Shown: positions 1 to 64,000 of the stretch, one piece after another
How the letters are laid out: each line of letters begins with the position of its first letter
How positions within the stretch are numbered: the stretch's first letter is position 1
NCBI GenBank assembly: GCA_050699415.1
Contig: JBOHDO010000135.1
Location: 112-64,111, forward strand
From: Marmoricola sp.
Lineage (GTDB): Bacteria; Actinomycetota; Actinomycetes; Propionibacteriales; Nocardioidaceae
DNA length: 64,000 bases
Reading direction: 5' to 3'
The notes under the pieces: model-generated
Database searches by the model: none
The model's input: only the letters and a program-made list of their open reading frames with translations
Told to the model about the DNA's origin: nothing
Translations under genes and position numbers: made by a program

Positions 1-1
1 C

Positions 2-361
2 CAGCAGTCCCGGATCACCGCCACCGAGCACCGGGTCATGGCCGCACCCGACGCGGTGCGCACCACCAAGCCCGTCACCGGCGGAGGCACCGCGACCCTG
101 GTCCGCTCGGCCGGCCTCGGCCGCGCCGCCCTCCGGCTCAGCCACATGCCCGCGCCACCGACCGGCAAGGTCTACCAGCTGTGGCTGCAACGCCCGAACG
201 GGCACATGGTCTCGGCCGGCCTGGCACCCCCGGGCGCCAACCAGACCCTGATGCTCAACGGCGACGCGGCCAGTGCCCGCGCCGCAGCCATCAGCGTCGA
301 ACCCGCCGGCGGCTCCCCCGCCCCGACGACCGCACCGATCGCACTGTTCTCCTTCGCCTGA
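2..361 (+). CDS. rskA: Anti-sigma-K factor RskA, C-terminal part (5' end outside the window)
   Basis: Frame is open from the window edge. VYQLWL...SAGL and AISVEPAGGSPAPT are typical of the RskA C-terminal domain, and the neighbours (fasciclin, Mo-oxidoreductase) fit. Confidence 0.85.
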   Translation, partial: QQSRITATEHRVMAAPDAVRTTKPVTGGGTATLVRSAGLGRAALRLSHMPAPPTGKVYQLWLQRPNGHMVSAGLAPPGANQTLMLNGDAASARAAAISVEPAGGSPAPTTAPIALFSFA

Positions 362-573
362 CCCAGCGGGCCGGGTGCCGGTGGCCCGGGTGGTGTGGGC
401 GGTAGGCCTGTGCCTCGAGACCGTCCGAGGCCGCAGCGTGCGCGGTCCCGGGCACACCCCGGCAACCCCGGCCGGCTGATGGGCCGGGCCCGGTGGGCCT
501 GGACCAGGCACCCGATCTGCCTCGGCGACGCGTGCGTGTGGCACCGCCCGGATCAACTGTTCTCCAAACCATG

Positions 574-599
574 CCATCCGCTGGCGCGACGGCCACGAA
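574..599 (+). promoter_or_regulatory. SigK-type promoter (CCATCC-N15-ACGAA), probably leaderless for the ATG at 608
   Basis: CCATCC at 574-579 and ACGAA at 595-599 with a 15-nt spacer. This is one mismatch from the mycobacterial SigK consensus as I recall it (CCATCC-N15-CCGAA). Confidence 0.7.
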
Positions 600-607
600 C
601 CACGGGC

Positions 608-2170
608 ATGACGTCCGCACGACGATGGCTGCTCGGAGCCCTCACCGGCCTGCTGGCCGGAGCCGCCGCCGTCCTCGGCGGCGAGGCCGTGAGCCGGGCC
701 CTGTCCGGCACCGTCTCCCCCATCTTCGCGGTGGGCAACCGGGTCGTGGACTGGACGCCCCAGCCGCTCAAGGACTGGGCGATCGCGCACTTCGGCAGCC
801 ACGACAAGGACATCCTGGTCGGCAGCGTCATCGTGGTCGTGGCCGTCATCGCCGCGCTGATCGGCGTCCTCGGGACCCGCCGCCCCAGGCTCGCCACCGG
901 TTGCTACGTCGTCCTCGCGCTGGTGGCGTGGGCCGCCGTGCTGACCGACCGCACCAGCACCGCGGGCACGCTGTTGCTGTGCCTGCCCGCCCTGACCGTG
1001 CTGGTGGTCGGGGTCATCGCCTACCGGTGGCTGTGGCGCGGGCTGGACCGGGCCCACGCGACCCGTCGCCCCGAGCGCAGCGAAGCCGTCCGGACCGCCC
1101 CACCGGAGGGCTTCGACCGCCGCGCCTTCCTGGAGGCCGCCGCCGCCGTGGCCGCGGTCGCCGCCGCCGGGGGGATCGCCCGCGCCGCCGTGGGAGGGTC
1201 CGGCGCCGCCACCACTCGGGCCGGGGTCCGCATCCCCCGGCCCAGCGTCCGGGCCCGGTCGGTCAAGCCCGGTATCGACGTCCCCGGAATCACGCCGTAC
1301 ATCACCCCCAACCGCAACTTCTACCGTGTCGACACCGCCCTGCAGGTCCCGCAGGTGGAGGACCTGGAGTCGTGGCGACTCCGCATCCACGGCATGGTCG
1401 ACCACCCGCTCGAGCTGAGCTTCGCCGACCTGCTGGACCGGCGCCTGGTCGAGGAACACATCACGCTGACCTGCGTGTCCAACCAGGTCGGCGGAAACCT
1501 CGTGGGCAACGCCACCTGGATCGGGGTGCCCACCCGCGACCTGCTCGCCGAGGCCGGCGCGCGGTCCGGGGCCGACGCGGTCAAGTCCACCAGCGTCGAC
1601 GGCTTCACCGCGAGCACGCCGCTGCACACCATGACCGATGACCGCGGCACCCTGGTCGCGGTCGCGATGAACGGTGCGCCGCTGCCGCTCGCGCACGGCT
1701 TCCCGGCCCGCATGGTCAACCCCGGCCTCTACGGCTACGTCTCGGCCACCAAGTGGCTCACCGACCTCGAGGTGACCCGGTTCTCCGACTTCAAGGCCTA
1801 CTGGACCAACCGCGGGTACGCCGCCCAGGCACCCATCAAGCTCTCCAGCCGCATCGACGTACCGCGCGCGTTCGCGCACGTCCGGGCCGGCCGCACCCCG
1901 GTTGCCGGGGTCGCCTGGTCCCAGCACCGCGGCATCACGAAGGTCGAGGTCTCCGTCGACGACGGTCCCTGGCAGGCCGCACACCTGTCCGAGCAGGACG
2001 ACATCAACACCTGGCGCCAATGGGTGTGGCACTGGGACGCCACGCCCGGCAACCACACCCTCAGCGTCCGCGCCACCGACGCCACCGGAACCACCCAGAC
2101 CGCCACCAGGGCGCCCGTCGCCCCGGACGGATCGACGGGCCGGCAGACCCTCGCCGTCACCGTCAGCTAG
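608..2170 (+). CDS. Membrane-anchored molybdopterin-dependent oxidoreductase (sulfite oxidase family)
   Basis: N-terminal TM helices, a Tat-like FDRRAFL segment, FYRVDTAL, Mo-binding TLTCVSN, GNATWIGV, HGFPARM..PGLYGYVSATKW and a C-terminal dimerisation domain. Start placed at ATG 608. Confidence 0.9.
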   Translation: MTSARRWLLGALTGLLAGAAAVLGGEAVSRALSGTVSPIFAVGNRVVDWTPQPLKDWAIAHFGSHDKDILVGSVIVVVAVIAALIGVLGTRRPRLATGCYVVLALVAWAAVLTDRTSTAGTLLLCLPALTVLVVGVIAYRWLWRGLDRAHATRRPERSEAVRTAPPEGFDRRAFLEAAAAVAAVAAAGGIARAAVGGSGAATTRAGVRIPRPSVRARSVKPGIDVPGITPYITPNRNFYRVDTALQVPQVEDLESWRLRIHGMVDHPLELSFADLLDRRLVEEHITLTCVSNQVGGNLVGNATWIGVPTRDLLAEAGARSGADAVKSTSVDGFTASTPLHTMTDDRGTLVAVAMNGAPLPLAHGFPARMVNPGLYGYVSATKWLTDLEVTRFSDFKAYWTNRGYAAQAPIKLSSRIDVPRAFAHVRAGRTPVAGVAWSQHRGITKVEVSVDDGPWQAAHLSEQDDINTWRQWVWHWDATPGNHTLSVRATDATGTTQTATRAPVAPDGSTGRQTLAVTVS

Positions 2171-2197
2171 CAACACCCCACCAGAAAGGCAAACCCC

Positions 2198-2854
2198 ATG
2201 CACACCAGGAAGACACTCCTCACGGTGGCCGCGGTCGCGGCCCTGTCCAGCACCGCCGCCTGCGGCGGCGGATCCAGCACCAGCGCCAACTCCGGTGGCA
2301 ACGGCGGATCCGGCTCGAACGGCGGCTCGACGTCGTCGAGCTCGTCCATGAACGCGTCGGCGAAGATGGTCGGCCCGGGCTGCGCAGCCTATGCCAAGGC
2401 CGTTCCCAACGGCCCCGGCTCGGTCAAGGGCATGGCCCAGGACCCGGTCGCCACCGCGGCCAGCCACAACCCGCTGCTGAAGACCCTGGTGGCCGCGGCC
2501 TCCGGCAAGGTCAACCCCAAGGTGAACCTGGTCGACACCCTCAACAGCGGCCAGTTCACCGTGTTCGCGCCCACCGACAAGGCGTTCGGCAAGGTGCCCG
2601 CCGCCACCATGAAGAAGCTGACGAAGGACCCCAAGCTGCTCAAGACGATCCTGACCTACCACGTCATCCCGGGCCAGCTCTCACCCGCCCAGATCGACGG
2701 CAAGCACAAGACCGTCGAGGGCGACACCGTCAAGGTCGCCGGCTCGGGGAACCACCTGACCGTCAACGGCAGCTCGCACGTGATCTGCGGCGGCGTGAAG
2801 ACCGCCAACGCCACGGTCTACCTGGTCGACCACGTGCTGAACCCGCCCATGTGA
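2198..2854 (+). CDS. Fasciclin-domain lipoprotein (MPT70/MPT83-like)
   Basis: Lipoprotein signal (TAAC), Gly/Ser linker, [48 protein letters not shown]. Confidence 0.92.
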
Positions 2855-2872
2855 CGGTCCGCCTGGCCGCGA

Positions 2873-2917
2873 CGGCACGGTGTCCCCGGGAAGGCCCTCA
2901 CCGGGGACACCGTGCCG
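2873..2917. terminator. Perfect 17-bp inverted repeat (11-nt loop) between convergent genes
   Basis: CGGCACGGTGTCCCCGG at 2873-2889 and CCGGGGACACCGTGCCG at 2901-2917. No U-tract. Confidence 0.6.
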
Positions 2918-3025
2918 AACGTCGTTGCCGTCGGGGTCGAACCTCGTCCGTCGCGACACCGGGTTGAACGCCCGGAAGTACGACGCGGCGCCGGTGCCGC
3001 ATCCGGCCGCACTGTGCCGGTCGCG
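2903..3025 (-). pseudogene. Relic of a DNA photolyase/cryptochrome FAD-binding domain
   Basis: Translation ...AGCGTGAASYFRAFNPVSRRTRFDPDGNDVRHGVP matches the class I photolyase motif AGCGTDAAPYFRxFNPxxQxxxFDPDGxYVRRWVP with scattered substitutions. Confidence 0.75.
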
Positions 3026-3550
3026 CAGGACGGACAGGCCGGCCAGGGCGGGAATGGCGATCGACATCGCAGCCACCTTCGAGCGCCGGATCGCCAGCAT
3101 GATCACCGGGATGAGCAGGACCAGCCCGATCTCGAAGAACATCGGGATCCCGATGACGAAGGCGATCAGCGCCATTCGCCAGGGCAGGCTGCGTCTCCCG
3201 CCGGTGAGGATCGTGTCCACGATCTCGTCGGCGCCGCCGGAGTCGGCCAGCAGCTTGCCGAGCATCGCGCCGAGCACGATCAGGACGCCCACGCTGCCGA
3301 GCACGGCACCGACCCCGGTCTCGAAGGTGGTCGCGACGTCGGCGAGGGAGATGCCGGACCCGATCCCGACGAACAGGGACCCGATCGTCAGGGCGAGGAA
3401 ACCGTGCATCTTCAGCTTGACGATCAGCAGCACGATGATCGCGATGCCGAGGGCGGTCATGACCAGAACCTGGGTGTCGTGCCCGGTCCAGGGCTGGTGG
3501 ATCTGTCTGAGGGTGTCGTCGGCCTTCACGGCGGCGAGCGGGACGTTCAT
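3026..3550 (-). pseudogene. gntP: GntP-family (gluconate:H+ symporter) permease, 3'-truncated at about 175 codons
   Basis: GAMLGKLLADSGGADEIVDTIL, GIPMFFEIGLVLLIP and IPALAGLSVL are typical GntP N-half motifs. The expected HxxxPPHPGP continuation is missing and the frame runs into the photolyase relic. Confidence 0.85.
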
Positions 3551-4233
3551 CAGGACTCCGTTCCTGGGTTCTGCACGGGGCGGGGGATCTGGGTCCGGAA
3601 GGCGGTCGCCCGGTCGGTGATGGCGGACCACCGGGCTGCGGCAACGGCGTCGGGGGGCACGACCGACGTACCCGCGGTGACCGCGAGTGCGCCGGCGTGC
3701 AGGAAGTCGGCGGCGTTGTCGTCGGTGACGCCGCCGGAGGGCACCAGCGGTACGTCGGGGAACGGGCCGCGCAGGTCGGAGAGGTACCTCGGGCCACCGA
3801 GCCGGGCGGGGAAGATCTTGACCAGGTCGGCGCCGAGGGCGACCGCGGTCATCACCTCCGACGGGGTCAGCGCACCCAGCATCACCGGGACCTCGGCGTC
3901 GTGGGCGGCGGCGACGATCGCACCCGCGTCCGGGCCGGTCCCGGGGGTGACCAGGAAGCGTGCCCCGGCCTCGAGGGCCTCCTCCGCCTGGGCGGCGGTC
4001 CGGACGGTGCCGGCGCCGACGACCGCCCCGGTCCGGGAGGCGGCCCCGGCGGAGGTCCGGAGCAGCACCGGCAGGTCCGGCGTGGTGTAGGTCAGCTCGA
4101 CGACCCGGAGGCCGCCGGCCACGAGGGCCCGGCACAGGGCCACCGGGTCGGGCAGTCGCGGAGCGCGCACGACGGTCAGCGCGCGGTCGGTCGCCAGGGC
4201 ACCCAGCAGGTCCGTCGTGGCGTCATGGCTCAT
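3550..4233 (-). CDS. eda: KDPG/KHG aldolase family protein
   Basis: VELTYTTP, GAGTV, ARFLVTP, GALTPSEV, VKIFPA (Schiff-base Lys), LRGPFP..PSGGV. Confidence 0.88.
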   Translation of the reverse strand: MSHDATTDLLGALATDRALTVVRAPRLPDPVALCRALVAGGLRVVELTYTTPDLPVLLRTSAGAASRTGAVVGAGTVRTAAQAEEALEAGARFLVTPGTGPDAGAIVAAAHDAEVPVMLGALTPSEVMTAVALGADLVKIFPARLGGPRYLSDLRGPFPDVPLVPSGGVTDDNAADFLHAGALAVTAGTSVVPPDAVAAARWSAITDRATAFRTQIPRPVQNPGTES

Positions 4234-5840
4234 CGGGTTGCCTCCTGGGTACGGCGCAGGGCGCGGCCGGGTCGTGCGTCGGTGCGGTGCTGCTGGTCCA
4301 TCACGGCCACACCGTTGACCCACACCGTGTCGATGCCCTCGGCCTGCCGGCGGGGCCGGTCGAAGGTGGCGGTGTCACGCACGGTGTCGGGGTCGAACAG
4401 CACCAGGTCGGCGGCGTACCCCTCACGCACGAGGCCGCGTCGGTGCAGCCGCAGCCGGGCGGCAGGACGCCCCGTGAGGTGATGGACGCAGTCGACCAGG
4501 TCGAGGACGCCGAGCTCGCGCACGTAGCGCGCGAGGTAGCGCGGGAAGGTGCCCCAGGCGCGCGGGTGGGGGCGGTCGCCCACCAGGATCGCGTCCGACC
4601 CACCGCAGTGGGTGCGGTGCCGCATGATCGCCTGCACGTTCTCCTCGTGGCCCACGTGCTGCAGGATCGTGGTGCCGAGCCGGTCCTCCACCAACAACTC
4701 GAAGAACACCTCGGACGGTGGCCGTCGCGACGCCTCGGCCAGCTCTGCGACGGTGTGGCCGACCCGGTCGGCCAGGTCGGGGTTGCGCACGCCGCTGACC
4801 TGGATGGTGCGCCAGTCGGCGACGCAGCCGTGGCAGCCGTCGGTGCCGACCAGCTCGACCTCGTGGGCGATCCGGGCCCGTGAGCCGGGGTCACGGAGCC
4901 GGTGCAGCAGCGCGTCGGGTCCGCCCGCGGCGGCCCAGCCCGGGAGGAGGGCGCTCAGCGTAGTGGCACCCGGGAGGTAGGGGTAGGTGTCCAGGGTGAT
5001 GTCGACCCCCGCGACGAGGCCGTCGTCGATGATCGCCAGCAGCTCGCCGGCCCGGCCACGGTTGGGCTCGAAGTTCATGGTGGCGTGGGTCAGGTGCACC
5101 GGGCAGCCCGAGCGGCGGGAGACATCGATCATCTCGGCGTACGCCGCCAGCGCACCGGCGCCGTACGAGCGGTGGTGCGGGCAGTAGTAGCCGCCGTGGT
5201 CGGCGACCACACGGCACAGTGCGACCAGCTCGTCGGTGTCGGCGAACATCCCGGGCGGGTAGGTCAGCCCGCTGCTCATGCCGACAGCTCCCTCGCGCAG
5301 GCCGCGTGACAGCAGGGCGGCCATCGCCTCAATCTCCGCCGGGGTCGCGGTGCGGTCGTCGGGCCCGACCACCATGTGCCGCAGGGTGCCCTGCGGCACC
5401 AGGTACGCCGCGTTGCACGCGATGCCGCGGTCGAGCCGGTCGAGGTAGCCCGCGACCGTGTCCCAGTCGTAGGCGAAGCCGCCCGGGTCGCCGTTCCAGC
5501 CGGCGATCTGGTCGCGCAGTGCGGTCCGGGTGGCTACGTCGCAGGGCGCGAAGGACAGCCCGTCCTGGCCCAGCACCTCCAGGGTGACGCCCTGGCTGAC
5601 CTTCGCGGTGTGGTCGGGGCTGGCCAGCAGCTGGATGTCGGAGTGGGCGTGCATGTCGATGAAGCCCGGTGCGAGCACCCGGCCACCGGCCTCGACGGTA
5701 CGGCGGGCGGCCGTCGCCGCCCCGGGCACGCGGTGGACGCCGGTGACCGTCCCCGACTCGACCACCACGTCCGCGGGGAAGGCGGCGGCACCCGAGCCGT
5801 CGATGACACGGGCGTCGCGGATCAGCCAGTCGGCGCTCAT
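4230..5840 (-). CDS. N-acyl-D-amino-acid deacylase (D-aminoacylase family amidohydrolase)
   Basis: PGFIDMHAHSD, GMSSGLTYPPG, GSD, HPRAWGTFPRYL, RGLVREGYAADLVLFDP. Start ATG 5840. Confidence 0.92.
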   Translation of the reverse strand: MSADWLIRDARVIDGSGAAAFPADVVVESGTVTGVHRVPGAATAARRTVEAGGRVLAPGFIDMHAHSDIQLLASPDHTAKVSQGVTLEVLGQDGLSFAPCDVATRTALRDQIAGWNGDPGGFAYDWDTVAGYLDRLDRGIACNAAYLVPQGTLRHMVVGPDDRTATPAEIEAMAALLSRGLREGAVGMSSGLTYPPGMFADTDELVALCRVVADHGGYYCPHHRSYGAGALAAYAEMIDVSRRSGCPVHLTHATMNFEPNRGRAGELLAIIDDGLVAGVDITLDTYPYLPGATTLSALLPGWAAAGGPDALLHRLRDPGSRARIAHEVELVGTDGCHGCVADWRTIQVSGVRNPDLADRVGHTVAELAEASRRPPSEVFFELLVEDRLGTTILQHVGHEENVQAIMRHRTHCGGSDAILVGDRPHPRAWGTFPRYLARYVRELGVLDLVDCVHHLTGRPAARLRLHRRGLVREGYAADLVLFDPDTVRDTATFDRPRRQAEGIDTVWVNGVAVMDQQHRTDARPGRALRRTQEATR

Positions 5841-5847
5841 CGGGCCC

Positions 5848-7182
5848 TCAGAACCAGGTCCGGACCAGGTCGACGACGGTGGGGTCGGCCGCATCCGGGT
5901 CGTCGACCACCGGCACGAGCGTCCACTTGTCGAAGGCCGTGCACGGGTGCGAGAGGCCCAGCCGCAGCTCGTCCCCGACGCGCACCGGCGGCTCGCCGCT
6001 GCGGTCGAAGGACAGGAAGCCGTGCTGGTCGTTCAGCGCGGTCACGGTGACGCCTCGTACCGGCATCGGTTGCTCCCCCGGGCCGCGCGGACGCCGCAGC
6101 TGCACCTCCGGCAGCCCCTCGTCGAAGGGCAGGTCCCGCTTGCCGCCGTCGAACAGGGCCAGGCCCGGCTCGGGCTGGGAGGTCACCCGCACCCAGCCGT
6201 GCATCGCCGAGCGCAGCCCGGCCCCTCCGGCGTACCGCTCGGCTCCCAGCGGCGAGATGTGCCGGTAGAACCCGTCGTCGTGGGCCAGGTACGCACCGCT
6301 GCGCAACACCACCTCCGCGCCGGAGCCGGCCAGGGGGCCGAGCACCTCGGCGACGACGTCGAAGAACGCGCTGCCGCCGGCGGTCACGACCGGCTCGAGG
6401 TCGTCCCGGTAGCAGCCCGAGGACGCCAGCCGGTCGTGCACCTCGGCCAGGTCGCGCAGGTAGTCCCGCACCGTCTGCATGCTCTGCTCGTCGCTGTCGT
6501 GCGCCAGGGCGCCCTCGTAGCCGGCGACGCCCGCCAGGTCGAGATGTGGTGACTCCTCCACCGCCCTCGCCACGGCGACACAGGTGTCGAGGTCCCGGGC
6601 ACCGGTGCGGCCACCCGCGCCCCCGCGCTCGACCAGGACCCGGATCGCCGGACGCGCACCCACGTCGGAGACGTACGCCGCCAGCGCCGCGTGCATCAGC
6701 GCCACGGTCCGCACCGAGTCGGCCCACACCAGGATCTCGGCCCCGGGGTCATCGGCGAGCTGGTCGGCGGCCCAGCGCAGGCCGAGCGGAGACACCAGGC
6801 TGTTGGCGACCATCACCCGGCTCACGCCGAAGGCACGGGCCACGGCGAGCTGGGCCTGGTTGGCCACGGTGATGCCCCAGGCGCCCGCCTCGACCTGCTC
6901 GGCCCACAGCTGTGGCGCCATCGTGGTCTTCCCGTGCGGGGCCAGCGCGAGCCCCCGCTGGGCGCACCATCCGGCGAGCAGGTCGCCGTTGCGGTCCAGG
7001 GCCCGGCGCGACAGGGTCAGCAGCGGCGTCGGCAGCTCGGACAGCCGCGGCCGGCGACGCCCGACCTCGGCCACGGTCAGCCCCCACAGCGCCGGCGGCA
7101 CCGCCTTGTGCCGCCAGTCCACCCGCTCGTCGGCGAGGGCGGCGACGGCACCGCGGTCGATCGTGGCCGGGGGTCGGCTCAT
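5848..7182 (-). CDS. PLP-dependent D-amino acid deaminase/dehydratase (D-serine dehydratase/D-threonine aldolase, fold type III)
   Basis: APHGKTTM (PLP Lys), TAGGS, LRSGAY, NDQHG and SHPCT metal motif. Start ATG 7182 with an upstream GGAGG. Confidence 0.88.
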   Translation of the reverse strand: MSRPPATIDRGAVAALADERVDWRHKAVPPALWGLTVAEVGRRRPRLSELPTPLLTLSRRALDRNGDLLAGWCAQRGLALAPHGKTTMAPQLWAEQVEAGAWGITVANQAQLAVARAFGVSRVMVANSLVSPLGLRWAADQLADDPGAEILVWADSVRTVALMHAALAAYVSDVGARPAIRVLVERGGAGGRTGARDLDTCVAVARAVEESPHLDLAGVAGYEGALAHDSDEQSMQTVRDYLRDLAEVHDRLASSGCYRDDLEPVVTAGGSAFFDVVAEVLGPLAGSGAEVVLRSGAYLAHDDGFYRHISPLGAERYAGGAGLRSAMHGWVRVTSQPEPGLALFDGGKRDLPFDEGLPEVQLRRPRGPGEQPMPVRGVTVTALNDQHGFLSFDRSGEPPVRVGDELRLGLSHPCTAFDKWTLVPVVDDPDAADPTVVDLVRTWF

Positions 7183-7192
7183 GAGCCCTCCT

Positions 7193-7221
7193 GTTGCAGT
7201 ATACGCAACCACGATTGCGTA
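7193..7221. promoter_or_regulatory. Overlapping palindromes in the divergent promoter; candidate IclR operator
   Basis: GTTGC-N7-GCAAC (7193-7209) and TACGCAA-N6-TTGCGTA (7202-7221) in an AT-richer patch. Confidence 0.5.
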
Positions 7222-7301
7222 ATGTGTCTCGCATTGGGTAGCATCTCCGCCGCGTCCCCGTCAAGGGGAGGCAACCTGACAGCGGCGAAGGGAGCACCGG
7301 C

Positions 7302-8327
7302 ATGGTCGAGCACGATCCGGGCCGCGTGGTCTGCCTCGGTGAGGCACTCGTCGTGCTGCGCCCGGACCGGCCCGGTGGCCCGGGTGCGTCGGACCTGCTG
7401 CGCTGCTCGGTCGGCGGCGCCGAGGGCAACGTCGCCGGCGCCCTGGCCGACATGGGGGTGGACACCACGTGGGTCTCGCGGCTCGGGGCCGACCCGTTCG
7501 GCGACCTCGTCGAGCGCGACCTGCGGGCGCGTGGGGTTCAGGTGGTGGCCGAACGCGACCCGGACCGCGTGACCGGGGCGTACCTCAAGGACTCCGCAGC
7601 CACCGGGAGCCGGATGTTCTACTACCGCACCGGGTCGGCGGCCTCGGTGATGGACGGTGGGCTGCTGGCCGAGCCCGAGGTCGCCCGGCAGCTGGCGAGC
7701 TGCCACCTGGTCCACAGCTCGGGCATCACCGCCGGCATCCTCGCGCCGGACTCCGACCTGTTCGCCCGGCTCGTCGAGGCGCGCGAGCGGCACGGCTTCC
7801 TGCTCAGCATCGACCTCAACTGGCGTCCGGCGGTCTGGCGCGGTCGGGACACCCGGGCACTGCACGAGCTGCTCGGCGCGGCCGACGTGCTCCTGCTCGG
7901 CGCCGACGAGGCCCGGGCGGTGCTCGGCACGTCCGATCCCGCCGGGTTGCGCCGGATCGTGGGTCCGCGGCCCCGGCTGGTGGTCAAGAGCGACTCCCAC
8001 GCCGCGACCGAGGTGGCACCCGACGGTCGCAGCACCCGGGTCCCGGCACTGGACGTCGAGGTGGTCGAACCCGTCGGCGCCGGCGACGGGTTCGCCGCCG
8101 GGTACCTGGCCGGCCTGCTCGGTGGGTACGGCGCGACCCAACGGCTCCGGCTGGGCCACCTGGTCGCGGCCGGCGTGCTCGCCGAGCCCGGTGACCACGC
8201 CCACCCGCCGGCGGCCGACGTACGCCGCGCGCTCGTCGGCGCCACCGCGGAGGACTGGCGCGCCACCCGCGTCGGACCGGACGGGATCGGCTCCCCCGCC
8301 CTGCACGCCATCGGAGGGTCGCGATGA
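7302..8327 (+). CDS. PfkB-family sugar kinase, KdgK-like
   Basis: GGAEGNVAGALA, RLGADPFG, IDLNWRP, VGAGDGFAAG. Confidence 0.9.
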   Translation: MVEHDPGRVVCLGEALVVLRPDRPGGPGASDLLRCSVGGAEGNVAGALADMGVDTTWVSRLGADPFGDLVERDLRARGVQVVAERDPDRVTGAYLKDSAATGSRMFYYRTGSAASVMDGGLLAEPEVARQLASCHLVHSSGITAGILAPDSDLFARLVEARERHGFLLSIDLNWRPAVWRGRDTRALHELLGAADVLLLGADEARAVLGTSDPAGLRRIVGPRPRLVVKSDSHAATEVAPDGRSTRVPALDVEVVEPVGAGDGFAAGYLAGLLGGYGATQRLRLGHLVAAGVLAEPGDHAHPPAADVRRALVGATAEDWRATRVGPDGIGSPALHAIGGSR

Positions 8328-9091
8328 GCCAGAGCCTCGCACGCGCGCTGGCCATCCTGGGCGAGCTGGGCGCCGGTGAACGTTCCCTCGACGACCTGGC
8401 CGGGTCGCTCGACGTGCACAAGACCACCGTGCTCCGGCTGTTGCGCACCCTGGAGTCCGACCGCTTCGTACGCCGCGACGACCACCACCGCTACACGCTG
8501 GGCTCACGCCTGTTCGAGCTCGGTGCCTCCTCCCTGGAGCAGCACGCGGTCCGCGACATCGCGCTCCCCCACCTGCGCAGCCTCGGACGGGAGACCGGCG
8601 GCCAGGCGGTGCACCTGGCCGTGCTCGAGGGCGACCACGCGGTCTACGTCGCCAAGGTGGAGAGCACCAACCCGGTGCGGATGTACTCCCAGGTGGGCCT
8701 GCCCGCTCCCGTGCACGCCACCGCGGTCGGGAAGGTGCTCGCCAGCGACCTCCCCGAGCGGCAGCTCTCCGCGCTCCTGGCGGACCTGGACTACCACGCC
8801 TTCACCGCCCGCACCATCACCGACGAGAGCTCGTTCCGCGCCGCGCTGGCCGAGGCCCGCGAGCGCGGCTGGGCCGAGGACGCCGCGGAGCACGAGGACT
8901 TCGTGAACTGCATCGGGGCGCCGGTCCATGACCCGTCCGGCCGGGTCGTCGCCGCAGCGTCGATCTCGGTGCCGACCGTCATCTTGGACCACGACCGTGT
9001 CCGGGCACTGCTGCCCAGGCTGCTGGCGACCACGGCCGCGGTCGAGGCCGCCTGGGCAGGCGAACCCACCACCGAGAGGAGCAGCACATGA
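8324..9091 (+). CDS. IclR-family transcriptional regulator
   Basis: SQSLARALAIL HTH start, HATAVGKVL, RERGWAED..E...CIGAPV. Confidence 0.93.
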   Translation: MSQSLARALAILGELGAGERSLDDLAGSLDVHKTTVLRLLRTLESDRFVRRDDHHRYTLGSRLFELGASSLEQHAVRDIALPHLRSLGRETGGQAVHLAVLEGDHAVYVAKVESTNPVRMYSQVGLPAPVHATAVGKVLASDLPERQLSALLADLDYHAFTARTITDESSFRAALAEARERGWAEDAAEHEDFVNCIGAPVHDPSGRVVAAASISVPTVILDHDRVRALLPRLLATTAAVEAAWAGEPTTERSST

Positions 9092-9492
9092 CCAAGACCG
9101 CCGTTCGCACCGACCAGGCGCCGGCTCCCGCACACGCCTACGGACAGGGGGTGGCCAAGAACGGGCTCCTCCAGGTGTCGGGCCAGGGCCCGGTCGACCC
9201 GGCCACCGGCCAGTACGTCTCCGAGGGCGACGTGGCCGCGCAGACCAGCCGCACGCTGCACAACGTCGAGGCCATCCTCCACGCGGGTGGTGCCACCCTG
9301 TCCGACGTGGTGATGCTGCGCGTCTACCTGGCCTCGCGCGAGGACTTCGCCGCGATGAACGAGGCGTACGCCGGCTTCGTCGCCGAGCGCATCGGACCCG
9401 ACGAGGCGCCGCCGTGCCGGACCACCGTCATGGTGGGACTGCCGCGGCCCGAGATGCTCGTCGAGATCGACGCCCTCGCCGTGGTCGGCTGA
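9088..9492 (+). CDS. RidA/YjgF/UK114 family protein
   Basis: AYGQGV, VSGQGP, FAAMNEAY, PPCRTTV...LVEIDALAV. ATGA overlap with the IclR gene. Confidence 0.92.
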   Translation: MTKTAVRTDQAPAPAHAYGQGVAKNGLLQVSGQGPVDPATGQYVSEGDVAAQTSRTLHNVEAILHAGGATLSDVVMLRVYLASREDFAAMNEAYAGFVAERIGPDEAPPCRTTVMVGLPRPEMLVEIDALAVVG

Positions 9493-9496
9493 TCGC

Positions 9497-10933
9497 TCAC
9501 AGCTCGAAGCGCACCGTCCGGGAGGCCGGGTCGGCCTCGGCCAGGCGCACGGTGACCTCCTCGCCGACCGGCAGCGGGTCGCCGGAGGTCGCGGCCACCG
9601 GGGCCTCCACCGCGAGGTCGCGGACTGTCACCACGCCCCGGTCGGGGTGGTCGTGCTCGCTCTCGACCACCACACCGGTGAAGCTCTCCCCCACCCGACC
9701 CTTGAGGGTCTCGGCCTCGACCAGGTCCAGCACCGCCCGCTCGTAGGCGTGCGCGCGCTGCGCGGAGTGCTGCATGGTGGCCGGGACCTCCTCCAGCTTG
9801 GCCAGCACCCAGTCCGGGACCGTGGTGCCGTCGGTCAGCGCCACGCAGACCTCGAGGGCGTACCGGTCGACCAGTCGTCGCAGCGGCGCGGTCACGTGGG
9901 CGTACTCGGAGGCGAGCGCCGCGTGCTCGGGCTCCGCCGGGACCTCGCCGTCGAAGCCGACGTACCCGGCGCCGCGCAGCAGCGACGTGCACGCCATCAC
10001 CACCGCGGCGCCGCTCGGGGTCGCCGGGTCCAGGGACCGGATGAAGTCGGGGTAGAGCTGCTCCGCGGGCCAGTCGACGCCCAGCGCCTTCGCGGTCCGG
10101 TGCAGCCGCTTGACTGCCTCCGGCTCCGGCGGCGGCAGGGTGCGCAGGATGCCGACCCGGCCGTAGACCATCATCGAGGCCGCCGCGAACCCGGTCAGCA
10201 ACGAGATCTGGGCGTTCCAGGCCTCCACCGGGAGCATCTTGCGGAACTCCAGCCGCCAGGAGGGCCCGTCGACCTGCACCTCCTGCTCGGGCACCGGCAG
10301 GTCCACGCCGCCGCGCTCGACCTCGCGCTCGCTCCGCAGCTGCCCGACCTCCCGGAGCAGCTGGAGTACGTCGTCGGCGCTGCCGTCGTCGATGCGCCGC
10401 TGGCAGGACTCGTAGTCGAGCTTCGCGCGCGACCGCACACGGGCGCGCTCGACCCGGGCGTCGACCCCCTCGCCGGCCCGGTCCAGCCTGACCGTCCACA
10501 GCAGGGCCGGCCGGTCCTCGTCCGGCAGCAGCGATGCCGCGCCCTCCGACAGCGAGGTGGGGTGCAACGGGATCTTCGAGTCGGCCCCGTAGAGCGACTC
10601 GCCCCGCCGGTTGGCCTCGAGGTCGACCGGGTCGCCGGGGGTGATGAAGGCGGCGAGGTCGGCGATCGCGTAGTGCACGACGTACCCGTCGCCGTCGCGC
10701 TCGATGTGCAGCGCCTGGTCGAGGTCCCGCGACTCCGGCGGGTCGATGGTGACGAACGCGATGTCGGTGCGGTCCAGGTCGGGCAGCCTGACCTGCTCCG
10801 CCGACCGGGCAGCGGCAGCCTCCACCTCGGCGGGGAAGTCGGCGGTGACCTGCTGCTCGGCCTGGATGGCGGCGATGCGCCGCCGCAGCTCGTCGTGCTC
10901 GCCCTTGCCGACCCGCAACACCCGACCGCTCAC
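9497..10933 (-). CDS. RNB-domain ribonuclease (RNase II/R family)
   Basis: TIDPPESRDLDQA, HYAIAD, YAHVTAPLRRLVDRY. GTG start at 10933 with GGAGGAG upstream. Confidence 0.92.
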   Translation of the reverse strand: MSGRVLRVGKGEHDELRRRIAAIQAEQQVTADFPAEVEAAAARSAEQVRLPDLDRTDIAFVTIDPPESRDLDQALHIERDGDGYVVHYAIADLAAFITPGDPVDLEANRRGESLYGADSKIPLHPTSLSEGAASLLPDEDRPALLWTVRLDRAGEGVDARVERARVRSRAKLDYESCQRRIDDGSADDVLQLLREVGQLRSEREVERGGVDLPVPEQEVQVDGPSWRLEFRKMLPVEAWNAQISLLTGFAAASMMVYGRVGILRTLPPPEPEAVKRLHRTAKALGVDWPAEQLYPDFIRSLDPATPSGAAVVMACTSLLRGAGYVGFDGEVPAEPEHAALASEYAHVTAPLRRLVDRYALEVCVALTDGTTVPDWVLAKLEEVPATMQHSAQRAHAYERAVLDLVEAETLKGRVGESFTGVVVESEHDHPDRGVVTVRDLAVEAPVAATSGDPLPVGEEVTVRLAEADPASRTVRFEL

Positions 10934-11055
10934 GGCTCCTCCTCGAGACGCCCGGCCGCCGGCGGCGGCCCCGGTGGTGCTCCAGCCTAGAGGCTGCGTG
11001 AGCAGGTTCTGCCCTCGCGCAGCAGCCAATCGACGCGATCTCCTACGCTGGCGCC

Positions 11056-11835
11056 GTGCTGATCCTGCTGCCACCGTCGGAGGGCAAGACCTCCCCACGG
11101 CGCGGGCGGCCCCTGCAGCTCGACGGGTTGTCCTTCCCCGGGCTGACCGGGGCTCGCCGTACCGTGCTGGACGCACTGGTGAACCTCTGCCACGACGACG
11201 CCGACAAGGCGGCCGCCGTGCTGGGCCTCGGCCCGACCCAGGCCGACCAGGTGGACGTCGACGCCGGCCTGCTGCACGCCCCCGCCGCCCGCGCGGACCG
11301 GGTCTACTCCGGGGTGCTCTACGACGCGCTCGGCCTGGCCTCGCTGGACGCCTCGGCGCGCCGGCGCGCGAGCCGATGGCTCGCCGTGCAGTCCGCGCTG
11401 TTCGGCCTGCTGCGGCCGGCCGATCGGATCCCGGCCTACCGGCTCTCGGGCGGTGTCGACGTGCCGGGCCCCGGGCGGCTGTCCTCATACTGGCGTGAGC
11501 CGCTGGACGCGGTGGTGCCCCAGGTGGTCGGCGACGGCCTGCTGGTCGACCTGCGCTCCACCACGTATGCCGCGTTCTGGCGACCGGGCCCCGGCCTGGC
11601 GGCCCGTACGGCGACGATCCGGGTGCTGCAGGAACGCGGCGGGCGGCGCACCGTGGTCAGCCACTTCAACAAGGCCACCAAGGGCCGGCTGGTCCGGGAC
11701 CTGCTGCTCGACGGGGGCTCCCCGGCCACGCCGGAGGCACTGGCCGAGCGCATCGCCCGCAGGGGCTGGCGGGTCGAGCCGCAGCGGGCAGGCCGTAACG
11801 GGCAGCGCCTCGACGTCGTCGTCAGCGACGTGTAG
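11056..11835 (+). CDS. yaaA: Peroxide stress protein YaaA (DUF328)
   Basis: MLILLPPSEGK, YSGVLYDAL, SALFGLL...IPAYRL, SHFNKATKG. -10 TACGCT at 11044 (leaderless). Confidence 0.9.
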   Translation: MLILLPPSEGKTSPRRGRPLQLDGLSFPGLTGARRTVLDALVNLCHDDADKAAAVLGLGPTQADQVDVDAGLLHAPAARADRVYSGVLYDALGLASLDASARRRASRWLAVQSALFGLLRPADRIPAYRLSGGVDVPGPGRLSSYWREPLDAVVPQVVGDGLLVDLRSTTYAAFWRPGPGLAARTATIRVLQERGGRRTVVSHFNKATKGRLVRDLLLDGGSPATPEALAERIARRGWRVEPQRAGRNGQRLDVVVSDV

Positions 11836-13048
11836 CAGTCCCCGGCTGCGCCGACTGCAGGGTGCGCGAGTCCAGCGGTGCATCCGTCGGGCGGGCGTTG
11901 TACAGGCGCAGGTTGGCCCGGGGGCGGTCCTCGTCGTCGGAGAAGTAGCTGACCACGGACACCGAGGCGGGAGCCAGCTCCATCCGGTAGACCGCGTCCA
12001 GGGGCGCCGCCAGGGCGTCGGCGACCAGCACCTTGACCGGGGTGACGTGGCTGACCACGACGACGGTGCGGCCGGCGTACGCCGAGACGATCCGGTCGCG
12101 CCCGGCGAGGACTCGCTTCTGCACGGTGCGGAACGACTCCCCACCACCGGGCGCGTAGTCGAGGTCCCCCAGCCAGGCGCTGATGTCGTCGGGATGGCGC
12201 TCGTGCACCTCGGCGAAGCTCATCCCGTCCCAGGTGCCGAACTCCATCTCGGCGATGCCGTCCTCGATCTCGATCTGGCGCCCGAGGAAGCCGGCGAGGA
12301 TCTCCGCGCTCTCCCGGGTACGCCTCACCGGCGAGGTGACCAGCGCATCGATGACGCCGGCCATCGGCGCCAGCCACTCCCCCGTCGCCCGCATCTGGGC
12401 ATGGCCCTCGGTGTTCAACGACGGGTTGGTGCTGGCCACGCCGCCGGAGAACAGCTTGCGGGCGGTGTGGTCGGTCACCCCGTGGCGCACCAGGACGAGC
12501 GTGGTCGGTGGGCTGCCGGGCATCGCCCAGCCCCGCAGCCCGGCGGACTCCCGCAGCCCGGACTCCCGGGGCCCGGACTCCCGGGGCCTGTCGGAGGCGC
12601 CCACCGGACCGGTGGCGTCGCGCAGGCCGTCCAGCGCCTCGTTGACCAGCCGGTCGGCGTGCTTGTTCTGCGCCCGCGGCACCCAGGTGAAGGTGGTGCC
12701 GGGCGGCGCCAGCCGGTTGGCCTGCAGGGCCAGCGGCTTGAGGTCGGGATGCTTGATCCGCCAGTTGCCCGACATCTGCTCGACGACCAGCTTGGAGTCC
12801 ATCCGCACCTCGAGCGCCGCGCCCGGGGCGTGCTCACGGGCGAGCTCCAGCCCGGCCAGCAGGCCGCGGTACTCGGCCACGTTGTTGCTGGCCACGCCGA
12901 TGGCCTCGCCCCGCTCCGCGACCACCTCACCGGTGTCGGCATCCTTGAGCACCGCGCCGTACGCCGCCGGCCCCGGGTTGCCCCGCGAACCACCGTCGGA
13001 CTCGACGACCACCGCGCGCGGGCTCTCCTCCCGACGCGCCAGGCTCAT
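11822..13048 (-). CDS. Bifunctional RNase H / histidine phosphatase (Rv2228c-like)
   Basis: ESDGGSRGNPGPA, NNVAEYRGL, MDSKLVVEQM, NKHADRL (RNase HI); LVRHG, GGESF, VSHVTP (phosphoglycerate-mutase-like). Confidence 0.93.
   Translation of the reverse strand: MSLARREESPRAVVVESDGGSRGNPGPAAYGAVLKDADTGEVVAERGEAIGVASNNVAEYRGLLAGLELAREHAPGAALEVRMDSKLVVEQMSGNWRIKHPDLKPLALQANRLAPPGTTFTWVPRAQNKHADRLVNEALDGLRDATGPVGASDRPRESGPRESGLRESAGLRGWAMPGSPPTTLVLVRHGVTDHTARKLFSGGVASTNPSLNTEGHAQMRATGEWLAPMAGVIDALVTSPVRRTRESAEILAGFLGRQIEIEDGIAEMEFGTWDGMSFAEVHERHPDDISAWLGDLDYAPGGGESFRTVQKRVLAGRDRIVSAYAGRTVVVVSHVTPVKVLVADALAAPLDAVYRMELAPASVSVVSYFSDDEDRPRANLRLYNARPTDAPLDSRTLQSAQPGTATRR
12544..12588. repeat. Three 15-bp tandem units (core CGGACTCCCG) in the interdomain linker
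   Basis: Cores at 12544, 12559 and 12574. The minus strand encodes RESGP RESGL RESAG. Confidence 0.8.
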
Positions 13049-13070
13049 GGCCTCGGACCCGGACTCGGCA

Positions 13071-13814
13071 TCACAGTCCGCTCTCCCCGGTGCGCACCAG
13101 GATCCGGCCGCACTCCTCGCAGCGCACCACGTCGTCCGCCGGCCGTCCGGCGATCTCGCCCAGCAGGGCGGTGTCCAGGGCCAGCCTGCAGCCGCCGCAC
13201 TGCTTGGCGCGCAGCGCCGCCGCGCCGATGCCACGCTTCTGCGCGCGCAGCTTCTCGTAGAGCGCCACCAGGTCGGCGGGCACGTCCGCGACGACCTGCT
13301 TGCGCTCCGTCGCGGTCTGCTCGAGGTCGCCGTTGAGCTCGGCGGACCGGGCGTCGCGGGCAGCGGTCAGCTCGTCGCGCTCCCGGTCCAGGTCGGCAAG
13401 CTCGCCGCTGCGCTGCTCCAGGGCGTGCTGCGCGTCCTCCAGCCGCTGCATCACCTCCAGCTCGGCGTCCTCGAGGTCGCCGATCCGGCGCTCCAGGCTC
13501 TTCAGCTCCTCCAGCATGTGCTCGATCTCGCGGGGCGTGGCGACCGCGCCGGAGTCGATCATCCCCTGGTCGCGCTGGCGACGCGCCCGCACGGACTCCA
13601 CGTCGTGGTCGGCGCGCTTCTGCTCGGCGGTGAGGTCGTCGACCTGCACCCGCAGGTCGCGCACGGAGTTCTCGCACTCGGTACGTCGTCGCACGGCATC
13701 GCCCACGCGGGTGGCCTCGGGCATGGTGTCGAGCTGGTGGCGCAGCGTGTCGAGCCGCGTGTCGAGCTCCTGGACGTCGAGCAGCTTCAGCTGCGCAAAC
13801 GGGTCGGCTTTCAG
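13071..13814 (-). CDS. Coiled-coil, C4-type zinc-ribbon protein (Rv2229c-like); probable CTG start
   Basis: KADPFAQLKLLDVQELD N-terminus, heptad coiled coil, CGGC...CEECGRILVR. AGGAG lies 7 nt before CTG 13814. Confidence 0.88.
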   Translation of the reverse strand: MKADPFAQLKLLDVQELDTRLDTLRHQLDTMPEATRVGDAVRRRTECENSVRDLRVQVDDLTAEQKRADHDVESVRARRQRDQGMIDSGAVATPREIEHMLEELKSLERRIGDLEDAELEVMQRLEDAQHALEQRSGELADLDRERDELTAARDARSAELNGDLEQTATERKQVVADVPADLVALYEKLRAQKRGIGAAALRAKQCGGCRLALDTALLGEIAGRPADDVVRCEECGRILVRTGESGL

Positions 13815-13843
13815 CGTCGTACTCCTGTCGGGCTGGTCCGGGG

Positions 13844-14974
13844 CTAGATCCGGAAGGTCCAGGGGTCGGTGTTGGTGGTGCTGACCTGGAGCTCCACCGT
13901 AGCGCCCAGCTCGGCACGCAGCCGGTCCCGCAGCACCGGCAGCCAGGTCCACTCCGCCGCCCAGTGCGCCACGTCGAGCAGGGCGGGCCGTCCGGCCGCG
14001 CCGGCGTGCTCGCGGAGCTCGGAGGCGGGGTGGTGGCGCAGGTCCGAGGTCAGGTAGGCGTCGGCACCCGCGGCCCGTGCCCGGTCGAGCAGGAAGTCCC
14101 CGGCGCCGCCGCACAGCGCGACGCTCTCGACGGTGAGGCCCGGGTCCCCCGCGACGCGGACGCCGTGCGCGGTCCCGGGGAGTACGCCGGCAACCAGCTC
14201 GGCCAGCTCCCGGAGGCTGACCGGTGCGGGGAGCCGGCCGATCCGGCCGGATCCCCGATCGGGCTCGTCGAGCGCGGCCAGCTCGAACACGTCGTACGCC
14301 GGCTCCTCGTAGGGATGGGCCGCCACCAGCGCCGCCACCGCGTCTGCGCGCCGGTATCGCGGGCAGACGGCCTCGATGCGCACCTCCTCGACCACCTCCG
14401 GGTGGCCGACCCGGCCGATGGTCGGGTTCGCCCCCTCCAGCGGGCGGAACCGGCCCTCGCCCGGCGTGCTGAAGCTGCAGGAGTCGTAGTCACCGATCAT
14501 CCCGGCCCCGGCACCGGCGAGCGCATCACGGACCGCCTCGGCGGCCTCGCGTGGTGCGAACGCGACGATCTTGTCCAGCGGCCCGGTGGGGTCGGCCCGC
14601 AGCGGCCGCACCGCGCGGAGGCCGAGCGCCAGTGCGAGCGACTCCGAGACCCCGCCCGCCGGCGAGTCCGCGTTGGTGTGGGCGGTGAACAGGGCAACCC
14701 CGTTCCTGACCAGCTGGTGCACCACCCGGCCCTTGGGCGTGGTGGTGGCGACCGAGCTCGTGCCGCGCAGGAACAACGGGTGGTGGCAGACCAGCAGGTC
14801 GGCCCCGAGGTCCACGGCCTCGTCGGCGACCGCCTGCACGGGATCGACGGCGAGCAGGATCCGGCGCACCTCGGCCCCCGGGTCACCGCAGACCAGGCCG
14901 ACCCGGTCCCAGTCCTCGGCGTACCCGGCGGGGTACCAGCCGTCGAGCCGGGCGAGTATGTCGGCGAGCAGCAT
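13844..14974 (-). CDS. Nif3-like dinuclear metal-centre protein (Rv2230c-like)
   Basis: AEDWDRVGL, HHPLFL, AHTNAD, HPYEEPAYD, GAGD, SDLRHH, HWAAE. Confidence 0.95.
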   Translation of the reverse strand: MLLADILARLDGWYPAGYAEDWDRVGLVCGDPGAEVRRILLAVDPVQAVADEAVDLGADLLVCHHPLFLRGTSSVATTTPKGRVVHQLVRNGVALFTAHTNADSPAGGVSESLALALGLRAVRPLRADPTGPLDKIVAFAPREAAEAVRDALAGAGAGMIGDYDSCSFSTPGEGRFRPLEGANPTIGRVGHPEVVEEVRIEAVCPRYRRADAVAALVAAHPYEEPAYDVFELAALDEPDRGSGRIGRLPAPVSLRELAELVAGVLPGTAHGVRVAGDPGLTVESVALCGGAGDFLLDRARAAGADAYLTSDLRHHPASELREHAGAAGRPALLDVAHWAAEWTWLPVLRDRLRAELGATVELQVSTTNTDPWTFRI

Positions 14975-14995
14975 GGTCGGAAGGCTAGCCGCAGC

Positions 14996-15442
14996 TCAAT
15001 GCGCCAGGCCGGCGTGCTCGACGGCGTCGCGCAGGATCAGCGCGTGGTCGAAGGCGAGCCGTTCGTCCGCCAGCAGCCAGGCGACCGGATGCCAGGCGGC
15101 GTGCGCGGCATCGTCCCCCGCGGTGGGCTGCAGAGGCTCGGGCAGCACGGCGACGTGGGCCACGGTCACGGTGCGGTGCCGGGGGTCGCGGTCGGGTGCG
15201 CCGTACGTCGCGAGCTGGCGCAGCCGGGTGACCCGCAGCCCGGTCTCCTCGGCCAGCTCCCGGACCGCGGCGTGCAGCGGGTCCTCGTCGATGTCGACGA
15301 AGCCACCCGGCAGCGCCCAGCAGCCCTGGAACGGCGGGTGTGCCCGCTGCACCACCAGGGTGTGTGCCGCGCCGTCGACCTCGGTGAGCAGCACCGCGTC
15401 GGCAGTGACGTAGAAGATCGGGTACTCGCTGGTGAAGACCAC
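14996..15442 (-). CDS. NUDIX hydrolase
   Basis: Nudix box GGFVDIDEDPLHAAVRELAEETG, plus PDRDPR and LAFDHALI. GTG start at 15442 inferred. Confidence 0.9.
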   Translation of the reverse strand: MVFTSEYPIFYVTADAVLLTEVDGAAHTLVVQRAHPPFQGCWALPGGFVDIDEDPLHAAVRELAEETGLRVTRLRQLATYGAPDRDPRHRTVTVAHVAVLPEPLQPTAGDDAAHAAWHPVAWLLADERLAFDHALILRDAVEHAGLAH

Positions 15443-15541
15443 CCAGCCACTGTGCCACCGCGACGGCACCGCGGCGACCCGTGGGCGGTGGCCCGAAATG
15501 GAGGCGGAGGCACCGGGGGTGCCGTGGCAGCATGTGCTGTC

Positions 15542-16828
15542 GTGTCCCGGCCCCGCATCCCTCCCCTGGTGTCGGGGGCCGCCGTACCGGTCCGGGCGGT
15601 CGTGGCGCGGGTGCGCGGGACCGGCCTGCCGGCCGACGTGTTCGCGATGTCGGCGGTGGCGCTGTCCGTGGCGCTCGGCTTCGGCGTGGTGTCACCGGCG
15701 ATCCCCCTGTTCGCCAGCGAGTTCGGCGTCGATGCAACCGCGGCCGGTGCGGTGGTCTCCGCGTTCGCGCTGATGAGGCTGGTCGCGGACCCCGTTGCCG
15801 GACGGCTGGTGGACCGGATCGGCCAACGGGCCGGCCTGATGCTCGGCCTCGCGGTGGTCGCGGCCTCGAGCGTGGTCGCGGGCCTTGCGCAGAGCTACCC
15901 CCAGCTGTTGGTCCTTCGCGGGGTCGGTGGTGTCGGTTCGGCGGTCTTCGGCGTCTCCGCGGTCAGCCTGGTGCTCAAGGTCGCCACTCACGGGAACCGT
16001 GGCCAGGCGATGAGCGTGTACCGCTCCGGCTTCCTGGTCGGCGGCGTGGTGGGCCCGGCCGTCGGCGGGGCCGTGCTGGGCATCTCGCTGCGGGCGCCGT
16101 TCTTCCTCTACGGCGGCACCCTGGTGCTGGCCGGCGTGGTGGCCATGGTCTTCGTCGGCCGCCGGGAACGGCTCGCCGCCCGCTCGGGCGGGGACATCGA
16201 GCCGGATGAACCGTCGACCGGTCACGACGAGGCCGAGCCGGTCCTGCGCGAGCTCCTCCGGACCCGGGAGTACCAGGCCGCGCTGATGGCCAACCTGGCC
16301 GTCGGGCTGGCCGTGTTCGGCGTGCGCAGTGCCGTGGTCCCGCTGTTCTTCGTCCACGACCTGGGCACCTCCGACGCCACGGTCGCCTACGCGTTCCTGG
16401 TCTCGTCCCTGGTGCAGGTGGCCCTGCTGTTCCCCGCCGGCCGGTGGACGGACTCGGCGGGCCGGCGGCCCGCGCTGCTCGCCGGTTCCCTCGGTGCCGC
16501 GCTGGGGCTTGCGCTCCTCGCCGTGGGCGGTTCGGTCGCGGTGGCGTTGGTCGCGCTGGCGGTCTTCGGTGCCGGCTCGGCGTTCCTCGGCAGTGCGCCC
16601 GCGGCCTTGGTCGGCGACGTGGCCGGACGCCGCAGCGGCTCCGCGGTCGCGGTGTTCAACATGGCCAGCGACCTCGGCGCGGTCGTGGGCCCCACCCTCG
16701 CCGGGTGGCTGGTCGACCACGGCTCCTACGTCCTCGCCTTCGGCCTCGCCGCCGCGGTGGTGGCCCTGGCCGGCCTGCTCGGGCTCCGGCTGCCTCGTGC
16801 CTCCTCAGCTTCGCAACCGACGTCGTGA
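15542..16828 (+). CDS. MFS transporter (start uncertain: 15542 or 15602)
   Basis: About 12 hydrophobic segments, motif A GRLVDRIGQR, and the repeated GRWTDSAGRR. Confidence 0.88.
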   Translation: MSRPRIPPLVSGAAVPVRAVVARVRGTGLPADVFAMSAVALSVALGFGVVSPAIPLFASEFGVDATAAGAVVSAFALMRLVADPVAGRLVDRIGQRAGLMLGLAVVAASSVVAGLAQSYPQLLVLRGVGGVGSAVFGVSAVSLVLKVATHGNRGQAMSVYRSGFLVGGVVGPAVGGAVLGISLRAPFFLYGGTLVLAGVVAMVFVGRRERLAARSGGDIEPDEPSTGHDEAEPVLRELLRTREYQAALMANLAVGLAVFGVRSAVVPLFFVHDLGTSDATVAYAFLVSSLVQVALLFPAGRWTDSAGRRPALLAGSLGAALGLALLAVGGSVAVALVALAVFGAGSAFLGSAPAALVGDVAGRRSGSAVAVFNMASDLGAVVGPTLAGWLVDHGSYVLAFGLAAAVVALAGLLGLRLPRASSASQPTS

Positions 16829-16829
16829 A

Positions 16830-18110
16830 CTACGAGCTCGACTGCCCCCGGCGAGCCAGCGCGTCCACGGTCACGGCGGCCAGCAGCACCAGCGCGGTCA
16901 CCATGAACTTCGTGGCGGCCGACAGGTTGATCAGTCCCATCCCGTTGTCGATGGTCGCGATCACCACGCCGCCGAGCAGCGCGTGCACCATCTTGCCCCG
17001 GCCGCCGAACAGGCTGGTGCCCCCGATCACCGCCGTCGCCACGGCGTACAGCACCAGCTGGCCGCCGTCGACGTTGGCCGAGATCGAGCCCAGCCGCGCG
17101 GCGTAGATGATCCCGGCCGCGCCCGCGGTCAGGCTGCACAGCGCGAACCCGGCCACCCGGATCCGGCCCAGGTTGATGCCGGCGCGTCGGGCGGCCTCCG
17201 CGTTGCCGCCGATCGCGTACACGTACCGGCCGAACCGGGTCCGGGACAGCAGGATGGTCCACAGCACCACGATCACCAGCACGATCGGGATGTCCCAGGG
17301 CACGCCGTTCACCACGGTGAACCCGACGCCCCGGTTCACGCCGCAGATGACCACCAGCACGATCCCGGCGACTGCCACCGCGACGATCTTCGCGACGGTC
17401 AGCCCGAACGGCGGCACGGCCAGGCCGGACCTGCGCAGGCTGCGGTCCCTGACGAGCAGGATGCCGGCGAACAGCACCACCGAGACCGCGAGCACGATCC
17501 AGGCCGCGGTCATCGGCAGGCTGCTGTTGACCAGGGCGTTGACGTACGCCGGGTCGCTGATGGTGCCGCCGCTGGACTTGCCGCCGAAGCTGTCGATCAG
17601 GAACAGCAGCAGCCCCTGGAAGCCGAGCAGCCCGGCCAGGGTGACCACGAACGAGGGCACCCGCAGCCGCACGATGATCAGGCCCGTCATTGCGCCAATG
17701 GCGGCGGGCACGCCCAGCCCCACCAGGATCGCGGGCAGCCACGGCCAGCCGTGCATCGCCGACAGCCACACCGTGAAGAACCCGCCGACCGCGCCGACGA
17801 AGCCGGCGGACAGGTCGATCTCGCCGAGCAGCAGCACGAACACCTCGGCCATGCCGAGCAGCACGTAGACGCCCGCGTCCTGCGAGAACAGGTTGGTCAG
17901 GTTGCCCCCGGTCAGGAACTCCGAGCTCTGGGTCTGGAAGATCACGACGATGACCACCAGGCCGACCACGACCGGGACCATCCCGCTCTCGCCGCTGCGG
18001 GCACGGCGCCACCAGGCCGCGGTGTACTCGCGCAGTGACCCCGCGAGGACCTCCTCGCCCTCGACCTGCGGGGGTGTGGGCTCCTCCAGGTCCGCCTTGG
18101 TCGTCGTCAT
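16830..18110 (-). CDS. Sugar ABC transporter permease (XylH/GguB-like)
   Basis: LLGEIDLSAG, LRVPSFVVTLAG, TRFGRYVYAIGGNAEAARRAGI, VIGGTSLFGGRG. Confidence 0.95.
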   Translation of the reverse strand: MTTTKADLEEPTPPQVEGEEVLAGSLREYTAAWWRRARSGESGMVPVVVGLVVIVVIFQTQSSEFLTGGNLTNLFSQDAGVYVLLGMAEVFVLLLGEIDLSAGFVGAVGGFFTVWLSAMHGWPWLPAILVGLGVPAAIGAMTGLIIVRLRVPSFVVTLAGLLGFQGLLLFLIDSFGGKSSGGTISDPAYVNALVNSSLPMTAAWIVLAVSVVLFAGILLVRDRSLRRSGLAVPPFGLTVAKIVAVAVAGIVLVVICGVNRGVGFTVVNGVPWDIPIVLVIVVLWTILLSRTRFGRYVYAIGGNAEAARRAGINLGRIRVAGFALCSLTAGAAGIIYAARLGSISANVDGGQLVLYAVATAVIGGTSLFGGRGKMVHALLGGVVIATIDNGMGLINLSAATKFMVTALVLLAAVTVDALARRGQSSS

Positions 18111-18898
18111 CGCCCCTCCTCCCCTGCGCGCTCGCCTGTTCGCAGAGACTTCCTGCCGGTGGTGATCAGCTCGACCACGCTCTGGGTGTCGTAGTCGCCG
18201 GCCGGTCCGCTCTCGGCCATGGCACCCAGGTGCAGGACGGCGATCCGGTCGGCCACCTCGAAGACGTCGTTGAGGTTGTGGGAGATGATCAGCACCGCGA
18301 TGCCCCGGCTGCTCAGCCGCTTGACCAGGTCGAGCACCATCTCGGTCTGGGAGACGCCCAGCGCCGCGGTCGGCTCGTCCAGGATCACGAGCCTGGCCTC
18401 CGCCATCACCGCCCGGGCCACCGCGACGGCCTGCCGCTGGCCGCCCGACAGCGACCGCACCAGCTGGCGGATCGACTTCACCGTGGTCACGTGCAGGTCG
18501 CGCAGGGTCGCGCCCGCCTCACGCTCCATCGAGGGCTCGTCAAGGAACCGGTTCCTCACGTGCTCGCGCCCCAGGAACATGTTCTGCACGATGTCGAGGT
18601 TGTCGCACAGCGCCAGGTCCTGGTAGACCGTGGCGATCCCCGCCGAGTAGGCGTCCCTCGGCGAGTGGAAGCGGACCGCTGACCCTTCCCAGACGACCTC
18701 GCCGCCGTCGGGGTCCCAGATCCCCGAGACGGTCTTGATCAGGGTGGACTTCCCGGCTCCGTTGTCCCCCACCAGGGCGGTGACCTGCCCGGCCAGGATG
18801 TCCAGGTCGACCCCCTTGAGGGCCTGGACCGGGCCGAAGTTCTTGACGACGCCCCGCAGCCGCAGCAGCGGGGCGTCGTCAACGGTGACGGTGCTCAC
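18107..18898 (-). CDS. Sugar ABC transporter ATP-binding protein (single NBD)
   Basis: Walker A GDNGAGKS, VYQDLALCDNL, LSGGQRQ, ILDEP, ISH. GTG start about 18898. Confidence 0.95.
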   Translation of the reverse strand: MSTVTVDDAPLLRLRGVVKNFGPVQALKGVDLDILAGQVTALVGDNGAGKSTLIKTVSGIWDPDGGEVVWEGSAVRFHSPRDAYSAGIATVYQDLALCDNLDIVQNMFLGREHVRNRFLDEPSMEREAGATLRDLHVTTVKSIRQLVRSLSGGQRQAVAVARAVMAEARLVILDEPTAALGVSQTEMVLDLVKRLSSRGIAVLIISHNLNDVFEVADRIAVLHLGAMAESGPAGDYDTQSVVELITTGRKSLRTGERAGEEGR

Positions 18899-18905
18899 CA
18901 GGGGT

Positions 18906-20129
18906 TCACTTGATCCCGTACTTCGCACACGCCTTCGCGTACTTGCCCTTGCACAGCTGGCTCACCGGCACGAACTTGTCCGCCACGATGGTGCTCTCCA
19001 TGTTCTTCGGAGTGACCCACTCGGGCTTCAGCAGCACCGACTTGACGGCCTTGTGCTCCTTGGTGTCCTGGGTGGTGCCGTTGACCAGGTCGCTCGGCGG
19101 GGTCACCCCGGCTCGCAGGTAGACGCCCAGCGCGGCGGCCGCCTGCGCCTCGAGGTAGATCGGCTTGTACGCCGTCCCGCACTGGTAGCCGGTCAGGATG
19201 TTCTGCAGGCCCACCAGGGTCGCGTCCTGGCCCGTCACCGGGAAGGAGTTGGGCTTGACGCCCTGCGACTGCAGGTAGTTGATGATCGGCGCCGCGTTCT
19301 CGTCGTTGGGCACCAGCACCGAGTTGACGCCCTTGTTCGCGGTCAGCGCCTGCTGGAACTCGGTCTCCGCGGTGGGCGGGTCCCAGGTCCCGGCCGGCGT
19401 GGCGGCCTGCTTCCAGCCCGAGGAGAACTTCGGCTTCAGGACCCCGTCGTAGCCCTGCGCGAACAGCGTCGCGTTGTTGTCGGTGGGGTCACCGCGCATC
19501 ACGATCATGTTCGGGTTCTTGACCCCCCACTTGCTCGCGCAGGAGACCATGCCGTTCCCGATCAGCTTGCCGACCTCCACGTTGTTGAAGCTGACGTAGT
19601 AGTCCCGGTCCCCACCCAGGGTGAGCCGGTCGTAGTCGATCACCTTGGCGCCGTGCTGGGTGCCGTACTTCTCGATCTGGGCGCCGACCCCGGCGTCGAG
19701 GGGGTCGACGATGAGCACCGAGGCGCCGTTGGTGATGTCCGACTGGGCGTCGGTCAGCTGGGTGCTGTCGCTGCCGTGTGCGTTCTGGACGATGTAGTCA
19801 CCGGAGGACAGGCCGGCCTTCTGGAAGGACTCCTTCAGGTACGGCGCGTCGAACTCGGTGTAGCGGGCCGAGGTGGTGGTGTCGGGCAGGATCACCGCGA
19901 TCTTGCCCTTGCCCTTCTTGACCAGTCCGGACAGCTTGGACATCGCCGAGAAGTCGTTGGTGAACGAGCTGACCGTGAGGTTCGGCACCTTGGCCCCGGA
20001 GGACCCGGACGAGCCCGAGCCTCCGCTGCCGCCGGCACTGCCACCGCTCCCGCCGCTGCCACAGCCGGCGGCCAGGACCGCGGTCGCCGAGAGCGCCGCG
20101 ACCATCGAGAGACTGCGAGACACGCGCAC
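18906..20129 (-). CDS. Sugar ABC substrate-binding lipoprotein (XylF/ChvE-like)
   Basis: Lipobox LAAGC, ARYTEFDAP, IDYDRL, YVSFNNVEVG, NDENA, VTGQDA, AYKPI. Confidence 0.93.
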   Translation of the reverse strand: MRVSRSLSMVAALSATAVLAAGCGSGGSGGSAGGSGGSGSSGSSGAKVPNLTVSSFTNDFSAMSKLSGLVKKGKGKIAVILPDTTTSARYTEFDAPYLKESFQKAGLSSGDYIVQNAHGSDSTQLTDAQSDITNGASVLIVDPLDAGVGAQIEKYGTQHGAKVIDYDRLTLGGDRDYYVSFNNVEVGKLIGNGMVSCASKWGVKNPNMIVMRGDPTDNNATLFAQGYDGVLKPKFSSGWKQAATPAGTWDPPTAETEFQQALTANKGVNSVLVPNDENAAPIINYLQSQGVKPNSFPVTGQDATLVGLQNILTGYQCGTAYKPIYLEAQAAAALGVYLRAGVTPPSDLVNGTTQDTKEHKAVKSVLLKPEWVTPKNMESTIVADKFVPVSQLCKGKYAKACAKYGIK

Positions 20130-20205
20130 TGTTCATCATCCCCATCACAGGTGTGCCCGCCGACCCATTCGGCAGGGGCGTACGCCATCGCGAACGCTGC
20201 CGCTG

Positions 20206-20270
20206 ACGCTAGTGAGAGTGCCGTGAACGGCGCGTGAACAATTCCGCTACGGCGTGAACAAAGCGTGAAC
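20206..20270 (-). promoter_or_regulatory. Four direct repeats (GTTCACG on the minus strand) plus -10 TAGCGT; putative response-regulator-activated promoter of the ABC operon
   Basis: CGTGAAC at 20222, 20233, 20253 and 20264 (spacing 11, 20, 11). ACGCTA at 20206-20211 reads TAGCGT on the minus strand. Confidence 0.75.
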
Positions 20271-20281
20271 GAGCCGGGTTG

Positions 20282-20992
20282 TCAGCCCGGATTCGAGACC
20301 AAACGGTAACCCGCACGCGGCTGGGTCACGATCAACGGCTCGCCGCCCTCGGTCTCCAGCTTGGCTCGCAGCCGCCGGATGTAGACCCGCACGTACTCGG
20401 TCTCCGTGGCGTAGCCCGGCCCCCACACCCGTCGCAGCAGCTGCGCGTGGGTGAGCAGCTTGCCCCGGTTGGTCACCAGCTCGCGCAGCAGCGCGAACTC
20501 GGTGGGCGTCAGGTGCACCGGCTGCCCGGCGCGACTGACCCGCTGGTCGCCCAGGTCGACCTCGAGGTCGCCGACCTCGATGACACCGGCGACGTCGGGC
20601 TGCGGTGTGACCGAGCGGGTACGCCGCAACGTCGCGGTGATCCGGGCGAGCAGCTCCTCGATGCCGAAGGGCTTGGTCAGGTAGTCGTCGGCCCCCATGT
20701 TCAGGGCGGTCACCTTGTCCCACTCCCCGCCACGGGCGGAGACCACGATCACGCCCACGCTGGACCGCTCCCGGATCCGGCGGCACAGCTCCATGCCGTC
20801 GGTGTCGGGCAGCATCAGGTCGAGCAGCACGATGTCGGGCTGCTCGGTCTCGAGCAGCCGCAGCACGTGCCCACCCTCCGGCGCCACGACCGTGTCGAAG
20901 CCACGCACGTTCAGGTTCGACCGGATCAGGTCGACGATGTTGGGGTCGTCCTCGACCACCAGGACCTTGGTGCGTGGACGGTAGTCAGTCAT
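20282..20992 (-). CDS. OmpR-family response regulator (KdpE-like)
   Basis: LVVEDD, LLDLMLP, GADDYLTKPF, winged helix LTPTEF...RRVWGPGY..ETEYVRVYIRRLRAKLE. Confidence 0.95.
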   Translation of the reverse strand: MTDYRPRTKVLVVEDDPNIVDLIRSNLNVRGFDTVVAPEGGHVLRLLETEQPDIVLLDLMLPDTDGMELCRRIRERSSVGVIVVSARGGEWDKVTALNMGADDYLTKPFGIEELLARITATLRRTRSVTPQPDVAGVIEVGDLEVDLGDQRVSRAGQPVHLTPTEFALLRELVTNRGKLLTHAQLLRRVWGPGYATETEYVRVYIRRLRAKLETEGGEPLIVTQPRAGYRLVSNPG

Positions 20993-23453
20993 CGACTGCC
21001 CCCGCGGCCATCACCGGCGGCTCCTCCGCGGCGGCTTCGGGCTCGACGGGAAGGTCGACCGCGAAGCACAGGCCCGGATCGGCCTGTTCGGCCTGCATGC
21101 TGCCCCCGTGCGCCGCCACGATCGCCCGGCTGATCGACAGCCCGAGGCCGGCCCCCGCGGTGGCGGGGCGGGGTGTCGCAGGGGTGTCCGGCTGGCCGAG
21201 CCGCTCGAGCCGGCCGTCGCCGTCGTCGCGGACCCGGACGGTCACGGTCCGGTCGCCGGCCGCCGCCCGCAGCCACACCCGCGTCCCCGGCGGGTTGTGC
21301 CGGAACGCGTTGTCGAGCAGGTTCACGAAGACCTGCTCCAACCGGTCGTGGTCGGCCCAGATCGGTGGCAGGTCGACCGGTACGTCGACCTCGACCCGTG
21401 GCCTGACCGCGACCGCCAGGCAGTCGCGGGCAGCCTCGAGCACCAGCCGCAGCTCGCACCAGTCGTGCTGCAGCCGCAGGATGCCGGTCTCGATCGTGGA
21501 CAGGTCCAGCAGGTCTCCCACGAGCCGTGCCATCCTCCGCGACTCGACGGCGATGCGGGTCAGGAACCGCTCCCGGGAGTCGCTGTCCCAGTCGACATCG
21601 GGCTGCAGCATCGTGTCGGCGTACCCGGTGATCGCGGTGAGCGGCGTCCGCAGCTCGTGGGAGAGCCTGGCCAGGAAGTCGTGCTGCAGCTGCTGGGTAC
21701 GCCGCAGCGCCGCGGCCTCCTGCGTGGCCTGCTGCGCGCGGTGACGGGCCATCGCGAGCTGCACCGAGTGCGCGGCGTCCTCGACCAGGGCCCGCTCGTC
21801 GGGGTCGGCCGGCTCTCCGTGCCGCGCCACCAGCAGGGCCGCGACCTCCGTGGGGTCGGCGAAGGTGACCAGGTGGAGCCAGCGGTCGTGGCCTGCAGGA
21901 AGCGTCGCCGCGGTGCCGTGGTCGGCGGCCCCGGCGCGGTGCTGCTCCACGACCCGGGCCAGCGCGGTGCCGTCCACACCCTCGTCGGGCTGCCCCGCGA
22001 CACCGGCCAGGGCCAGTTGGCCACCCGACGCCGCGGCCGAGTAGACCGCGACCGACTCGGCGCCCAGGCCACGGCGCAGCACCTCAAGCGCCGTGCGCAG
22101 CGACTCACCGACCGGCGCCGGTCCCCCCAGCGTCTCGAGCATGTCCCGGATCGTCTCCAGCACCAGGTTGCGCGAGGTCAGCTGGCCGACCAGCCGTTCG
22201 CGCTCCAGCGCCGCGGACAGGTAGCCGCCGTACAGCTGGGCCAGGTCCAGCTCGGCCCTGGTGGGGTCGCCGATCCGGGTGCGAAGCACCGTGATCACCC
22301 CGCTGCTGGCATCCGACCCGCCGAAGGGGACCGACCAGGAGCTGGCGACCCGCTGCTCCCAGAGCCGGCGGCGCATCCCGGACCAGGCCTCGGCCGTCCG
22401 TACGTCGCTGACCAGCTCGGGTTCGCCCGTGCGGGCGGCACGACCGATGGCGCCGCCCTCGGACCCGGTCCCGACCAACCGCCATGCCCGACACAGGCCC
22501 TCGGGCAGCCCGAGCGAGCACGACAGCCGCAGCCTGCCCGAACCGTCGGCCAGGTGCAGCGCCAGCCGGTCCGCGCCCAGCGCCGCGCCGAGCGCGGACA
22601 GGACGACCAGTGGTGCGGAGGTGGGGTCGGCGGTCGCGAGTCGCCCGCGCAGCGCGTGCAGCCGGGTGAGCTGGTGATGCGCCGAGCTCTCCGGTGGGTG
22701 GCCCGAGGCCAGCGCCAGTACGTCGTCGGGGTGGCCGCTGACCGGGTCCACCTCTCCCACCACCCGCCCGTGACGCAGCACCACGATCCGGTCGGCCAGG
22801 CCGAACAGCTGCTCGAGGTCGTGCGAGACCACCACCACCGCGCAGCCCTCGACCTGCACCCGGCGCACCAGCCGCTCGACCCGGCCGGTGTCGGTGGTCC
22901 CGAGCGGGTCGGTGGGCTCGTCGAGCAGCAGCAGCCGCCGTGCGGCGATGAGGGCCCGGGCGACCACGAGCAGCTGCCGCTGCACCACGGCGAGGCTGCC
23001 GGCCGTGGCCGTGGTCGGGCCCAGTCGGGCCGCGAGGCCCAGGTCGGCGAGCAGCCGGCGGGCCAGCTCGTGCCGGCTGACCGCCGAGCGCAGCAGCCGC
23101 CAGCGGGGTTCCGCACCGAGCAGCAGGTTCTCGGCGATGTCGAGGTTGTCACACAGCGCGGTGTGCTGCCAGACCAGCGCCGGGGAGGTGTCGGTGCCCA
23201 GGTTGACCCGACCCGCCATCGGCGAGAGCTCGCCGGCCAGGCAGCGCAGCAGAGTGGACTTGCCGGCTCCGCTCTCGCCGGCGATGCCCAGGATCTCCCC
23301 GGAGCCGACCTCGAGGTCCACGCCGTCGATGCCGATCACCCGGCCGTACCCGGCGCGCAGGGCACGGACGACGGCCGCCGGGTCGGAGCGAGGCGCCCGC
23401 CCTGCGATGGGCTCCCCGGCCCGCCGGCTCGTGAGGAAACCGCCAGGTCGCAC
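20985..23453 (-). CDS. Soluble sensor histidine kinase with an N-terminal ABC ATPase domain (NBD-GAF-GAF-HisKA-HATPase_c), 822 aa
   Basis: Walker A GESGAGKST (23253-23279), Q-loop VWQH, LLLDEP, VSHD; two GAF-like segments; LSHELRTP (His599); NLLDNAFRH; GAGLGL. No TM helix. -10 CATAAT 6 nt before GTG. Confidence 0.9.
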   Translation of the reverse strand: MRPGGFLTSRRAGEPIAGRAPRSDPAAVVRALRAGYGRVIGIDGVDLEVGSGEILGIAGESGAGKSTLLRCLAGELSPMAGRVNLGTDTSPALVWQHTALCDNLDIAENLLLGAEPRWRLLRSAVSRHELARRLLADLGLAARLGPTTATAGSLAVVQRQLLVVARALIAARRLLLLDEPTDPLGTTDTGRVERLVRRVQVEGCAVVVVSHDLEQLFGLADRIVVLRHGRVVGEVDPVSGHPDDVLALASGHPPESSAHHQLTRLHALRGRLATADPTSAPLVVLSALGAALGADRLALHLADGSGRLRLSCSLGLPEGLCRAWRLVGTGSEGGAIGRAARTGEPELVSDVRTAEAWSGMRRRLWEQRVASSWSVPFGGSDASSGVITVLRTRIGDPTRAELDLAQLYGGYLSAALERERLVGQLTSRNLVLETIRDMLETLGGPAPVGESLRTALEVLRRGLGAESVAVYSAAASGGQLALAGVAGQPDEGVDGTALARVVEQHRAGAADHGTAATLPAGHDRWLHLVTFADPTEVAALLVARHGEPADPDERALVEDAAHSVQLAMARHRAQQATQEAAALRRTQQLQHDFLARLSHELRTPLTAITGYADTMLQPDVDWDSDSRERFLTRIAVESRRMARLVGDLLDLSTIETGILRLQHDWCELRLVLEAARDCLAVAVRPRVEVDVPVDLPPIWADHDRLEQVFVNLLDNAFRHNPPGTRVWLRAAAGDRTVTVRVRDDGDGRLERLGQPDTPATPRPATAGAGLGLSISRAIVAAHGGSMQAEQADPGLCFAVDLPVEPEAAAEEPPVMAAGAVDD

Positions 23454-23522
23454 AGCGTCATTATGTCCGCTGGAGGCCGCGCCGACATCCCGTTGGCGCG
23501 TTGCGACCGGGACCGGCCGGGC

Positions 23523-24398
23523 TCAGGCCCGGGCGAGCTGCGCCGCGGTGTGCCGGGCGACCGGGGCCATCGGGGTGTCCGGCCGGATCGCGCTGGCCAG
23601 CGAGGCGGCCCAGCCGGCAGCCCGCTCCCAGACGTGGGCGTCGTACCGGCCGGTGGCCCGGACCCGCCCGACGAACCGGGCGCGGTCGGCGGGGCCGAAG
23701 CACCACCAGGCCGCGGCGAGGTCGCTGGCCGGGTCACCGGAGGTGAGGTCCCCGAAGTCGATCAGCCCGCTCAGGCGGCCGTCCCGGTGGAGCAGGTTGA
23801 GCGGGTGCGGGTCACCGTGCAGCCAGTACGGCGGACCCGGCCACGCCGGCGCCGCCAGGGCCCGGCGCCAGGCCGCCCCGAGCGCGTCCACCGGGCCGTC
23901 GAACCGCTCGATGCGTGCCGAGACCACCTCGTCGCGGTCGACGAGCGCGACGCCCCGGTACGGGTTCGCCGGGGCGTCGGCCGGCGCCGGCCGGTGCAGT
24001 GCCACCAGTGCCTCGGCCAGGTCGTCGACGATGCCGCCGCGGGACTCGACGGGCAGTCGTGCCAGCGGCTCGCCGTCGATCCAGGGGCAGACCGTCCAGC
24101 GCCACGGGTAGTCGTCCTGCGGCTCGCCGAGGAACACCGGCACCGGGGTGGCCAGCGTCAGCGGCTCGCTGACCTCGGCCAACCAACGGGCCTCGTGGTC
24201 GATCAGCGGGGCGGCCTCCTCACGCACCGGCAGCCGGACCGCCAGCTTCCGGCCGAGCCGGAAGATCACGTTGTCCATGCCACGATCGACCAGGCGAAGC
24301 TCGCCCGCAGCCCCTGCGGGATCCACGCCGGCGTACTGGGTGTCGACCAGGGCGCGCGCCAATGCCGCGTCGACGGGTCGGCGGTGGGTCTCGGACAC
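23523..24398 (-). CDS. Aminoglycoside-phosphotransferase/choline-kinase-fold protein
   Basis: GMDNVIFRLG, LAVRLP, WLHGDPHPLNLL, IDFGD, GDPASDL. Leaderless GTG with -10 CATACT. Confidence 0.88.
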   Translation of the reverse strand: MSETHRRPVDAALARALVDTQYAGVDPAGAAGELRLVDRGMDNVIFRLGRKLAVRLPVREEAAPLIDHEARWLAEVSEPLTLATPVPVFLGEPQDDYPWRWTVCPWIDGEPLARLPVESRGGIVDDLAEALVALHRPAPADAPANPYRGVALVDRDEVVSARIERFDGPVDALGAAWRRALAAPAWPGPPYWLHGDPHPLNLLHRDGRLSGLIDFGDLTSGDPASDLAAAWWCFGPADRARFVGRVRATGRYDAHVWERAAGWAASLASAIRPDTPMAPVARHTAAQLARA

Positions 24399-24418
24399 CG
24401 CCCGAGTATGCCAACGGC

Positions 24419-25963
24419 TCAGTTGACCTGGCGGTCGCGGTCCTCCCAGTAGGGCGCGCGCAGCTTGAACTTCTGCAGCTTGCCGGTCGCCGTCCGGGCC
24501 AGCTCGTCGCGGAACTCCACCGACGTGGGCGCCTTGTAGCCGGCCACCCTGGACTTGCAGTACTTGATCAGCTCGTCCTCGGTCAGCGAGGACCCGTCGG
24601 CCCTGACCACCAGCGCCTTGATGGTCTCGCCCCACTTCTGGTCGGGCACACCGATCACCGCGACCTCGTTCACGTCGGGGTGGGAGAAGATCACGTCCTC
24701 GACCTCGATCGACGATACGTTCTCGCCGCCGGTGATGATCACGTCCTTCTTGCGGTCGCTGATCGAGAGGTAGCCGTCCTTGTCGATCTCGCCGCCGTCG
24801 CCGGTGTGGAACCAGCCGTCCGCCAGGCAGCGCTCGGTCTCCTCCGGCTGCTGCCAGTAGCCCTCGAGGATCACGTTCGACCGCGCCAGCACCTCTCCCC
24901 CGGGCGCCACGTCGAGGCTGACGCCGATGGCCGGCATGCCGGCCCGGACCAGCCGGGAGGCCCGCTCCTGGGGCTCGAGGTCATCCCACTCCTGGCGGGT
25001 GCGGTTGATGGTCAGCAGCGGCGAGGTCTCGGTGAGACCGTAGATCTGCACGAACTCCCAGCCGAGCTCCTGCTCGACGCGCGCGATGGTCGTGGTCGGC
25101 GGCGGGGCACCGGCGACGATGATCCGCACCCGGTCGCGGCCGGGGCTGTTCCCACCCGGGATGGCGCCGTCCCAGTCCTCGGCGGCGGCGAGTACGGCGT
25201 TGACCACCGCGGGTGCGGCGCACATCGCCGTCACGCCGTACTTCTCGACCCGGCGGAGGATCTCCGCGCCGTCGACCTTGCGCAGCACCACCTGCGGCAC
25301 GCCCATGCCGGTCATCGCGAACGGCATCCCCCAGCCGTTGGCGTGGAACATCGGCAGCGTGTGCAGGTAGACGTCGCGGTCGGTGACGCCGGCATGCAGC
25401 GCGAACGTGACGGCGTTGACCCAGATGTTGCGATGGGTGATCTGCACGCCCTTCGGCCGGGCGGTGGTCCCGGAGGTGTAGTTGATCGTTGCGGTGGCGT
25501 TCTCGTCCGGCTCCCAGGCCCGGGGCTCGGTGCCCTCCAGGAACAGCGCGGAGTCCTCGCCGATCTCGAACTTGTGCTCGCACTCCACCCCGGAGACGGT
25601 CTGCACCAGCTCCGGGTCGTAGAACAGCACCCGGGCGCCGGAGTGCTCGACGATGTAGCCGATCTCGTCGGGCGAGAGCCGGAAGTTGACCGGCACCAGC
25701 ACCCGGCCGTAGCCGCAGACCCCGAAGAACGCGGTGTAGAGCCGCGCGCTGTTGTGCGACACGATCGCGACCCGGTCGCCGGGGTCGAGGCCGAGCTGGT
25801 CGAGCCGCGCCGCCATGGCCCGGGCGAGCTCGCCGACCCGACGGTAGCTCAGCTCACCGAGCGAGGCCGCCGGCTGGTCGGGCTCGTCGGCGATGCCGGT
25901 GCGGTCGGCGTAGCCCGCGAGCGCCCGGTCGAGGAAGTCGTTGACGGTGAACGGCACGAGCAC
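24419..25963 (-). CDS. AMP-binding acyl-CoA synthetase
   Basis: YTSGTTARPKG, YGLTET, FHTGD, DRKKDVIITGGEN, GKLQK. Confidence 0.95.
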   Translation of the reverse strand: MLVPFTVNDFLDRALAGYADRTGIADEPDQPAASLGELSYRRVGELARAMAARLDQLGLDPGDRVAIVSHNSARLYTAFFGVCGYGRVLVPVNFRLSPDEIGYIVEHSGARVLFYDPELVQTVSGVECEHKFEIGEDSALFLEGTEPRAWEPDENATATINYTSGTTARPKGVQITHRNIWVNAVTFALHAGVTDRDVYLHTLPMFHANGWGMPFAMTGMGVPQVVLRKVDGAEILRRVEKYGVTAMCAAPAVVNAVLAAAEDWDGAIPGGNSPGRDRVRIIVAGAPPPTTTIARVEQELGWEFVQIYGLTETSPLLTINRTRQEWDDLEPQERASRLVRAGMPAIGVSLDVAPGGEVLARSNVILEGYWQQPEETERCLADGWFHTGDGGEIDKDGYLSISDRKKDVIITGGENVSSIEVEDVIFSHPDVNEVAVIGVPDQKWGETIKALVVRADGSSLTEDELIKYCKSRVAGYKAPTSVEFRDELARTATGKLQKFKLRAPYWEDRDRQVN

Positions 25964-26062
25964 GGCGTGGCCTCCCTCATATCGGACCTGTGAGGTTCAA
26001 CATAGTGCCCCCGCAAGAGGTCGGGATGGCGGACCTGCGCCGCGCGGTGTGACCGCGAAGCG

Positions 26063-27691
26063 TCAGGGGAGCTCTACCCGGGCGCGCTCGATGATCGGGT
26101 CGAGGTCGAGGCCGGACGGCAGCGTGCCGAGCGCGCCTCCCCAGTCGCGGTGCAGCCGGGTCGCGCAGAACGCGTCGGCGACCGCGGCCGGGCCGTGACG
26201 CAGCAACAGCGAGCCACAGAAGACCAGCGCAAGCTGCTCCACGACCCGCCGGGCGCGCAGCTCGATGTCGTCGGCGGAGGTCAGCTCCTTGTGCAGCCGG
26301 GCCAGTGCCTCGTCGAAGCGGGCGTCGGCGCCGGCAGCCCGCTCCACCTCGCCGAAGTAGGCGTCGAGCGTCTCGGGCTCCCGGGCGATCGCGCGCAGCG
26401 TGTCCAGCGCGGCCACGTTGCCCGAGCCCTCCCAGATCGACAGCAGCGGCAGCTCACGGTAGATCCGGGCCATGTCGAAGTCCTCGATGTAGCCGTTGCC
26501 ACCCAGGCATTCCAGGGCCTCGGCCGCGTGCACCGGACCGCGCTTGCACACGTAGTACTTCGTGGCCGCCAGCGCGAGCCGGCGCAGTGCCGACTCGGCC
26601 TTGTCGCCACGGATCGCGCGGTCGCTCGCGCCGGCCAGCCGGAACATCGCCGCCGTGGCCGCCTCCGACTCGACGGAGAGGTCGGCGAGCACGTTGCGCA
26701 TCAGGGGCTGGTCGAGCAGCGGCCTGCCGAACGCGCTGCGGTACCGCGCGTGATGGGCCGCCCCGACCAGGGCGGTGCGCATCCCGGTCGCGGTACCGAC
26801 CACGCAGTCCAGCCGGGTCATGTTCACCATCTCCACGATGGTGCGCACGCCGCGGCCCTCCTCCCCGACAAGCCAGCCGACTGCACCGTCGTACTCGACC
26901 TCGGAGGAGGCGTTGGAGCGGTTGCCGAGCTTGTCCTTCAGCCGCATCAGGTGCATCGCGTTGCGCTCCCCGCCCGGCAGCGCCCGCGGCACGAGGAAGC
27001 ACGACAGCCCGCCCGGTGCCTGCGCGAGGGTGAGGAACAGGTCGCTCATCGGCGCGGAGGTGAACCACTTGTGGCCCACCAGGGTGTAGGTGCCGTCGGT
27101 CTGCGGCGTGGCCGAGGTGGTGTTGGCCCGGACGTCGGAGCCGCCCTGCTTCTCGGTCATCGACATGCCGGCGACCAGGCCGCGCTTGGTGGCCGGGTCG
27201 CGCAGCCCCGGATCGTAGACCGTGCTGGCCAGCAGCGGCTCGAACCGCGCGGCCAGGTCGGGGTTCGCCCGCAGCGCGGGGACCGCCGCGTAGGTCATCG
27301 AGACCGGGCAGCCGTGGCCGGCGTCGACCGACCAGACCATGAACTTCGCGGCCCGGGCGACGTGGGCGCCGGGCCGGTCGTCCGCCCAGGGCGCCGCGTG
27401 CAGGCCGTGACCGATCGCGGTCTCCATGAGCCGGTGGTACGCCGGCACGTACTCGACCTCGTCGATGCGGTGCCCGTACCGGTCGTGGGTGAGCAGCCGG
27501 GGCGGGTACCGCTCGGCAAGCCGGCCCCACTCCCGTGCCTGCTCGGACCCGGCGAGCCGGCCGAGCTCGGCGACCTCATCGAGCGCCCAGCCGGCGCCCT
27601 CGCGATGGAGCCCCTCGCGCAGCGCTGGGTCGGCGGAGGTGTCGTGGCCCACCAGCGGCGGGACCTGGTTGAGGACCTCGTGAGTTGTCAT
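26063..27691 (-). CDS. AidB-like acyl-CoA dehydrogenase (FadE8-like)
   Basis: CPVSMT, MTEKQGGSDV, GHKWFTSAP, RLKDKLGNRSNAS, ECLGGNGY, IWEGSGNV. Confidence 0.95.
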   Translation of the reverse strand: MTTHEVLNQVPPLVGHDTSADPALREGLHREGAGWALDEVAELGRLAGSEQAREWGRLAERYPPRLLTHDRYGHRIDEVEYVPAYHRLMETAIGHGLHAAPWADDRPGAHVARAAKFMVWSVDAGHGCPVSMTYAAVPALRANPDLAARFEPLLASTVYDPGLRDPATKRGLVAGMSMTEKQGGSDVRANTTSATPQTDGTYTLVGHKWFTSAPMSDLFLTLAQAPGGLSCFLVPRALPGGERNAMHLMRLKDKLGNRSNASSEVEYDGAVGWLVGEEGRGVRTIVEMVNMTRLDCVVGTATGMRTALVGAAHHARYRSAFGRPLLDQPLMRNVLADLSVESEAATAAMFRLAGASDRAIRGDKAESALRRLALAATKYYVCKRGPVHAAEALECLGGNGYIEDFDMARIYRELPLLSIWEGSGNVAALDTLRAIAREPETLDAYFGEVERAAGADARFDEALARLHKELTSADDIELRARRVVEQLALVFCGSLLLRHGPAAVADAFCATRLHRDWGGALGTLPSGLDLDPIIERARVELP

Positions 27692-27696
27692 GGCGT

Positions 27697-28695
27697 TCAC
27701 CCCTTGTTGGTGGAGGGTCCGTGGTCGTCGTACGGCGCGGCGTCGCGCTCGCGCACCGCCTGACGGAAGCCCGCCTCGGCGGCGCGCTGCTGGAAGGCGT
27801 GGCCCTCCCGGGTGTGGCGGGCGATGCCGTCGAAGACGGTGCCGACCATGCGGCTGGCCTCGACGCCCTGGGCGAGCAGGACGGAGTTGAGCGCGAGCTT
27901 GGCCATCATCAGCTGGTTGAGCGGCATCGCGGCGATCCGCTGCAGCAGGACCTCGGTGCGCTCGTCCAGGGCCTCCGGCTCGGGGGCCTCGACCGCGAGG
28001 CCCCACTCGAGAGCCTCGCGCCCGCTCAGGCAGTCACCGGTGAAGAGCAGCCGTTTCGCCCGCTGGTCGCCGAGCCGGTGAGCCCAGAGCCCGGCACTCG
28101 GCACACCCCAGACCCGGACGGGCGGATAGCCGATCTTGGCGTCGGCGGCGATGACGATCTGGTCGCAGTGCAGCGCGATGTCGGTGCCGCCCGCGATGCA
28201 GAAGCCGTGGATCTTCGCGACGGTGGGCTTGTCGGCGTGCAGCAGGCTGGCGAAGCCGCGGGTGAACCGGCTCATCATCGCGTAGTCGACCATCGGGTCC
28301 CAGGTGCCGGCCGGGTCGTGGTTGTCGACCTGCACGGCCGGGTCGAGCACGGTGCCCGCGTGGTCGGCCGACCCGGGGCCCGCGTCGGTGAGGTGCTCGG
28401 CGCTGGCGGCCAGGTCGTAGCCCCCGCAGAAACCCTTGCCGCGTCCCGAGAGCACGATGACGTGGACCCGCGGGTCGAGGTCGGCACGCTCGACCGCATC
28501 GGCGAGCTCGACCGGGGTCTGCGGGGTGATCGCGTTGCCCTGCTCGGGCCGGTCGAAGGTGACCCGGGCGATCCGGCCGTCGACCTCGTAGGTGAGGGTG
28601 CGGTAGTCGGGCACGTCCTCGGGCGGGGGTGCGGCGTGCCGGTACGGCGAGTCGTCCCCGGCACGGTTGTCCCGACGCCAGGTTGCCTCTCCCAT
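27697..28695 (-). CDS. Crotonase/enoyl-CoA hydratase family protein (EchA4-like)
   Basis: FCGGYDL, KIHGFCIAGG, IGYPPVRVWG, AKRLLFTGD, FDGIARH. Confidence 0.92.
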   Translation of the reverse strand: MGEATWRRDNRAGDDSPYRHAAPPPEDVPDYRTLTYEVDGRIARVTFDRPEQGNAITPQTPVELADAVERADLDPRVHVIVLSGRGKGFCGGYDLAASAEHLTDAGPGSADHAGTVLDPAVQVDNHDPAGTWDPMVDYAMMSRFTRGFASLLHADKPTVAKIHGFCIAGGTDIALHCDQIVIAADAKIGYPPVRVWGVPSAGLWAHRLGDQRAKRLLFTGDCLSGREALEWGLAVEAPEPEALDERTEVLLQRIAAMPLNQLMMAKLALNSVLLAQGVEASRMVGTVFDGIARHTREGHAFQQRAAEAGFRQAVRERDAAPYDDHGPSTNKG

Positions 28696-28758
28696 GCCCC
28701 CCACATTACAGTTCGAGAACCAGTTGTGTCCAGATCCGTAGCGTGCGAAGGTGCCGTC

Positions 28759-29487
28759 ATGAGCCAATCCCCGGCAACGGCGCTGACGCCGCTCCCGGCG
28801 CGCTCGGTCGTGCTCAGCCTGCTGCTGGGCTCGCACCCGACCCGGATGAGCCCGGCGGAGCTGACCCGGGCCGCCGAGCACCTCGGTGTCCCGGCAACGA
28901 CCGTGCGCGTGGCGCTCACCCGGGCGGTGGGGGCCGGGGACCTGCGCCGGGTCGACGGTGGCTACGCGCTCGGCGAGCGGCTGCTGGGCCGCGAGCGGCG
29001 CCAGCGCGAGGCGGTCGAGGACGCCGAGACCCCGTGGGACGGCAGCTGGGAGATGGCCGTGGTCGTGGTCGCCGGCCGCCCGGGTGCCGAGCGTGCGGCG
29101 CTGCGCGACTCGCTGACGGCGTACCGGCTGGCCGAGCTGCGGGAGGGAGTGTGGACCCGTCCGGCGAACCTCAGCCGCTCCCCCGCCTACGACCGAGACC
29201 CGGTGCTGAGCACGTTCCGGGCCCACCCGGCGCAGGATGCCGCGGAGCTGGCCGCCGGCCTGTGGGACCTCGCCGGCTGGTCGACCCGGGGACGCGAGCT
29301 GCTCTCGCTGCTGGCCGCCACCACGCGGCCGGCCCTCCGGCTCACGGTCGCGGCCCACGTCGTACGCCACCTCACCGCCGACCCGCTGCTCCCCCGCACG
29401 CTGCTGCCCAGAGACTGGCCGGCGGCCGAGCTGCGCTCGGCGTACGCCGCGTACCAGGCAGAGCTGCGCACGCTGGCGCGCTCGTAG
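28759..29487 (+). CDS. PaaX-family transcriptional regulator (Rv0674-like)
   Basis: ARSVVLSLLLG, TVRVALTR, WDGSW, LREGVWTRP, DPLLPRTLLPRDWP. Confidence 0.9.
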   Translation: MSQSPATALTPLPARSVVLSLLLGSHPTRMSPAELTRAAEHLGVPATTVRVALTRAVGAGDLRRVDGGYALGERLLGRERRQREAVEDAETPWDGSWEMAVVVVAGRPGAERAALRDSLTAYRLAELREGVWTRPANLSRSPAYDRDPVLSTFRAHPAQDAAELAAGLWDLAGWSTRGRELLSLLAATTRPALRLTVAAHVVRHLTADPLLPRTLLPRDWPAAELRSAYAAYQAELRTLARS

Positions 29488-29569
29488 CCGCATCGCGAGC
29501 CACCCCGTCGTCCCCGCTCGACCGATCCCGCTGTGCGACCGCCAGGCGCGAGCTGCAACGCTTCGGCCC

Positions 29570-30074
29570 ATGCGAGGCGAGGCCAGCCGCACCGCCGTCC
29601 TGGTCTGTCAGGGCCGGGCGGCGGCACATGACCGGATCGCGGTCGGACGGTTCAGCGACCCGGTGCTCAGGGCATCGTGGCGACCTGCAGACCACGTGGG
29701 TGTGGGAAGGCGTCGTGCCCTATCTGACCGATGCCGAGGTCGACGCGACTCTCGCCGCGGTCGCGGCACGATCTGCCCGGGGGAGCCGGCTCGTGGTCAA
29801 CTACCAGGTCCCTTCGGCCAAGGCGGGCATGGGCCGTCTGATCGGACGCGCGATGATGAGGCTGGCGCGCAGCCCGGATCCCTGGAGCGACGAACCACAT
29901 CGTTCCCACTGGACCCCGCACCGACTGTCCAGGCTGCTCGGAGGTCATGGGTTCACCACACTGCGCGACAGCGACCTCCTGGAGGTCTCGCTGCAGCTGG
30001 CGCTGCCCGCCCGGGCGGGTGACCTCGGCGGCTCGCTCCCCAACGGGCACGTCCTCGTCGCCGAGCGCCGGTGA
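29570..30074 (+). pseudogene. LCM/Ppm1-family SAM-dependent methyltransferase with an internal deletion and frameshift
   Basis: The N-terminal ASRTAVLVCQGRAAAH..GRFSDP frame switches near 29665 to the TTWVWEGVVPYLT frame. The central SAM-binding GAGLD/EVD segment is absent. Confidence 0.8.
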
Positions 30075-30184
30075 CCACTGGTCGGGCCCAAGGCCTGTGG
30101 CAGCACTGGTGAGGCCATGGTCTTCCACCCCGCAGCGGCTGATCCTGGTGGCGCCCGGCCGGCCACGTGGACTTCTGATCGATC

Positions 30185-30280
30185 GAGGAGGTAGCCCGCC
30201 ATGCCAGCCGGGTTGGCCAGCGCGAGCAGGTGACCGCCGGGCAGTACGTCGGGCTCGACGCCCAGTCGCTCCTTGGCCAC
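30185..30280 (-). pseudogene. C-terminal fragment of an alpha/beta hydrolase
   Basis: AKERLGVEPDVLPGGHLLALANP resembles the catalytic-His segment (PGGH) of alpha/beta hydrolases. The rest of the gene is missing. Confidence 0.6.
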
Positions 30281-30308
30281 GCAGGCCGCTGACCTGCGGT
30301 TTTGTCGG

Positions 30309-30380
30309 TGGGCGCAGCAGGGATCGAACCTGCGACCCCCTCCTTGTAAGGGAGGTGCTCTACCGCTGAGCTATGCGCCC
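30309..30380 (-). tRNA. tRNA-Val (anticodon TAC)
   Basis: Acceptor GGGCGCA/TGCGCCC, D arm GCTC/GAGC, anticodon arm CCTCC-CTTACAA-GGAGG, T arm GCAGG-TTCGATC-CCTGC. CCA is not fully encoded (ACCG). Confidence 0.98.
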
Positions 30381-30480
30381 GGGCACCCACGGGCGGCCGC
30401 GGGTCCGGCACAGACTACGGGAGCGGGCGGCGGGGGCCGAACCGGCGGGAAGCCCACGCCGGTGACCTTCGCGGAAGCGG

Positions 30481-30528
30481 GCACAAAAAGTTGCGACCGC
30501 TGGCGTCTCGGGTCACCAGCGATCGCAA
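30481..30528 (-). terminator. Intrinsic terminator downstream of ahpE
   Basis: Minus strand: TTGCGATCGCTGG / CCAGCGGTCGCAA 13-bp stem followed by CTTTTT. Confidence 0.75.
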
Positions 30529-30657
30529 CGACTTCATTTTGACCCACGCCCTTCCGGATTCCAAGGGGTTCTGCCCAACTCGCCGGAAAATGGCCCGAAC
30601 GGACTATGCGGCTGCGAGGAAAGGTACTGCGGTCGCAGCCGGCAGCCGGCAGCTGGC

Positions 30658-31140
30658 CTAGCTCCGCCGCTGGGCCCGCTCCGGCAGCCGCGCCAGCGCC
30701 GCGGCGTGCTCGTCGAGGTCGCGGGGCACGGCCGGGTCGTTGTGGACCGACCAGGCGATCCGGCCCTCCGGGTCGACCAGGTACGACGACCGGCGGGCCC
30801 CTCCGGTGCGCTCGTCCAGCACGTCGTACGCGGCCGCGACCTCGCCGTGCGGCCAGAAGTCCGAGAGCAGCGGGAAGAACAGGGCGTCGCGGTCGGCGAA
30901 CGCCCGCTGGCTGAACACCGGGTCGCAGGAGAGCGCCATCAGGGTGGCCGCCTCGGTCTCGAAGTCGCCCAGTCGGTCCCGAAACCCGATCAGCTCGCCA
31001 GTGCAGACCCCGCTGAACGCGAACGGGTAGAAGACCAGCAACACCGCCTTGTTCCCGCGGTGCGCCGAAAGCGTGTGGCTGGCGCCGTGCTGGTCGCGCA
31101 AGGTGAAGTCCGGGGCGACGGCACCGATCTCGAGAGGCAT
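30658..31140 (-). CDS. ahpE: Peroxiredoxin, AhpE-like
   Basis: APDFTLRDQHG, FYPFAFSGVCTGEL (peroxidatic Cys), LLSDFWPHG. Syntenic with DUF3052 and aceE. Confidence 0.9.
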   Translation of the reverse strand: MPLEIGAVAPDFTLRDQHGASHTLSAHRGNKAVLLVFYPFAFSGVCTGELIGFRDRLGDFETEAATLMALSCDPVFSQRAFADRDALFFPLLSDFWPHGEVAAAYDVLDERTGGARRSSYLVDPEGRIAWSVHNDPAVPRDLDEHAAALARLPERAQRRS

Positions 31141-31177
31141 GTCCCGGACCCTATCCGCCCGGGTGAAGACCGAGCGG

Positions 31178-32812
31178 TCAGCCGTCCCGGTTCGCCAGCT
31201 CGCGCTTGAGCACCTTGCCGGTGGCGTTGCGGGGCAGCTCGTCGAGGAAGACGATCTCGCGAGGAACCTTGAACCGGGCGAGGTTCTGCTTGACCCAGTC
31301 CTTGAGCTGCTCCTCGTCGGCCTCGGCGCCGTCCTCCAGCACCACGAACGCCCGCAACCGCTTGCCGAACTCGGGATCGTCCACACCGACCGCGGCCGCC
31401 TCCGTGACGGACTCGTGCCGCGCCAGGCAGTCCTCGACCTCCTGGGGGAAGACGTTCTCCCCGCCGGAGACGATCATCTCGTCGTCGCGGCCCTCCACGA
31501 ACAGCCGGCCGGCCTCGTCGATGCGGCCGACGTCCCCGCTGGCCATCAGGCCGTCGATCCGCTGCTTGTGGCCGCCGCCGGTGTAGCCCCCGAACAGCAT
31601 CGAGTTCCCCACGAAGATGCGGCCGGTCCGCCCGCGCGGGACGAGGTCGCCGCTCTCGTCGTACAGCCGCACCACGGTGTTGGGCGGCGGCCGCCCGGCG
31701 GTCCCGGGCGCGGCCCGCATGTCCTGAGGCGTGGCGATCGTCGCCCACGCCACCTCGGTGGAGCCGTAGGTGTTGTAGAGGTTGTCGCCGAAGCTGTCCA
31801 TCCACTCGGAGGCCAGGTCACCGGGCAGCGCCGAGCCGGACGCCGCGACCACCCGCAGCGAGGAGTAGTCGCCGCTGTGCTCCTGCTCCGGCAGCTGCAG
31901 CATGCGCTGCAGCATCACCGGGATCACCACCAGCCCGTCACACCGGTGCCGTTCCACCACGGCGAGGGCCTCGGCCGGGTCGAACCGGCGGCGCAGCACC
32001 ACGGTCGAGCCGAGCAGCATCGCGAGGTTCAGGTGGGCCCAGCCCCAGGTGTGGAACATCGGTGCGGCGACGTGGGTGACGCCCCCGGACTGGAACGGCA
32101 TCGTCAACAGCGCCACGGCACCGTCGATGCCGGTCTCGTCGCGGGGGGCGCCCTTGGGGCTTCCGGTCGTGCCCGATGTCAGGATCACCGGCCGGCTCGC
32201 CCGTCCCGGGGGCCGGAGCCGTTGCAACGAGCCCGAGGCGATCAGGTCATCGACCAGGGGGTACGACGCGGACCCGGAGTCGCCGTCGTGCCAGGCCACG
32301 ATCCGGGGCACCTCGATGCCGGCGGCATCGACGAGCTCGCCGAACTCCTCGTCGTAGACGATGGCCGTGGTCGACTCGCGCCCGCAGACCTCGCCGATCT
32401 GCGGCGCGGCGAACGCGGTGTTGAGGTAGAGGATGTCGGCGCCCAGCTTCGCCAGGGCGGTCGAGACCTCCACGAAACCGCGGTGGTTGCGGATCAGCAG
32501 CGCGACGCTGCTCCCGGCCCGGATACCCCGGCCCGCGAGCGCGTTCGCCAGCCGGGTGGACCGGTCGTCCACCTCACGCCAGGTCAGCTGCCCCAGTTCG
32601 TCGATCACGAAGACGTCGTCGGGGCGCAGCCGGGCCACCGCCCCGACGCCGCCGGCGAAGCCGAGGCCCCAGCCCTTCAGCGCCCAGCCCGCGCCGCCCA
32701 GGTGGAGCGGGTGATAGGGCCGGATCACGCCGGCGTGCGCCATGGTCCGCACCATGCCGCCCTGCCGCATTGCCTGCCTGAGGGCCTTCCGGCCGAGATC
32801 GGTGAGCATCAT
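31178..32812 (-). CDS. Acyl-CoA synthetase (FadD2/FadD12-like)
   Basis: LTSGTTGSPKG, YGSTE, SGDVG, GRDDEMIVSGGEN, GKVLK. ATGA overlap with the DUF3052 stop. Confidence 0.93.
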   Translation of the reverse strand: MMLTDLGRKALRQAMRQGGMVRTMAHAGVIRPYHPLHLGGAGWALKGWGLGFAGGVGAVARLRPDDVFVIDELGQLTWREVDDRSTRLANALAGRGIRAGSSVALLIRNHRGFVEVSTALAKLGADILYLNTAFAAPQIGEVCGRESTTAIVYDEEFGELVDAAGIEVPRIVAWHDGDSGSASYPLVDDLIASGSLQRLRPPGRASRPVILTSGTTGSPKGAPRDETGIDGAVALLTMPFQSGGVTHVAAPMFHTWGWAHLNLAMLLGSTVVLRRRFDPAEALAVVERHRCDGLVVIPVMLQRMLQLPEQEHSGDYSSLRVVAASGSALPGDLASEWMDSFGDNLYNTYGSTEVAWATIATPQDMRAAPGTAGRPPPNTVVRLYDESGDLVPRGRTGRIFVGNSMLFGGYTGGGHKQRIDGLMASGDVGRIDEAGRLFVEGRDDEMIVSGGENVFPQEVEDCLARHESVTEAAAVGVDDPEFGKRLRAFVVLEDGAEADEEQLKDWVKQNLARFKVPREIVFLDELPRNATGKVLKRELANRDG

Positions 32813-33228
32813 GGGGTCTTGGGGGCCACGAGCCGGGTGGCGGCCCAGTCCTTGCTGACCGCCACGGTCGTGGTGGTGGCCAGCCCCGCGACCGGGGCCG
32901 CCTCGCTGATCTCGGAGGGTTCCACCGCTCCCGCCCGGCCGATCTTGGGAGTCATCACCCAGATGGCTCCGCCGCCGACGAGGTCGGTCAGGGAGTCGAC
33001 CAGGGCATCCACCAGGTCGCCATCGCCGTCGCGCCACCACAACAGCACCGCGTCGACGACGTCGCCGTGGTCGCCGTCGACCAGGTCGGCGTCGATGGCG
33101 TCCTCCAGCGAGACCCGCAGGTCGTCGTCGACGTCCTCGTCCCAGCCCAGCTCCTGCACCGTCATGCCGGGCTTGAGGCCCATCCGGTTGCCGGCCTCGG
33201 CCTCCGCGCCGCCCGCGGTCGCGCTCAC
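32809..33228 (-). CDS. DUF3052 family protein
   Basis: VQELGWDEDVDDDLR, VDAVLLWWRDGDGDLVDAL, IWVMTPKIGR. Confidence 0.93.
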   Translation of the reverse strand: MSATAGGAEAEAGNRMGLKPGMTVQELGWDEDVDDDLRVSLEDAIDADLVDGDHGDVVDAVLLWWRDGDGDLVDALVDSLTDLVGGGAIWVMTPKIGRAGAVEPSEISEAAPVAGLATTTTVAVSKDWAATRLVAPKTP

Positions 33229-33540
33229 GTGTCGGTCCCCAATCTGTGGTCTGGCCCGGTCGGTCTGACTGACCGCCGGGACTCGCTGGTACGTCGGTAG
33301 CGCAAGTCCAGCGGACTCCCCCGCCGAGCGCAAGTACCCCACCGGCACCGTCCTGACTGCGAGACGGCCGCGCCACCACGTCGGGACGGCCCGGCCGGGA
33401 CGGCTCGGCCACCGGACGGCCCTCCCGCACGGGCCGCTGCAGGGGCCGCTGCACCGTCCCTGCACGGCCGGCCCACACGGCGCAGGCTCCTACCGTTGAG
33501 TAGATTCCCCTGCCCTTTCCCGACGTGGGACGATGCAGGA

Positions 33541-36327
33541 GTGACGACCTCGCAAGACCGCAATGACACAGGGGCCCCGCACAACCCACCGGTGATCCAC
33601 GAGGGCCTGCCCACCCAGCTCCCCGACATCGACCCCGACGAGACCACGGAGTGGATCGAGTCGTTCGACGAGATGGTGCAACAGCGCGGCCGGGAACGGG
33701 CCCGCTACGTGATGCTGCGGCTGCTGGAGCGCGCCCGCGAGGAGCGCGTCGGCGTGCCGGCACTGCGCAGCACCGACTACATCAACACCATCCCCCCGGA
33801 GAAGGAGCCGTGGTTCCCCGGTGACGAGGACGTGGAACGGCGGATCCGGGCCTTCATCCGCTGGAACGCAGCCGTCATGGTCTCCGCGGCCAACCGGAAG
33901 GGTCTCGAGGTCGGCGGCCACATCGCCACCTACCAGTCCGCCGCCTCGCTGTACGAAGTGGGCTTCAACCACTTCTTCCGGGGACGCAACCACCCCGGGG
34001 GCGGCGACCAGGTCTACTTCCAGGGCCATGCCTCGCCGGGCATCTACGCCCGCGCCTTCCTGGAGGGCCGACTGGAGGAGTCGATGCTCTCGCACTTCCG
34101 GCAGGAGGTGCAGCACGGCGTGGGCAACGGACTGTCGTCGTACCCCCACCCGCGGCTGATGCCGGACTTCTGGGAGTTCCCCACGGTCTCGATGGGCCTG
34201 ACCGCGCTGGCTGCGCTCTACCAGGCGCGGTTCAACCGCTACCTGCACAACCGCGGCGTGAAGGACACCAGCCAGCAGCACGTGTGGGCGTTCCTCGGCG
34301 ACGGCGAGATGGGCGAGCCGGAGTCACTGGGCGCCATCGGGCTGGCCGCCCGGGAGGAGCTGGACAACCTCACGTTCGTGATCAACTGCAACCTGCAGCA
34401 GCTCGACGGTCCGGTGCGCGGAAACGGCAAGATCATCCAGGAGCTGGAGTCGTTCTTCCGTGGCGCCGGGTGGAACGTGATCAAGGTGGTCTGGGGCCGC
34501 GAGTGGGACCAGCTGCTGGCCCGCGACGTCGACGGCGCGCTGGTCAACAAGATGAACAGCACCCCCGACGGCGCCTTCCAGACCTACTCGGTGGAGTCGG
34601 GCGACTACATCCGGGAGAACTTCTTCGGCGGCGACCCGCGGCTACGCAAGATGGTCGAGCACATGACCGACGAACAGATCCGCAAGCTGCCGCGGGGCGG
34701 ACACGACTACCGCAAGGTGTACGCCGCGTTCAAGGCTGCCACCGACCACGTGGGCCAGCCGACGGTGATCCTGGCCAAGACGATCAAGGGCTGGACCATC
34801 GACGCGCTGGAGGGCAAGAACGCCACGCACCAGATGAAGAAGCTGACCAAGGACGACCTGAAGAAGTTCCGCGACCGGCTCTACCTGCCGATCAGCGACC
34901 AGCAGATCGACAGCGCCGAGGTGGCCCCGTTCTTCCACCCGGGACCCGACTCGCCGGAGATCGAGTACATGATGGAGCGGCGCTCCCAGCTCGGCGGCCC
35001 GATGCCCCGGCGTGTGGTCGACCCGAAGCCCCTGAAGCTGCCTGGCGACGCTGTCTACGGCGAGCTCAAGCAGGGGTCGGGCAAGCAGAAGGTTGCCACC
35101 ACGATGGCGCTGGTGCGGCTGCTGAAGGACCTGATGAAGGACGAGGAGATCGGGCCCCGGATCGTGCCGATCGCGCCGGACGAGTTCCGCACCTTCGGGA
35201 TGGACTCGATGTTCCCGACCGCGAAGATCTACAGCCCGCACGGCCAGATCTACGAGTCGGTGGACCGCAAGCTGCTGCTCGCCTACAAGGAGGCGAAGCA
35301 GGGTCAGCTGCTGCACGAGGGGATCTCCGAGTCCGGCGCCGTGGCGTCGGCGATCGCGGCCGGGTCGTCGTACGCGACCCATGGCGAACCGATGATCCCG
35401 TTCTATTTCTTCTACTCGATGTTCGGGTTCCAGCGCACCGGCGACTCCATCTGGGCGATGGCCGACCAGATGGCCCGCGGCTTCCTCATCGGCGCGACGG
35501 CGGGCCGGACCACGCTGACCGGTGAGGGCCTGCAGCACGCCGACGGGCACTCGCCGCTGCTGGCGGCCACCAACCCCGCGGCCGTGCACTACGACCCGGC
35601 GATGGCCTACGAGGTCTCCTACATCGTCAAGGACGGGCTGCGCCGGATGTACGGCAGCAGCGAGGAGCACCCGCACGGCGAGGACGTCTTCTACTACCTC
35701 ACCGTCTACAACGAGCCGGCGGCGCAGCCCGCGCAGCCGGAGGACCTCGACGTCGAGGGCCTGCTCAAGGGCATCTACCGGTACGCCGGGCCGCCCGACC
35801 TGCCCAAGGACGCTCCGCAGGTCCAGCTGCTCGCCTCGGGCGTGGCCTTCCCCTGGATCATCGAGGCGCAGCGGATGCTCGCCGAGGAGTGGGGGGTGGC
35901 CGCACACCTGTGGTCGGTGACCTCGTGGAACGAGCTCGCCCGCGAGGCCGTCGAGACCGAGAAGTGGGCGCTGAACCACCCCGACGAGCAGGCGCCGGTC
36001 CCCTACGTGGCCGGTCGGCTGGACGGCACCGAGGGTCCGGCGGTGGCGGTCACCGACTTCATGCGGGCCGTGCCGCTGCAGATCGCGCGGTGGGTGCCCA
36101 ACGACTTCCACGTGCTGGGCACCGACGGATTCGGGTTCGCCGACACCCGGCCCGCGGCGCGGCGGTTCTTCCAGGTGGACGCACCCTCGGTCGTGGTGCA
36201 GGCGCTGCAGGCGCTGGCCCAGCAGGGCGAGGTGAAGTCCGAGCAGGTGGCCGAGGCGTTCGCGAAGTACCGCATCGACGACCCGACCGCTGCCGCCGGC
36301 GCGTCCCAGGAGGGCGCGGACTCCTGA
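33541..36327 (+). CDS. aceE: Pyruvate dehydrogenase E1, homodimeric type
   Basis: [57 protein letters not shown] start at 33541 inferred. Confidence 0.97.
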
Positions 36328-36560
36328 TGCCCCCGACCGGCCGGGCCGGCAGGATATGGCACGACCTGCTGTACGGCGTACGCCGGGCGTGGCTGGCGTT
36401 CGCGCTCGGCGTGGTGATGTTCCTGGTCGCGATCCCGGCGGTCGACGACCTCGACCGGCTGTGCCGCGCGCTCGGGGTCGCGCTGCTCGTGCTCGGCGGC
36501 GTGATCGTGGCAGCCACGATCGGGCTCCGGACCCGCGACGCCGGCGCACCCGGCGGGTGA
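36327..36560 (+). CDS. Small two-TM hypothetical membrane protein (77 aa)
   Basis: The ATG overlaps the aceE stop (TGATG). Two hydrophobic helices and a high-GC3 frame. Confidence 0.65.
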   Translation: MPPTGRAGRIWHDLLYGVRRAWLAFALGVVMFLVAIPAVDDLDRLCRALGVALLVLGGVIVAATIGLRTRDAGAPGG

Positions 36561-36590
36561 GGCTGCCTACGAGGGGTGAGCACTCGGTGG

Positions 36591-37619
36591 TCAGCGGGAG
36601 GCCACCCGCGACAGCCGGGTGACCGGGGCCAGCGGCGCGTCCCCCGCTTCTGCCAGGTCGGCGGGTACGGGCGGGCCCTGGCGCATCAGGGCGCGCCACT
36701 GCGCACGGTGGTAGCGGGCCGGCTGGGAGTGCCGGATGAAGTCGTTGACCACGCGGACGAACCGCTTCGGGTGGTCGCGGTGGGGGAAGTGGCCGGCGTC
36801 GGCCATCACCTCGATGACCGCGCCCGGGGCGAGCCGCGCCGCGGTCTCGGCATGGCTGACCGGGATCACCCGGTCGTCGGCGCCCCAGACCACCAGCACC
36901 GGCATCGCCTCGGTGAGGTAGGCGCGGTCGGCCATCGTGATGACCTGTCCCTTCAGGTCCACCACGGCACGGACGACGTGCCGGATCGCCGCGCGAGTCG
37001 GCCGGTCCCGGAAGGAGTCGTAGATCTTCGCGACCTCGTCAAGGTCGCGGGCGGCCGCGAGCCCGCTGCCGTGCAGGGCCCGCATCACGGTCCTGCCCGC
37101 GTGGCGGATTCCCGGCAGCGTGGCCGCCGCCATGAACGGCTCGTAGCCGGGCAGGGTGACCGCGCGGATCAGCGGGCTCACCTCGGGGCCCAACCCACCC
37201 GGCGCGACCAGCACCAGCCGCTCCGTGCGCTCGGGGAACTGGTAGGCGAACTGCATCGCGACCCCACCGCCGAGGCTGTGGCCCACGACCGTGACCTTCT
37301 CGATCCCGAGCACCGTGAGCATGTCCCGTACGCCGTTGGCGAACCCGCCGACCGAGTAGTCCGCACGCGGCTTGGCGCTGGCGCCGTGGCCGAGCATGTC
37401 CGGGGCGATCACGGTGTAGTGGCGAGCGAGCTGCCAGATCACCGGGGACCAGGTGGTGTGGTCGCAGCCGAGCCCGTGCAGCAACAGCAGCGCGGGCGCG
37501 GTTCCCACCTCGGGGCCCAGCTGGACGTAGGCCCGGTCGTGGCCGTGGATGCGCACGTGCTGCACGACGGGGGGCAGGTTGCTCCGGGCGCGGCTGCGGC
37601 CCGTCGCGGTCGACGCCAT
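36591..37619 (-). CDS. Alpha/beta fold hydrolase
   Basis: LLHGLG, PDMLGHG, GHSLGGG nucleophile elbow, WGADD, AGHFPH. Confidence 0.93.
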   Translation of the reverse strand: MASTATGRSRARSNLPPVVQHVRIHGHDRAYVQLGPEVGTAPALLLLHGLGCDHTTWSPVIWQLARHYTVIAPDMLGHGASAKPRADYSVGGFANGVRDMLTVLGIEKVTVVGHSLGGGVAMQFAYQFPERTERLVLVAPGGLGPEVSPLIRAVTLPGYEPFMAAATLPGIRHAGRTVMRALHGSGLAAARDLDEVAKIYDSFRDRPTRAAIRHVVRAVVDLKGQVITMADRAYLTEAMPVLVVWGADDRVIPVSHAETAARLAPGAVIEVMADAGHFPHRDHPKRFVRVVNDFIRHSQPARYHRAQWRALMRQGPPVPADLAEAGDAPLAPVTRLSRVASR

Positions 37620-37656
37620 GGCCGGCTCCTCTCGGTGCGGGTCCGGCGAGTCAACC

Positions 37657-37668
37657 AGAACGTGTTCT
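37657..37668. promoter_or_regulatory. AGAAC-N2-GTTCT palindrome (KstR-like box) upstream of the hydrolase
   Basis: AGAACGTGTTCT; the same core recurs at 47110-47123. Confidence 0.5.
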
Positions 37669-37782
37669 CGATGTCGCGGACCACGTCACCGACCGAGGCG
37701 GCTTTGTGACCTTTCCCGCAGACGGACGTGGCCGGTGTGACAGACGTGACGGAAGTGACGAGTAGTCGGCGTCTCCGCGTCG

Positions 37783-38217
37783 TCAGGACGCCGGCGTACG
37801 CACCGTCCCGTAGGCGCGCGTCGGCGTCAGCCGTACCACGACCCGGTGCTCGGCCACCTGGGCGCGCCGGTAGTCGTCCCAGTCGGGGTGCTCGTGCCCG
37901 CTGACGCTCCGGTAGTACCGCACCAGCTCCTCGACCGCGGCGTCGTCCGGATACCGCGCCACCTCCGAGAGGGTCACCTCGCCCTCGATCACGACGTAGG
38001 ACCAGAAGCTCTCGCCGTCCACGTGCAGGGCAGCCCACGGCTCCCGCACCAGGTTCTTGTACTTCGCCCGGTCCGTGGTGGTGGAGATCCGCAAAACCCC
38101 GTCGCCTTCGAGCTGGTGCAGCACGTTCGAGAGCTGCGGTCTCCCGTCGCGGCGGATCGTGGTGAGCACCGACTGGTTGCGGGCACGAGCGACGGTCAGG
38201 GCGGTCTCGAGGTCCAT
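37783..38217 (-). CDS. PPOX-class F420-dependent oxidoreductase
   Basis: LTTIRRDGRPQLSNV, RAKYKNL..EPWAALHV, WDDYRRAQVAEHRVVVRL. Confidence 0.9.
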   Translation of the reverse strand: MDLETALTVARARNQSVLTTIRRDGRPQLSNVLHQLEGDGVLRISTTTDRAKYKNLVREPWAALHVDGESFWSYVVIEGEVTLSEVARYPDDAAVEELVRYYRSVSGHEHPDWDDYRRAQVAEHRVVVRLTPTRAYGTVRTPAS

Positions 38218-38274
38218 GACGGGGAAGCACCCGCCGGCGTCGACCTATTCCGGGCGCTTGCGGGAGGCGGCAGC

Positions 38275-38715
38275 ATGGCCGCCATGGACAAGTTCCACGC
38301 CGTCACCTGGGTGCAGCGGCGGATGCTGAACCCGCTGGTGCGCGCCGTCCTGGAGCGCCGGCTGCGGCTGCCCGGCTATGCACTGCTGGAGACGACGGGC
38401 CGACACAGTGGCCTGCCGCGCCGTACGCCGGTGGGCGACGGGGCGGTCGGAAGCACCTTCTGGGTGGTCTCCGAGCACGGTCGCAGGTCGGCGTACGTGC
38501 GCAACATCGCGGCCGACCCCCGCGTCCGGGTGTGCATCCGGGGGCGGTGGTACGCCGGCACCGCCCACCTGCTGCCCGCGGACGACCCCCGCGCCCGGCA
38601 GCGCGAGCTCGCCCGCCACCTGCCCGGCTCACAACTCAACGCGCTCGCGGTCCGCTCGATGGGAACCGACCTGCTCACCGTGCGGGTCGACCTCGACGCG
38701 CCGGCGGGTCCGTAG
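38275..38715 (+). CDS. Nitroreductase-family deazaflavin (F420)-dependent oxidoreductase (Ddn-like)
   Basis: LLETTGRHSGLPRRTPV, SAYVRNIAADPRVRV. Confidence 0.88.
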   Translation: MAAMDKFHAVTWVQRRMLNPLVRAVLERRLRLPGYALLETTGRHSGLPRRTPVGDGAVGSTFWVVSEHGRRSAYVRNIAADPRVRVCIRGRWYAGTAHLLPADDPRARQRELARHLPGSQLNALAVRSMGTDLLTVRVDLDAPAGP

Positions 38716-38725
38716 AGTCGCTGGT

Positions 38726-39892
38726 GTGACCGCCTCACCGCGAACCCGCCCCCGCGCCCGGATCGCGCAGCGGCTGCAGCGCTCGGTCGGCCGGCTCAGC
38801 ACGGCGTCATTGGCCAGGATGGAGCGTGACACGCCCTGGGTGGCCGAGCTGAGCGCCCAGGACCGCTCCCTGATCGGCCTGATCGTGCAGGCCGGGATCA
38901 AGGCCTTCGTGGAGTGGTACCGGGATCCCTCCCACGCCTCCCTCCTGCGGGCGGAGGTCTTCGGCGCCGCCCCGCGGGCGTTCGCCGGCGTGATCACGCT
39001 GCAGCAGACCGTGGAGCTGGTCCGGCTGTCGATCGAGGTGGTCGAGGAGAACCTCACCGACGTGGTCGGCGAGGAGGACGCCCGCGAGGTGCGGGCCGCC
39101 CTCGACACCTACGCACGGGAGGTCGCGTTCGCCACGGCAGAGGTCTACGCCCGCGCCGCCGAGCAGCGCGGCGCGTGGGACGCCCGGCTGGAGGCGCTGG
39201 TGGTGGACGCGCTGCTGCGCGGGGAGGATGGCAGCGCCGACCCCTCGCTGGCCTCGCGGGCGGGTGCGCTGGGCTGGAAGGGCCACGGCCGCGTGCTGGT
39301 GATGGCGGGCGGGCTCGGGGAGGCCAACGCCATCGACGACGTACGCCGGTTCGCCCATGACCAGGACCTCGACTGCCTGTGCGCGGTGCAGGACAACCGG
39401 TTCGTGGTGGTGCTGGGCGGGGTCACCGAGCACGGCGATCCCGCCCCCGGGCTGGCCCGCTTCTTCGCCTCGGGCCCCGTGGTGATCGGGCCGGTGGTTC
39501 CGGACCTGCCGTCGGCGTCCGCCTCGGCCGGTGCCGCCCTGTCGGGGCTCCGGGCGGTGCGCGGCTGGCCCGCAGCGCCGCGCCCGGTGACCGCCGGGGA
39601 GCTGCTGCCCGAACGCGCGCTCGCCGGGGACGACCGGGCGCGGGAAGCCCTGGTCCGTGACGTGTACGGCGTGCTGGAGGCCGCCGACCAGGTGGTGCTC
39701 GACACGGTGTGCGTCTACCTCGAGAACGGCTCGTCGATCGAGGGCACCGGGCGCGCCCTGTTCGTGCACCCCAACACCGTGCGCTACCGGCTGCGCCGGG
39801 CCGGGGAGCTGACCGGCCTGGCGGCGACCGACTCCCGTGACGCCTACACCCTGCGGGTGGCGCTGACGCTCGGACGGCTCGAGCACGGATAG
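38726..39892 (+). CDS. fasR: PucR-family fatty acid biosynthesis regulator (FasR/MabR-like)
   Basis: AREVAFATAEVYARAAEQRGAWDARLEALVVDA and C-terminal LFVHPNTVRYRL. Directly upstream of fabD; -10 TAGAGT at 38713. Confidence 0.9.
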   Translation: MTASPRTRPRARIAQRLQRSVGRLSTASLARMERDTPWVAELSAQDRSLIGLIVQAGIKAFVEWYRDPSHASLLRAEVFGAAPRAFAGVITLQQTVELVRLSIEVVEENLTDVVGEEDAREVRAALDTYAREVAFATAEVYARAAEQRGAWDARLEALVVDALLRGEDGSADPSLASRAGALGWKGHGRVLVMAGGLGEANAIDDVRRFAHDQDLDCLCAVQDNRFVVVLGGVTEHGDPAPGLARFFASGPVVIGPVVPDLPSASASAGAALSGLRAVRGWPAAPRPVTAGELLPERALAGDDRAREALVRDVYGVLEAADQVVLDTVCVYLENGSSIEGTGRALFVHPNTVRYRLRRAGELTGLAATDSRDAYTLRVALTLGRLEHG

Positions 39893-39908
39893 CCCGCGGC
39901 ACCCGGCG

Positions 39909-39925
39909 TTGTATGGTTCCCACAA
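39909..39925. promoter_or_regulatory. TTGT-N9-ACAA palindrome; candidate FasR/MabR operator of the fab operon
   Basis: TTGT-ATGGTTCCC-ACAA, matching the core of the mycobacterial MabR site as I recall it (TTTTGT-N9-ACAAAA). Confidence 0.7.
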
Positions 39926-39992
39926 AGAACGGCGGTCGCTTTCGTGCGCGCTGGATGCGCGCACGCCGCCCCGGACCCGGCAGAGTTGACAC

Positions 39993-41177
39993 GTGCTGAC
40001 CATCGTCGCCCCCGGACAGGGCTCCCAGACTCCTGGATTCCTCACCCCCTGGCTGGAGGACCCGGCCTTCCGGGCCAGGCTGGAGTGGCTGTCCACGGTG
40101 TCCGGGATGGACCTGGCCCACTACGGCACCGAGGCCGATGCGGAGCAGATCCGGGACACGGCGGTGGCACAACCCCTCCTGGTGGGCACCGGACTGGTCG
40201 CCGCGCTCTCCCTGTTCCCCCACCCGGCGGACGCGTTCGGGCGGATCGGGGCGGTCGCCGGTCACAGTGTCGGCGAGCTCACCGCGGCCGCCGGAGCCCG
40301 GGTGGTCACCGCCGAGCAGGCCATGGTGCTGGTCCGCGAACGAGGCAAGGCGATGGCTCACGCAGCCGCCGCCACGCCGACCGGGATGTCCGCGGTGCTC
40401 GGCGGCGACCCGGCAGAGGTGAGTGCCGTGCTTGCGCAGCACGGGCTCACCGCTGCCAACGTCAACGGCGCCGGTCAGGTGGTGGCCGCCGGAACCACCG
40501 AGCAGCTGGACCGGCTCGCCGAGGAGCCGCCGGCGGGCGCGCGGGTGCGCCCGCTCGCGGTCGCCGGCGCCTTCCACACCGAGCACATGACTCCGGCCGT
40601 GGCCGTGCTGACCCATCTCTCCCGGGCGGTGTCCACCCACGACCCGCGCACGCCGGTGATCAGCAACGCCGACGGCACGGTGGTCCACCACGGTCGCGAC
40701 GTCTTGACCCGGATCGTCGGCCAGGTCGGCAACCCGGTGCGCTGGGACCTGTGCATGCAGACCATGGCCGACCTCGGCGTCACCGGGGTGCTGGAGATGC
40801 CACCGGCCGGCACCCTCACGGGCCTGGCGCGGCGGGCCCTTCCGGGAGTGGAGACCTTCGCACTGAAGACGCCGGACCAGCTCGACGCCGCCCACGCCTT
40901 CGTGGAGCGGCACGGTACGCCGTCATCGATCGACACCACACCCACGTGGCGGCTGCTGGTGGCACCGACGAAGGGCACCTTCAAGCGCGCCGCGGCCGGC
41001 GAGGGTACGACGCTGGAGCCGACTGCCGAGGTCGGCACCGTGAACAGCCGGCGCGACACCACGCCGGTGGTCGCGCCGCACGGTGGCGTGATCGTGGAGT
41101 GGCTGGTCGAGGACGGCGACCTGGTCTCCCCCGGCCAGCCATTGGTACGCCTGCACCCCGAGGCGGTGGCACCATGA
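39993..41177 (+). CDS. fabD: Malonyl-CoA:ACP transacylase with a C-terminal biotinyl/lipoyl-carrier-like domain
   Basis: APGQGSQ, GHSVGE (active Ser), VAGAFHT, NPVRW, then about 75 aa LVAPTKGT...APHGGVIVEWLVEDGDLVSPGQPLVRL. Confidence 0.93.
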   Translation: MLTIVAPGQGSQTPGFLTPWLEDPAFRARLEWLSTVSGMDLAHYGTEADAEQIRDTAVAQPLLVGTGLVAALSLFPHPADAFGRIGAVAGHSVGELTAAAGARVVTAEQAMVLVRERGKAMAHAAAATPTGMSAVLGGDPAEVSAVLAQHGLTAANVNGAGQVVAAGTTEQLDRLAEEPPAGARVRPLAVAGAFHTEHMTPAVAVLTHLSRAVSTHDPRTPVISNADGTVVHHGRDVLTRIVGQVGNPVRWDLCMQTMADLGVTGVLEMPPAGTLTGLARRALPGVETFALKTPDQLDAAHAFVERHGTPSSIDTTPTWRLLVAPTKGTFKRAAAGEGTTLEPTAEVGTVNSRRDTTPVVAPHGGVIVEWLVEDGDLVSPGQPLVRLHPEAVAP

Positions 41178-41220
41178 GCGCGCCGGTGCGCGCCGAGGAC
41201 CGCTCCCGAGGCGTCTCGTC

Positions 41221-42225
41221 ATGAACGCCACCCTGACGGTGCCCGGCGGGCTGCGACACAGCGGCGTCCTGGGCCTGGGCCACCATCGCGCCGGCAGGCT
41301 GATCCACAACGACGAGATCGTCGGCCCCATCGATTCCAGCGACGAGTGGATCCGGCAGCGTTCGGGCATCATCGAGCGCCGCTGGGCGGGACCGGACGAG
41401 ACCGTGCAGTCCATGGCGGTGGCCGCCGCCCGGGACGCCCTGGCGGACGCGGGCATGCAGCCCGGCCAGGTCGACTGCGTCATCGTCGCGACGGTCTCGC
41501 ACATGCTGCAGACCCCGGCGGTGGCCTGCGCGGTCGCCCACGAGCTCGGCGCGACCACCGCAGCGGCCTTCGACATCTCCGCCGCCTGCGCCGGCTTCTG
41601 CCACGGGCTGGCGCTCGCCTCCGACCTGGTCCGGGCCGGATCCGCGGGCCGCGTGCTGGTGATCGGCGTGGAGCGGCTCTCCGACCTGACCAACCCCGAG
41701 GACCGGGGCACCGCGTTCATCTTCGCCGACGGTGCGGGGGCCGCCGTGGTCGGCCCCACGGAGGAGGCCGGCATCGGTCCGGTCGTGTGGGGCAGCGACG
41801 GGGAGAAGTTCGACTACATCCGGCAACGTGAGGACTGGCGCGACGTGGTCACCTCGGCCGAGCCGCTCATGCCGCACCTGGTGATGCAGGGCAAGGAGGT
41901 GTTCCGCTGGGCGGCGTACGAGATGGCGAAGGTCGCGCAGCAGACCCTGGAGCGCTCCGGCATCACCGCCGACGACCTCGACGTCTTCGTGCCGCACCAG
42001 GCCAACATGCGGATCATCGACGCCATGGCGCGCGCCATGAGGCTGCCCGACCACGTCCGCATCTCGCGGGACATCGCCCACCAGGGCAACGCCTCGGCGG
42101 CGTCGGTGCCGCTGGCGCTGCGGCAGATGGTCAAGGACGGCGAGGCACACAGCGGCGACCTCGCCCTGCTGATCGCCTTCGGCGCCGGCCTGGCGTACGC
42201 CGCCCAGGTGGTGCGCGTGCCCTGA
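41221..42225 (+). CDS. fabH: Beta-ketoacyl-ACP synthase III
   Basis: SSDEWIRQRSGI, AACAGF (Cys), FADGAGA, PHQAN, GNASAAS. Confidence 0.96.
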   Translation: MNATLTVPGGLRHSGVLGLGHHRAGRLIHNDEIVGPIDSSDEWIRQRSGIIERRWAGPDETVQSMAVAAARDALADAGMQPGQVDCVIVATVSHMLQTPAVACAVAHELGATTAAAFDISAACAGFCHGLALASDLVRAGSAGRVLVIGVERLSDLTNPEDRGTAFIFADGAGAAVVGPTEEAGIGPVVWGSDGEKFDYIRQREDWRDVVTSAEPLMPHLVMQGKEVFRWAAYEMAKVAQQTLERSGITADDLDVFVPHQANMRIIDAMARAMRLPDHVRISRDIAHQGNASAASVPLALRQMVKDGEAHSGDLALLIAFGAGLAYAAQVVRVP

Positions 42226-42329
42226 CGCACTGCGCCACCTGCTCGCCCCCGAGGGCACGACAGGACTACGGTCCGAACAGACTGACAACCACTGCACAAC
42301 CACCGTTGCACCCAAGGAGAGGAAACCAG

Positions 42330-42578
42330 ATGAGCACCGAGGAGATCCGCGCGGAGCTGGCCGAGATCGTCAACGAGGTCACCGGCATCCCCGCCGACGA
42401 CGTCCAGCTCGAGAAGTCGTTCACCGACGACCTCGACGTGGACTCGTTGTCGATGGTCGAGGTCGTGGTCGCGGCCGAGGAGAAGTTCGACGTGAAGATC
42501 CCCGACGAGGAGGTCAAGAACCTCAAGACGGTCGGCGACGCGGTCAACTACATCGAGAAGGCCGCCAGCGCGGCCTGA
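42330..42578 (+). CDS. acpP: Acyl carrier protein
   Basis: DLDVDSLSMVE (phosphopantetheine Ser); SD AGGAGAGGA. Confidence 0.97.
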   Translation: MSTEEIRAELAEIVNEVTGIPADDVQLEKSFTDDLDVDSLSMVEVVVAAEEKFDVKIPDEEVKNLKTVGDAVNYIEKAASAA

Positions 42579-42626
42579 CCCGGCGTCCGGTACCGACCGA
42601 CGCACGGGAACAGGGAGGGAAGCAGC

Positions 42627-43877
42627 ATGAGTCGTCGACGCGTGGTGGTCACCGGGATGGGCACCACCAGCCCGCTGGGTGGTGAGGTCCCGAGCACCTG
42701 GGAGGCCATGGTGGCCGGCAGGTCCGGGGTCCGGCAGCTGTCGCAGGACTGGGCCGAGGACCTCCCGGTCAGGATCGCCGGCACCGTCGCGGTGGAGCCG
42801 ACCGACGTCCTCGAGCGGGTCCGGGCACGGCGGCTGGACCGCACCTCCCAGCTGGCCATGGTGGCCGCCGAGGAGGCCTGGGCCGACGCCGGGCTCGACG
42901 ACGTCGACGACGGCGCCGTGGCCCCCGAGCGGCTCGGGGTCGCGGTCGCCTCGGGCATCGGCGGCGTGATCACGCTGCTGAGCAGCTACGACACCTTGAA
43001 GGAGAAGGGGCCGCGGCGGGTGTCGCCGCTCGCCGTACCGATGCTGATGCCCAACGCCGCCGCGGCGAGCATCAGCCTCCGTTTCCGCGCGCGGGCGGGC
43101 GCGCACACGCCGGTCTCGGCATGCGCGTCCGGCAACGAGGGGGTCGCGCTGGCGGTGGACCAGATCCGGCTCGGCCGCGCCGACGTGATGCTCGCCGGCG
43201 GCACCGAGGCAGCGATCCATCCGCTGCCCATCGCGGCGTTCGCGAACATGATGGCGCTGTCGAAGAGCACGGCCGACCCGACCACGGTCTCCCGGCCCTG
43301 GGACACCGGCCGCGACGGGTTCGTGCTCGGCGAGGGGGCCGGCGTCCTGGTGCTGGAGGAGCTCGAGCGAGCCAGGGCCCGTGGCGCGCGGATCTACGGC
43401 GAGGTGCTCGGCGCCGGCATCACCAGCGACGCCCACGACATCGCCCAGCCCGACCCGGAGGGTCGCGGCGGCACCCGGGCGATCCAGCTGGCGCTGGAGG
43501 ACGCCGACCTCTCACCCGGCGACGTCGTGCACGTCAACGCCCACGCCACCTCCACCCCGCTGGGCGACGTGGCCGAGGGCCTGATGCTGCACGCGACCCT
43601 GGGCAAGTACGCCGACGAGGTCGTGGTCACCAGCACCAAGTCCATGACCGGCCACCTGCTCGGCGGCGCCGGGGCACTGGAGTCGATCGCGACCGTGCTG
43701 GCCCTGTACCACCGGCTCGCCCCGCCCACGATCAACCTCGACGAGCGCGACCCGAAGGTCGAGCTGGACATCCCCACCACCGCCCGGGAGCTGCCCTCCG
43801 GTGACATCTCGGGGCTGAACAACTCCTTCGGGTTCGGCGGCGCCAACGTCACCGTGGCGTTCGGGACCCTCGCGTGA
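42627..43877 (+). CDS. fabF: Beta-ketoacyl-ACP synthase II
   Basis: VVVTGMG, SACASG (Cys), GFVLGEG, NAHATST, TGHLLG, NNSFGFGG. Confidence 0.96.
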   Translation: MSRRRVVVTGMGTTSPLGGEVPSTWEAMVAGRSGVRQLSQDWAEDLPVRIAGTVAVEPTDVLERVRARRLDRTSQLAMVAAEEAWADAGLDDVDDGAVAPERLGVAVASGIGGVITLLSSYDTLKEKGPRRVSPLAVPMLMPNAAAASISLRFRARAGAHTPVSACASGNEGVALAVDQIRLGRADVMLAGGTEAAIHPLPIAAFANMMALSKSTADPTTVSRPWDTGRDGFVLGEGAGVLVLEELERARARGARIYGEVLGAGITSDAHDIAQPDPEGRGGTRAIQLALEDADLSPGDVVHVNAHATSTPLGDVAEGLMLHATLGKYADEVVVTSTKSMTGHLLGGAGALESIATVLALYHRLAPPTINLDERDPKVELDIPTTARELPSGDISGLNNSFGFGGANVTVAFGTLA

Positions 43878-45364
43878 GCACGGTTGCGGACGGTGCCGGG
43901 TCGGGCTCGGCGGCCCCGGCCGGGCCCGGCGGTGGTTCCACGGGCGCCGAGGCGGCACCTCCGCCGCCCCGGAAGACCAAGACCGAGGACCCGCGTCACC
44001 CGCTGCACCGGCTGGCCGCCCTGTTCGACGAGGGCACGCTCGAGCCGATCACCCCGGTCGACGACTCCGGCATGCTCGCGGCGGTCGGCCGGGTGCGCGG
44101 CATGGGTGCGGTGGCGTTCTGCTCCGACCCGACCGTGATGGGCGGCGCGATGGGCGACGAGGGCTGCCGGGTCGTGGTCGAGGCCTACCAGCGCGCCCTC
44201 ACCGACCGGGTCCCGATCATCGGCCTGTGGCACTCCGGCGGTGCGCGGCTGGCCGAGGGCGTGCTCTCCCTGGACGCCGTGGGCCGGATCTTCCACGCGA
44301 TGACCCGGGCCTCCGGCGTGATCCCGCAGGTCTCGGTCGTGCTCGGACCGGCCGCGGGCGGGGCGGCGTACGGCCCGGCGCTGACCGACGTGGTGGTCCT
44401 CGGCCCGGACGGTCGCATCTTCGTGACCGGGCCCGACGTGGTCCGCTCGGTCACCGGCGAGGACGTCGACATGCTGCGGCTGGGCGGGCCCGAGCCGCAC
44501 GGACGGCGTTCCGGCGTGGTCCACGTGCTCACCGAGTCCGAGGAGGAGGCGCTGGAGCGCGCCGCCACGATCGCGCACCTGCTCGGCGCCCAGGGCACCC
44601 TCGACGTGGCCGCGGTCGAGGACCGCGACCTCGGGGCGTCGCTGCCGGACTCACCGAAGCGGGCGTACGACGTGCACCCGTTGGTGGACTCCGTGCTCGA
44701 CGAGGGCACCATGACCGAGCTGCACACCCGCTGGGCGCCCAACATCGTCACCGCGCTGGGTCGTCTGGGCGGCCGCAGCATCGGCGTGATCGCCAACAAC
44801 CCGTTGCGGCTCGGCGGCTGCCTGGACTCGTTGTCGGCCGAGAAGGCCTCAAGGTTCGTGCGGATGTGCGACGCGTTCGGGGTCCCACTGGTGGTGCTGG
44901 TCGATGTCCCCGGCTACCTGCCGGGGGTCGGCCAGGAGTGGGACGGCGTGGTACGCCGCGGCGCCAAGCTGCTGCACGCCTTCGCCGAGTGCGTGGTGCC
45001 GCGGGTCACCGTGATCACCCGAAAGACCTACGGCGGGGCCTACATCGCGATGAACTCCCGTGCACTGGGAGCCACCCGGGTGCTGGCCTGGCCGGGAGCC
45101 GAGGTGGCCGTGATGGGCGCGGTGGCCGCGGTCCGCATCCTGCACCGCCGCAAGCTGGCCGACCTCGCCCCCGAGATCCGCCCGCAGGTCGAGGCCGACC
45201 TGGCCGAGGAGCACACCCGGCTCGCCGGCGGCGTCGACAAGGCGGTCGAGATCGGCGTGGTCGACGAGATCGTCACCCCTGACACCACCCGCTCGGCGAT
45301 AGTCCGCGCGATCGCCGAGGCCGGCCTGGTCTCCCGTGGGCAGCACGGCAACATCCCGCTGTAA
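43874..45364 (+). CDS. accD: Acyl-CoA carboxylase carboxyltransferase (beta) subunit, AccD6-like
   Basis: SGGARLAEG, GPAAGGAAY, TGPDVV, DVPGYLPG, HGNIPL terminus. Confidence 0.93.
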   Translation: MSTVADGAGSGSAAPAGPGGGSTGAEAAPPPPRKTKTEDPRHPLHRLAALFDEGTLEPITPVDDSGMLAAVGRVRGMGAVAFCSDPTVMGGAMGDEGCRVVVEAYQRALTDRVPIIGLWHSGGARLAEGVLSLDAVGRIFHAMTRASGVIPQVSVVLGPAAGGAAYGPALTDVVVLGPDGRIFVTGPDVVRSVTGEDVDMLRLGGPEPHGRRSGVVHVLTESEEEALERAATIAHLLGAQGTLDVAAVEDRDLGASLPDSPKRAYDVHPLVDSVLDEGTMTELHTRWAPNIVTALGRLGGRSIGVIANNPLRLGGCLDSLSAEKASRFVRMCDAFGVPLVVLVDVPGYLPGVGQEWDGVVRRGAKLLHAFAECVVPRVTVITRKTYGGAYIAMNSRALGATRVLAWPGAEVAVMGAVAAVRILHRRKLADLAPEIRPQVEADLAEEHTRLAGGVDKAVEIGVVDEIVTPDTTRSAIVRAIAEAGLVSRGQHGNIPL

Positions 45365-45432
45365 GGCCGTCGTCGGCTACTCGACCTCCAGCGCGTGCCT
45401 CTCCGGCCGGCTCGGCCGGCGAGAGAGGCGCG

Positions 45433-45948
45433 TCAGACGACCTGGTGCAGCCAGCGCACCGGAGCGCCCTCGCCCGCGTGCCGGAAGGTCTCCAGCTCGT
45501 CGTCCCAGGGCTTGCCGAGCAGCTTGTCGATCTCCAGGGGCAGCGAGGCGTCACCGAGGGCGGTCTTGACCACCGCGGCCTTGAGCCGGTCCTCGGGGAT
45601 CATGATGTCGCCGTGCAGCCCGGTGACGGCGTGGAAGACGCCCAGGTCCGGCGCGTAGGAGTAGCGGGCACCCTCGGTGGTGGCCGTGGGCTCCTCGGTG
45701 ATCTCGAAGCGCAGGTGGTTCCAGCCGCGCAGCGCCGAGGTGATCGCGGCCGCGGTCCCGGCGTCACCGGTCCAGGAGTACTCCGCGCGATGGGTGCCGG
45801 CCTGGGCGGGCTGCGGGGTCCACTCCAGGTTCACGGCGAGCCCGAACACGCCGCCGGCGGCCCACTCCACGTGTGGGCACAGCGCAGACGGCGCCGAGTG
45901 GACGTAGAACACGCCACGCGTCGCGGTGCCAGTAGACGGGCGAGACAT
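45433..45948 (-). CDS. DUF3145 family protein
   Basis: RGVFYVHSAPSALCPHVEWA, LRFEITEE, GKPWDDELETFRHAGEGAPVRWLHQV. GGAGG 7 nt before the ATG. Confidence 0.93.
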   Translation of the reverse strand: MSRPSTGTATRGVFYVHSAPSALCPHVEWAAGGVFGLAVNLEWTPQPAQAGTHRAEYSWTGDAGTAAAITSALRGWNHLRFEITEEPTATTEGARYSYAPDLGVFHAVTGLHGDIMIPEDRLKAAVVKTALGDASLPLEIDKLLGKPWDDELETFRHAGEGAPVRWLHQVV

Positions 45949-46097
45949 CACAGGACCTCCTTGGCTCCGGCGTCGAGGTTCGCCTTCCCCAGCGGTCTCG
46001 ACCTGGCCTCGCCGTACGGCGATCCCTGTGACAGGTGTGAACTTGTGATCCCATTGTGACGGATCGAGCACCATTGTGCCACTGCGACGGGCGAGAA

Positions 46098-47087
46098 TCA
46101 CCCCCCGATGTCGGTCGCCTGCCGTTGGCGACCGCTCACACGTGCGCGCTGCCGGTCGGCCCGGTCGGCCCGGTCGGCACCGGTCAGCGTGCCGAGCACC
46201 TCCTCGGCCAGCCCCATCCCGCCCAGGTGGGACTCCCCGGCGATCGTGCGGAACGTGGCGTCGGGCAGCCGTGCGGCCACGTGCTCCCCGTGCGCGTGCG
46301 GGACGATGTGGTCGGAGTCGCCGTGCCACCAGAGCACCGGCACGGTCACCTCGGCCGCCTCGAAGCCCCACGGCCGGGTGAACAGCACGATGTCGGCCAG
46401 CGGGGCGCTGACCTGGAACCGGGAGCCGTTGAGCAGGTCGTCGAGGAACATCGCACGGAACTCCGGGCGGGCAAGCAGCTCCTTGTCCCCCCGCGGCTGC
46501 ACCGCGCCGTAGGCGTCGAGGAAGCCGCCCGCCAGCGGACGCACCAGCCGGATCGCCTGCGCCAGCACGAAGCCCAGGGGCACGCGGGTCAGCGACAGCA
46601 CCGGGGCGGCGTACGGCGCCAGCTCGACCAGGCCACCCCGGATCGCGTCGGGCCCCTTGGTCGGTGCGACGCCGCCGAGCACGCCGACCCCCCTGACGCG
46701 CTCGGGCAGCGCCGCACCGGCGGCGAGCGCGTACGGCCCGCCCCCGGAGAGGCCGATCAGCCACATCCGCTCGATCGCCAGCGTGTCTGCCAGCAGCTCG
46801 AGGTCGCCGGTCCAGTCCAGGATGTCGGGGTACAGGTACGGCGTGGACGAGCCGATCCCGGGCCGGTCCACCCCGATGATCCGCAGGTCGTGCGCCTCGG
46901 CGAAGGCCCGCGCCTCGATCGGCACCTGGCGCCGCGCCCCGGGCGTACCGTGCATCCACACGATCGCGTCCCCGCGGGGCCGGCCGAACTCCGCGAACGA
47001 GAGCCGGCGGCCGTCGCGGACGGCGACGGAGCCCTCCAGCCGGGGCCGGTCGATGTCGGTGTCGGTGGCGGTGCTGCACGCGCTCAT
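46098..47087 (-). CDS. Alpha/beta fold hydrolase
   Basis: DGRRLSFAEFG, HGTPG, DRPGIG, GLSGGGPY, WHGDSD, ESHLG. Confidence 0.92.
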   Translation of the reverse strand: MSACSTATDTDIDRPRLEGSVAVRDGRRLSFAEFGRPRGDAIVWMHGTPGARRQVPIEARAFAEAHDLRIIGVDRPGIGSSTPYLYPDILDWTGDLELLADTLAIERMWLIGLSGGGPYALAAGAALPERVRGVGVLGGVAPTKGPDAIRGGLVELAPYAAPVLSLTRVPLGFVLAQAIRLVRPLAGGFLDAYGAVQPRGDKELLARPEFRAMFLDDLLNGSRFQVSAPLADIVLFTRPWGFEAAEVTVPVLWWHGDSDHIVPHAHGEHVAARLPDATFRTIAGESHLGGMGLAEEVLGTLTGADRADRADRQRARVSGRQRQATDIGG

Positions 47088-47109
47088 GGCCGGTATTCTC
47101 GCAGCAAAC

Positions 47110-47123
47110 GAGAACATGTTCTC
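47110..47123. promoter_or_regulatory. Perfect 14-bp palindrome GAGAACATGTTCTC over the hydrolase -35 region
   Basis: Seen directly. The -10 GAGAAT lies 7 nt before ATG 47087. Confidence 0.6.
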
Positions 47124-47129
47124 ACCTGC

Positions 47130-47936
47130 TCACGCAGTGTGCTCCACCCGTGCTGCCGCCTCGACCAGGTTGCCGGGGTCGAACAACGCGCCGAGCAGCT
47201 CGCCGCGACTGTCCACCCGGGGGCCGTCGATCACGGTCACGACCACGCAGGTGATGTTGTCGCTGCCACCCGCGCGCAGCGCCTCGGCGACCAGCACCTC
47301 CACGGCGGCGTCGTCGTCGTGCCCACTGAGCAGCTCGCCGATCCGGTCCTCGCAGACAAGGTCGGTGAGCCCGTCACTGGCGATCAGCAGGCGGTCCCCG
47401 GGGCGCACCGCCAGGGGCAGCACGTCGGCCGGCTGCAACACGTCGGCGTTGACCGTGCGCAGCACCACGTTCCGCCATGGGTGCGACCGGGCCTCCTCCT
47501 CGCTGATCCGCCCGTCGTCGACGAGGCCGGCAACCAGGGTGTGGTCCCGGGTGACCCGGATGAACTCGCCGTCCCGCAGCACGTAGCCGCGCGAGTCACC
47601 CAGGTGCGCCAGCGCGCAGCGCTCCCCGTTGGTGAGCACCGCGGTCAGAGTCGTCGCCATGCCCGCGCGGTCGGGGTCCTGCTCGACGCCCTGCGCCAGC
47701 AGCTGCTGTGCCAGGTGGACGCCAGCCGTCAGCACCAGTGTGGGGTCGTCGTCGCGTCGCGCCATCGCCGTCGCGCACAAGGCGTACGCCGCGGTCGCCG
47801 AGGCGACCTCACCCGCGGCTGAGCCACCCACCCCGTCGGTGACGAGGACCAGATCCGAACCCACGAAGCCGGAGTCCTCGTTGTGGTCGCGCACCAGGCC
47901 CGGATGCGTGGCCCCGGTCCCGGCCAACCGCAACAT
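47130..47936 (-). CDS. PP2C-family Ser/Thr protein phosphatase
   Basis: GLVRDHNEDS, TDGVGG, GMATTLTA, HLGDSRGY, ASDGL, GGSDNIT. Confidence 0.93.
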   Translation of the reverse strand: MLRLAGTGATHPGLVRDHNEDSGFVGSDLVLVTDGVGGSAAGEVASATAAYALCATAMARRDDDPTLVLTAGVHLAQQLLAQGVEQDPDRAGMATTLTAVLTNGERCALAHLGDSRGYVLRDGEFIRVTRDHTLVAGLVDDGRISEEEARSHPWRNVVLRTVNADVLQPADVLPLAVRPGDRLLIASDGLTDLVCEDRIGELLSGHDDDAAVEVLVAEALRAGGSDNITCVVVTVIDGPRVDSRGELLGALFDPGNLVEAAARVEHTA

Positions 47937-48169
47937 CGCAGCCTCCCCTTGTCCCCCGCCTGAACAACGTCTGGTCAGTCTGCCACGTTCCCGGTCGGCC
48001 CGGCGAGGTCCGAGCGAAGCGAGAAGGTCGAGTTGCGCCGGAGCCCAGCGAAGCCGCGCATCGAGACCCCTGACACCCGAGTCGCCGCCTGCGGGACCGA
48101 CGCAACCCGCCACCCCGCGGGAGGCGCCCGGGCAGACATCGCCCCGTCCGGCACGGCAAGATGAGGGCC

Positions 48170-49534
48170 ATGGCGTGGGTGCTGCTCGTGATCTCGGCGG
48201 GGCTGGTGCTGGGCAACGCCGTGTTCGGCTCGGCGGAGTACTCCTTCGTCCAGGCCGACCGGGCGCAGCTGGAGCGGGCGGTCGCCGAGGGCAACCCCCG
48301 GGCCCAGGGCGTGCTGCGAGCCATCGGCCGGCTGTCCACCCAGCTGTCCGGCGCCCAGGTGGGCATCACCGTGACCAACCTCGCCCTCGGCTTCCTCGCC
48401 GAGCCGGCGATCGCGTCCCTGCTGCACTCGCCGCTGCGGGCAGTCGGGGTCTCCGAAGGAGCTGTCGGGGGGATCGCGGTGGCGATCGGCATGGTGATCG
48501 CCACGGTGGTGACGATGCTGTTCGGCGAGCTGGTGCCCAAGAAGGTCGCGATCGCCCGGCCGCTGGGCACGGCGATGGCGACCCAGGCGTTCATGCGGGG
48601 CTTCACGCTGGTGATGCTCGGGCCCATCCGGCTCCTCAACGGCTCGGCCAACGCGATCGTGCGCCTGTTCGGCATCGAGCCGCAGGAGGAGCTGCGCTCG
48701 GCCCGCTCCTCCGACGAGCTGGCCTCGTTGGCCGGGCGCTCGGCCTCGGAGGGCACGCTGGACTCCGGGACCGCGACCCTGGTGCAGAAGTCGGTGGCGT
48801 TCGGGGAGCGCACCGCCGGGGAGATCATGACGCCACGGGTGCGCATGGCCACGGTCGAGATCGGCGACCCGGTGCGGGAGGTCATCGAGCTGTCCGAGGT
48901 CACCGGCTTCTCGAAGTTCCCCGTGATCAAGGGCAGCACCGACAACGTGGTCGGATCGGTGCACGTCAAGCAGGTGGTCACCATCCCGCGCCAGGAGCGG
49001 CCGCGGGTGCAGGTGCGCCAGATCATGGTCCCGGCGACCGTGGTGCCGGAGTCGCTGCGGCTGGACCCGCTGCTGACGCTGCTGCGCGGTGAGGGCTTCC
49101 AGATGGCGATCGTCTCCGACGAGTACGGCGGCACCGCCGGCGTGGTCACGCTCGAGGACGTGGTGGAGGAGATCGTCGGCGACATCTCCGACGAGCACGA
49201 CCGGTACCGGTCCCGGATGCGGCGCCGGCCCGACGGCTCCTGGATCGTCTCCGGGTTGCTGCGGCCCGACGAGGTGGCCGAGGCGACCGGGCTGGACCTG
49301 CCCGAGGACGAGTCCTACGACACCGTGGCCGGGCTGCTGGTCAAGCTGCTGGGGCGGATCCCCGAGCGGGGGGACCGGGTCACCGTCGAGCTCCCGCCCG
49401 TCGTACCCGAGGACGAGGACGCGGAGCTGGTGCGCCAGTTCGCCCAGCTCCGCGTGGAGCGCATGGACGGGCTGCGGGTCGACCGGATCTCGGTGCGCCT
49501 GCTCGAGCCGGTCGAGCCCGAGGACGACGAGTGA
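48170..49534 (+). CDS. Hemolysin-family CNNM/CBS protein (HlyC/CorC)
   Basis: AEYSFV, QVGITVTNL, FGELVPK, CBS pair, DEYGGTAG.VTLEDVVEEIVG, C-terminal CorC domain (YDTVAG). Confidence 0.93.
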   Translation: MAWVLLVISAGLVLGNAVFGSAEYSFVQADRAQLERAVAEGNPRAQGVLRAIGRLSTQLSGAQVGITVTNLALGFLAEPAIASLLHSPLRAVGVSEGAVGGIAVAIGMVIATVVTMLFGELVPKKVAIARPLGTAMATQAFMRGFTLVMLGPIRLLNGSANAIVRLFGIEPQEELRSARSSDELASLAGRSASEGTLDSGTATLVQKSVAFGERTAGEIMTPRVRMATVEIGDPVREVIELSEVTGFSKFPVIKGSTDNVVGSVHVKQVVTIPRQERPRVQVRQIMVPATVVPESLRLDPLLTLLRGEGFQMAIVSDEYGGTAGVVTLEDVVEEIVGDISDEHDRYRSRMRRRPDGSWIVSGLLRPDEVAEATGLDLPEDESYDTVAGLLVKLLGRIPERGDRVTVELPPVVPEDEDAELVRQFAQLRVERMDGLRVDRISVRLLEPVEPEDDE

Positions 49535-49574
49535 GCCGTCCCCGAAGACCGCTGCGGCAACGCCGGGAGCGGCG

Positions 49575-50618
49575 ATGAGCACCTCCTGGGCCCTGCTGCT
49601 CTCGGTGCTGCTGCTGCTCGGCAACGCCTACTTCACCGCGTCGGAGTTCGCCCTGGTCTCCTCGCGCCGCTCGAAGGTCGAGCCACGGGCGGCAGCGGGG
49701 TCGCGCACGGCCCGGACCACCCTGCGGGCCCTCGAGCAGCTCAACTACGTGATCGCGGCCGCCCAGCTGGGCATCACGGTGTGCTCCCTGGGCCTGGGCG
49801 CGGTCGCCGAGCCCACGATCGGTCACCTGCTGGAGCCGGCAGTCGGGGCGATGGGACTCTCCGACTCCGTCGACAACGTGGTGGCGTTCGCCGTCACCCT
49901 GGCGCTGGTGGTCTACTTCCACGTCGTCCTGGGCGAGATGGTGCCCAAGAACGTCTCGCTGGCCGGGCCCGAGCGCGCGGCCATGGTCCTGGGCGTCCCG
50001 ATGATGGCCCTGGTCACCGTGCTCAAGCCGGCGGTGATCGCGCTCGACGTCACCAGCGACGCGGCGGTGCGGCTGCTGCGGATCGAGCCGCGCAGCAGCC
50101 GGATCTCCTCGTTCACCCTCGAGGAGGTCGAGGCGATGGTGGACGAGTCCCGGGAGGAGGGCCTGCTGGAGGAGGACGAGTACGAGCGCCTCGCGGGGGC
50201 CCTGGGCTTCACCTCCCGGACCGTGGCCGACGTACTCCTGCCGCTCGACCGGCTGCAGACGGTCCGGCGGGGCGCCCGGGTGACCGAGGTCGAGAGGATC
50301 TGCGCCGGGACCGGGTTCTCCCGCTTCCCCGTGGTCGACCACGACGGCGAGCTGGTCGGCTACCTGCACATCAAGGACGTGCTGCAGCCCGACCCGCACG
50401 GCCGGGCGACCGTGGTCGAGGACAGCTGGATCCGCCCGTTCGCGGCGGTGCCGGCGGAGAGCACGCTGGGCAACGCGCTGCAGCGGCTGCAGGCCAAGGG
50501 CGCACACATGGCGCTGGTGGTCGACCGCAGCGGTACGCCGCTCGGCGTGGCCACGCTCGAGGACCTGATCGAAGAGCTGGTCGGCGAGATCCGCGACGCC
50601 TCCCACGCCGAGGGCTGA
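49575..50618 (+). CDS. Second hemolysin-family CNNM/CBS protein (no CorC tail)
   Basis: ASEFALV, QLGITVCSL, LGEMVPKN, GFSRFPV, TLEDLIEELVG. Confidence 0.92.
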   Translation: MSTSWALLLSVLLLLGNAYFTASEFALVSSRRSKVEPRAAAGSRTARTTLRALEQLNYVIAAAQLGITVCSLGLGAVAEPTIGHLLEPAVGAMGLSDSVDNVVAFAVTLALVVYFHVVLGEMVPKNVSLAGPERAAMVLGVPMMALVTVLKPAVIALDVTSDAAVRLLRIEPRSSRISSFTLEEVEAMVDESREEGLLEEDEYERLAGALGFTSRTVADVLLPLDRLQTVRRGARVTEVERICAGTGFSRFPVVDHDGELVGYLHIKDVLQPDPHGRATVVEDSWIRPFAAVPAESTLGNALQRLQAKGAHMALVVDRSGTPLGVATLEDLIEELVGEIRDASHAEG

Positions 50619-50643
50619 CCACTCCCCCGACACCGTCCGGGGG

Positions 50644-52095
50644 TCAGCGGCCGCGGCGGGCACTGGGCAGCACGAGCCGGAAGCACGCCCCGCCGTCACG
50701 GCCGGTCTCGTAGTCCAGGGTGCCCTCGTGGGCACGGGCGATCCCCTGGGCGATCGCGAGCCCGAGTCCGGTACTGCCCCGCTCCCGCGAACGTGAGGTG
50801 TCGCCGCGGGTGAAGCGTTCGAAGATCCCCTCCTGCAGGTCCGGTGGCACCCCCGGGCCGTCGTCGGCCACCCATGCCTCCACGCGGTCGGCCGCCACCG
50901 CGATACCGGCGGTGACCGAGGTGCCGGCTGAGGTGTGGGTGCGGGCGTTGCCGAGCAGGTTGGCGAACAGCTGCCGCAGCCGATCCTCGTCCCCCTCGAC
51001 GGTGACCGCCTCCTCGGGGAGGTCCAGCTCCCAGCGGTGGTCCGGTGCCGCGGCCCGGGCCTCGGCGACGGTGTCGAGCAGCAGCCGGGTCAGGTCGACC
51101 GGCTCGTCCCGCAGCGGCCGGCCGGCGTCGAGCCGGGCGAGCAGCAGCAGGTCGGCGACCAGCACGCCCATCCGGTCGGCGGCACCGTGGATCCGGGCCA
51201 GCGCGTCGGCGTTCGCGTCCGGGTCCTCGGGGGCCCGTGCGGCGTACTCGGTGCTCGCGATGATGGTGGCCAGCGGCGTACGCAGCTCGTGGCTGGCATC
51301 GGCGACGAACCGGCGCAGCTGCGCCTCGGTGGCGTCGCGCGAGGCCATCGCCTGGCGGACCCGGTCGAGCATCCGGTCGAAGGCCTCGCTGACCTGGTCG
51401 ACCTCGCGCGCGGAGCGCTCAGGCGCGGCCGTCGTCGGGAGGGGCTCGTCGGGACCCGTCAGGGCGAGCGTGGAGACCCCCAGTGCGGTGTGCGCCAGCT
51501 GGTCGAGCGGGCGCATCGAGCGGCGTACGACGAGGCCGGCGGCGGCGCCGCCGAACACGACCAGGCCGGCGAACAGGGCGACCTCGACCACCAGAAGCTG
51601 TGCAAGGGTCTTGTCGACGGGCCCCAGCGGCAGCCCGGTCAGCTGGATGCCCCCGTGGTGGCCGCGCACGGCCCGGACCCGGTAGTCCCCCACCTTGTGC
51701 AGGTCCAGCGAGTGCGCCCCGGTGCCGGGCCGAACCCGCCGTACGCTCGCCGCGCTGGCGGGGTCCAGCCGCACCTGGACCGTCCTGCCGTCCTCGCCGA
51801 CCACCGCGGACTGGGTGATCCTGCCGTGGGCGACCCGGATCCCGAGGGTGCCCTCCGACTGGCCGGGAATGACGTCGTCGGGGTCGTCGTCGCGGCGGGT
51901 TCCGGACCCGGGGTGCTCCAGGCTTGCCGCGTAGCGGCCGCCGGCGGCGACCAGCTGCTCGTCGACCCGGACGACCAGGAAGTGCTGCAGGAACACCGCG
52001 CTGACCACGCCCACGACCAGGCCCGCGACCAGCAGCACGACCACCATGCCGACGGTCAGCCGGCCGCGCAGGCTCGCCGTACGCCGGCGGCTCAT
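50644..52095 (-). CDS. Membrane sensor histidine kinase (2 TM, HAMP)
   Basis: FVADASHELRTPL, NLLGNARTH, DDGPG, IFERF, GLGL. Confidence 0.95.
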   Translation of the reverse strand: MSRRRTASLRGRLTVGMVVVLLVAGLVVGVVSAVFLQHFLVVRVDEQLVAAGGRYAASLEHPGSGTRRDDDPDDVIPGQSEGTLGIRVAHGRITQSAVVGEDGRTVQVRLDPASAASVRRVRPGTGAHSLDLHKVGDYRVRAVRGHHGGIQLTGLPLGPVDKTLAQLLVVEVALFAGLVVFGGAAAGLVVRRSMRPLDQLAHTALGVSTLALTGPDEPLPTTAAPERSAREVDQVSEAFDRMLDRVRQAMASRDATEAQLRRFVADASHELRTPLATIIASTEYAARAPEDPDANADALARIHGAADRMGVLVADLLLLARLDAGRPLRDEPVDLTRLLLDTVAEARAAAPDHRWELDLPEEAVTVEGDEDRLRQLFANLLGNARTHTSAGTSVTAGIAVAADRVEAWVADDGPGVPPDLQEGIFERFTRGDTSRSRERGSTGLGLAIAQGIARAHEGTLDYETGRDGGACFRLVLPSARRGR

Positions 52096-52853
52096 GACGG
52101 CGGGCGCAGCACGTAGCCAGCCCCGCGCACGGTGTGGATCAGCGGCTCCCGGCCGGCGTCGACCTTCTTGCGGAGGTAGCTGATGTAGAGCTCGACGACG
52201 TGGGCCCGGCCGCCGAAGTCGTAGTTCCAGACGTTGTCGAGGATCTGCGCCTTGGAGACCACCCGGCGGGCGTTGCGCATCAGGTAGCGCAGCAGCTCGA
52301 ACTCGGTGGCGGTGAGCTCGATCCGGGCGCCGGCGCGGAACACCTCGTGCCCGTCCTCGTCCAGGCTCAGGTCGGCCATCTGCAACGCGGCAGGCCCCTG
52401 GGCCCGGGTGTGACCGGCGCGGCGCAGCAGTCCGCGCAGCCGGGCCAGCACCTCCTCGAGGCTGAACGGCTTGGTGACGTAGTCGTCCGCGCCGGCGGTC
52501 AGCCCGGCGATGCGCTGCTCGACCTCGTCGCGGGCGGTCAGGAACAGCACCGAGACGCCGGGGTCAGCCGCCCGCACGCGCGAGAGCACGCCCATGCCGT
52601 CGAGGTCGGGAAGCATGATGTCGAGCACGATCACGTCGGGTCTCAGCTGCTTCGCACACCGGACCGCATCGGACCCGGTGTACGCCGTGTGGGCCTCCCA
52701 GCCGTCGCGCCGGAGCACGCTGGCGAGCACCTCGGCGAGGCTCTGCTCGTCGTCGACCACCAGCGCGACCGGGGTCTGGCCTCCGGCGCCCTCGGGCGAC
52801 GGACCGGCGCCGGCCCCGGTCCCGGTCCCGGCGGAGTGTTCGCTCACGCCCAC
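52092..52853 (-). CDS. OmpR-family response regulator (TrcR/TcrX-like)
   Basis: LVVDDE, LDIMLP, GADDYVTKPF, LTATEFELL, NVWNYDFGG, HTVRGAGY. Confidence 0.95.
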   Translation of the reverse strand: MGVSEHSAGTGTGAGAGPSPEGAGGQTPVALVVDDEQSLAEVLASVLRRDGWEAHTAYTGSDAVRCAKQLRPDVIVLDIMLPDLDGMGVLSRVRAADPGVSVLFLTARDEVEQRIAGLTAGADDYVTKPFSLEEVLARLRGLLRRAGHTRAQGPAALQMADLSLDEDGHEVFRAGARIELTATEFELLRYLMRNARRVVSKAQILDNVWNYDFGGRAHVVELYISYLRKKVDAGREPLIHTVRGAGYVLRPPS

Positions 52854-52997
52854 ATCGTCGCGTCCCGGCCCGCGGGGAACCTCAGAAGAACCTGTGAGTC
52901 TCCTCAGAACTGGCAGTTCAGAGGCTGCGGAGAGGTTCCCGTAACGGTGCGCTCAGCAGGCCGGGTCACCGTGGGAGCCAACCGATGGAGGAGACCC

Positions 52998-53801
52998 ATG
53001 ACGACACGCCACACCCCGTGGCCGTCGGCGACGCAGGCCGGCGAGCGCTCCGGCGAGGCCGGGATGCGCACGCCCGCGGCGATCCACGACGTACTCGCCC
53101 ATGCCACCGGCCGGCGCGAGCGCGACAACCCGGTGCACGCGCCCACCGGCGGCCCCGCCGGCAACGCTCTGCTCACCGCCTGGATCGGCGTCGTGCTGCT
53201 CGTGCTGTTCGTCGCCCAGCTGCTGACCCTGTTCGACATCGGTGGCCTGATCAGCTGGCACGTGGCGATCGGCGCCCTGCTGCTCCCCCCGGCACTGGCC
53301 AAGACCGGCGCGACCGCCTGGCGGCTGGTGCACTACTACCGAGGCCACCGCGCGTACGTCGCCGCCGGCCCCCCACCGGCACTGCTGCGGTGGCTGGGGC
53401 CTGCGGTGGTGGCGAGCACGCTCGCGCTGCTCGGAACCGGCACGACGCTCGTGCTCCTCGGCGCCGGCACCAGCCAGACCGAGCTCGTCTCGATCCTGGG
53501 ATTCCGGGTCGACTGGGTGACGCTGCACCAGGCCGCGTTCGCAGTGTGGGCGACGGCCACCGGGCTGCACGTCCTGGCCCGGCTGGTGCCGGCGCTGCGG
53601 CTGGTCGGCTCGAGGTCCGGGCGACGCTCCCCGGTGCCCGGCGCCCCGTGGCGGTTCGCGGTCGCGGGCCTCGCGGCCGCGGTCGCCGTACCGACGGCGG
53701 TGCTGCTGGTGCACGCCGACAGCTCCTGGCAGGCCGACAGTGCACCTGCCCCGACAACCACCCTGAGAGCAACCACCCTGGGAGCCCCCCATGCCCGCTG
53801 A
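52998..53801 (+). CDS. Polytopic membrane protein with intramembrane His residues (cytochrome-b-like; inferred)
   Basis: SD GGAGGAG before ATG 52998. Five or six TM segments with SWHVAIG, TLHQAAF, GLHVLAR. Overlaps the murT start. Confidence 0.75.
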   Translation: MTTRHTPWPSATQAGERSGEAGMRTPAAIHDVLAHATGRRERDNPVHAPTGGPAGNALLTAWIGVVLLVLFVAQLLTLFDIGGLISWHVAIGALLLPPALAKTGATAWRLVHYYRGHRAYVAAGPPPALLRWLGPAVVASTLALLGTGTTLVLLGAGTSQTELVSILGFRVDWVTLHQAAFAVWATATGLHVLARLVPALRLVGSRSGRRSPVPGAPWRFAVAGLAAAVAVPTAVLLVHADSSWQADSAPAPTTTLRATTLGAPHAR

Positions 53802-55041
53802 CTCGTTGCACGGTCCCGCTGCTGGCCCCACCGGGGTGCGGCTGACCACCACCCTCGCTGCCGCGCGAACCGCGGCCTGGCTCTCGCGCCACGTCACCGG
53901 CGGCACCGGCAGGACGATCGCGGGGCGAACGCTGCTGGCCCTGGACCCGGATGCGCCGGACCAGCTCACCGCCGGGCGCAACGTCACCCTGGTCAGCGGC
54001 ACGAACGGGAAGACGACGACGACGGCGATGCTCACCGCGGCGCTACGCACCCGCTTCACCACCGCCAGCAACGCCGACGGGGCGAACACCCCGGCCGGCA
54101 TGGTCAGCGCCCTGGCCGCGGACCGCGCCGGCCATGCAGTGCTGGAGGTGGACGAGGGCTGGCTGCCGTGGGCCGTGGAGCGGCTGCGTCCCTCCCGGGT
54201 CGTCCTGCTCAACCTGTCCCGCGACCAGCTGCACCGGCACCCGGAGGTGCACCGGCTGGCGGCCGAGTGGCGCCACGCGTTGCGCAACGTGCCACTCGTG
54301 GTGGCCAACGCCGACGACCCGGCGGTGGCCTGGGCCGCCGCCACCGCCCGGAGCCTGATCTGGGTCGGTGCCGGGCAGGACTGGTTGCAGGACTCGATGT
54401 CCTGCCCGGCGTGTGGCGGCCTGTTGACCCGGACGGACGGCATCTGGGCCTGTGGCTGCGGCTGCCGTCGGCCGACCCCCGTCTGGTCGACGACCGGGGG
54501 AATCCTGCGCCACCACGGCCAGGAGATCCACCTGTCGCTGGGTGTTCCCGGCGGTGTGAACCTCGGGAACGCCGCACTCGCGGTCGCGGCCGCGTCGGCG
54601 ACCGGGGTCGAGCCCGACGCGGCGGCCCGCGGGACCGGGACCGTGCACGACATCGCCGGTCGCTACGGCCGGGTCCGTTACCGGGACCAGCAGGTCCGTC
54701 TGCTCCTGGCCAAGAACCCGGCCGGCTGGGACGCCGCGCTGCAGACCGTCTCGCCCTCGTCCGTCCCGCTCGTGGTGGTGTTCAACGCGGAGGGCGTCGA
54801 CGGCCGCGACCCCTCATGGCTGTACGACGTGGACTTCGGCCGACTCGCGGGGCGGCCGATCGCCGTGACCGGCCGGCGGGGCACCGACATCTTCGTCCGG
54901 CTGCGCATGGCCGGCCTGTCCCCGGTGGGCCAGTTCGACACGGTGGCCGGCGCACTGCGCGCCCTGCCGGACGGGCCGGTCGACCTCGTCGCGAACTACA
55001 CCGCGTTCCAGGAGTCGAGGAGGGCGCTCCATGCCGCATGA
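53791..55041 (+). CDS. murT: Lipid II isoglutaminyl synthase subunit MurT
   Basis: VSGTNGKTTT, LEVDE, NLSRDQL, CPACG...CGCG zinc motif, LAKNPAG, DUF1727-like C-terminus. Confidence 0.9.
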   Translation: MPADSLHGPAAGPTGVRLTTTLAAARTAAWLSRHVTGGTGRTIAGRTLLALDPDAPDQLTAGRNVTLVSGTNGKTTTTAMLTAALRTRFTTASNADGANTPAGMVSALAADRAGHAVLEVDEGWLPWAVERLRPSRVVLLNLSRDQLHRHPEVHRLAAEWRHALRNVPLVVANADDPAVAWAAATARSLIWVGAGQDWLQDSMSCPACGGLLTRTDGIWACGCGCRRPTPVWSTTGGILRHHGQEIHLSLGVPGGVNLGNAALAVAAASATGVEPDAAARGTGTVHDIAGRYGRVRYRDQQVRLLLAKNPAGWDAALQTVSPSSVPLVVVFNAEGVDGRDPSWLYDVDFGRLAGRPIAVTGRRGTDIFVRLRMAGLSPVGQFDTVAGALRALPDGPVDLVANYTAFQESRRALHAA

Positions 55042-55816
55042 GTCGATCGAGGTGGTGCTGGTACACCCCGACCTGCTCGGGCTGTACGGGGACCGCGGCA
55101 ACGCCCTGGCCCTGCAGCACGTCGCGGCGCAGCACGGGATCGACGTCCGGGTCGTGGAGGCACCCGCAGGCGGCCCCGTCCCCCGGTCCGCGGACCTTTA
55201 CCTGGTGGGTGGGGGTGAGGACGGCTCGATGTTGCTGTCGTACCGGCTGCTCCTCGAGGACGGCGGGCTCGGTACCGCGCTGGAGCATGGCGCGCCCTGC
55301 CTGGCCGTGTGCGCGGGCTTCCAGATCCTGGCGGAGCGCTTCGTGGGCCCGGACGGCGTCAGCCGTGCGGGCCTCGGGGTCCTGGACGTCGATTGCCCGA
55401 GGCTCCCGGGGAACCGGGCCGTCGGGGACGTGGTCGCCCGGGGCACGGGGCCGGTCGCCGACCCGATCCTCGGCTTCGAGAACCACCAGGGCGGGGCCGT
55501 GCTCGGTCCCGCGGCGCGCCCGCTCGGCCGGGTGGAGGTGGGGGTCGGCAACGGCTTCTCCCAGCACGAGGGAGCAGTGCAGGGCGCCGTTGTCGCGACG
55601 TACCTGCACGGACCCGTCCTGGCGTTCAACCCCCAGCTCAGCAACCACCTCCTGAAGCTGGTGCTCGGTCGACCCCTGCCGCCCTCCGACGAGCCGTCGG
55701 TGACACGGCTGCGACGAGAGCGCCTGCGGGCGGCCGGGCCCCTGGGCGCCATGGGCCACCCGTGGAGGCACCGCAGGAGGACGGGAGCACGACCAGTTGC
55801 CCAGCACGGTGACTGA
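55031..55816 (+). CDS. gatD: Lipid II isoglutaminyl synthase glutaminase subunit GatD
   Basis: LYGDRGN, GGGED, VCAGFQ (Cys), GFENH, TYLHGP (His). Confidence 0.9.
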   Translation: MPHESIEVVLVHPDLLGLYGDRGNALALQHVAAQHGIDVRVVEAPAGGPVPRSADLYLVGGGEDGSMLLSYRLLLEDGGLGTALEHGAPCLAVCAGFQILAERFVGPDGVSRAGLGVLDVDCPRLPGNRAVGDVVARGTGPVADPILGFENHQGGAVLGPAARPLGRVEVGVGNGFSQHEGAVQGAVVATYLHGPVLAFNPQLSNHLLKLVLGRPLPPSDEPSVTRLRRERLRAAGPLGAMGHPWRHRRRTGARPVAQHGD

Positions 55817-56031
55817 CGCCTGCCCGGGCCAACCGGGCACAGCACCCCCTCCGAGCGGGACCTGGCCGAGCAAACCGACAGCCGTCGAAGTCGCCATCCG
55901 GCGCGGACGATGCCCGTCGATCACCGGGCGCCCGACGCTCAGTGGACGACGGGGGCGGGGTCTGGCGGATGGGAAAGCCGGTCGGCCACGGAGCGGTGGT
56001 TCGGCCGAGCCTCGCCGGTAACCTTCGGCCC

Positions 56032-56544
56032 GTGGTGGCGACGTACATCAGCCCGAAGGCCCGCAAGGGTGACCCGAGCGGCATCGCGGGCCGGGGCCTG
56101 CGCGCCCTCGAGCCCATCGACGCCGGCGAGGTGGTGGCCGTCAAGGGCGGCCACATCGTGACCACCCAGACGTTGCACGCGCTGCCCGACCCACTGCCGA
56201 ACTCCGAGATCCAGATCGCCGACGGCCTGCACCTGGCCGCCCTGTCCGAGGCCGAGTACGAGCAGTCAATGCTGTTCCTCAACCACTCCTGCGAGCCCAA
56301 CGTCGGTTTCGGCGGCAACATCGTGCTGGTCGCCATGCGTGCAGTCCGGGCCGGTGAAGAGCTGACGACCGACTACGCGATGTTCGACGACCACGACGGG
56401 CAGATGGCCTGCAACTGCGGCACGACGTGCTGTCGGCGCACGATCCACGGCCACGACTGGCAGCGCGACGATCTGCAGGCCCGGTACCGCGGCTACTTCT
56501 CCTGGTATCTCCAGGCCAGGATCGACGCGCAGCAGCAGCTTTGA
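56032..56544 (+). CDS. SET-domain protein with a post-SET Cys cluster
   Basis: GRGLRA, FLNHSCEPN, GEELTTDY, CNCGTTCCR. -10 TAACCT 7 nt before GTG 56032. Confidence 0.9.
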   Translation: MVATYISPKARKGDPSGIAGRGLRALEPIDAGEVVAVKGGHIVTTQTLHALPDPLPNSEIQIADGLHLAALSEAEYEQSMLFLNHSCEPNVGFGGNIVLVAMRAVRAGEELTTDYAMFDDHDGQMACNCGTTCCRRTIHGHDWQRDDLQARYRGYFSWYLQARIDAQQQL

Positions 56545-56590
56545 CCGCTAGTTGTTGTGGACCGAGGTCGGGGCCGGCGGGGGTCGGCTG

Positions 56591-57397
56591 CTACGTCGCG
56601 GCGTCCAGAATGTACGGCGTTGTGGTCGCCACCGCCCGCAGGCCCAGGCGCACCAGGATGGGCCGCGAGTCCGGTGAGGTGTCCAGCCGCACGAACTGAT
56701 AGCCCCGGTCGCGAGCGAGCCTGGCCCGGTGGGCGACGGTGGCGCGATACAAGCCCCTGCGTCGCCATCCGGCCAACGTCGAGCCGCCCCACATGCTGGC
56801 GAAGTCCGTGCCGATCGAGTACCGCAGCCAGCTGGCACAGAGCACCGGCCCCTCCGCCGACTCTTCGACGACGACCACGTCCAGAGCGTCGGGATTCGCC
56901 CGCATCTCCCGCGTCAGCGACCCCTCGCCGCAGTTCTGCCCCCAGACCGCCACCATCAGCTCGTCGACTCGGGCCAGGTCGGCATCGCTGGTTACCGCCC
57001 GGGCCTGCACTCCCGGTGACAGATCGACGTCGTGAACGAGCCCGCCGACTTCGCCGAGCAACAGCGTCTCGGGGCTCTCGGCCACGAAGCTCGCCTTCGT
57101 CAGCCGGTCGGTGAGGTCCATGGGCTCGTCGTATGAGTAGGTCTTCCACTCCACCCTCTCGTGCCGCCCGGCGAAGAAGTCCACCTGGCGGGCGATCGCG
57201 TGGTCGGGGTCGTCGCCGAGGCCGCGGGGGCACTCGACCATGCAGTACGACGTGCCGGGCTGCTCCGGGTACCGGCGTACGACGAGGCCGTCGGTGTCCT
57301 GCACGACTCCCTCGGTCGGCTCGTCCGCCCGGCCCCGGAGCCGGATCTGGCGATGAAACTGCTCAAGCAGGTGCTGGTCGCTAAGTTCAGGTGTCAT
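56591..57397 (-). CDS. GNAT-family N-acetyltransferase
   Basis: VEWKTYSYD and acetyl-CoA motif WGGSTLAGWRRRGLYRA, followed by SRPILVRLG. Confidence 0.88.
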   Translation of the reverse strand: MTPELSDQHLLEQFHRQIRLRGRADEPTEGVVQDTDGLVVRRYPEQPGTSYCMVECPRGLGDDPDHAIARQVDFFAGRHERVEWKTYSYDEPMDLTDRLTKASFVAESPETLLLGEVGGLVHDVDLSPGVQARAVTSDADLARVDELMVAVWGQNCGEGSLTREMRANPDALDVVVVEESAEGPVLCASWLRYSIGTDFASMWGGSTLAGWRRRGLYRATVAHRARLARDRGYQFVRLDTSPDSRPILVRLGLRAVATTTPYILDAAT

Positions 57398-57475
57398 CGG
57401 CGCGAAGCGAACCACGTGGCCGCAGACGACGGCAAACACATTCCCGCAGAGCGATTCCCTCAGCGGCGCTCGAAT

Positions 57476-57631
57476 GATCAGGTCGACGACGGACCGGGGA
57501 CCGTTGGCCCTTGCAAGCGTGGCATCGCAAGTGATCAGCGGGCTGTCGAGACGTTCGGCCAGCGCCACGTACGCGGCGTCGTATGCGGTGAGGTTGTCGC
57601 GCAACTCCCAGACACGCTGCAGCAGTGGTGC
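57476..57631 (-). pseudogene. C-terminal half of a VapC/PIN toxin
   Basis: PLLQRVWELRDNLTAYDAAYVALAERLDSPLITCD is the classic VapC C-half. The N-half and the antitoxin are absent. Confidence 0.8.
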
Positions 57632-57657
57632 TTCTCTCTCGCGGTAGCGTTGCGGCC

Positions 57658-58044
57658 GTGGCGAGCACCGCACGAGGCACCTTCGAGATCACGATGACTC
57701 CGAGCGCGGCGGAGATCGATGGCGCCGTCGGTCGCCTCGACTTCACCAAGACCTGGCGTGGCGATCTGCAGGGCTCGGGATCGGGTGTGCTGCTCTCGTG
57801 CGGAGACCCGCAGGCCGGTGAAGCCGGCTACGTCGCGATCGAGAGGGTCGACGGCCGTCTTGGCGACCGGGATGGCGGATTCGCCTTCCAGCAGTCGGGG
57901 TCCATGCACGGTGGCTCACAGGCCCTGCACTACGACGTGATCCCGGGCTCAGGCCGAGATGCGCTCGAAGGGATCGTCGGCACGTTGCAGCTCACCATCG
58001 ATGACGACGGCATCCACCGCTACGAGCTCGAGTACGAGGGCTGA
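57658..58044 (+). CDS. DUF3224 family protein
   Basis: ARGTFEI, GDLQGSG, AGYVAIERVDG, F.FQQSG, VIPGSG. -10 TAGCGT 7 nt before GTG. Confidence 0.85.
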   Translation: MASTARGTFEITMTPSAAEIDGAVGRLDFTKTWRGDLQGSGSGVLLSCGDPQAGEAGYVAIERVDGRLGDRDGGFAFQQSGSMHGGSQALHYDVIPGSGRDALEGIVGTLQLTIDDDGIHRYELEYEG

Positions 58045-58106
58045 CCCGAGCTGCAAGTGCCCGAACAGCGATCGGCTACCGGCGCAGATCCGGTTGCCCG
58101 AGTGCG

Positions 58107-58575
58107 TTGGAGCCCATCGAGGACGTCTGCTCGGAATGCGGCTTCGACTGGTCTGTCGGCCGAGACGACTGCGTCGCAATCGTCCGGCGTGCCCCCGGCG
58201 GTGTTGCCACTGCGATCCACTCCTTGGCGGACCCCACAGAACAGCACGGGTCGAGATGGTCATCCTCGATGGATGTCTGGCACCTCGTTGATGTGCTGCG
58301 TACTGGGACCGAACGCGTGCTCACGATCCGGCTCGATCCGGCCAGCGGCATTCCGTACTGGGACGAGAATCGGCTCGCTGAAGCGCGCCGTCACGGGCAA
58401 CTCTCGGTGCCCGTCGGGCTGAATGCCTGGCCGCCGCCGTGGACAGGTGGCTGGTGGCGGCCGACGAGACACCGAACCCGAAGTCGAGCACCCGGTGTTC
58501 GGGACCAGGACCAGGGGGCCGGCGTCCGCGGAGGTTCCTAGTGCGACACGCCGCCGTCGGCACCAGCTATCCGCT
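58107..58575 (+). pseudogene. DinB-like protein, apparently frameshifted twice
   Basis: CSECGFD, WSSSMDVWHLVDV, PYWDE, then LAAAVDRWL and EHPVFG in different frames. Confidence 0.55.
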
Positions 58576-59185
58576 GTGCCAGTGTGGCCAGACCAGGGCC
58601 GCTGAGATCCGCCAGTCCCTGCCGTCGCCCCGCGAGAGCAACGAGGAGCGCCTCCCCGGGGCCATGCACCTCAGGCCCTGTTCCGTGGGTCCAGTCGACG
58701 TCGGTCGCGACCACTCGGAGGCCGCGAAGATTTGCCGGCGCCGGCAGCGCCCGCGCGCGGGGCGTGAACCTCAACGCCGCGACCAGTCGCTCCTCGGGCA
58801 CCGTCCGTGGGTGACCGAGCGCCCGGCGGATGTCCTGATGATGGATGATCCCGTCGGTGAGCGCGATGCCACTGCCGAACATCGCGGTGATGCCGCGGGG
58901 GACTGCATGGGTGCGCAGCCTCACCACCAGCTGCTCGGCGCTGAGCCGGCGGCTCTGCTCGACGCCGACCTGGTTACAGCGGGCCAGCGAGAACCTCGAC
59001 CGGGCGAACAGCGCCAGCACCGCAGGCCAGCTGAGCTCGTCGTAGCTGGGCACGTGTCCCACCACGTCGCGCACCGACCAACCGGGACACAGCGAGGGCT
59101 GCCCCCACTGATCCCCGGTGAGGGTGTCGAGGTAGTCGGCCAGGTCGCGACGTTCGGCGGTCGCCAGATCCCTGAGGTTCGCCAT
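58538..59185 (-). CDS. Maleylpyruvate-isomerase-family mycothiol-dependent enzyme (DinB superfamily)
   Basis: ERRDLADYL, PSLCPGWSVRDVVGH, HHQDIRRAL, ATDVDW..G.GPEVHG. Confidence 0.9.
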   Translation of the reverse strand: MANLRDLATAERRDLADYLDTLTGDQWGQPSLCPGWSVRDVVGHVPSYDELSWPAVLALFARSRFSLARCNQVGVEQSRRLSAEQLVVRLRTHAVPRGITAMFGSGIALTDGIIHHQDIRRALGHPRTVPEERLVAALRFTPRARALPAPANLRGLRVVATDVDWTHGTGPEVHGPGEALLVALAGRRQGLADLSGPGLATLAQRIAGADGGVSH

Positions 59186-59257
59186 GGCCAGAGTCTCGCA
59201 CCAAACCAGATACCACCCGGAGAAGCTTCGCCGGCGGGTCCGCGAGTGGCCCGATGC

Positions 59258-59305
59258 GGACGAGCGGTCTTTCATGGTGTGGACGAGCGGTCTTCATGGT
59301 GTGGA
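59258..59305. repeat. Tandem duplication of 22-23 bp
   Basis: GGACGAGCGGTCTTTCATGGTGT (59258-59280) then GGACGAGCGGTCTTCATGGTGT (59281-59302), followed by GGA. Confidence 0.9.
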
Positions 59306-60001
59306 TGGCGGTGGTGTGTTGGCGTGCTGATGTTCGGCCATGATCCGGTTGCCGGCCGTGCGGTAGTGCTTGACCATGACGAAGGTCAGCAAGAGTGCCA
59401 CGGCGGTGGCGATGAACGGCAGGATCTGGGTCCAGGTGTAGGCGGTGTCGAACCCCAGGGAGTGGATCAGGTAGGCCTTGCCGATCGCCTCGGCCAGGAA
59501 GATGATCGCCCACACCGCGGTACAGGCGTACTGGGCCCGGCGGAACAGTGGATACTGCCACAACTGGTCGAAGCGTTCCATCCCCTGGTGGGTGCCGTCG
59601 GTTCCGTAGCGTTGACCGAAGTAGAACGCCAGCGGCCGGGGGAACAGCATCGAACCCGCGAAGATCAGTCCCACCAGCCCGGTCACCACCGCGTCCTTGT
59701 ACAACAACATTGCGGGGGTCCGGCTGCCCACGACCACGGCCACCGCCGACAGCACCGTGAAGGCAAGGACCGCCATCGAGGCGCCACTGAGCTCACGGGC
59801 CCGTAGCCACACGACGAGGCTGCCCAACAGGGGACCGATGCAGCCGATGAAGTAGGCCACCGCCTCACTGGCGCCCGTCCGCCTGGCCAAGTCGAAGGCG
59901 ACGATGGCCACCACCACGTCGATGACGGTCACGACGATGTTGAAGATGACACCGTTGCGTCGGCGCCGCCGGCCCCCATCGTCGAAGGGCTGCTCTGTCA
60001 C
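59294..60001 (-). CDS. VC0807-family membrane protein
   Basis: About six TM segments, KDAVVTG, RPLAFYF, FRRAQ...TAVWA. GTG start inferred. Confidence 0.8.
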   Translation of the reverse strand: MTEQPFDDGGRRRRRNGVIFNIVVTVIDVVVAIVAFDLARRTGASEAVAYFIGCIGPLLGSLVVWLRARELSGASMAVLAFTVLSAVAVVVGSRTPAMLLYKDAVVTGLVGLIFAGSMLFPRPLAFYFGQRYGTDGTHQGMERFDQLWQYPLFRRAQYACTAVWAIIFLAEAIGKAYLIHSLGFDTAYTWTQILPFIATAVALLLTFVMVKHYRTAGNRIMAEHQHANTPPPSTP

Positions 60002-60230
60002 ATCCCCATTGTCGGTCCTGGCGGTGAGACACTCCAGCGCGACGGGGTATACCCGTCCACCGTCACGGTGGCCACCACCACACCAAGCGCCACGGGGGTG
60101 GCCCACCGGGCTGGCTTGGTCGCCGCCGAGAGCGCCGGTCGGCGATGCTGCGTGTTCGCCACGCTCGATACCTGGCCACGGGCGGCTGGCCGACTGAGGT
60201 CGGACGTTTGAAGGGGCTCTGCTGGATCGA

Positions 60231-60267
60231 CGACAACCTTGGTTGACGCGACAACCCATGGTTGTCG
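60231..60267. promoter_or_regulatory. Two adjacent related palindromes (orphan operator-like)
   Basis: CGACAACC-TT-GGTTGACG and CGACAACC-CAT-GGTTGTCG, 18 bp apart. Confidence 0.45.
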
Positions 60268-60559
60268 TACTCGCTCCATGACAAAGTCACCGCATGATCA
60301 GCGGCGGACTGCAGCGGCTCGCAGAGCGGCTTCCCGAGGGCGATCAACCCGGCTGATGCCGAGGAGCTGCCTCCCAGTTGGTCTCGCCGACCGGGCACGA
60401 CGCCGCCCTTAGAGCGGCATGGGCGCGTCATCGCCGCAGGTCCGATCGAGGTGTCATGTAGTCCTTCTCCAGAGCCACAGTCGATCTCGTTCTGACTCCA
60501 TTCCCGGACCTCGACCGAACGATGTATACCAATCGTCAGGTACCTGATATGTTTGTCTG

Positions 60560-61024
60560 GTGCCAGACAGACAGGAGTGGGATGCGCGCGACGCAGCGGG
60601 GATGGCAGCGAAACAGTTCGTTGCTGCCAGTCGAGCGGCGATGGAAGCGATCCTGAGGCCGTACGGGTTGGGCGGCACACAGTGGTGGGTCGTCGCGCAG
60701 CTCGCGCTCGAGGGACAGCTGCGGCAGCGTGATCTCGCGGTCGCCATGCACGTGGAGCGGGCGACGGTGAGCGAGATCGTGCTGACGCTGGTGCGCAAGG
60801 GCATGGTGGAACAGCGCATCGATCCCGCGGACCAGCGGCAGAAAGTGCTGCACCTGACCGAAGCCGGCCAGGCGTTGCATGCAGCGATGCCGAATCCGAT
60901 GGAGCAGCTGTACGAGGTCGCCTTCGCCGGCTGCCCTACCGAGGAACTCACAGCGACGGCGCGCGTGCTGCAGGCAGCAGCCGCGCGCCTCGAAGACACG
61001 CGCCGAGAAGGAGACAAGGAATGA
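60560..61024 (+). CDS. MarR-family transcriptional regulator
   Basis: QRDLA..MHVERATVS..V..LVRKG.V...DPADQRQK..LTEAG. Confidence 0.9.
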   Translation: MPDRQEWDARDAAGMAAKQFVAASRAAMEAILRPYGLGGTQWWVVAQLALEGQLRQRDLAVAMHVERATVSEIVLTLVRKGMVEQRIDPADQRQKVLHLTEAGQALHAAMPNPMEQLYEVAFAGCPTEELTATARVLQAAAARLEDTRREGDKE

Positions 61025-61836
61025 CGGTGCTGGTGACCGGTGCGACCGGGCTGGTAGGGCCGCGGCTGCTGCGGCGGCTGACGCGGGCAGGAGTTGAGTG
61101 CCGAGCGCTGGTGCGCCCCGGTCGGAAGCTGCCCGACGGCGTGGAGCGGATCGAGGGCGATCTGGACGATGCCGCTTCGCTGAGACGCGCCGCGCAGGGC
61201 GTGACAGCCGTGGTGCACCTGGCCGCGGTGTTTCGTACGTCTGACGAGCAGGCGATCTGGCGGGTCAACCTGGAAGGCACGAAGCGGTTGATCGCCGCGG
61301 TGCAGCAGGTGGCGTCGAAACCACGGTTCGTCTTGGCCAGCACCAGCAACGTCTACGCCGCGGATCTTGACCGTCCGGCGCGAGAGGGTGACCGGACTTC
61401 GACGGAGCACGCGTACCCGGCCAGCAAGTTGGCAGCCGAGGCGGAGTTGCAGACCAGTGGCCTGACCTGGGCGGTGTTGCGATTCCCGTTCGTCTACGGC
61501 GACGGCGACGGCCACCTCGAGGCGACACCACCACTGCTGGCGCAGATGGGGCGACACCCGGCGCAGCGGTTTAGCGTGCTCCACCACGATGACCTGGCCG
61601 CTGGGGTTCAGCTCGCCCTGGAAGGGGCTATGGACGGCAGGATCGTCAACCTGGCAGACGACGCTCCGCTCTCGGTCTACGAGATGGCGCGCCTGGCCAG
61701 CCTGACCTATGAGCCGTCGTCGGAACCTCTCGAGAACCCGTGGCAAGGCCAGGTCGACACGTCGCTGGCCACCGAGCTGGGCTTCCGCGTGCAGGTGCCC
61801 ACCGCGCAGCAGGCCAGTCGCGACCACCAGCTCTGA
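61021..61836 (+). CDS. NAD-dependent epimerase/dehydratase (extended SDR)
   Basis: VTGATGLVG, VVHLAA, YPASK (YxxxK), RFPFVYG. ATGA overlap with MarR. Confidence 0.92.
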   Translation: MTVLVTGATGLVGPRLLRRLTRAGVECRALVRPGRKLPDGVERIEGDLDDAASLRRAAQGVTAVVHLAAVFRTSDEQAIWRVNLEGTKRLIAAVQQVASKPRFVLASTSNVYAADLDRPAREGDRTSTEHAYPASKLAAEAELQTSGLTWAVLRFPFVYGDGDGHLEATPPLLAQMGRHPAQRFSVLHHDDLAAGVQLALEGAMDGRIVNLADDAPLSVYEMARLASLTYEPSSEPLENPWQGQVDTSLATELGFRVQVPTAQQASRDHQL

Positions 61837-61979
61837 CTGACCAGCAAACGCACCGCGCTCAGCGGTCAGCCGACATACTAGAAACGGACACGCACGAATA
61901 CGTGCGAGGCGTTCATACGGTCGCGGTCACGGGCTGCGGCGCCAACGGGCTCGGCCGCGTGCCCTCCGCCGCCGGCTGA

Positions 61980-62405
61980 TCAATGGCCCGCCGAGATGGC
62001 GGACGGAGGCTCGCCGCCTCCCTCGTCGTTCATGAAGGCGGCGGTTCGGGCAGCAAGGTAGGCGTGCAGCGCTACGAACACCAGCATGAACAGTGCCCAC
62101 AGCGAGTATCGGCACAGAAGGGCGGTGAGGATCATCAGCCAGATCCCGACGAGGATCCTGGTGGTGATCACCCCACGGGGGTGCCGACGAGCGAAGCTGC
62201 CCGGTGGAGGGCCCTGCCGCAGGCGGCTCGGCGCCGCGTGGTACAGCAAGTTCACGACCTCCGCGGGGCGCGGCCAGCGCTGGCCGTCGCGTGCGCCGGC
62301 CATGAGCACCGTCAGCATCTCGTCCTCTCGTTCGCGCCGGAAGTCCCTCGAGTACAGGGCCAGCAGGCGCCGATAGCGGCGCTCGAGCGTCCCGGATGCA
62401 GTCAT
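61980..62405 (-). CDS. PadR-associated hypothetical membrane protein
   Basis: LERRYRRLLALY...REDEML.VL, followed by two TM helices. ATGA overlap with padR. Confidence 0.75.
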   Translation of the reverse strand: MTASGTLERRYRRLLALYSRDFRREREDEMLTVLMAGARDGQRWPRPAEVVNLLYHAAPSRLRQGPPPGSFARRHPRGVITTRILVGIWLMILTALLCRYSLWALFMLVFVALHAYLAARTAAFMNDEGGGEPPSAISAGH

Positions 62406-62746
62406 GTCGTTGCCACCCCACCATGAGGGTTGATCCGCAGCCTCGACATCGCAGCGTCGGCGTTCGCGCGCAGGCGCGCAGCTTCCTCGGCGAGCCGCTC
62501 GCCGCCGGCTGGGGTCAGCCGGTAGTAGCGTCGCAGGCGGCTGTCGACGATCTCCTCGCAGTCGACCTCGATCAGCCCCTCCCCGGACAAGCGTTCGAGC
62601 GCCGTGTACAGCGTGCCGGCACCGAGCCTGACGCGACGGTGGGAGATTTGCTCGACGTCGGTGATGATCCCGTAACCATGCTGGCTGCCAGCCGCGAGCG
62701 CGGTGAGGATGAGAAACGTCGTCTCGTGAACGGCCCGCCTACTCAT
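62402..62746 (-). CDS. PadR-family transcriptional regulator
   Basis: HGYGII, GAGTLYTALERL, RRYYRLTPAG. TATAAT -10 8 nt before the ATG. Confidence 0.93.
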   Translation of the reverse strand: MSRRAVHETTFLILTALAAGSQHGYGIITDVEQISHRRVRLGAGTLYTALERLSGEGLIEVDCEEIVDSRLRRYYRLTPAGGERLAEEAARLRANADAAMSRLRINPHGGVATT

Positions 62747-63097
62747 GCTGCAGTATTATATCGATCAACGGAATATAACAATAGTCAATGCTACGGGTAG
62801 GGGACCCGGCCCGGTTCGGCCGGTCCGTTGCGGCGCGCGCCGAGGCGAACTGGCGGCACCCATCCTGCAGGGACGGCCGCAAGACGGCGCGGAGGTGAAC
62901 GAAGCCCCCGCGTGTCGCCACGAGAACGTCCCGCCCGGCCCCCGCACGCGATCGGCTATCGGGTTTCTGCGACCTGTATGCGCTGCGGCGGGACGCTGCG
63001 TTGGAGCGTGGATGTCCACCCGTGTGTCGATCGTCTTGTCGACTCCGCAAGCGCCACAGTTGGCCAGCGGAATAGTGATCGACCCACACACGCCAGT

Positions 63098-63793
63098 TCA
63101 GCGAGGATCGGTGAACGTGCCCGGGCTCTGGTCCGTGGCGCTCCACTCGGGCGCGCGGTTCGGACTCGCGTCGGCCAGGCCGCGGGTGACGCCCTCCTTG
63201 TCGCGGTCGGTGGTGTAGACGGGGCTGCCTGGTTGCTGGTGCCACGACTCCTCCAGGTCCCCGGCATCCACGGGATCGAAGCCGAGCTCGTCGACCAGGT
63301 CGACCACGACCTGTTTCGCGGCGGGGTCATCGCCCGACACTGGCAGCGCGATGCGGCCCGGTGTGCCGGCGGGCTTGCCGTTGCTGAGCAGGTGGTCGGC
63401 GTAGATGTTGTTGAACGCCTTGACGACCGGGTGATCGAGCTGCTGCTCCACCCACCGGCTTTCGGGCACACCTGCCTCGATAGCTGCGATCCGGCCGTCG
63501 CGCTGGCGCGGATAGTAGTTGCCGGTGTCCACCACCACGGTGTCGTCATGAGGCCCGGCGAACAGGCCGTTGGGCAGTTCAAGAACCTGCGCCTCGGGGA
63601 TGGTGAGGACGACGAGCTGCTTGCCCTTGGCCGCCTGCTGCGCGGCGACAGCGGTAGCGCCGGTCTCGCCGGCCAGGTCCTGCAGCGTCTCCGGGCTGCG
63701 GGAGTTCGCAACCTCAACCTCGTGCCCGAGCTGGGTGAGCCGGCGCGTCAGCGTGCCACCAATGTTGCCCGCTCCGATGATGCCAATCTTCAT
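63098..63793 (-). CDS. NADP oxidoreductase, F420-dependent family
   Basis: IGIIGAGNIG, VANSR, VVDTGNY, VVKAFN, GFDPVDAG, QPGSP. Confidence 0.9.
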   Translation of the reverse strand: MKIGIIGAGNIGGTLTRRLTQLGHEVEVANSRSPETLQDLAGETGATAVAAQQAAKGKQLVVLTIPEAQVLELPNGLFAGPHDDTVVVDTGNYYPRQRDGRIAAIEAGVPESRWVEQQLDHPVVKAFNNIYADHLLSNGKPAGTPGRIALPVSGDDPAAKQVVVDLVDELGFDPVDAGDLEESWHQQPGSPVYTTDRDKEGVTRGLADASPNRAPEWSATDQSPGTFTDPR

Positions 63794-64000
63794 ACCCCCA
63801 TTCTGCTCCCGCCGGCGCGGGAGGACACACCACGGGCACGGCGGCCCCAGCCCGACGCGGATCACCGGCATCGGTCGCCGGGCCGAAGCGCTGGTAGACG
63901 CAGCGCCAGTCCGGCGCAGCGAAGTCAAGCTCGCGTCGGGCCTTGCAAAGCCGGCCTTGCAACAAGCGCGTCGACGGAACCACCGCCGCTAACCGATCCT

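What the first reader, a model, noticed from the sequence alone, without database searches (positions are those of the whole stretch)
20206..20270. Four 7-bp direct repeats with helical phasing: predicted output site of the fused-kinase system
Seen: CGTGAAC four times (20222, 20233, 20253, 20264) as two 11-bp-period pairs 31 bp apart. The proximal pair covers the -35 zone of a TAGCGT -10 that faces the SBP gene. Known: OmpR/PhoB-family dimers bind head-to-tail repeats with 10-11-bp period. The GTTCA core also resembles the Streptomyces PHO box. Inference: the adjacent regulator activates the transporter here, with possible PhoP cross-talk.
Basis: partly seen in the sequence, partly recalled or inferred. 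Interest (0 to 1): 0.65.

Follow-up and report, generated by a model that had tools for sequence, protein, structure and literature searches.

The report
Conserved regulator-binding site before sugar transporter
Four evenly phased short DNA repeats just upstream of a sugar-uptake operon are real, are conserved in layout in 26 related gene clusters, and are most likely the docking site where the neighbouring two-component regulator switches the transporter genes on; this is an ordinary kind of switch, but it belongs to an unstudied signalling system.

Summary
On the minus strand, GTTCACG occurs four times (20270-20264, 20259-20253, 20239-20233, 20228-20222), spaced 11/20/11 bp. It lies in the 152-bp gap between an OmpR/KdpE-like response-regulator gene and a CUT2-type sugar-binding-protein gene. 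About 2e-12 such arrangements are expected by chance per window.

Comparative evidence supports a function:
- 26 loci carry the same ABC-NBD-GAF-histidine kinase plus regulator, and all have four units yGTTnAyG after the regulator gene.
- The geometry is almost fixed: D1-D2 11 bp, D2-P1 20-21 bp, P1-P2 11-12 bp.
- A TAnnnT -10-like hexamer starts exactly 17 bp after the start of the last repeat.
- A matrix built only from other loci ranks the two window pairs first and second in 64 kb (26.9 and 24.9 bits; next best 12.6).
- Three held-out loci validate the matrix, and 762 kb of unrelated loci contain no tetrad.

The regulator's recognition helix is nearly invariant and keeps the DNA-contact residues of KdpE. 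The half-site skeleton TTnAY is also KdpE-like.

Best reading: two phosphorylated regulator dimers bind here and activate a promoter that lacks a -35 element.

PhoP cross-talk is possible for this organism's GTTCACGC units, but the family as a whole does not support it. This is a new member of a known kind, of moderate interest. No binding or transcript data exist.

The parts
20260..20270 (-). Distal unit D1, GTTCACGCTTT (predicted -71..-61). Its spacer is T-rich.
   Evidence: Sequence. Present in 26/26 loci with D1->D2 = 11 bp. Positions 9-11 are A/T in almost all loci despite about 70% GC.
20249..20259 (-). Distal unit D2, GTTCACGCCGT (predicted -60..-50).
   Evidence: The D1+D2 dimer scores 26.9 bits with the leave-one-out matrix, the best hit in the 64-kb window.
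20240..20248 (-). 9-nt gap AGCGGAATT between the two pairs. It is too short for a fifth unit.
   Evidence: D2->P1 start-to-start is 20 bp in 19 and 21 bp in 4 of the 23 loci measured. The three further loci have D1->P1 = 31, i.e. D2->P1 = 20.
20229..20239 (-). Proximal unit P1, GTTCACGCGCC (predicted -40..-30). It covers the place where a -35 hexamer would be.
   Evidence: The hexamer 17 nt upstream of the -10 is CGCGCC, which does not resemble TTGACA (read from the sequence).
20218..20228 (-). Proximal unit P2, GTTCACGGCAC (predicted -29..-19).
   Evidence: The P1+P2 dimer scores 24.9 bits, the second-best hit in the window. The heptamer ends 10 nt before the -10.
20206..20211 (-). -10-like hexamer TAGCGT (TAnnnT).
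   Evidence: TAnnnT starts exactly 17 nt after the start of P2 in all loci. When P2 is placed without reference to the -10, 19 of 22 loci have TAnnnT at +17 and only 2 have it at any other offset from 6 to 39. The E. coli-type sigma-70 scan finds nothing here.
20198..20200 (-). Predicted transcription start, giving a 5' UTR of about 70 nt.
   Evidence: Inferred from the position of the -10 only. No RNA data exist: the only sequencing runs that hold this DNA are cave-metagenome DNA runs.
20282..20992 (-). Response regulator gene (236 aa, Response_reg + Trans_reg_C), the proposed binder.
   Evidence: Pfam. The best solved-structure relative is E. coli KdpE. The equivalents of KdpE Y191, R193, R200 and T215 are conserved. 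The recognition helix is nearly invariant in the 23 loci aligned.
20985..23453 (-). Histidine kinase (822 aa) with the domain order ABC_tran - GAF - HisKA - HATPase_c. It overlaps the regulator gene by 8 nt.
   Evidence: Pfam and NCBIfam. At least 1613 homologues with E<=1e-30; the 120 best listed are nearly all full-length with this architecture and come from uncultured, mostly actinobacterial sources.
18906..20129 (-). First gene of the target operon: a lipoprotein sugar-binding protein (Peripla_BP_4, XylF/ChvE-like).
   Evidence: The lipobox LAAGC is read from the translation.
16830..18928 (-). Rest of the target operon: a single-NBD ABC ATPase (18107-18928) and a BPD_transp_2 permease (16830-18110).
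   Evidence: The same five-gene order is seen in L120-L130.

Best explanation
The four repeats form the operator of the response regulator encoded immediately upstream, the partner of the ABC-NBD-fused histidine kinase. Each 11-bp unit (consensus yGTTnAyG plus 4 weakly conserved bases) would bind one winged-helix domain. Two phosphorylated head-to-tail dimers would occupy D1-D2 (about -71 to -50) and P1-P2 (about -40 to -19). The pair starts are 31-32 bp apart, about three helical turns, so both dimers sit on the same face of the DNA. The proximal dimer takes the place of the missing -35 element and recruits RNA polymerase to the TAGCGT -10, as PhoB does at pho boxes. The distal dimer sits where KdpE sits at kdpFABC and probably adds cooperativity. 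The output is induction of the SBP-ATPase-permease sugar-uptake operon. No terminator was detected between the regulator gene and the operator, so kinase-regulator transcripts probably read through and give a basal level of transporter.

Shown here: the repeats, their conservation, geometry and specificity, and the KdpE-like contact residues. Inferred: who binds, the direction of regulation, the transcription start and the read-through.
For: Repeats and chance estimate.

Synteny: the operator follows the regulator gene in 26/26 loci with this kinase type, including lineages labelled Nocardioidaceae, Streptosporangiaceae, Trebonia, Acidimicrobiales and Gemmatimonadota.

Geometry in the 23 loci: D1-D2 11 bp in 23/23; D2-P1 20 bp (19) or 21 bp (4); P1-P2 11 bp (18) or 12 bp (5). 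P2 to TAnnnT is 17 bp in all. The three later loci fit the same ranges.

Leave-one-out matrix: the window's two pairs are the top two of about 128,000 positions, at 26.9 and 24.9 bits against 12.6 for the next. Three held-out loci show the tetrad as their top hits. No tetrad occurs in 762 kb of 100 unrelated loci.

Variant L048/L077: the operator still follows the regulator gene, although the next operon begins with a tandem-NBD ATPase rather than an SBP. The site therefore tracks the regulator, not the SBP gene.

Unit composition over 100 units: T2 100%, T3 99%, A5 95%, G1 80%, G7 80%, Y6 97%, position 4 free. This is the TTnAY skeleton of KdpE half-sites TTTAYA with a 5-bp AT-rich spacer (PMC3264566).

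The regulator keeps KdpE Y191, R193, R200 and T215, and its recognition helix is almost invariant across loci, matching the invariant TT..A core. No -35-like hexamer is present (sequence).
Against: There is no binding, footprint, transcription-start or expression data, and no RNA run holds this DNA. It is therefore unknown whether the motif is restricted to this promoter. The regulator's helix does not vary, so no covariation test between protein and DNA was possible. The window's own units equal a reported PhoP box, GTTCACGC (PMC9019756), so another OmpR-family protein could also bind here. Activation rather than repression is inferred only from position and from the absence of a -35.
Confidence: 0.72

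Rival explanations
1. The site is a PHO box. The global phosphate regulator PhoP, not the neighbouring regulator, binds the GTTCAC repeats and puts the transporter under phosphate control.
For: The window units GTTCACGC match the first six positions of the Streptomyces PHO unit G(G/T)TCAYYYR(G/C)G (PMC2275107). They are identical to the 8-bp PHO-like consensus bound by Actinosynnema PhoP (PMC9019756). PHO operators also use 11-nt direct repeats, often two or four.
Against: Across the orthologous operators, position 4 is C in only 45/100 units (A 29, T 18, G 8), whereas it is C in the PHO consensus. Many family members have no TCA core at all, for example GTTAAT, GTTTAT, TTTAAC. Position 7 is G in 80% of units, against a pyrimidine in the PHO consensus. 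The SBP is xylose/ChvE-like, with no link to phosphate. The site co-occurs strictly with a KdpE-like regulator gene. The C at position 4 in Nocardioidaceae-type loci can be explained by GC drift at a free position, since G also occurs there in D2.
Confidence: 0.07
2. The cognate regulator binds here but acts as a repressor or roadblock. It would shut the SBP promoter, or block read-through from the kinase-regulator genes, until the signal removes it.
For: The proximal pair overlaps the core promoter region (-40 to -19). The operator lies in the path of any kinase-regulator transcript, and no terminator precedes it.
Against: Repressors usually cover the -10 or the start site, and here the -10 is left free at a fixed 6 nt beyond the P2 unit in all loci. 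There is no -35-like element, the usual sign of activator dependence. The heptamer ends 10 bp before the -10, as recalled for PhoB-activated promoters (own knowledge). The distal pair lies at -71..-50, as at the KdpE-activated kdpFABC promoter (-72..-50; PMC3264566).
Confidence: 0.12
3. Another conserved OmpR-family regulator (a genuine KdpE, GlnR, MtrA or AfsQ1-like protein) is the main binder, and the neighbouring regulator has other targets.
For: The TTnAY half-site is generic enough that a true KdpE could recognise it (PMC3264566). GlnR operators are also made of four 11-nt repeats (PMC3561978).
Against: The GlnR box gTnAc-n6-GaAAc, with its conserved GAAAC b-site, is not present as a conserved feature. 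The strict adjacency to this regulator gene in 26/26 loci, including the rearranged L048/L077, is not expected for a global factor's site.
Confidence: 0.05
4. The repeats are a chance or structural feature, such as a replication-slippage duplication or a remnant of a mobile element, with no regulatory role.
For: The two pairs are 83% identical 18-mers, so a local duplication could have produced them.
Against: The core positions are conserved while the spacers diverge across loci whose kinases share only 37-59% identity. The distance to a TAnnnT hexamer is fixed. The chance expectation is 2e-12 per window.
Confidence: 0.01

Closest known systems
KdpE operator at the E. coli kdpFABC promoter
   Same: [quoted passage not shown] A 5-bp AT-rich spacer gives an 11-bp period. 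The site lies at -72..-50, matching the predicted -71..-50 of the distal pair. The regulator here is most similar to KdpE among solved structures and keeps Y191, R193, R200 and T215 (PMC3264566).
   Different: There are four units in two pairs, not one pair. The second pair overlaps the -35 region. A G is conserved on each side of the core (G1 and G7, 80% each). The target is a sugar ABC importer, not a K+ pump. The kinase has an ABC nucleotide-binding domain in place of the KdpD sensor and membrane part.
PhoB pho box (E. coli) / class II activation by OmpR-PhoB regulators
   Same: 7-bp direct repeats with a 4-bp spacer replace the -35. The downstream heptamer ends 10 bp before the -10 (own knowledge of pho promoters). 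Activator dependence is implied by the missing -35.
   Different: The half-site is GTTnAYG, not TGTCA(T/C). An extra dimer site lies 9 nt upstream rather than being contiguous. There is no link to phosphate.
Streptomyces/actinomycete PHO box (PhoP)
   Same: 11-nt direct repeat units, often two or four. The window's GTTCAC core matches the PHO-box core, and the full 8-mer GTTCACGC matches the Actinosynnema PHO-like consensus (PMC2275107, PMC9019756).
   Different: In the family consensus, position 4 is free and position 7 is G. The two pairs are separated by a 9-nt gap. The site tracks a KdpE-like regulator and a sugar transporter.
Transporter-coupled two-component modules (BceRS-BceAB, DcuS-DctA)
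   Same: A regulator induces the very transporter that is thought to feed information to its kinase (PMC3023708, PMC4280142). This may be a similar feedback design.
   Different: Here the kinase is soluble and is itself fused to a transporter-type ATPase domain. The coupling is only inferred and was not the subject of this finding.

Membership tests
OmpR/PhoB-family response-regulator operator | Tandem direct repeats of 6-7 bp with a 10-11 bp period | tested here: met
   The four GTTCACG are spaced 11/20/11. D1-D2 is 11 bp in 23/23 loci and P1-P2 is 11-12 bp.
OmpR/PhoB-family response-regulator operator | A winged-helix (Trans_reg_C) regulator available as the binder | tested here: met
   The adjacent gene 20282-20992 encodes Response_reg + Trans_reg_C. 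It is adjacent in 26/26 loci.
OmpR/PhoB-family response-regulator operator | Defined position relative to a promoter (-35 overlap or upstream) | tested here: met
   TAnnnT lies at a fixed +17 from P2. The transcription start itself has not been mapped.
OmpR/PhoB-family response-regulator operator | Demonstrated protein binding | not testable with these tools
   Requires EMSA, footprinting or DAP-seq.
Actinomycete PHO box (PhoP) | 11-nt unit matching G(G/T)TCAYYYR(G/C)G | tested here: inconclusive
   The window units match positions 1-6 but not position 7 (G instead of Y), and mostly not positions 9-11 (sequence against PMC2275107). They do equal GTTCACGC of PMC9019756.
Actinomycete PHO box (PhoP) | The TCA core (C at position 4) conserved in orthologous sites | tested here: not met
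   Position 4 is C 45, A 29, T 18, G 8 out of 100 units.
Actinomycete PHO box (PhoP) | The target belongs to phosphate metabolism | tested here: not met
   The SBP is XylF/ChvE-like and the permease GguB-like.
KdpE operator | Half-sites TTTAYA with a 5-bp spacer | tested here: met
   The skeleton TTnAY is present in 95-100% of units, and the D1 spacer is A/T-rich (PMC3264566). Position 4 is T in only 18% of units.
KdpE operator | Located upstream of kdpFABC and served by KdpD/KdpE | tested here: not met
   The target is a CUT2 sugar transporter. The regulator scores 196 bits against the KdpE equivalog cut-off of 325. The kinase lacks the KdpD N-terminal domain.
GlnR box | gTnAc-n6-GaAAc with a conserved GAAAC b-site | tested here: not met
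   No conserved GAAAC unit appears in the aligned operators (PMC3561978).

The most novel reading that the evidence does not exclude
The fixed 2+2 layout has a KdpE-position dimer and a PhoB-position dimer separated by an invariant 9-10 nt gap, with a total span of always 42-43 bp. It may encode an obligatory four-protomer assembly of the regulator, giving a sharp, switch-like induction of the transporter. Because that transporter is probably the kinase's own signal source, this would close a positive flux-sensing loop. In the Nocardioidaceae-type members, whose units have become perfect GTTCACGC PHO-like boxes, PhoP might additionally gate the loop and so link sugar uptake to phosphate status.
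Probability: 0.15. Interest if true: 0.65.

Novelty: new member of a known kind. Interest (0 to 1): 0.45.

Why it matters
The kinase family (an ABC ATPase domain fused to a GAF-histidine kinase) is large: at least 1613 homologues, and almost all of the best 120 come from uncultured sources, mostly actinobacteria. I found no paper describing it. A well-defined, conserved output site gives that system a concrete experimental handle. It supplies a short promoter fragment for reporters, a probe for binding assays and a matrix for regulon prediction. It also shows that the system's conserved output is the adjacent sugar importer, which any model of what the fused kinase senses has to explain. As a piece of DNA, it is a conventional OmpR/PhoB-type operator.

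Tried and rejected
As substitutes I scanned the 64-kb window, about 290 kb of family loci and 762 kb of unrelated loci.
- E. coli-type sigma-70 promoter and intrinsic-terminator scan of 19900-20500: nothing found. This is as expected for an actinobacterial, activator-dependent promoter.
- Rfam on 19900-20500: only a meaningless snoRNA hit, E = 0.95.
- RNA evidence for the transcription start: only cave-metagenome DNA runs hold the sequence.
- Covariation between the regulator's recognition helix and the motif: the helix is essentially invariant, so the test has no power.
- Autoregulatory site upstream of the kinase gene: none found in the window or the loci.
- A structured 5' UTR: a weak hairpin in close relatives with little covariation. 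Not pursued.
- GlnR box: rejected on sequence.
- Literature on ABC-fused kinases and on GTTCACG: nothing on this system. Two PhoP papers contain the word.
- The first Markov simulation timed out and was replaced by an analytic estimate.

Full report
**Observation.** The + strand carries CGTGAAC at 20222, 20233, 20253 and 20264. All genes in this region lie on the - strand, where the sequence reads:

GTTCACGCTTT GTTCACGCCGT AGCGGAATT GTTCACGCGCC GTTCACGGCAC TCTCAC TAGCGT.

I call the four 11-nt units D1, D2, P1 and P2. The heptamer alone is not unusual: 15 copies in the window against 8.65 +/- 3.06 in shuffles. The arrangement is. About 5e-4 perfect 7-N4-7 dimers and about 2e-12 arrangements of four units at 11/20/11 are expected per window. 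The two perfect dimers are the only ones in 64 kb.

**Context.** Pfam and NCBIfam give this gene order on the - strand:
- An 822-aa kinase with ABC_tran, GAF, HisKA and HATPase_c domains (20985-23453).
- An OmpR/PhoB-type response regulator (20282-20992) that overlaps the kinase gene by 8 nt.
- A 152-bp gap that holds the repeats.
- A lipoprotein sugar-binding protein of the Peripla_BP_4 type, XylF/ChvE-like (18906-20129).
- A single-domain ABC ATPase (18107-18928).
- A BPD_transp_2 permease (16830-18110).

D1 starts 11 nt after the regulator's stop codon, and no terminator-like site was found. The DNA comes from a cave metagenome, and no RNA runs hold it.

**Comparative test: loci.**
- The kinase type has at least 1613 homologues with E<=1e-30. 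The best 120 are almost all from uncultured sources, mostly labelled as actinobacteria, and the nearest are Marmoricola/Nocardioidaceae MAGs at 58% identity.
- I collected loci from species-representative genomes, from metagenome contigs and by exact look-up of homologues.
- Every locus that contained the DNA after the regulator gene and a following transporter operon (26 loci, 25 non-redundant) carries four units in the same order.

**Comparative test: geometry.**
- Measured in 23 loci, D1->D2 is 11 bp in 23/23.
- D2->P1 is 20 bp in 19 loci and 21 bp in 4.
- P1->P2 is 11 bp in 18 loci and 12 bp in 5.
- No locus combines 21 with 12, so the D1->P2 span is always 42 or 43 bp.
- The three loci added later fit the same ranges.
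- A TAnnnT hexamer begins exactly 17 nt after the start of P2 in every locus.
- My first anchoring used that hexamer, so I repeated it with a rule that ignores the -10. TAnnnT then sits at +17 in 19 of 22 loci and at any other offset between 6 and 39 only twice in total.

**Specificity.**
- A position weight matrix was built from 84 units of the 21 other non-redundant loci and scanned over both strands of the window. D1-D2 (26.9 bits) and P1-P2 (24.9 bits) rank first and second; the next best dimer scores 12.6 bits.
- No comparable site lies upstream of the kinase gene, in the window or in the other loci.
- Three loci that were not used for the matrix show the tetrad as their two top hits at the expected place. 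Their MAGs are labelled Gemmatimonadota, Acidimicrobiales and Trebonia.
- In 762 kb of 100 unrelated loci there is no tetrad.
- In the rearranged variant L048/L077, the operator still follows the regulator gene, but the next operon starts with a tandem-domain CUT2 ATPase. The site therefore tracks the regulator rather than the SBP gene.

**The motif.** Over 100 units the composition is G1 80%, T2 100%, T3 99%, position 4 free (C 45, A 29, T 18, G 8), A5 95%, Y6 97% and G7 80%. In the 84 units used for the matrix, the base before the unit is a pyrimidine in 98%. Positions 9-11 of D1 are A/T-rich although the background is about 70% GC.

**Who binds.** Among solved structures the regulator is most similar to E. 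coli KdpE (E = 3e-50), followed by RegX3, MtrA and M. tuberculosis PhoP. It reaches no NCBIfam equivalog cut-off.

In the alignment to KdpE it keeps Y191, R193, R200 and T215. Of these, R193, R200 and T215 are the residues shown to be needed for KdpE-DNA binding (PMC3264566).

KdpE half-sites are TTTATA and TTTACA, with invariant TT and a 5-bp AT-rich spacer, and they lie at -72..-50 (PMC3264566). The skeleton TTnAY, the 11-bp period, the AT-rich D1 spacer and the predicted position of D1-D2 (-71..-50 if transcription starts about 7 nt after the -10) all match.

The regulator's recognition helix (ETEYVRVYVRRLRAKLE) is almost invariant in the 23 loci aligned. This fits the invariant DNA core, but it removes any chance of a covariation test.

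**Mechanism proposed.** Two phosphorylated head-to-tail dimers bind on one face of the helix; the pair starts are 31-32 bp apart, about three turns. P1-P2 covers -40..-19. The hexamer at the usual -35 distance is CGCGCC, so the promoter has no -35 element. The P2 heptamer ends 10 bp before the -10, the geometry I recall for PhoB-activated promoters (own knowledge). This points to activation of the sugar-uptake operon. Transcripts from the kinase-regulator genes probably read through and give a basal level. These steps are inferred, not shown.

**PhoP cross-talk.** The Streptomyces PHO unit is G(G/T)TCAYYYR(G/C)G (PMC2275107). Actinosynnema PhoP binds PHO-like boxes with the consensus GTTCACGC (PMC9019756), which is exactly the window's unit. 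Cross-binding in this organism therefore cannot be dismissed.

As the main explanation it fails, for three reasons:
- Orthologous operators in other members read GTTAAT, GTTTAT or TTTAAC. Position 4 is free there, whereas it is C in the PHO consensus and PhoP is thought to contact it.
- Position 7 is G rather than a pyrimidine.
- The cargo looks like a monosaccharide.

The prevalence of C (and of G in D2) at position 4 in the GC-rich Nocardioidaceae-type loci is what drift at an unconstrained position would produce. The GlnR box gTnAc-n6-GaAAc (PMC3561978) is not conserved here.

**Limits.** There is no experimental evidence of binding, transcription start or regulation. I found no literature on this kinase family or its operator.

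**Verdict.** This is a real, strongly conserved cis-element and very probably the operator of the adjacent KdpE-like regulator. It is a new member of the OmpR/PhoB direct-repeat operator kind. It is of moderate interest, mainly as the experimental handle on an uncharacterised transporter-fused kinase system.

Noticed in passing
L048:4505-6230 and L077:1180-2934: A variant of the cassette. After the kinase, the regulator and the same operator comes a tandem-domain CUT2 ATPase (528-544 aa), then a permease, instead of an SBP plus a single-domain ATPase. This bears on whether the kinase's ABC domain substitutes for a missing second ATPase domain.
   Followed up: partly
L040, L041, L042, L044, L126, L130 (RR-SBP gaps): One sub-group has a 12-bp instead of an 11-bp P1->P2 period. 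Loci with a 21-bp D2->P1 distance keep an 11-bp P1->P2 period, so the total D1->P2 span is always 42 or 43 bp. This suggests a constraint on the whole assembly.
   Followed up: partly
window 20130-20198 (-) and the equivalent 5' UTRs of L120-L127: A GC-rich hairpin (CCGGCCG...CGGCCGG in relatives; GCCCCTGCCGA...TCGGCGGGC in the window) recurs in the predicted 5' UTR of the SBP gene, with little covariation. The region just before the GTG start (AAGGGATGGTGCAGCGTG in relatives) is also conserved.
   Followed up: partly
L058:2890-2965: An unrelated dCache-HAMP-PAS kinase and OmpR-type regulator are followed by five TTTAC direct repeats about 10-11 bp apart, then a TATAAT, then two MFS sugar-transporter genes. 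This is the same design (regulator gene, repeats, transporter) in a different two-component system.
   Followed up: partly
L124:10445, L125:10372, L126:10798 (antisense, inside the permease gene): Matrix dimers of 18-24 bits with a 12-bp period recur at one place inside the permease gene on the antisense strand. This is probably a conserved peptide (..VINGIVN..) rather than a binding site.
   Followed up: no
L128:8013-8209, L129:4727-5025, L130:7004-7236: The public gene calls give a 345-347-aa SBP and a small antisense ORF in the regulator-SBP gap. The SBP reading frames extend further upstream to a signal peptide and lipobox, so the calls look 5'-truncated and the small ORFs spurious.
   Followed up: no
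window 23454-24635: An APH-family phosphotransferase gene (23523-24635, -) ends 70 nt before the kinase start. In relatives the upstream neighbours differ, so the promoter of the kinase-regulator pair is undefined.
   Followed up: no

Follow-up and report, generated by a model that had tools for sequence, protein, structure and literature searches.

The window, the whole stretch of 64,000 nucleotides analysed here, was found to encode a soluble sensor histidine kinase that begins with a nucleotide-binding domain (NBD) of the ABC transporter type, within a module that also encodes a CUT2 sugar importer. We propose that this NBD serves as the input of a two-component sensor coupled to the transporter, docked on the permease of the module and reporting ATP-dependent NBD closure, a reading that we hold to be about evenly balanced between right and wrong. 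The module was shown to comprise five genes, listed here in their order from kinase to permease:

20985..23453, minus strand: soluble sensor histidine kinase, 822 aa (open reading frame; Pfam ABC_tran, GAF, HisKA and HATPase_c)
20282..20992, minus strand: OmpR/PhoB/KdpE-type response regulator (Pfam Response_reg and Trans_reg_C; NCBIfam)
18906..20129, minus strand: lipoprotein sugar-binding protein, XylF/ChvE-like (Pfam Peripla_BP_4; NCBIfam xylF and ChvE, below cut-off; lipobox LAAGC)
18107..18928, minus strand: single-NBD CUT2 ATPase, 273 aa, motifs all canonical (Pfam; NCBIfam)
16830..18110, minus strand: CUT2 permease, GguB/XylH-like (Pfam BPD_transp_2; NCBIfam GguB, 5e-58)

The start of the response regulator overlaps the kinase stop by 8 nt. 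In the kinase itself, the N-terminal NBD was followed by a helical linker, a GAF domain, a second GAF-like domain, the DHp domain (HisKA) and a catalytic ATPase domain, and the AF2 model of the 822-aa protein had a mean pLDDT of 84.8. The individual parts were located as follows:

22749..23375, minus strand: ABC nucleotide-binding domain, residues 27-235 (Pfam PF00005; AF2 pLDDT mostly >90)
22578..22730, minus strand: helical linker between NBD and GAF, residues 242-292, family-specific (AF2 helices 242-250, 258-274 and 277-292)
21819..22568, minus strand: GAF domain (296-391), connecting helix (399-443) and second GAF-like domain (448-545) (Pfam GAF/GAF_2; AF2 secondary structure)
21042..21683, minus strand: HisKA (591-657, phospho-accepting His599) and HATPase_c (701-804) (Pfam)

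The Pfam match to ABC_tran (PF00005) covered residues 43-181 at 71.7 bits against a cut-off of 25, and those to HisKA and HATPase_c reached 64.9 and 64.7 bits. Across 40 homologues, the H-box H599-E-L-R-T-P, N715, D743/G745/G747 and G767-G771 were invariant, and the H-box His, the N, G1 and G2 boxes and the adjoining OmpR-type response regulator assign the protein to the HisKA class. Residues Q261, L262, R264 and L265 of the linker were likewise conserved among the kinase homologues. A Foldseek search with the AF2 model returned bacteriophytochrome kinases as its best matches, together with isolated NBDs, and no single chain joining an NBD to a kinase. Hydropathy analysis revealed no transmembrane segment in the kinase (top 19-residue value of 1.53 versus 2.79 in the permease), and an external sugar signal would therefore need a membrane partner.

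In the first genome scan, in which full-length alignment was employed, only about 10 of 80 loci proved to be true family members because the alignment had picked up generic kinase motifs, and two loci (L020 and L030) were discarded as non-orthologous; a repeat scan of metagenomes with a fusion-specific linker/GAF alignment was successful. The linker/GAF profile search of 1.84 billion representatives gave only a rough family size, since multi-GAF proteins swamped everything below the first few dozen matches. The cluster members bore generic names only, with no cultured organism among those looked up, and the generic database name "ATP-binding cassette domain-containing protein" masks a regulatory kinase.

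The five-gene order was found in genomes of Nocardioidaceae, Solirubrobacterales, Streptosporangiaceae and other Actinomycetota, and all five genes were present in this order in 25 of 80 metagenome contigs, the shorter ones being concordant over their span, with two exceptions overall. Genes for a BPD_transp_2 permease and a Peripla_BP_4 binding protein adjoined the kinase in nearly all loci; the response regulator, 62-81% identical in related loci, adjoined it in all. The clade of the kinase NBD tracked the transporter subtype in 41 of 45 nearest neighbours. The linkage of the NBD-kinase to the transporter is kept across several actinobacterial orders, and it is common in soil metagenomes. 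Gene order conserved to this extent suggests that the kinase may read the transporter directly, and synteny alone is also explained by plain operon regulation.

The first-pass annotation had described the kinase NBD as a close paralogue of the neighbouring ATPase with near-identical DNA. The closeness did not survive comparison, as the proteins were only 37% identical over 237 aa (BLASTP E 9e-33). As for the DNA, a short run, GCGCTGTG[T/C]GACAACCTCGACATCG, did match at 25 of 26 bases (approximately 23134-23159 versus 18590-18613), whereas identity over the whole NBD was 51.9% across 774 nt. Among the 90 identical residues, 51 were encoded by identical codons versus 52.3±4.2 expected from local codon usage; because codon sharing equalled this expectation, the short match was ascribed to a conserved peptide plus GC codon bias, and recent duplication or gene conversion was rejected as its source.

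Phylogenetic analysis placed both NBDs within the CUT2 N-half-like group, apart from the C-halves and from LivF/LivG, which agrees with the family relationship supposed earlier, though not with its closeness: the kinase NBDs and the partner ATPases were each monophyletic (bootstrap 83 and 89), and their sister relationship lacked resolution. These separate, co-diverging clades thus indicated ancient paralogy. The best NCBIfam matches of the kinase NBD were the N-terminal halves of the CUT2 ATPases YtfR, AraG, XylG, GguA and RbsA. Two fused NBDs are usual for CUT2 ATPases, whereas Pfam detected one in the kinase and one in the 273-aa partner, for which a single NBD had rightly been claimed. Outside the Walker motifs, kinase NBDs and partner ATPases agreed over no longer stretch than QDLALCDNLD, comprising the Q-loop and the helix after it. 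The peptide ALCDNLD, common to both groups, was missing from the CUT2 ATPases of E. coli, four in number, and from a CUT2 ATPase of locus L005 that is unrelated to them, the specificity controls being few, namely these E. coli proteins plus three P-loop proteins from the flanks.

The motifs of the kinase NBD in the window were as follows:

23253..23279, minus strand: Walker A GESGAGKST, residues 59-67, intact (Lys invariant in 198/198 family NBDs)
23195..23196, minus strand: site of an 11-residue deletion ahead of the Q-loop (alignment; common to the nearest clade, P0001-P0012)
23115..23174, minus strand: Q-loop and next helix, VWQHTALCDNLDIAENLLLG, residues 94-113 (Gln invariant; stretch in common with the partner ATPase)
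22974..22994, minus strand: degenerate signature LAVVQRQ, residues 154-160 (variant unique among 198 family NBDs)
22899..22934, minus strand: Walker B and D-loop, LLLLDEPTDPLG, residues 174-185 (Asp-Glu intact, invariant)
22818..22826, minus strand: H-loop SHD, residues 210-212, intact (His present in 190/198)

The peptides quoted earlier were all recovered, VWQHTALCDNLDIAENLLLG and LAVVQRQ from the kinase and VYQDLALCDNLDIVQNMFLG and the signature LSGGQRQ from the 273-aa ATPase. Of the sequences characteristic of ABC proteins, GESGAGKST, VWQ, LLLLDE and SHD were present in the kinase NBD, and LAVVQ stood in place of LSGGQ. The D-loop was atypical as well, DP replacing A-S/A, and DPLG was seen in 1 of 120 cases. 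The segment missing through the 11-residue deletion is kept in more distant kinase NBDs and in the partner ATPases.

The degenerate signature emphasized in the first-pass annotation was verified for the window protein and its near clade, but as a family trait it was rejected, since LSGGQ was canonical in 144 of the 198 kinase NBDs (73%) and lost in the remaining 27%. Asymmetry is accordingly not the founding principle of the family. The loss occurred at least nine separate times, and was severest in the Nocardioidaceae clade of the window, which also has the 11-residue deletion in common; the partner ATPases, in contrast, were all canonical (34/34, Fisher p = 9e-5). In Solirubrobacterales the H-loop His was replaced by Arg with the signature nearly intact. 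Throughout these at least nine losses, the ATP-binding site persisted in every case: all 198 NBDs have the Walker A Lys, the Q-loop Gln and the Walker B Asp-Glu, which includes the catalytic Glu, and 190 have the H-loop His. This pattern is one of purifying selection, and the neutral decay across homologues that would have told against a functional NBD was not seen.

For the same reason, a vestigial NBD that decays neutrally and is functionless in the window lineage is already disfavoured, and we find it scarcely credible. It would account for the destroyed signature, the altered D-loop and the 11 deleted residues, but the ATP-binding and catalytic residues are all intact, the AF2 fold is confident, and the NBD of the window is 59% identical to that of locus L081, above the GAF region (50%) and near the kinase core (65%).

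The invariant ATP-binding residues would also suit a free cytosolic sensor of ATP or energy charge, in which the NBDs of the kinase dimer close on ATP without the permease and gate expression by energy state, while the GAF domains sense sugar or a metabolite. The kinase is soluble and presumably dimeric, its tandem GAF module offers an alternative ligand sensor, and in one locus (L092) kinase and regulator occur without a downstream transporter. Such a sensor nevertheless leaves unexplained the CUT2 paralogy, the kept Q-loop/coupling surface of the partner ATPase and the near-constant linkage to one transporter type; moreover, 27% of members have lost the signature, on which closure of the dimer upon itself depends. 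We therefore consider it improbable.

The first-pass annotation had instead proposed that the kinase NBD and one transporter ATPase subunit heterodimerize on the permease, forming a sensing complex beside the transporting ATPase homodimer. In such a heterodimer, the kinase Walker A would face the ATPase LSGGQ in an active site, and the ATPase Walker A would face the kinase LAVVQ in an impaired one. The motif pattern is compatible with this arrangement. A good signature supplied by a partner would predict that the kinase keeps its catalytic residues where its own signature is wrecked, and such a pattern was seen: in the clades with wrecked signatures (LAVVQ, LSEAR, LNDAR, LTDAR, LSRSR and others), 43 of 43 NBDs have kept the catalytic Glu, the Q-loop Gln and the Walker A Lys, and 37 of 43 the H-loop His, whereas in a homodimer with wrecked signatures both sites would be dead and the Glu and His free to drift. 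Most kinase NBDs and partner ATPases also have the D-loop A-[AS]-L-G in common. A precedent exists within the same family, for the asymmetry attributed to tandem-NBD CUT2 ATPases (TC 3.A.1.2) was borne out in E. coli: the N-terminal halves of RbsA, XylG, MglA and AraG combine a good Walker A with the signatures LSIGDQQ, LGLGQQQ, LSVSQMQ and LSIGQWQ, respectively, and their C-terminal halves show the reverse. The kinase NBD belongs to the same NBD subfamily/supergroup as these tandem proteins, and its consensus Walker A with a signature of bulky residues (LAVVQRQ) resembles in particular the N-halves bearing LSVSQMQ and LSIGDQQ. It differs from the tandem proteins in being a single NBD joined to a histidine kinase instead of to a second NBD.

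Several observations nevertheless weigh against the heterodimer, which we regard as unlikely. The NBD is fully canonical in 73% of the family, unlike in the tandem N-halves, and the asymmetry must thus be derived rather than ancestral; unlike the tandem C-halves, the companion ATPases display no complementary degeneration (34/34 canonical). In Solirubrobacterales the lesion lies on the other side, in the H-loop, and the D-loop of the window is itself altered (DPLG). Furthermore, histidine kinases are homodimers, and a homodimer is expected here, its two NBDs lying at the ends of a dimeric spine; this geometry, like that of importer NBDs held by C-terminal regulatory domains, would favour self-pairing, so that the two NBDs could equally pair with each other.

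A stronger form of the same idea makes the kinase an obligate second motor subunit, the transporter running only with a kinase-NBD/ATPase pair as a split tandem CUT2 ATPase, with the kinase as part of the pump. The NBD of the window is indeed N-half-like in its good Walker A and degenerate signature, and the L005 module has no ATPase gene of its own. The partner ATPase of the kinase, however, is fully canonical and N-half-like rather than C-half-like, single-NBD CUT2 ATPases exist without any kinase (as in the second system of L005), and L005 is a lone case, a MAG with a frameshifted permease. This possibility is accordingly very remote in our judgement.

Under the favoured docking model, the NBD would first place the kinase on the cytoplasmic face of the module's permease, probably through the Q-loop surface that it has in common with the transporter's own ATPase. 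From MalFGK2-type importer structures, we take the QDLALCDNLD segment to line the cleft that receives the permease coupling helix. A PDB sequence search with the permease found no solved structure of its family, and the docking surface was thus mapped by analogy only. Sugar-loaded binding protein outside would then drive ATP-dependent NBD closure, which would be relayed down the helical linker and the GAF spine to the DHp domain. In the window lineage, the NBD keeps its own ATP site and has lost the face that completes the site of a partner. Since that face is lost (LAVVQRQ, DPLG and the 11-residue deletion) and the own site kept, ATP binding, and perhaps hydrolysis with a donated signature, is predicted, and the NBD would be unable to sustain a symmetric catalytic dimer. 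The broader picture, that a soluble kinase with no membrane segment senses across the membrane by a paralogous NBD plugged, by itself or in an asymmetric dimer with the ATPase, into the docking site on the permease of a sugar importer, so that the transport cycle driven by the binding protein is read directly as kinase activity, is put forward tentatively, as somewhat more doubtful than not. The GAF domains could also bind an intracellular ligand and be the true sensor, the NBD then being secondary.

The module shares features with several known systems. Bce modules (BceAB plus BceS) employ flux sensing, in which a kinase without a sensing domain of its own is thought to read transporter activity; their transporters act in peptide resistance and have a large extracellular domain, and their kinase is embedded in the membrane and contacts the permease (PMC10314905, PMC9169098). 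As in the present module, the genes of an ABC transporter lie with those of a two-component system and the output is transporter expression. Here, however, the transporter imports sugar with the help of a binding protein and has a BPD_transp_2 permease, the soluble kinase has its own NBD and no transmembrane segment (two helices in the Bce kinase), and contact would be made at the NBD docking site. CbrA/CrbS consist of an SLC5 domain, STAC and a kinase and are transporter-fused sensor kinases (PMC5715377). They likewise carry a transporter-derived domain as the input module of a histidine kinase, but in them the kinase is joined to a secondary transporter's membrane permease, whereas the present kinase carries a cytoplasmic motor domain of the primary ABC transporter type, the permease being a separate protein.

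In PstSCAB-PhoU-PhoR and MalK-MalT, the state of the importer NBD is relayed to a regulator of the same regulon through non-covalent contact of the working ATPase with that regulator, via PhoU or the MalK regulatory domain; the present kinase, by contrast, has a dedicated paralogous NBD built covalently into its own chain. In KdpD/KdpE, too, the histidine kinase bears a nucleotide-binding domain at its N-terminus and regulates a transporter operon next to it, and the GAF region plus kinase core of the present protein matched the C-terminal part of KdpD (NCBIfam E 1.2e-32, 112.9 bits, below the cut-off of 1123), as the regulator matched KdpE (E 5.8e-58, below the family cut-off). The N-terminal domain of KdpD belongs, however, to a different P-loop family (PF02702) and is accompanied by Usp and four transmembrane helices; Pfam detected neither PF02702 nor Usp in the kinase, which has no such helices.

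To our knowledge, the known transporter-coupled kinases (Bce, Pst/PhoR and permease-fused) always operate by non-covalent contact or by fusion to a permease, and no paper on NBD-fused histidine kinases was found in the literature searched, the search not being exhaustive. What would be new here is a kinase whose input module is itself a paralogue of the ATP-hydrolysing motor domain. If docking is true, it would provide a simple, testable route by which sugar outside the cell could signal to a kinase in the cytosol, a natural experiment for telling the NBD motifs required in signalling from those required in transport, and a candidate modular design for biosensors based on ABC importers. If the plugged-NBD reading is true, it would define a new class of two-component input with a natural "decoy NBD" mechanism.

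The output of the module may act through a repeat array located upstream of the binding-protein gene, and hence of the transporter operon:

20222..20270, minus strand: four GTTCACG direct repeats at 20270, 20259, 20239 and 20228, with spacings of 11, 20 and 11 bp (sequence)

A scan for consensus promoters and terminators gave no matches and was uninformative at 73% GC. We regard the array as a candidate operator of the response regulator, and in the last step of the proposed mechanism the phosphorylated regulator would bind the GTTCACG repeats and thereby set transporter expression. The array is conserved in the related loci, with 94 GTTCACG sites versus 14±3.3 in shuffled sequence and 11 pairs at a spacing of exactly 11 bp versus 0.03 expected.

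All five genes of the module were located on the minus strand of the window, as follows.

20985..23453, minus strand: kinase of 822 aa (Pfam ABC_tran 43-181, GAF 284-416, HisKA 591-657, HATPase_c 701-804)
20282..20992, minus strand: OmpR/PhoB/KdpE-type response regulator, its start overlapped by the kinase stop
18906..20129, minus strand: lipoprotein sugar-binding protein, XylF/ChvE-like, after a 152-bp gap downstream of the regulator
18107..18928, minus strand: single-NBD ATPase of 273 aa, between the binding protein and the permease
16830..18110, minus strand: permease, GguB/XylH-like, the last gene of the importer

Judged from their sequences, the binding protein, ATPase and permease constitute a CUT2-type monosaccharide importer. 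An AlphaFold2 model of the kinase, for which 40 homologues were used as input (mean pLDDT 84.8), placed a confidently predicted NBD (residues 27-235) and a helical linker (242-292) ahead of a GAF domain, which a long connecting helix joins to a second, GAF-like domain (448-545); from there a spine helix leads into the DHp domain, and the catalytic domain follows. Across residues 296-804 (window 21042-22568), Foldseek matched this sensory spine, in which a long helix follows each of the GAF and GAF-like domains and the second helix enters DHp, best to full-length bacteriophytochrome kinases. Structure searches, including Foldseek, found no solved structure containing both an NBD and a kinase, and hydropathy analysis of the whole protein revealed no segment hydrophobic enough to form a membrane helix.

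A family search across 5.8 billion proteins yielded more than 3000 matches. The best 120, in which the architecture was checked, all shared the ABC_tran, GAF, HisKA and HATPase_c order at 48-59% identity, and originated from Marmoricola/Nocardioidaceae, Streptosporangiaceae, Trebonia, Acidimicrobiales and many soil metagenomes; the database names of family members were generic only. A full-text literature search found no description of an NBD-fused histidine kinase architecture. The module was read as a variant of transporter-coupled two-component sensing. Its nearest functional analogues are PhoR/PhoU/PstB, MalK-MalT, the permease-fused kinases CbrA/CrbS (PMC5715377) and flux-sensing modules of the Bce type (PMC10314905, PMC9169098). 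The GAF-plus-kinase core matched the C-terminal portion of KdpD, as did the regulator KdpE, in both cases below family cut-offs. The nearest sequence relatives of the kinase NBD were CUT2 ATPases.

The first-pass annotation had described the region at 22700-23375, which corresponds to kinase residues 27-251 and thus to the NBD, as a close paralogue of the neighbouring ATPase with near-identical DNA and a degenerate signature; this observation was partly confirmed. The peptides it quoted, and the contrast between LAVVQRQ in the kinase and LSGGQRQ in the transporter, were present in the translations. The closeness did not hold, as the two NBDs were only 37% identical in protein sequence (E 9e-33), and the near-identical DNA was a 26-nt run with 25 of 26 bases alike, the NBDs being 51.9% identical in DNA overall. 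At the 90 positions with identical residues, 51 codons were shared, where local codon usage predicts 52.3±4.2; the DNA match therefore reflects an eight-residue conserved peptide in a genome of 73% GC and does not point to recent duplication or gene conversion.

In a neighbour-joining tree (253 columns, 100 bootstraps) of kinase NBDs, partner ATPases and E. coli N- and C-halves, with LivF/LivG as the outgroup, the kinase NBDs formed one clade (bootstrap 83) and the partner ATPases another (89), both grouping with N-half-like CUT2 sequences apart from the C-halves; a strict sister relationship between the two clades was not resolved in this tree. Mean identity of the kinase NBDs was 36.9% to the partner ATPases and 29.4% to the E. 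coli N-halves. Since the clades are separate and branching inside each follows the same groups of loci, the paralogy is real but ancient, and it is older than the split of several actinobacterial orders. The asymmetry earlier ascribed to tandem CUT2 ATPases was borne out in E. coli RbsA, XylG, MglA and AraG: their N-halves carry GENGAGKST with the signatures LSIGDQQ, LGLGQQQ, LSVSQMQ and LSIGQWQ, and their C-halves carry LSGGNQQ together with Lys-to-Arg (Walker A), Gln-to-Glu (Q-loop) and His-to-Ser (H-loop) changes.

In a set of 198 non-redundant kinase NBDs, there was no exception to the Lys of Walker A, the Gln of the Q-loop or the catalytic Glu of Walker B, and the H-loop His was kept in 190. 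A canonical LSGGQ signature was found in only 144, with at least nine independent changes needed on a distance tree to account for the others. All 34 partner ATPases recovered from the kinase loci were canonical in every motif (signature, kinase NBDs versus partner ATPases: Fisher p = 9e-5). Degeneration was most severe in the window's own clade (LAVVQ, LSEAR, LNDAR, LTDAR, LSRSR, LTGAK), and coincided with an 11-residue deletion directly before the Q-loop strand, shared within that clade (P0001-P0012; kinase residues 86/87; window ~23195). Only the window kinase, among 120 homologues, has the D-loop DPLG (residues 182-185; window 22899-22910) in place of the A-[AS]-L-G of the kinase family and partner ATPase, which is a second lesion on its NBD-NBD contact face. 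In a Solirubrobacterales clade (L002, L003, L004, L007), the kinase NBDs carry Arg instead of His in the H-loop and GEPGAGK as Walker A, with a nearly canonical signature, placing the catalytic lesion on the half of the site opposite to that in the window's clade. The NBD is not decaying: between the window and its nearest genomic relative, L081, it was 59% identical, exceeding the GAF region (50%), against 65% for the kinase core. That the domain is vestigial is scarcely credible.

These data bear on the sensing heterodimer of kinase NBD and ATPase proposed in the first-pass annotation, an interpretation that was partly supported. Kinases with wrecked signatures keep the Glu, Lys and Gln of their own catalytic site in 43 of 43 cases and the His in 37 of 43, as expected if a partner donates a good LSGGQ, whereas in a dead homodimer Glu and His would have been free to drift; the CUT2 N-halves, moreover, are already an example of signatures such as LSVSQ functioning in asymmetric dimers. 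On the other hand, the majority of the family is fully canonical, complementary degeneration was never seen in the partner ATPase, other clades carry the opposite-face lesion, and the dimeric geometry of the kinase favours NBD self-pairing. We regard this specific pairing as unlikely, and an obligate split motor as highly improbable.

Being soluble, the kinase would need a membrane partner to receive an extracellular sugar signal. Leaving aside the Walker motifs, the longest identical stretch shared by kinase NBDs and partner ATPases was QDLALCDNLD, comprising the Q-loop and the helix after it; E. coli CUT2 ATPases have a different sequence there, as does an unrelated CUT2 ATPase of L005. In type I importers of known structure, the cleft for the permease coupling helix is lined by this segment; no solved structure was found for the module's permease family. 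We therefore suggest that, through its NBD, the kinase is docked on the module's permease at the site for the ATPase. ATP-dependent closure of the NBDs would be promoted by liganded binding protein and passed on along the linker and the GAF spine to DHp; the dimeric kinase body would assume the structural role of the C-terminal regulatory domains in MalK-type ATPases. We give this general model even chances; an ATP sensor acting independently of the permease appears rather improbable.

The order kinase, regulator, binding protein, ATPase, permease was found in all genome loci with a full-length kinase except L005 (L001-L007, L009, L081-L083; L001 stops inside the binding-protein gene) and in full in 25 of 80 metagenome contigs retrieved with fusion-specific patterns, shorter contigs being consistent up to their ends. 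Two exceptions were noted. In L005 (13000-17200), the module has no ATPase gene of its own: a frameshifted permease comes straight after the binding protein, with an MFS transporter next in line. This locus may represent a copy in decay, an artefact of sequencing in a long-read MAG, or an arrangement in which the permease relies on the kinase NBD or on a different ATPase. In L092 (5500-11700), the only clear case of the kinase/regulator pair apart from the importer, the transporter's place after the response regulator is taken by an unrelated gene of the sigma-70 family and a large regulator of AAA/TPR/BTAD type. A module subtype with a divergent binding protein (~44% identity) occurred in ten or eleven loci (L121, L132, L150, L157, L135, L139, L152, L156, L160, L161, L166); the first four of these have two permease genes beside a single ATPase gene, which implies that the membrane part is a heterodimer. 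For 41 of 45 nearest neighbours, relatedness of the kinase NBD tracked transporter subtype.

Upstream of the binding-protein gene, the following array was detected.

20222-20270, minus strand: four GTTCACG direct repeats (20270, 20259, 20239, 20228; spacings 11, 20, 11 bp), 93-141 bp upstream of the binding-protein start codon

It recurs as GTTnAC at offsets 0, 11, 31 and 42 between the regulator and binding-protein genes of L081, L001, L090, L148, L107 and L150. Related loci contained 94 repeat sites, against 14±3.3 in shuffled sequence, and 11 site pairs with a distance of exactly 11 bp, where 0.03 would be expected. OmpR/PhoB-family regulators usually have operators built of direct repeats one helical turn apart. 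The array is a likely operator of the OmpR-type regulator, and the transporter operon is most probably under the control of the two-component system.

In both the window (24419-25963, minus strand) and L081 (7782-9344), the neighbours of the module include an AMP-binding (acyl-CoA synthetase-like) gene and one for an MFS transporter. Their positions differ, which suggests that the surroundings of a mobile five-gene unit have been rearranged locally.
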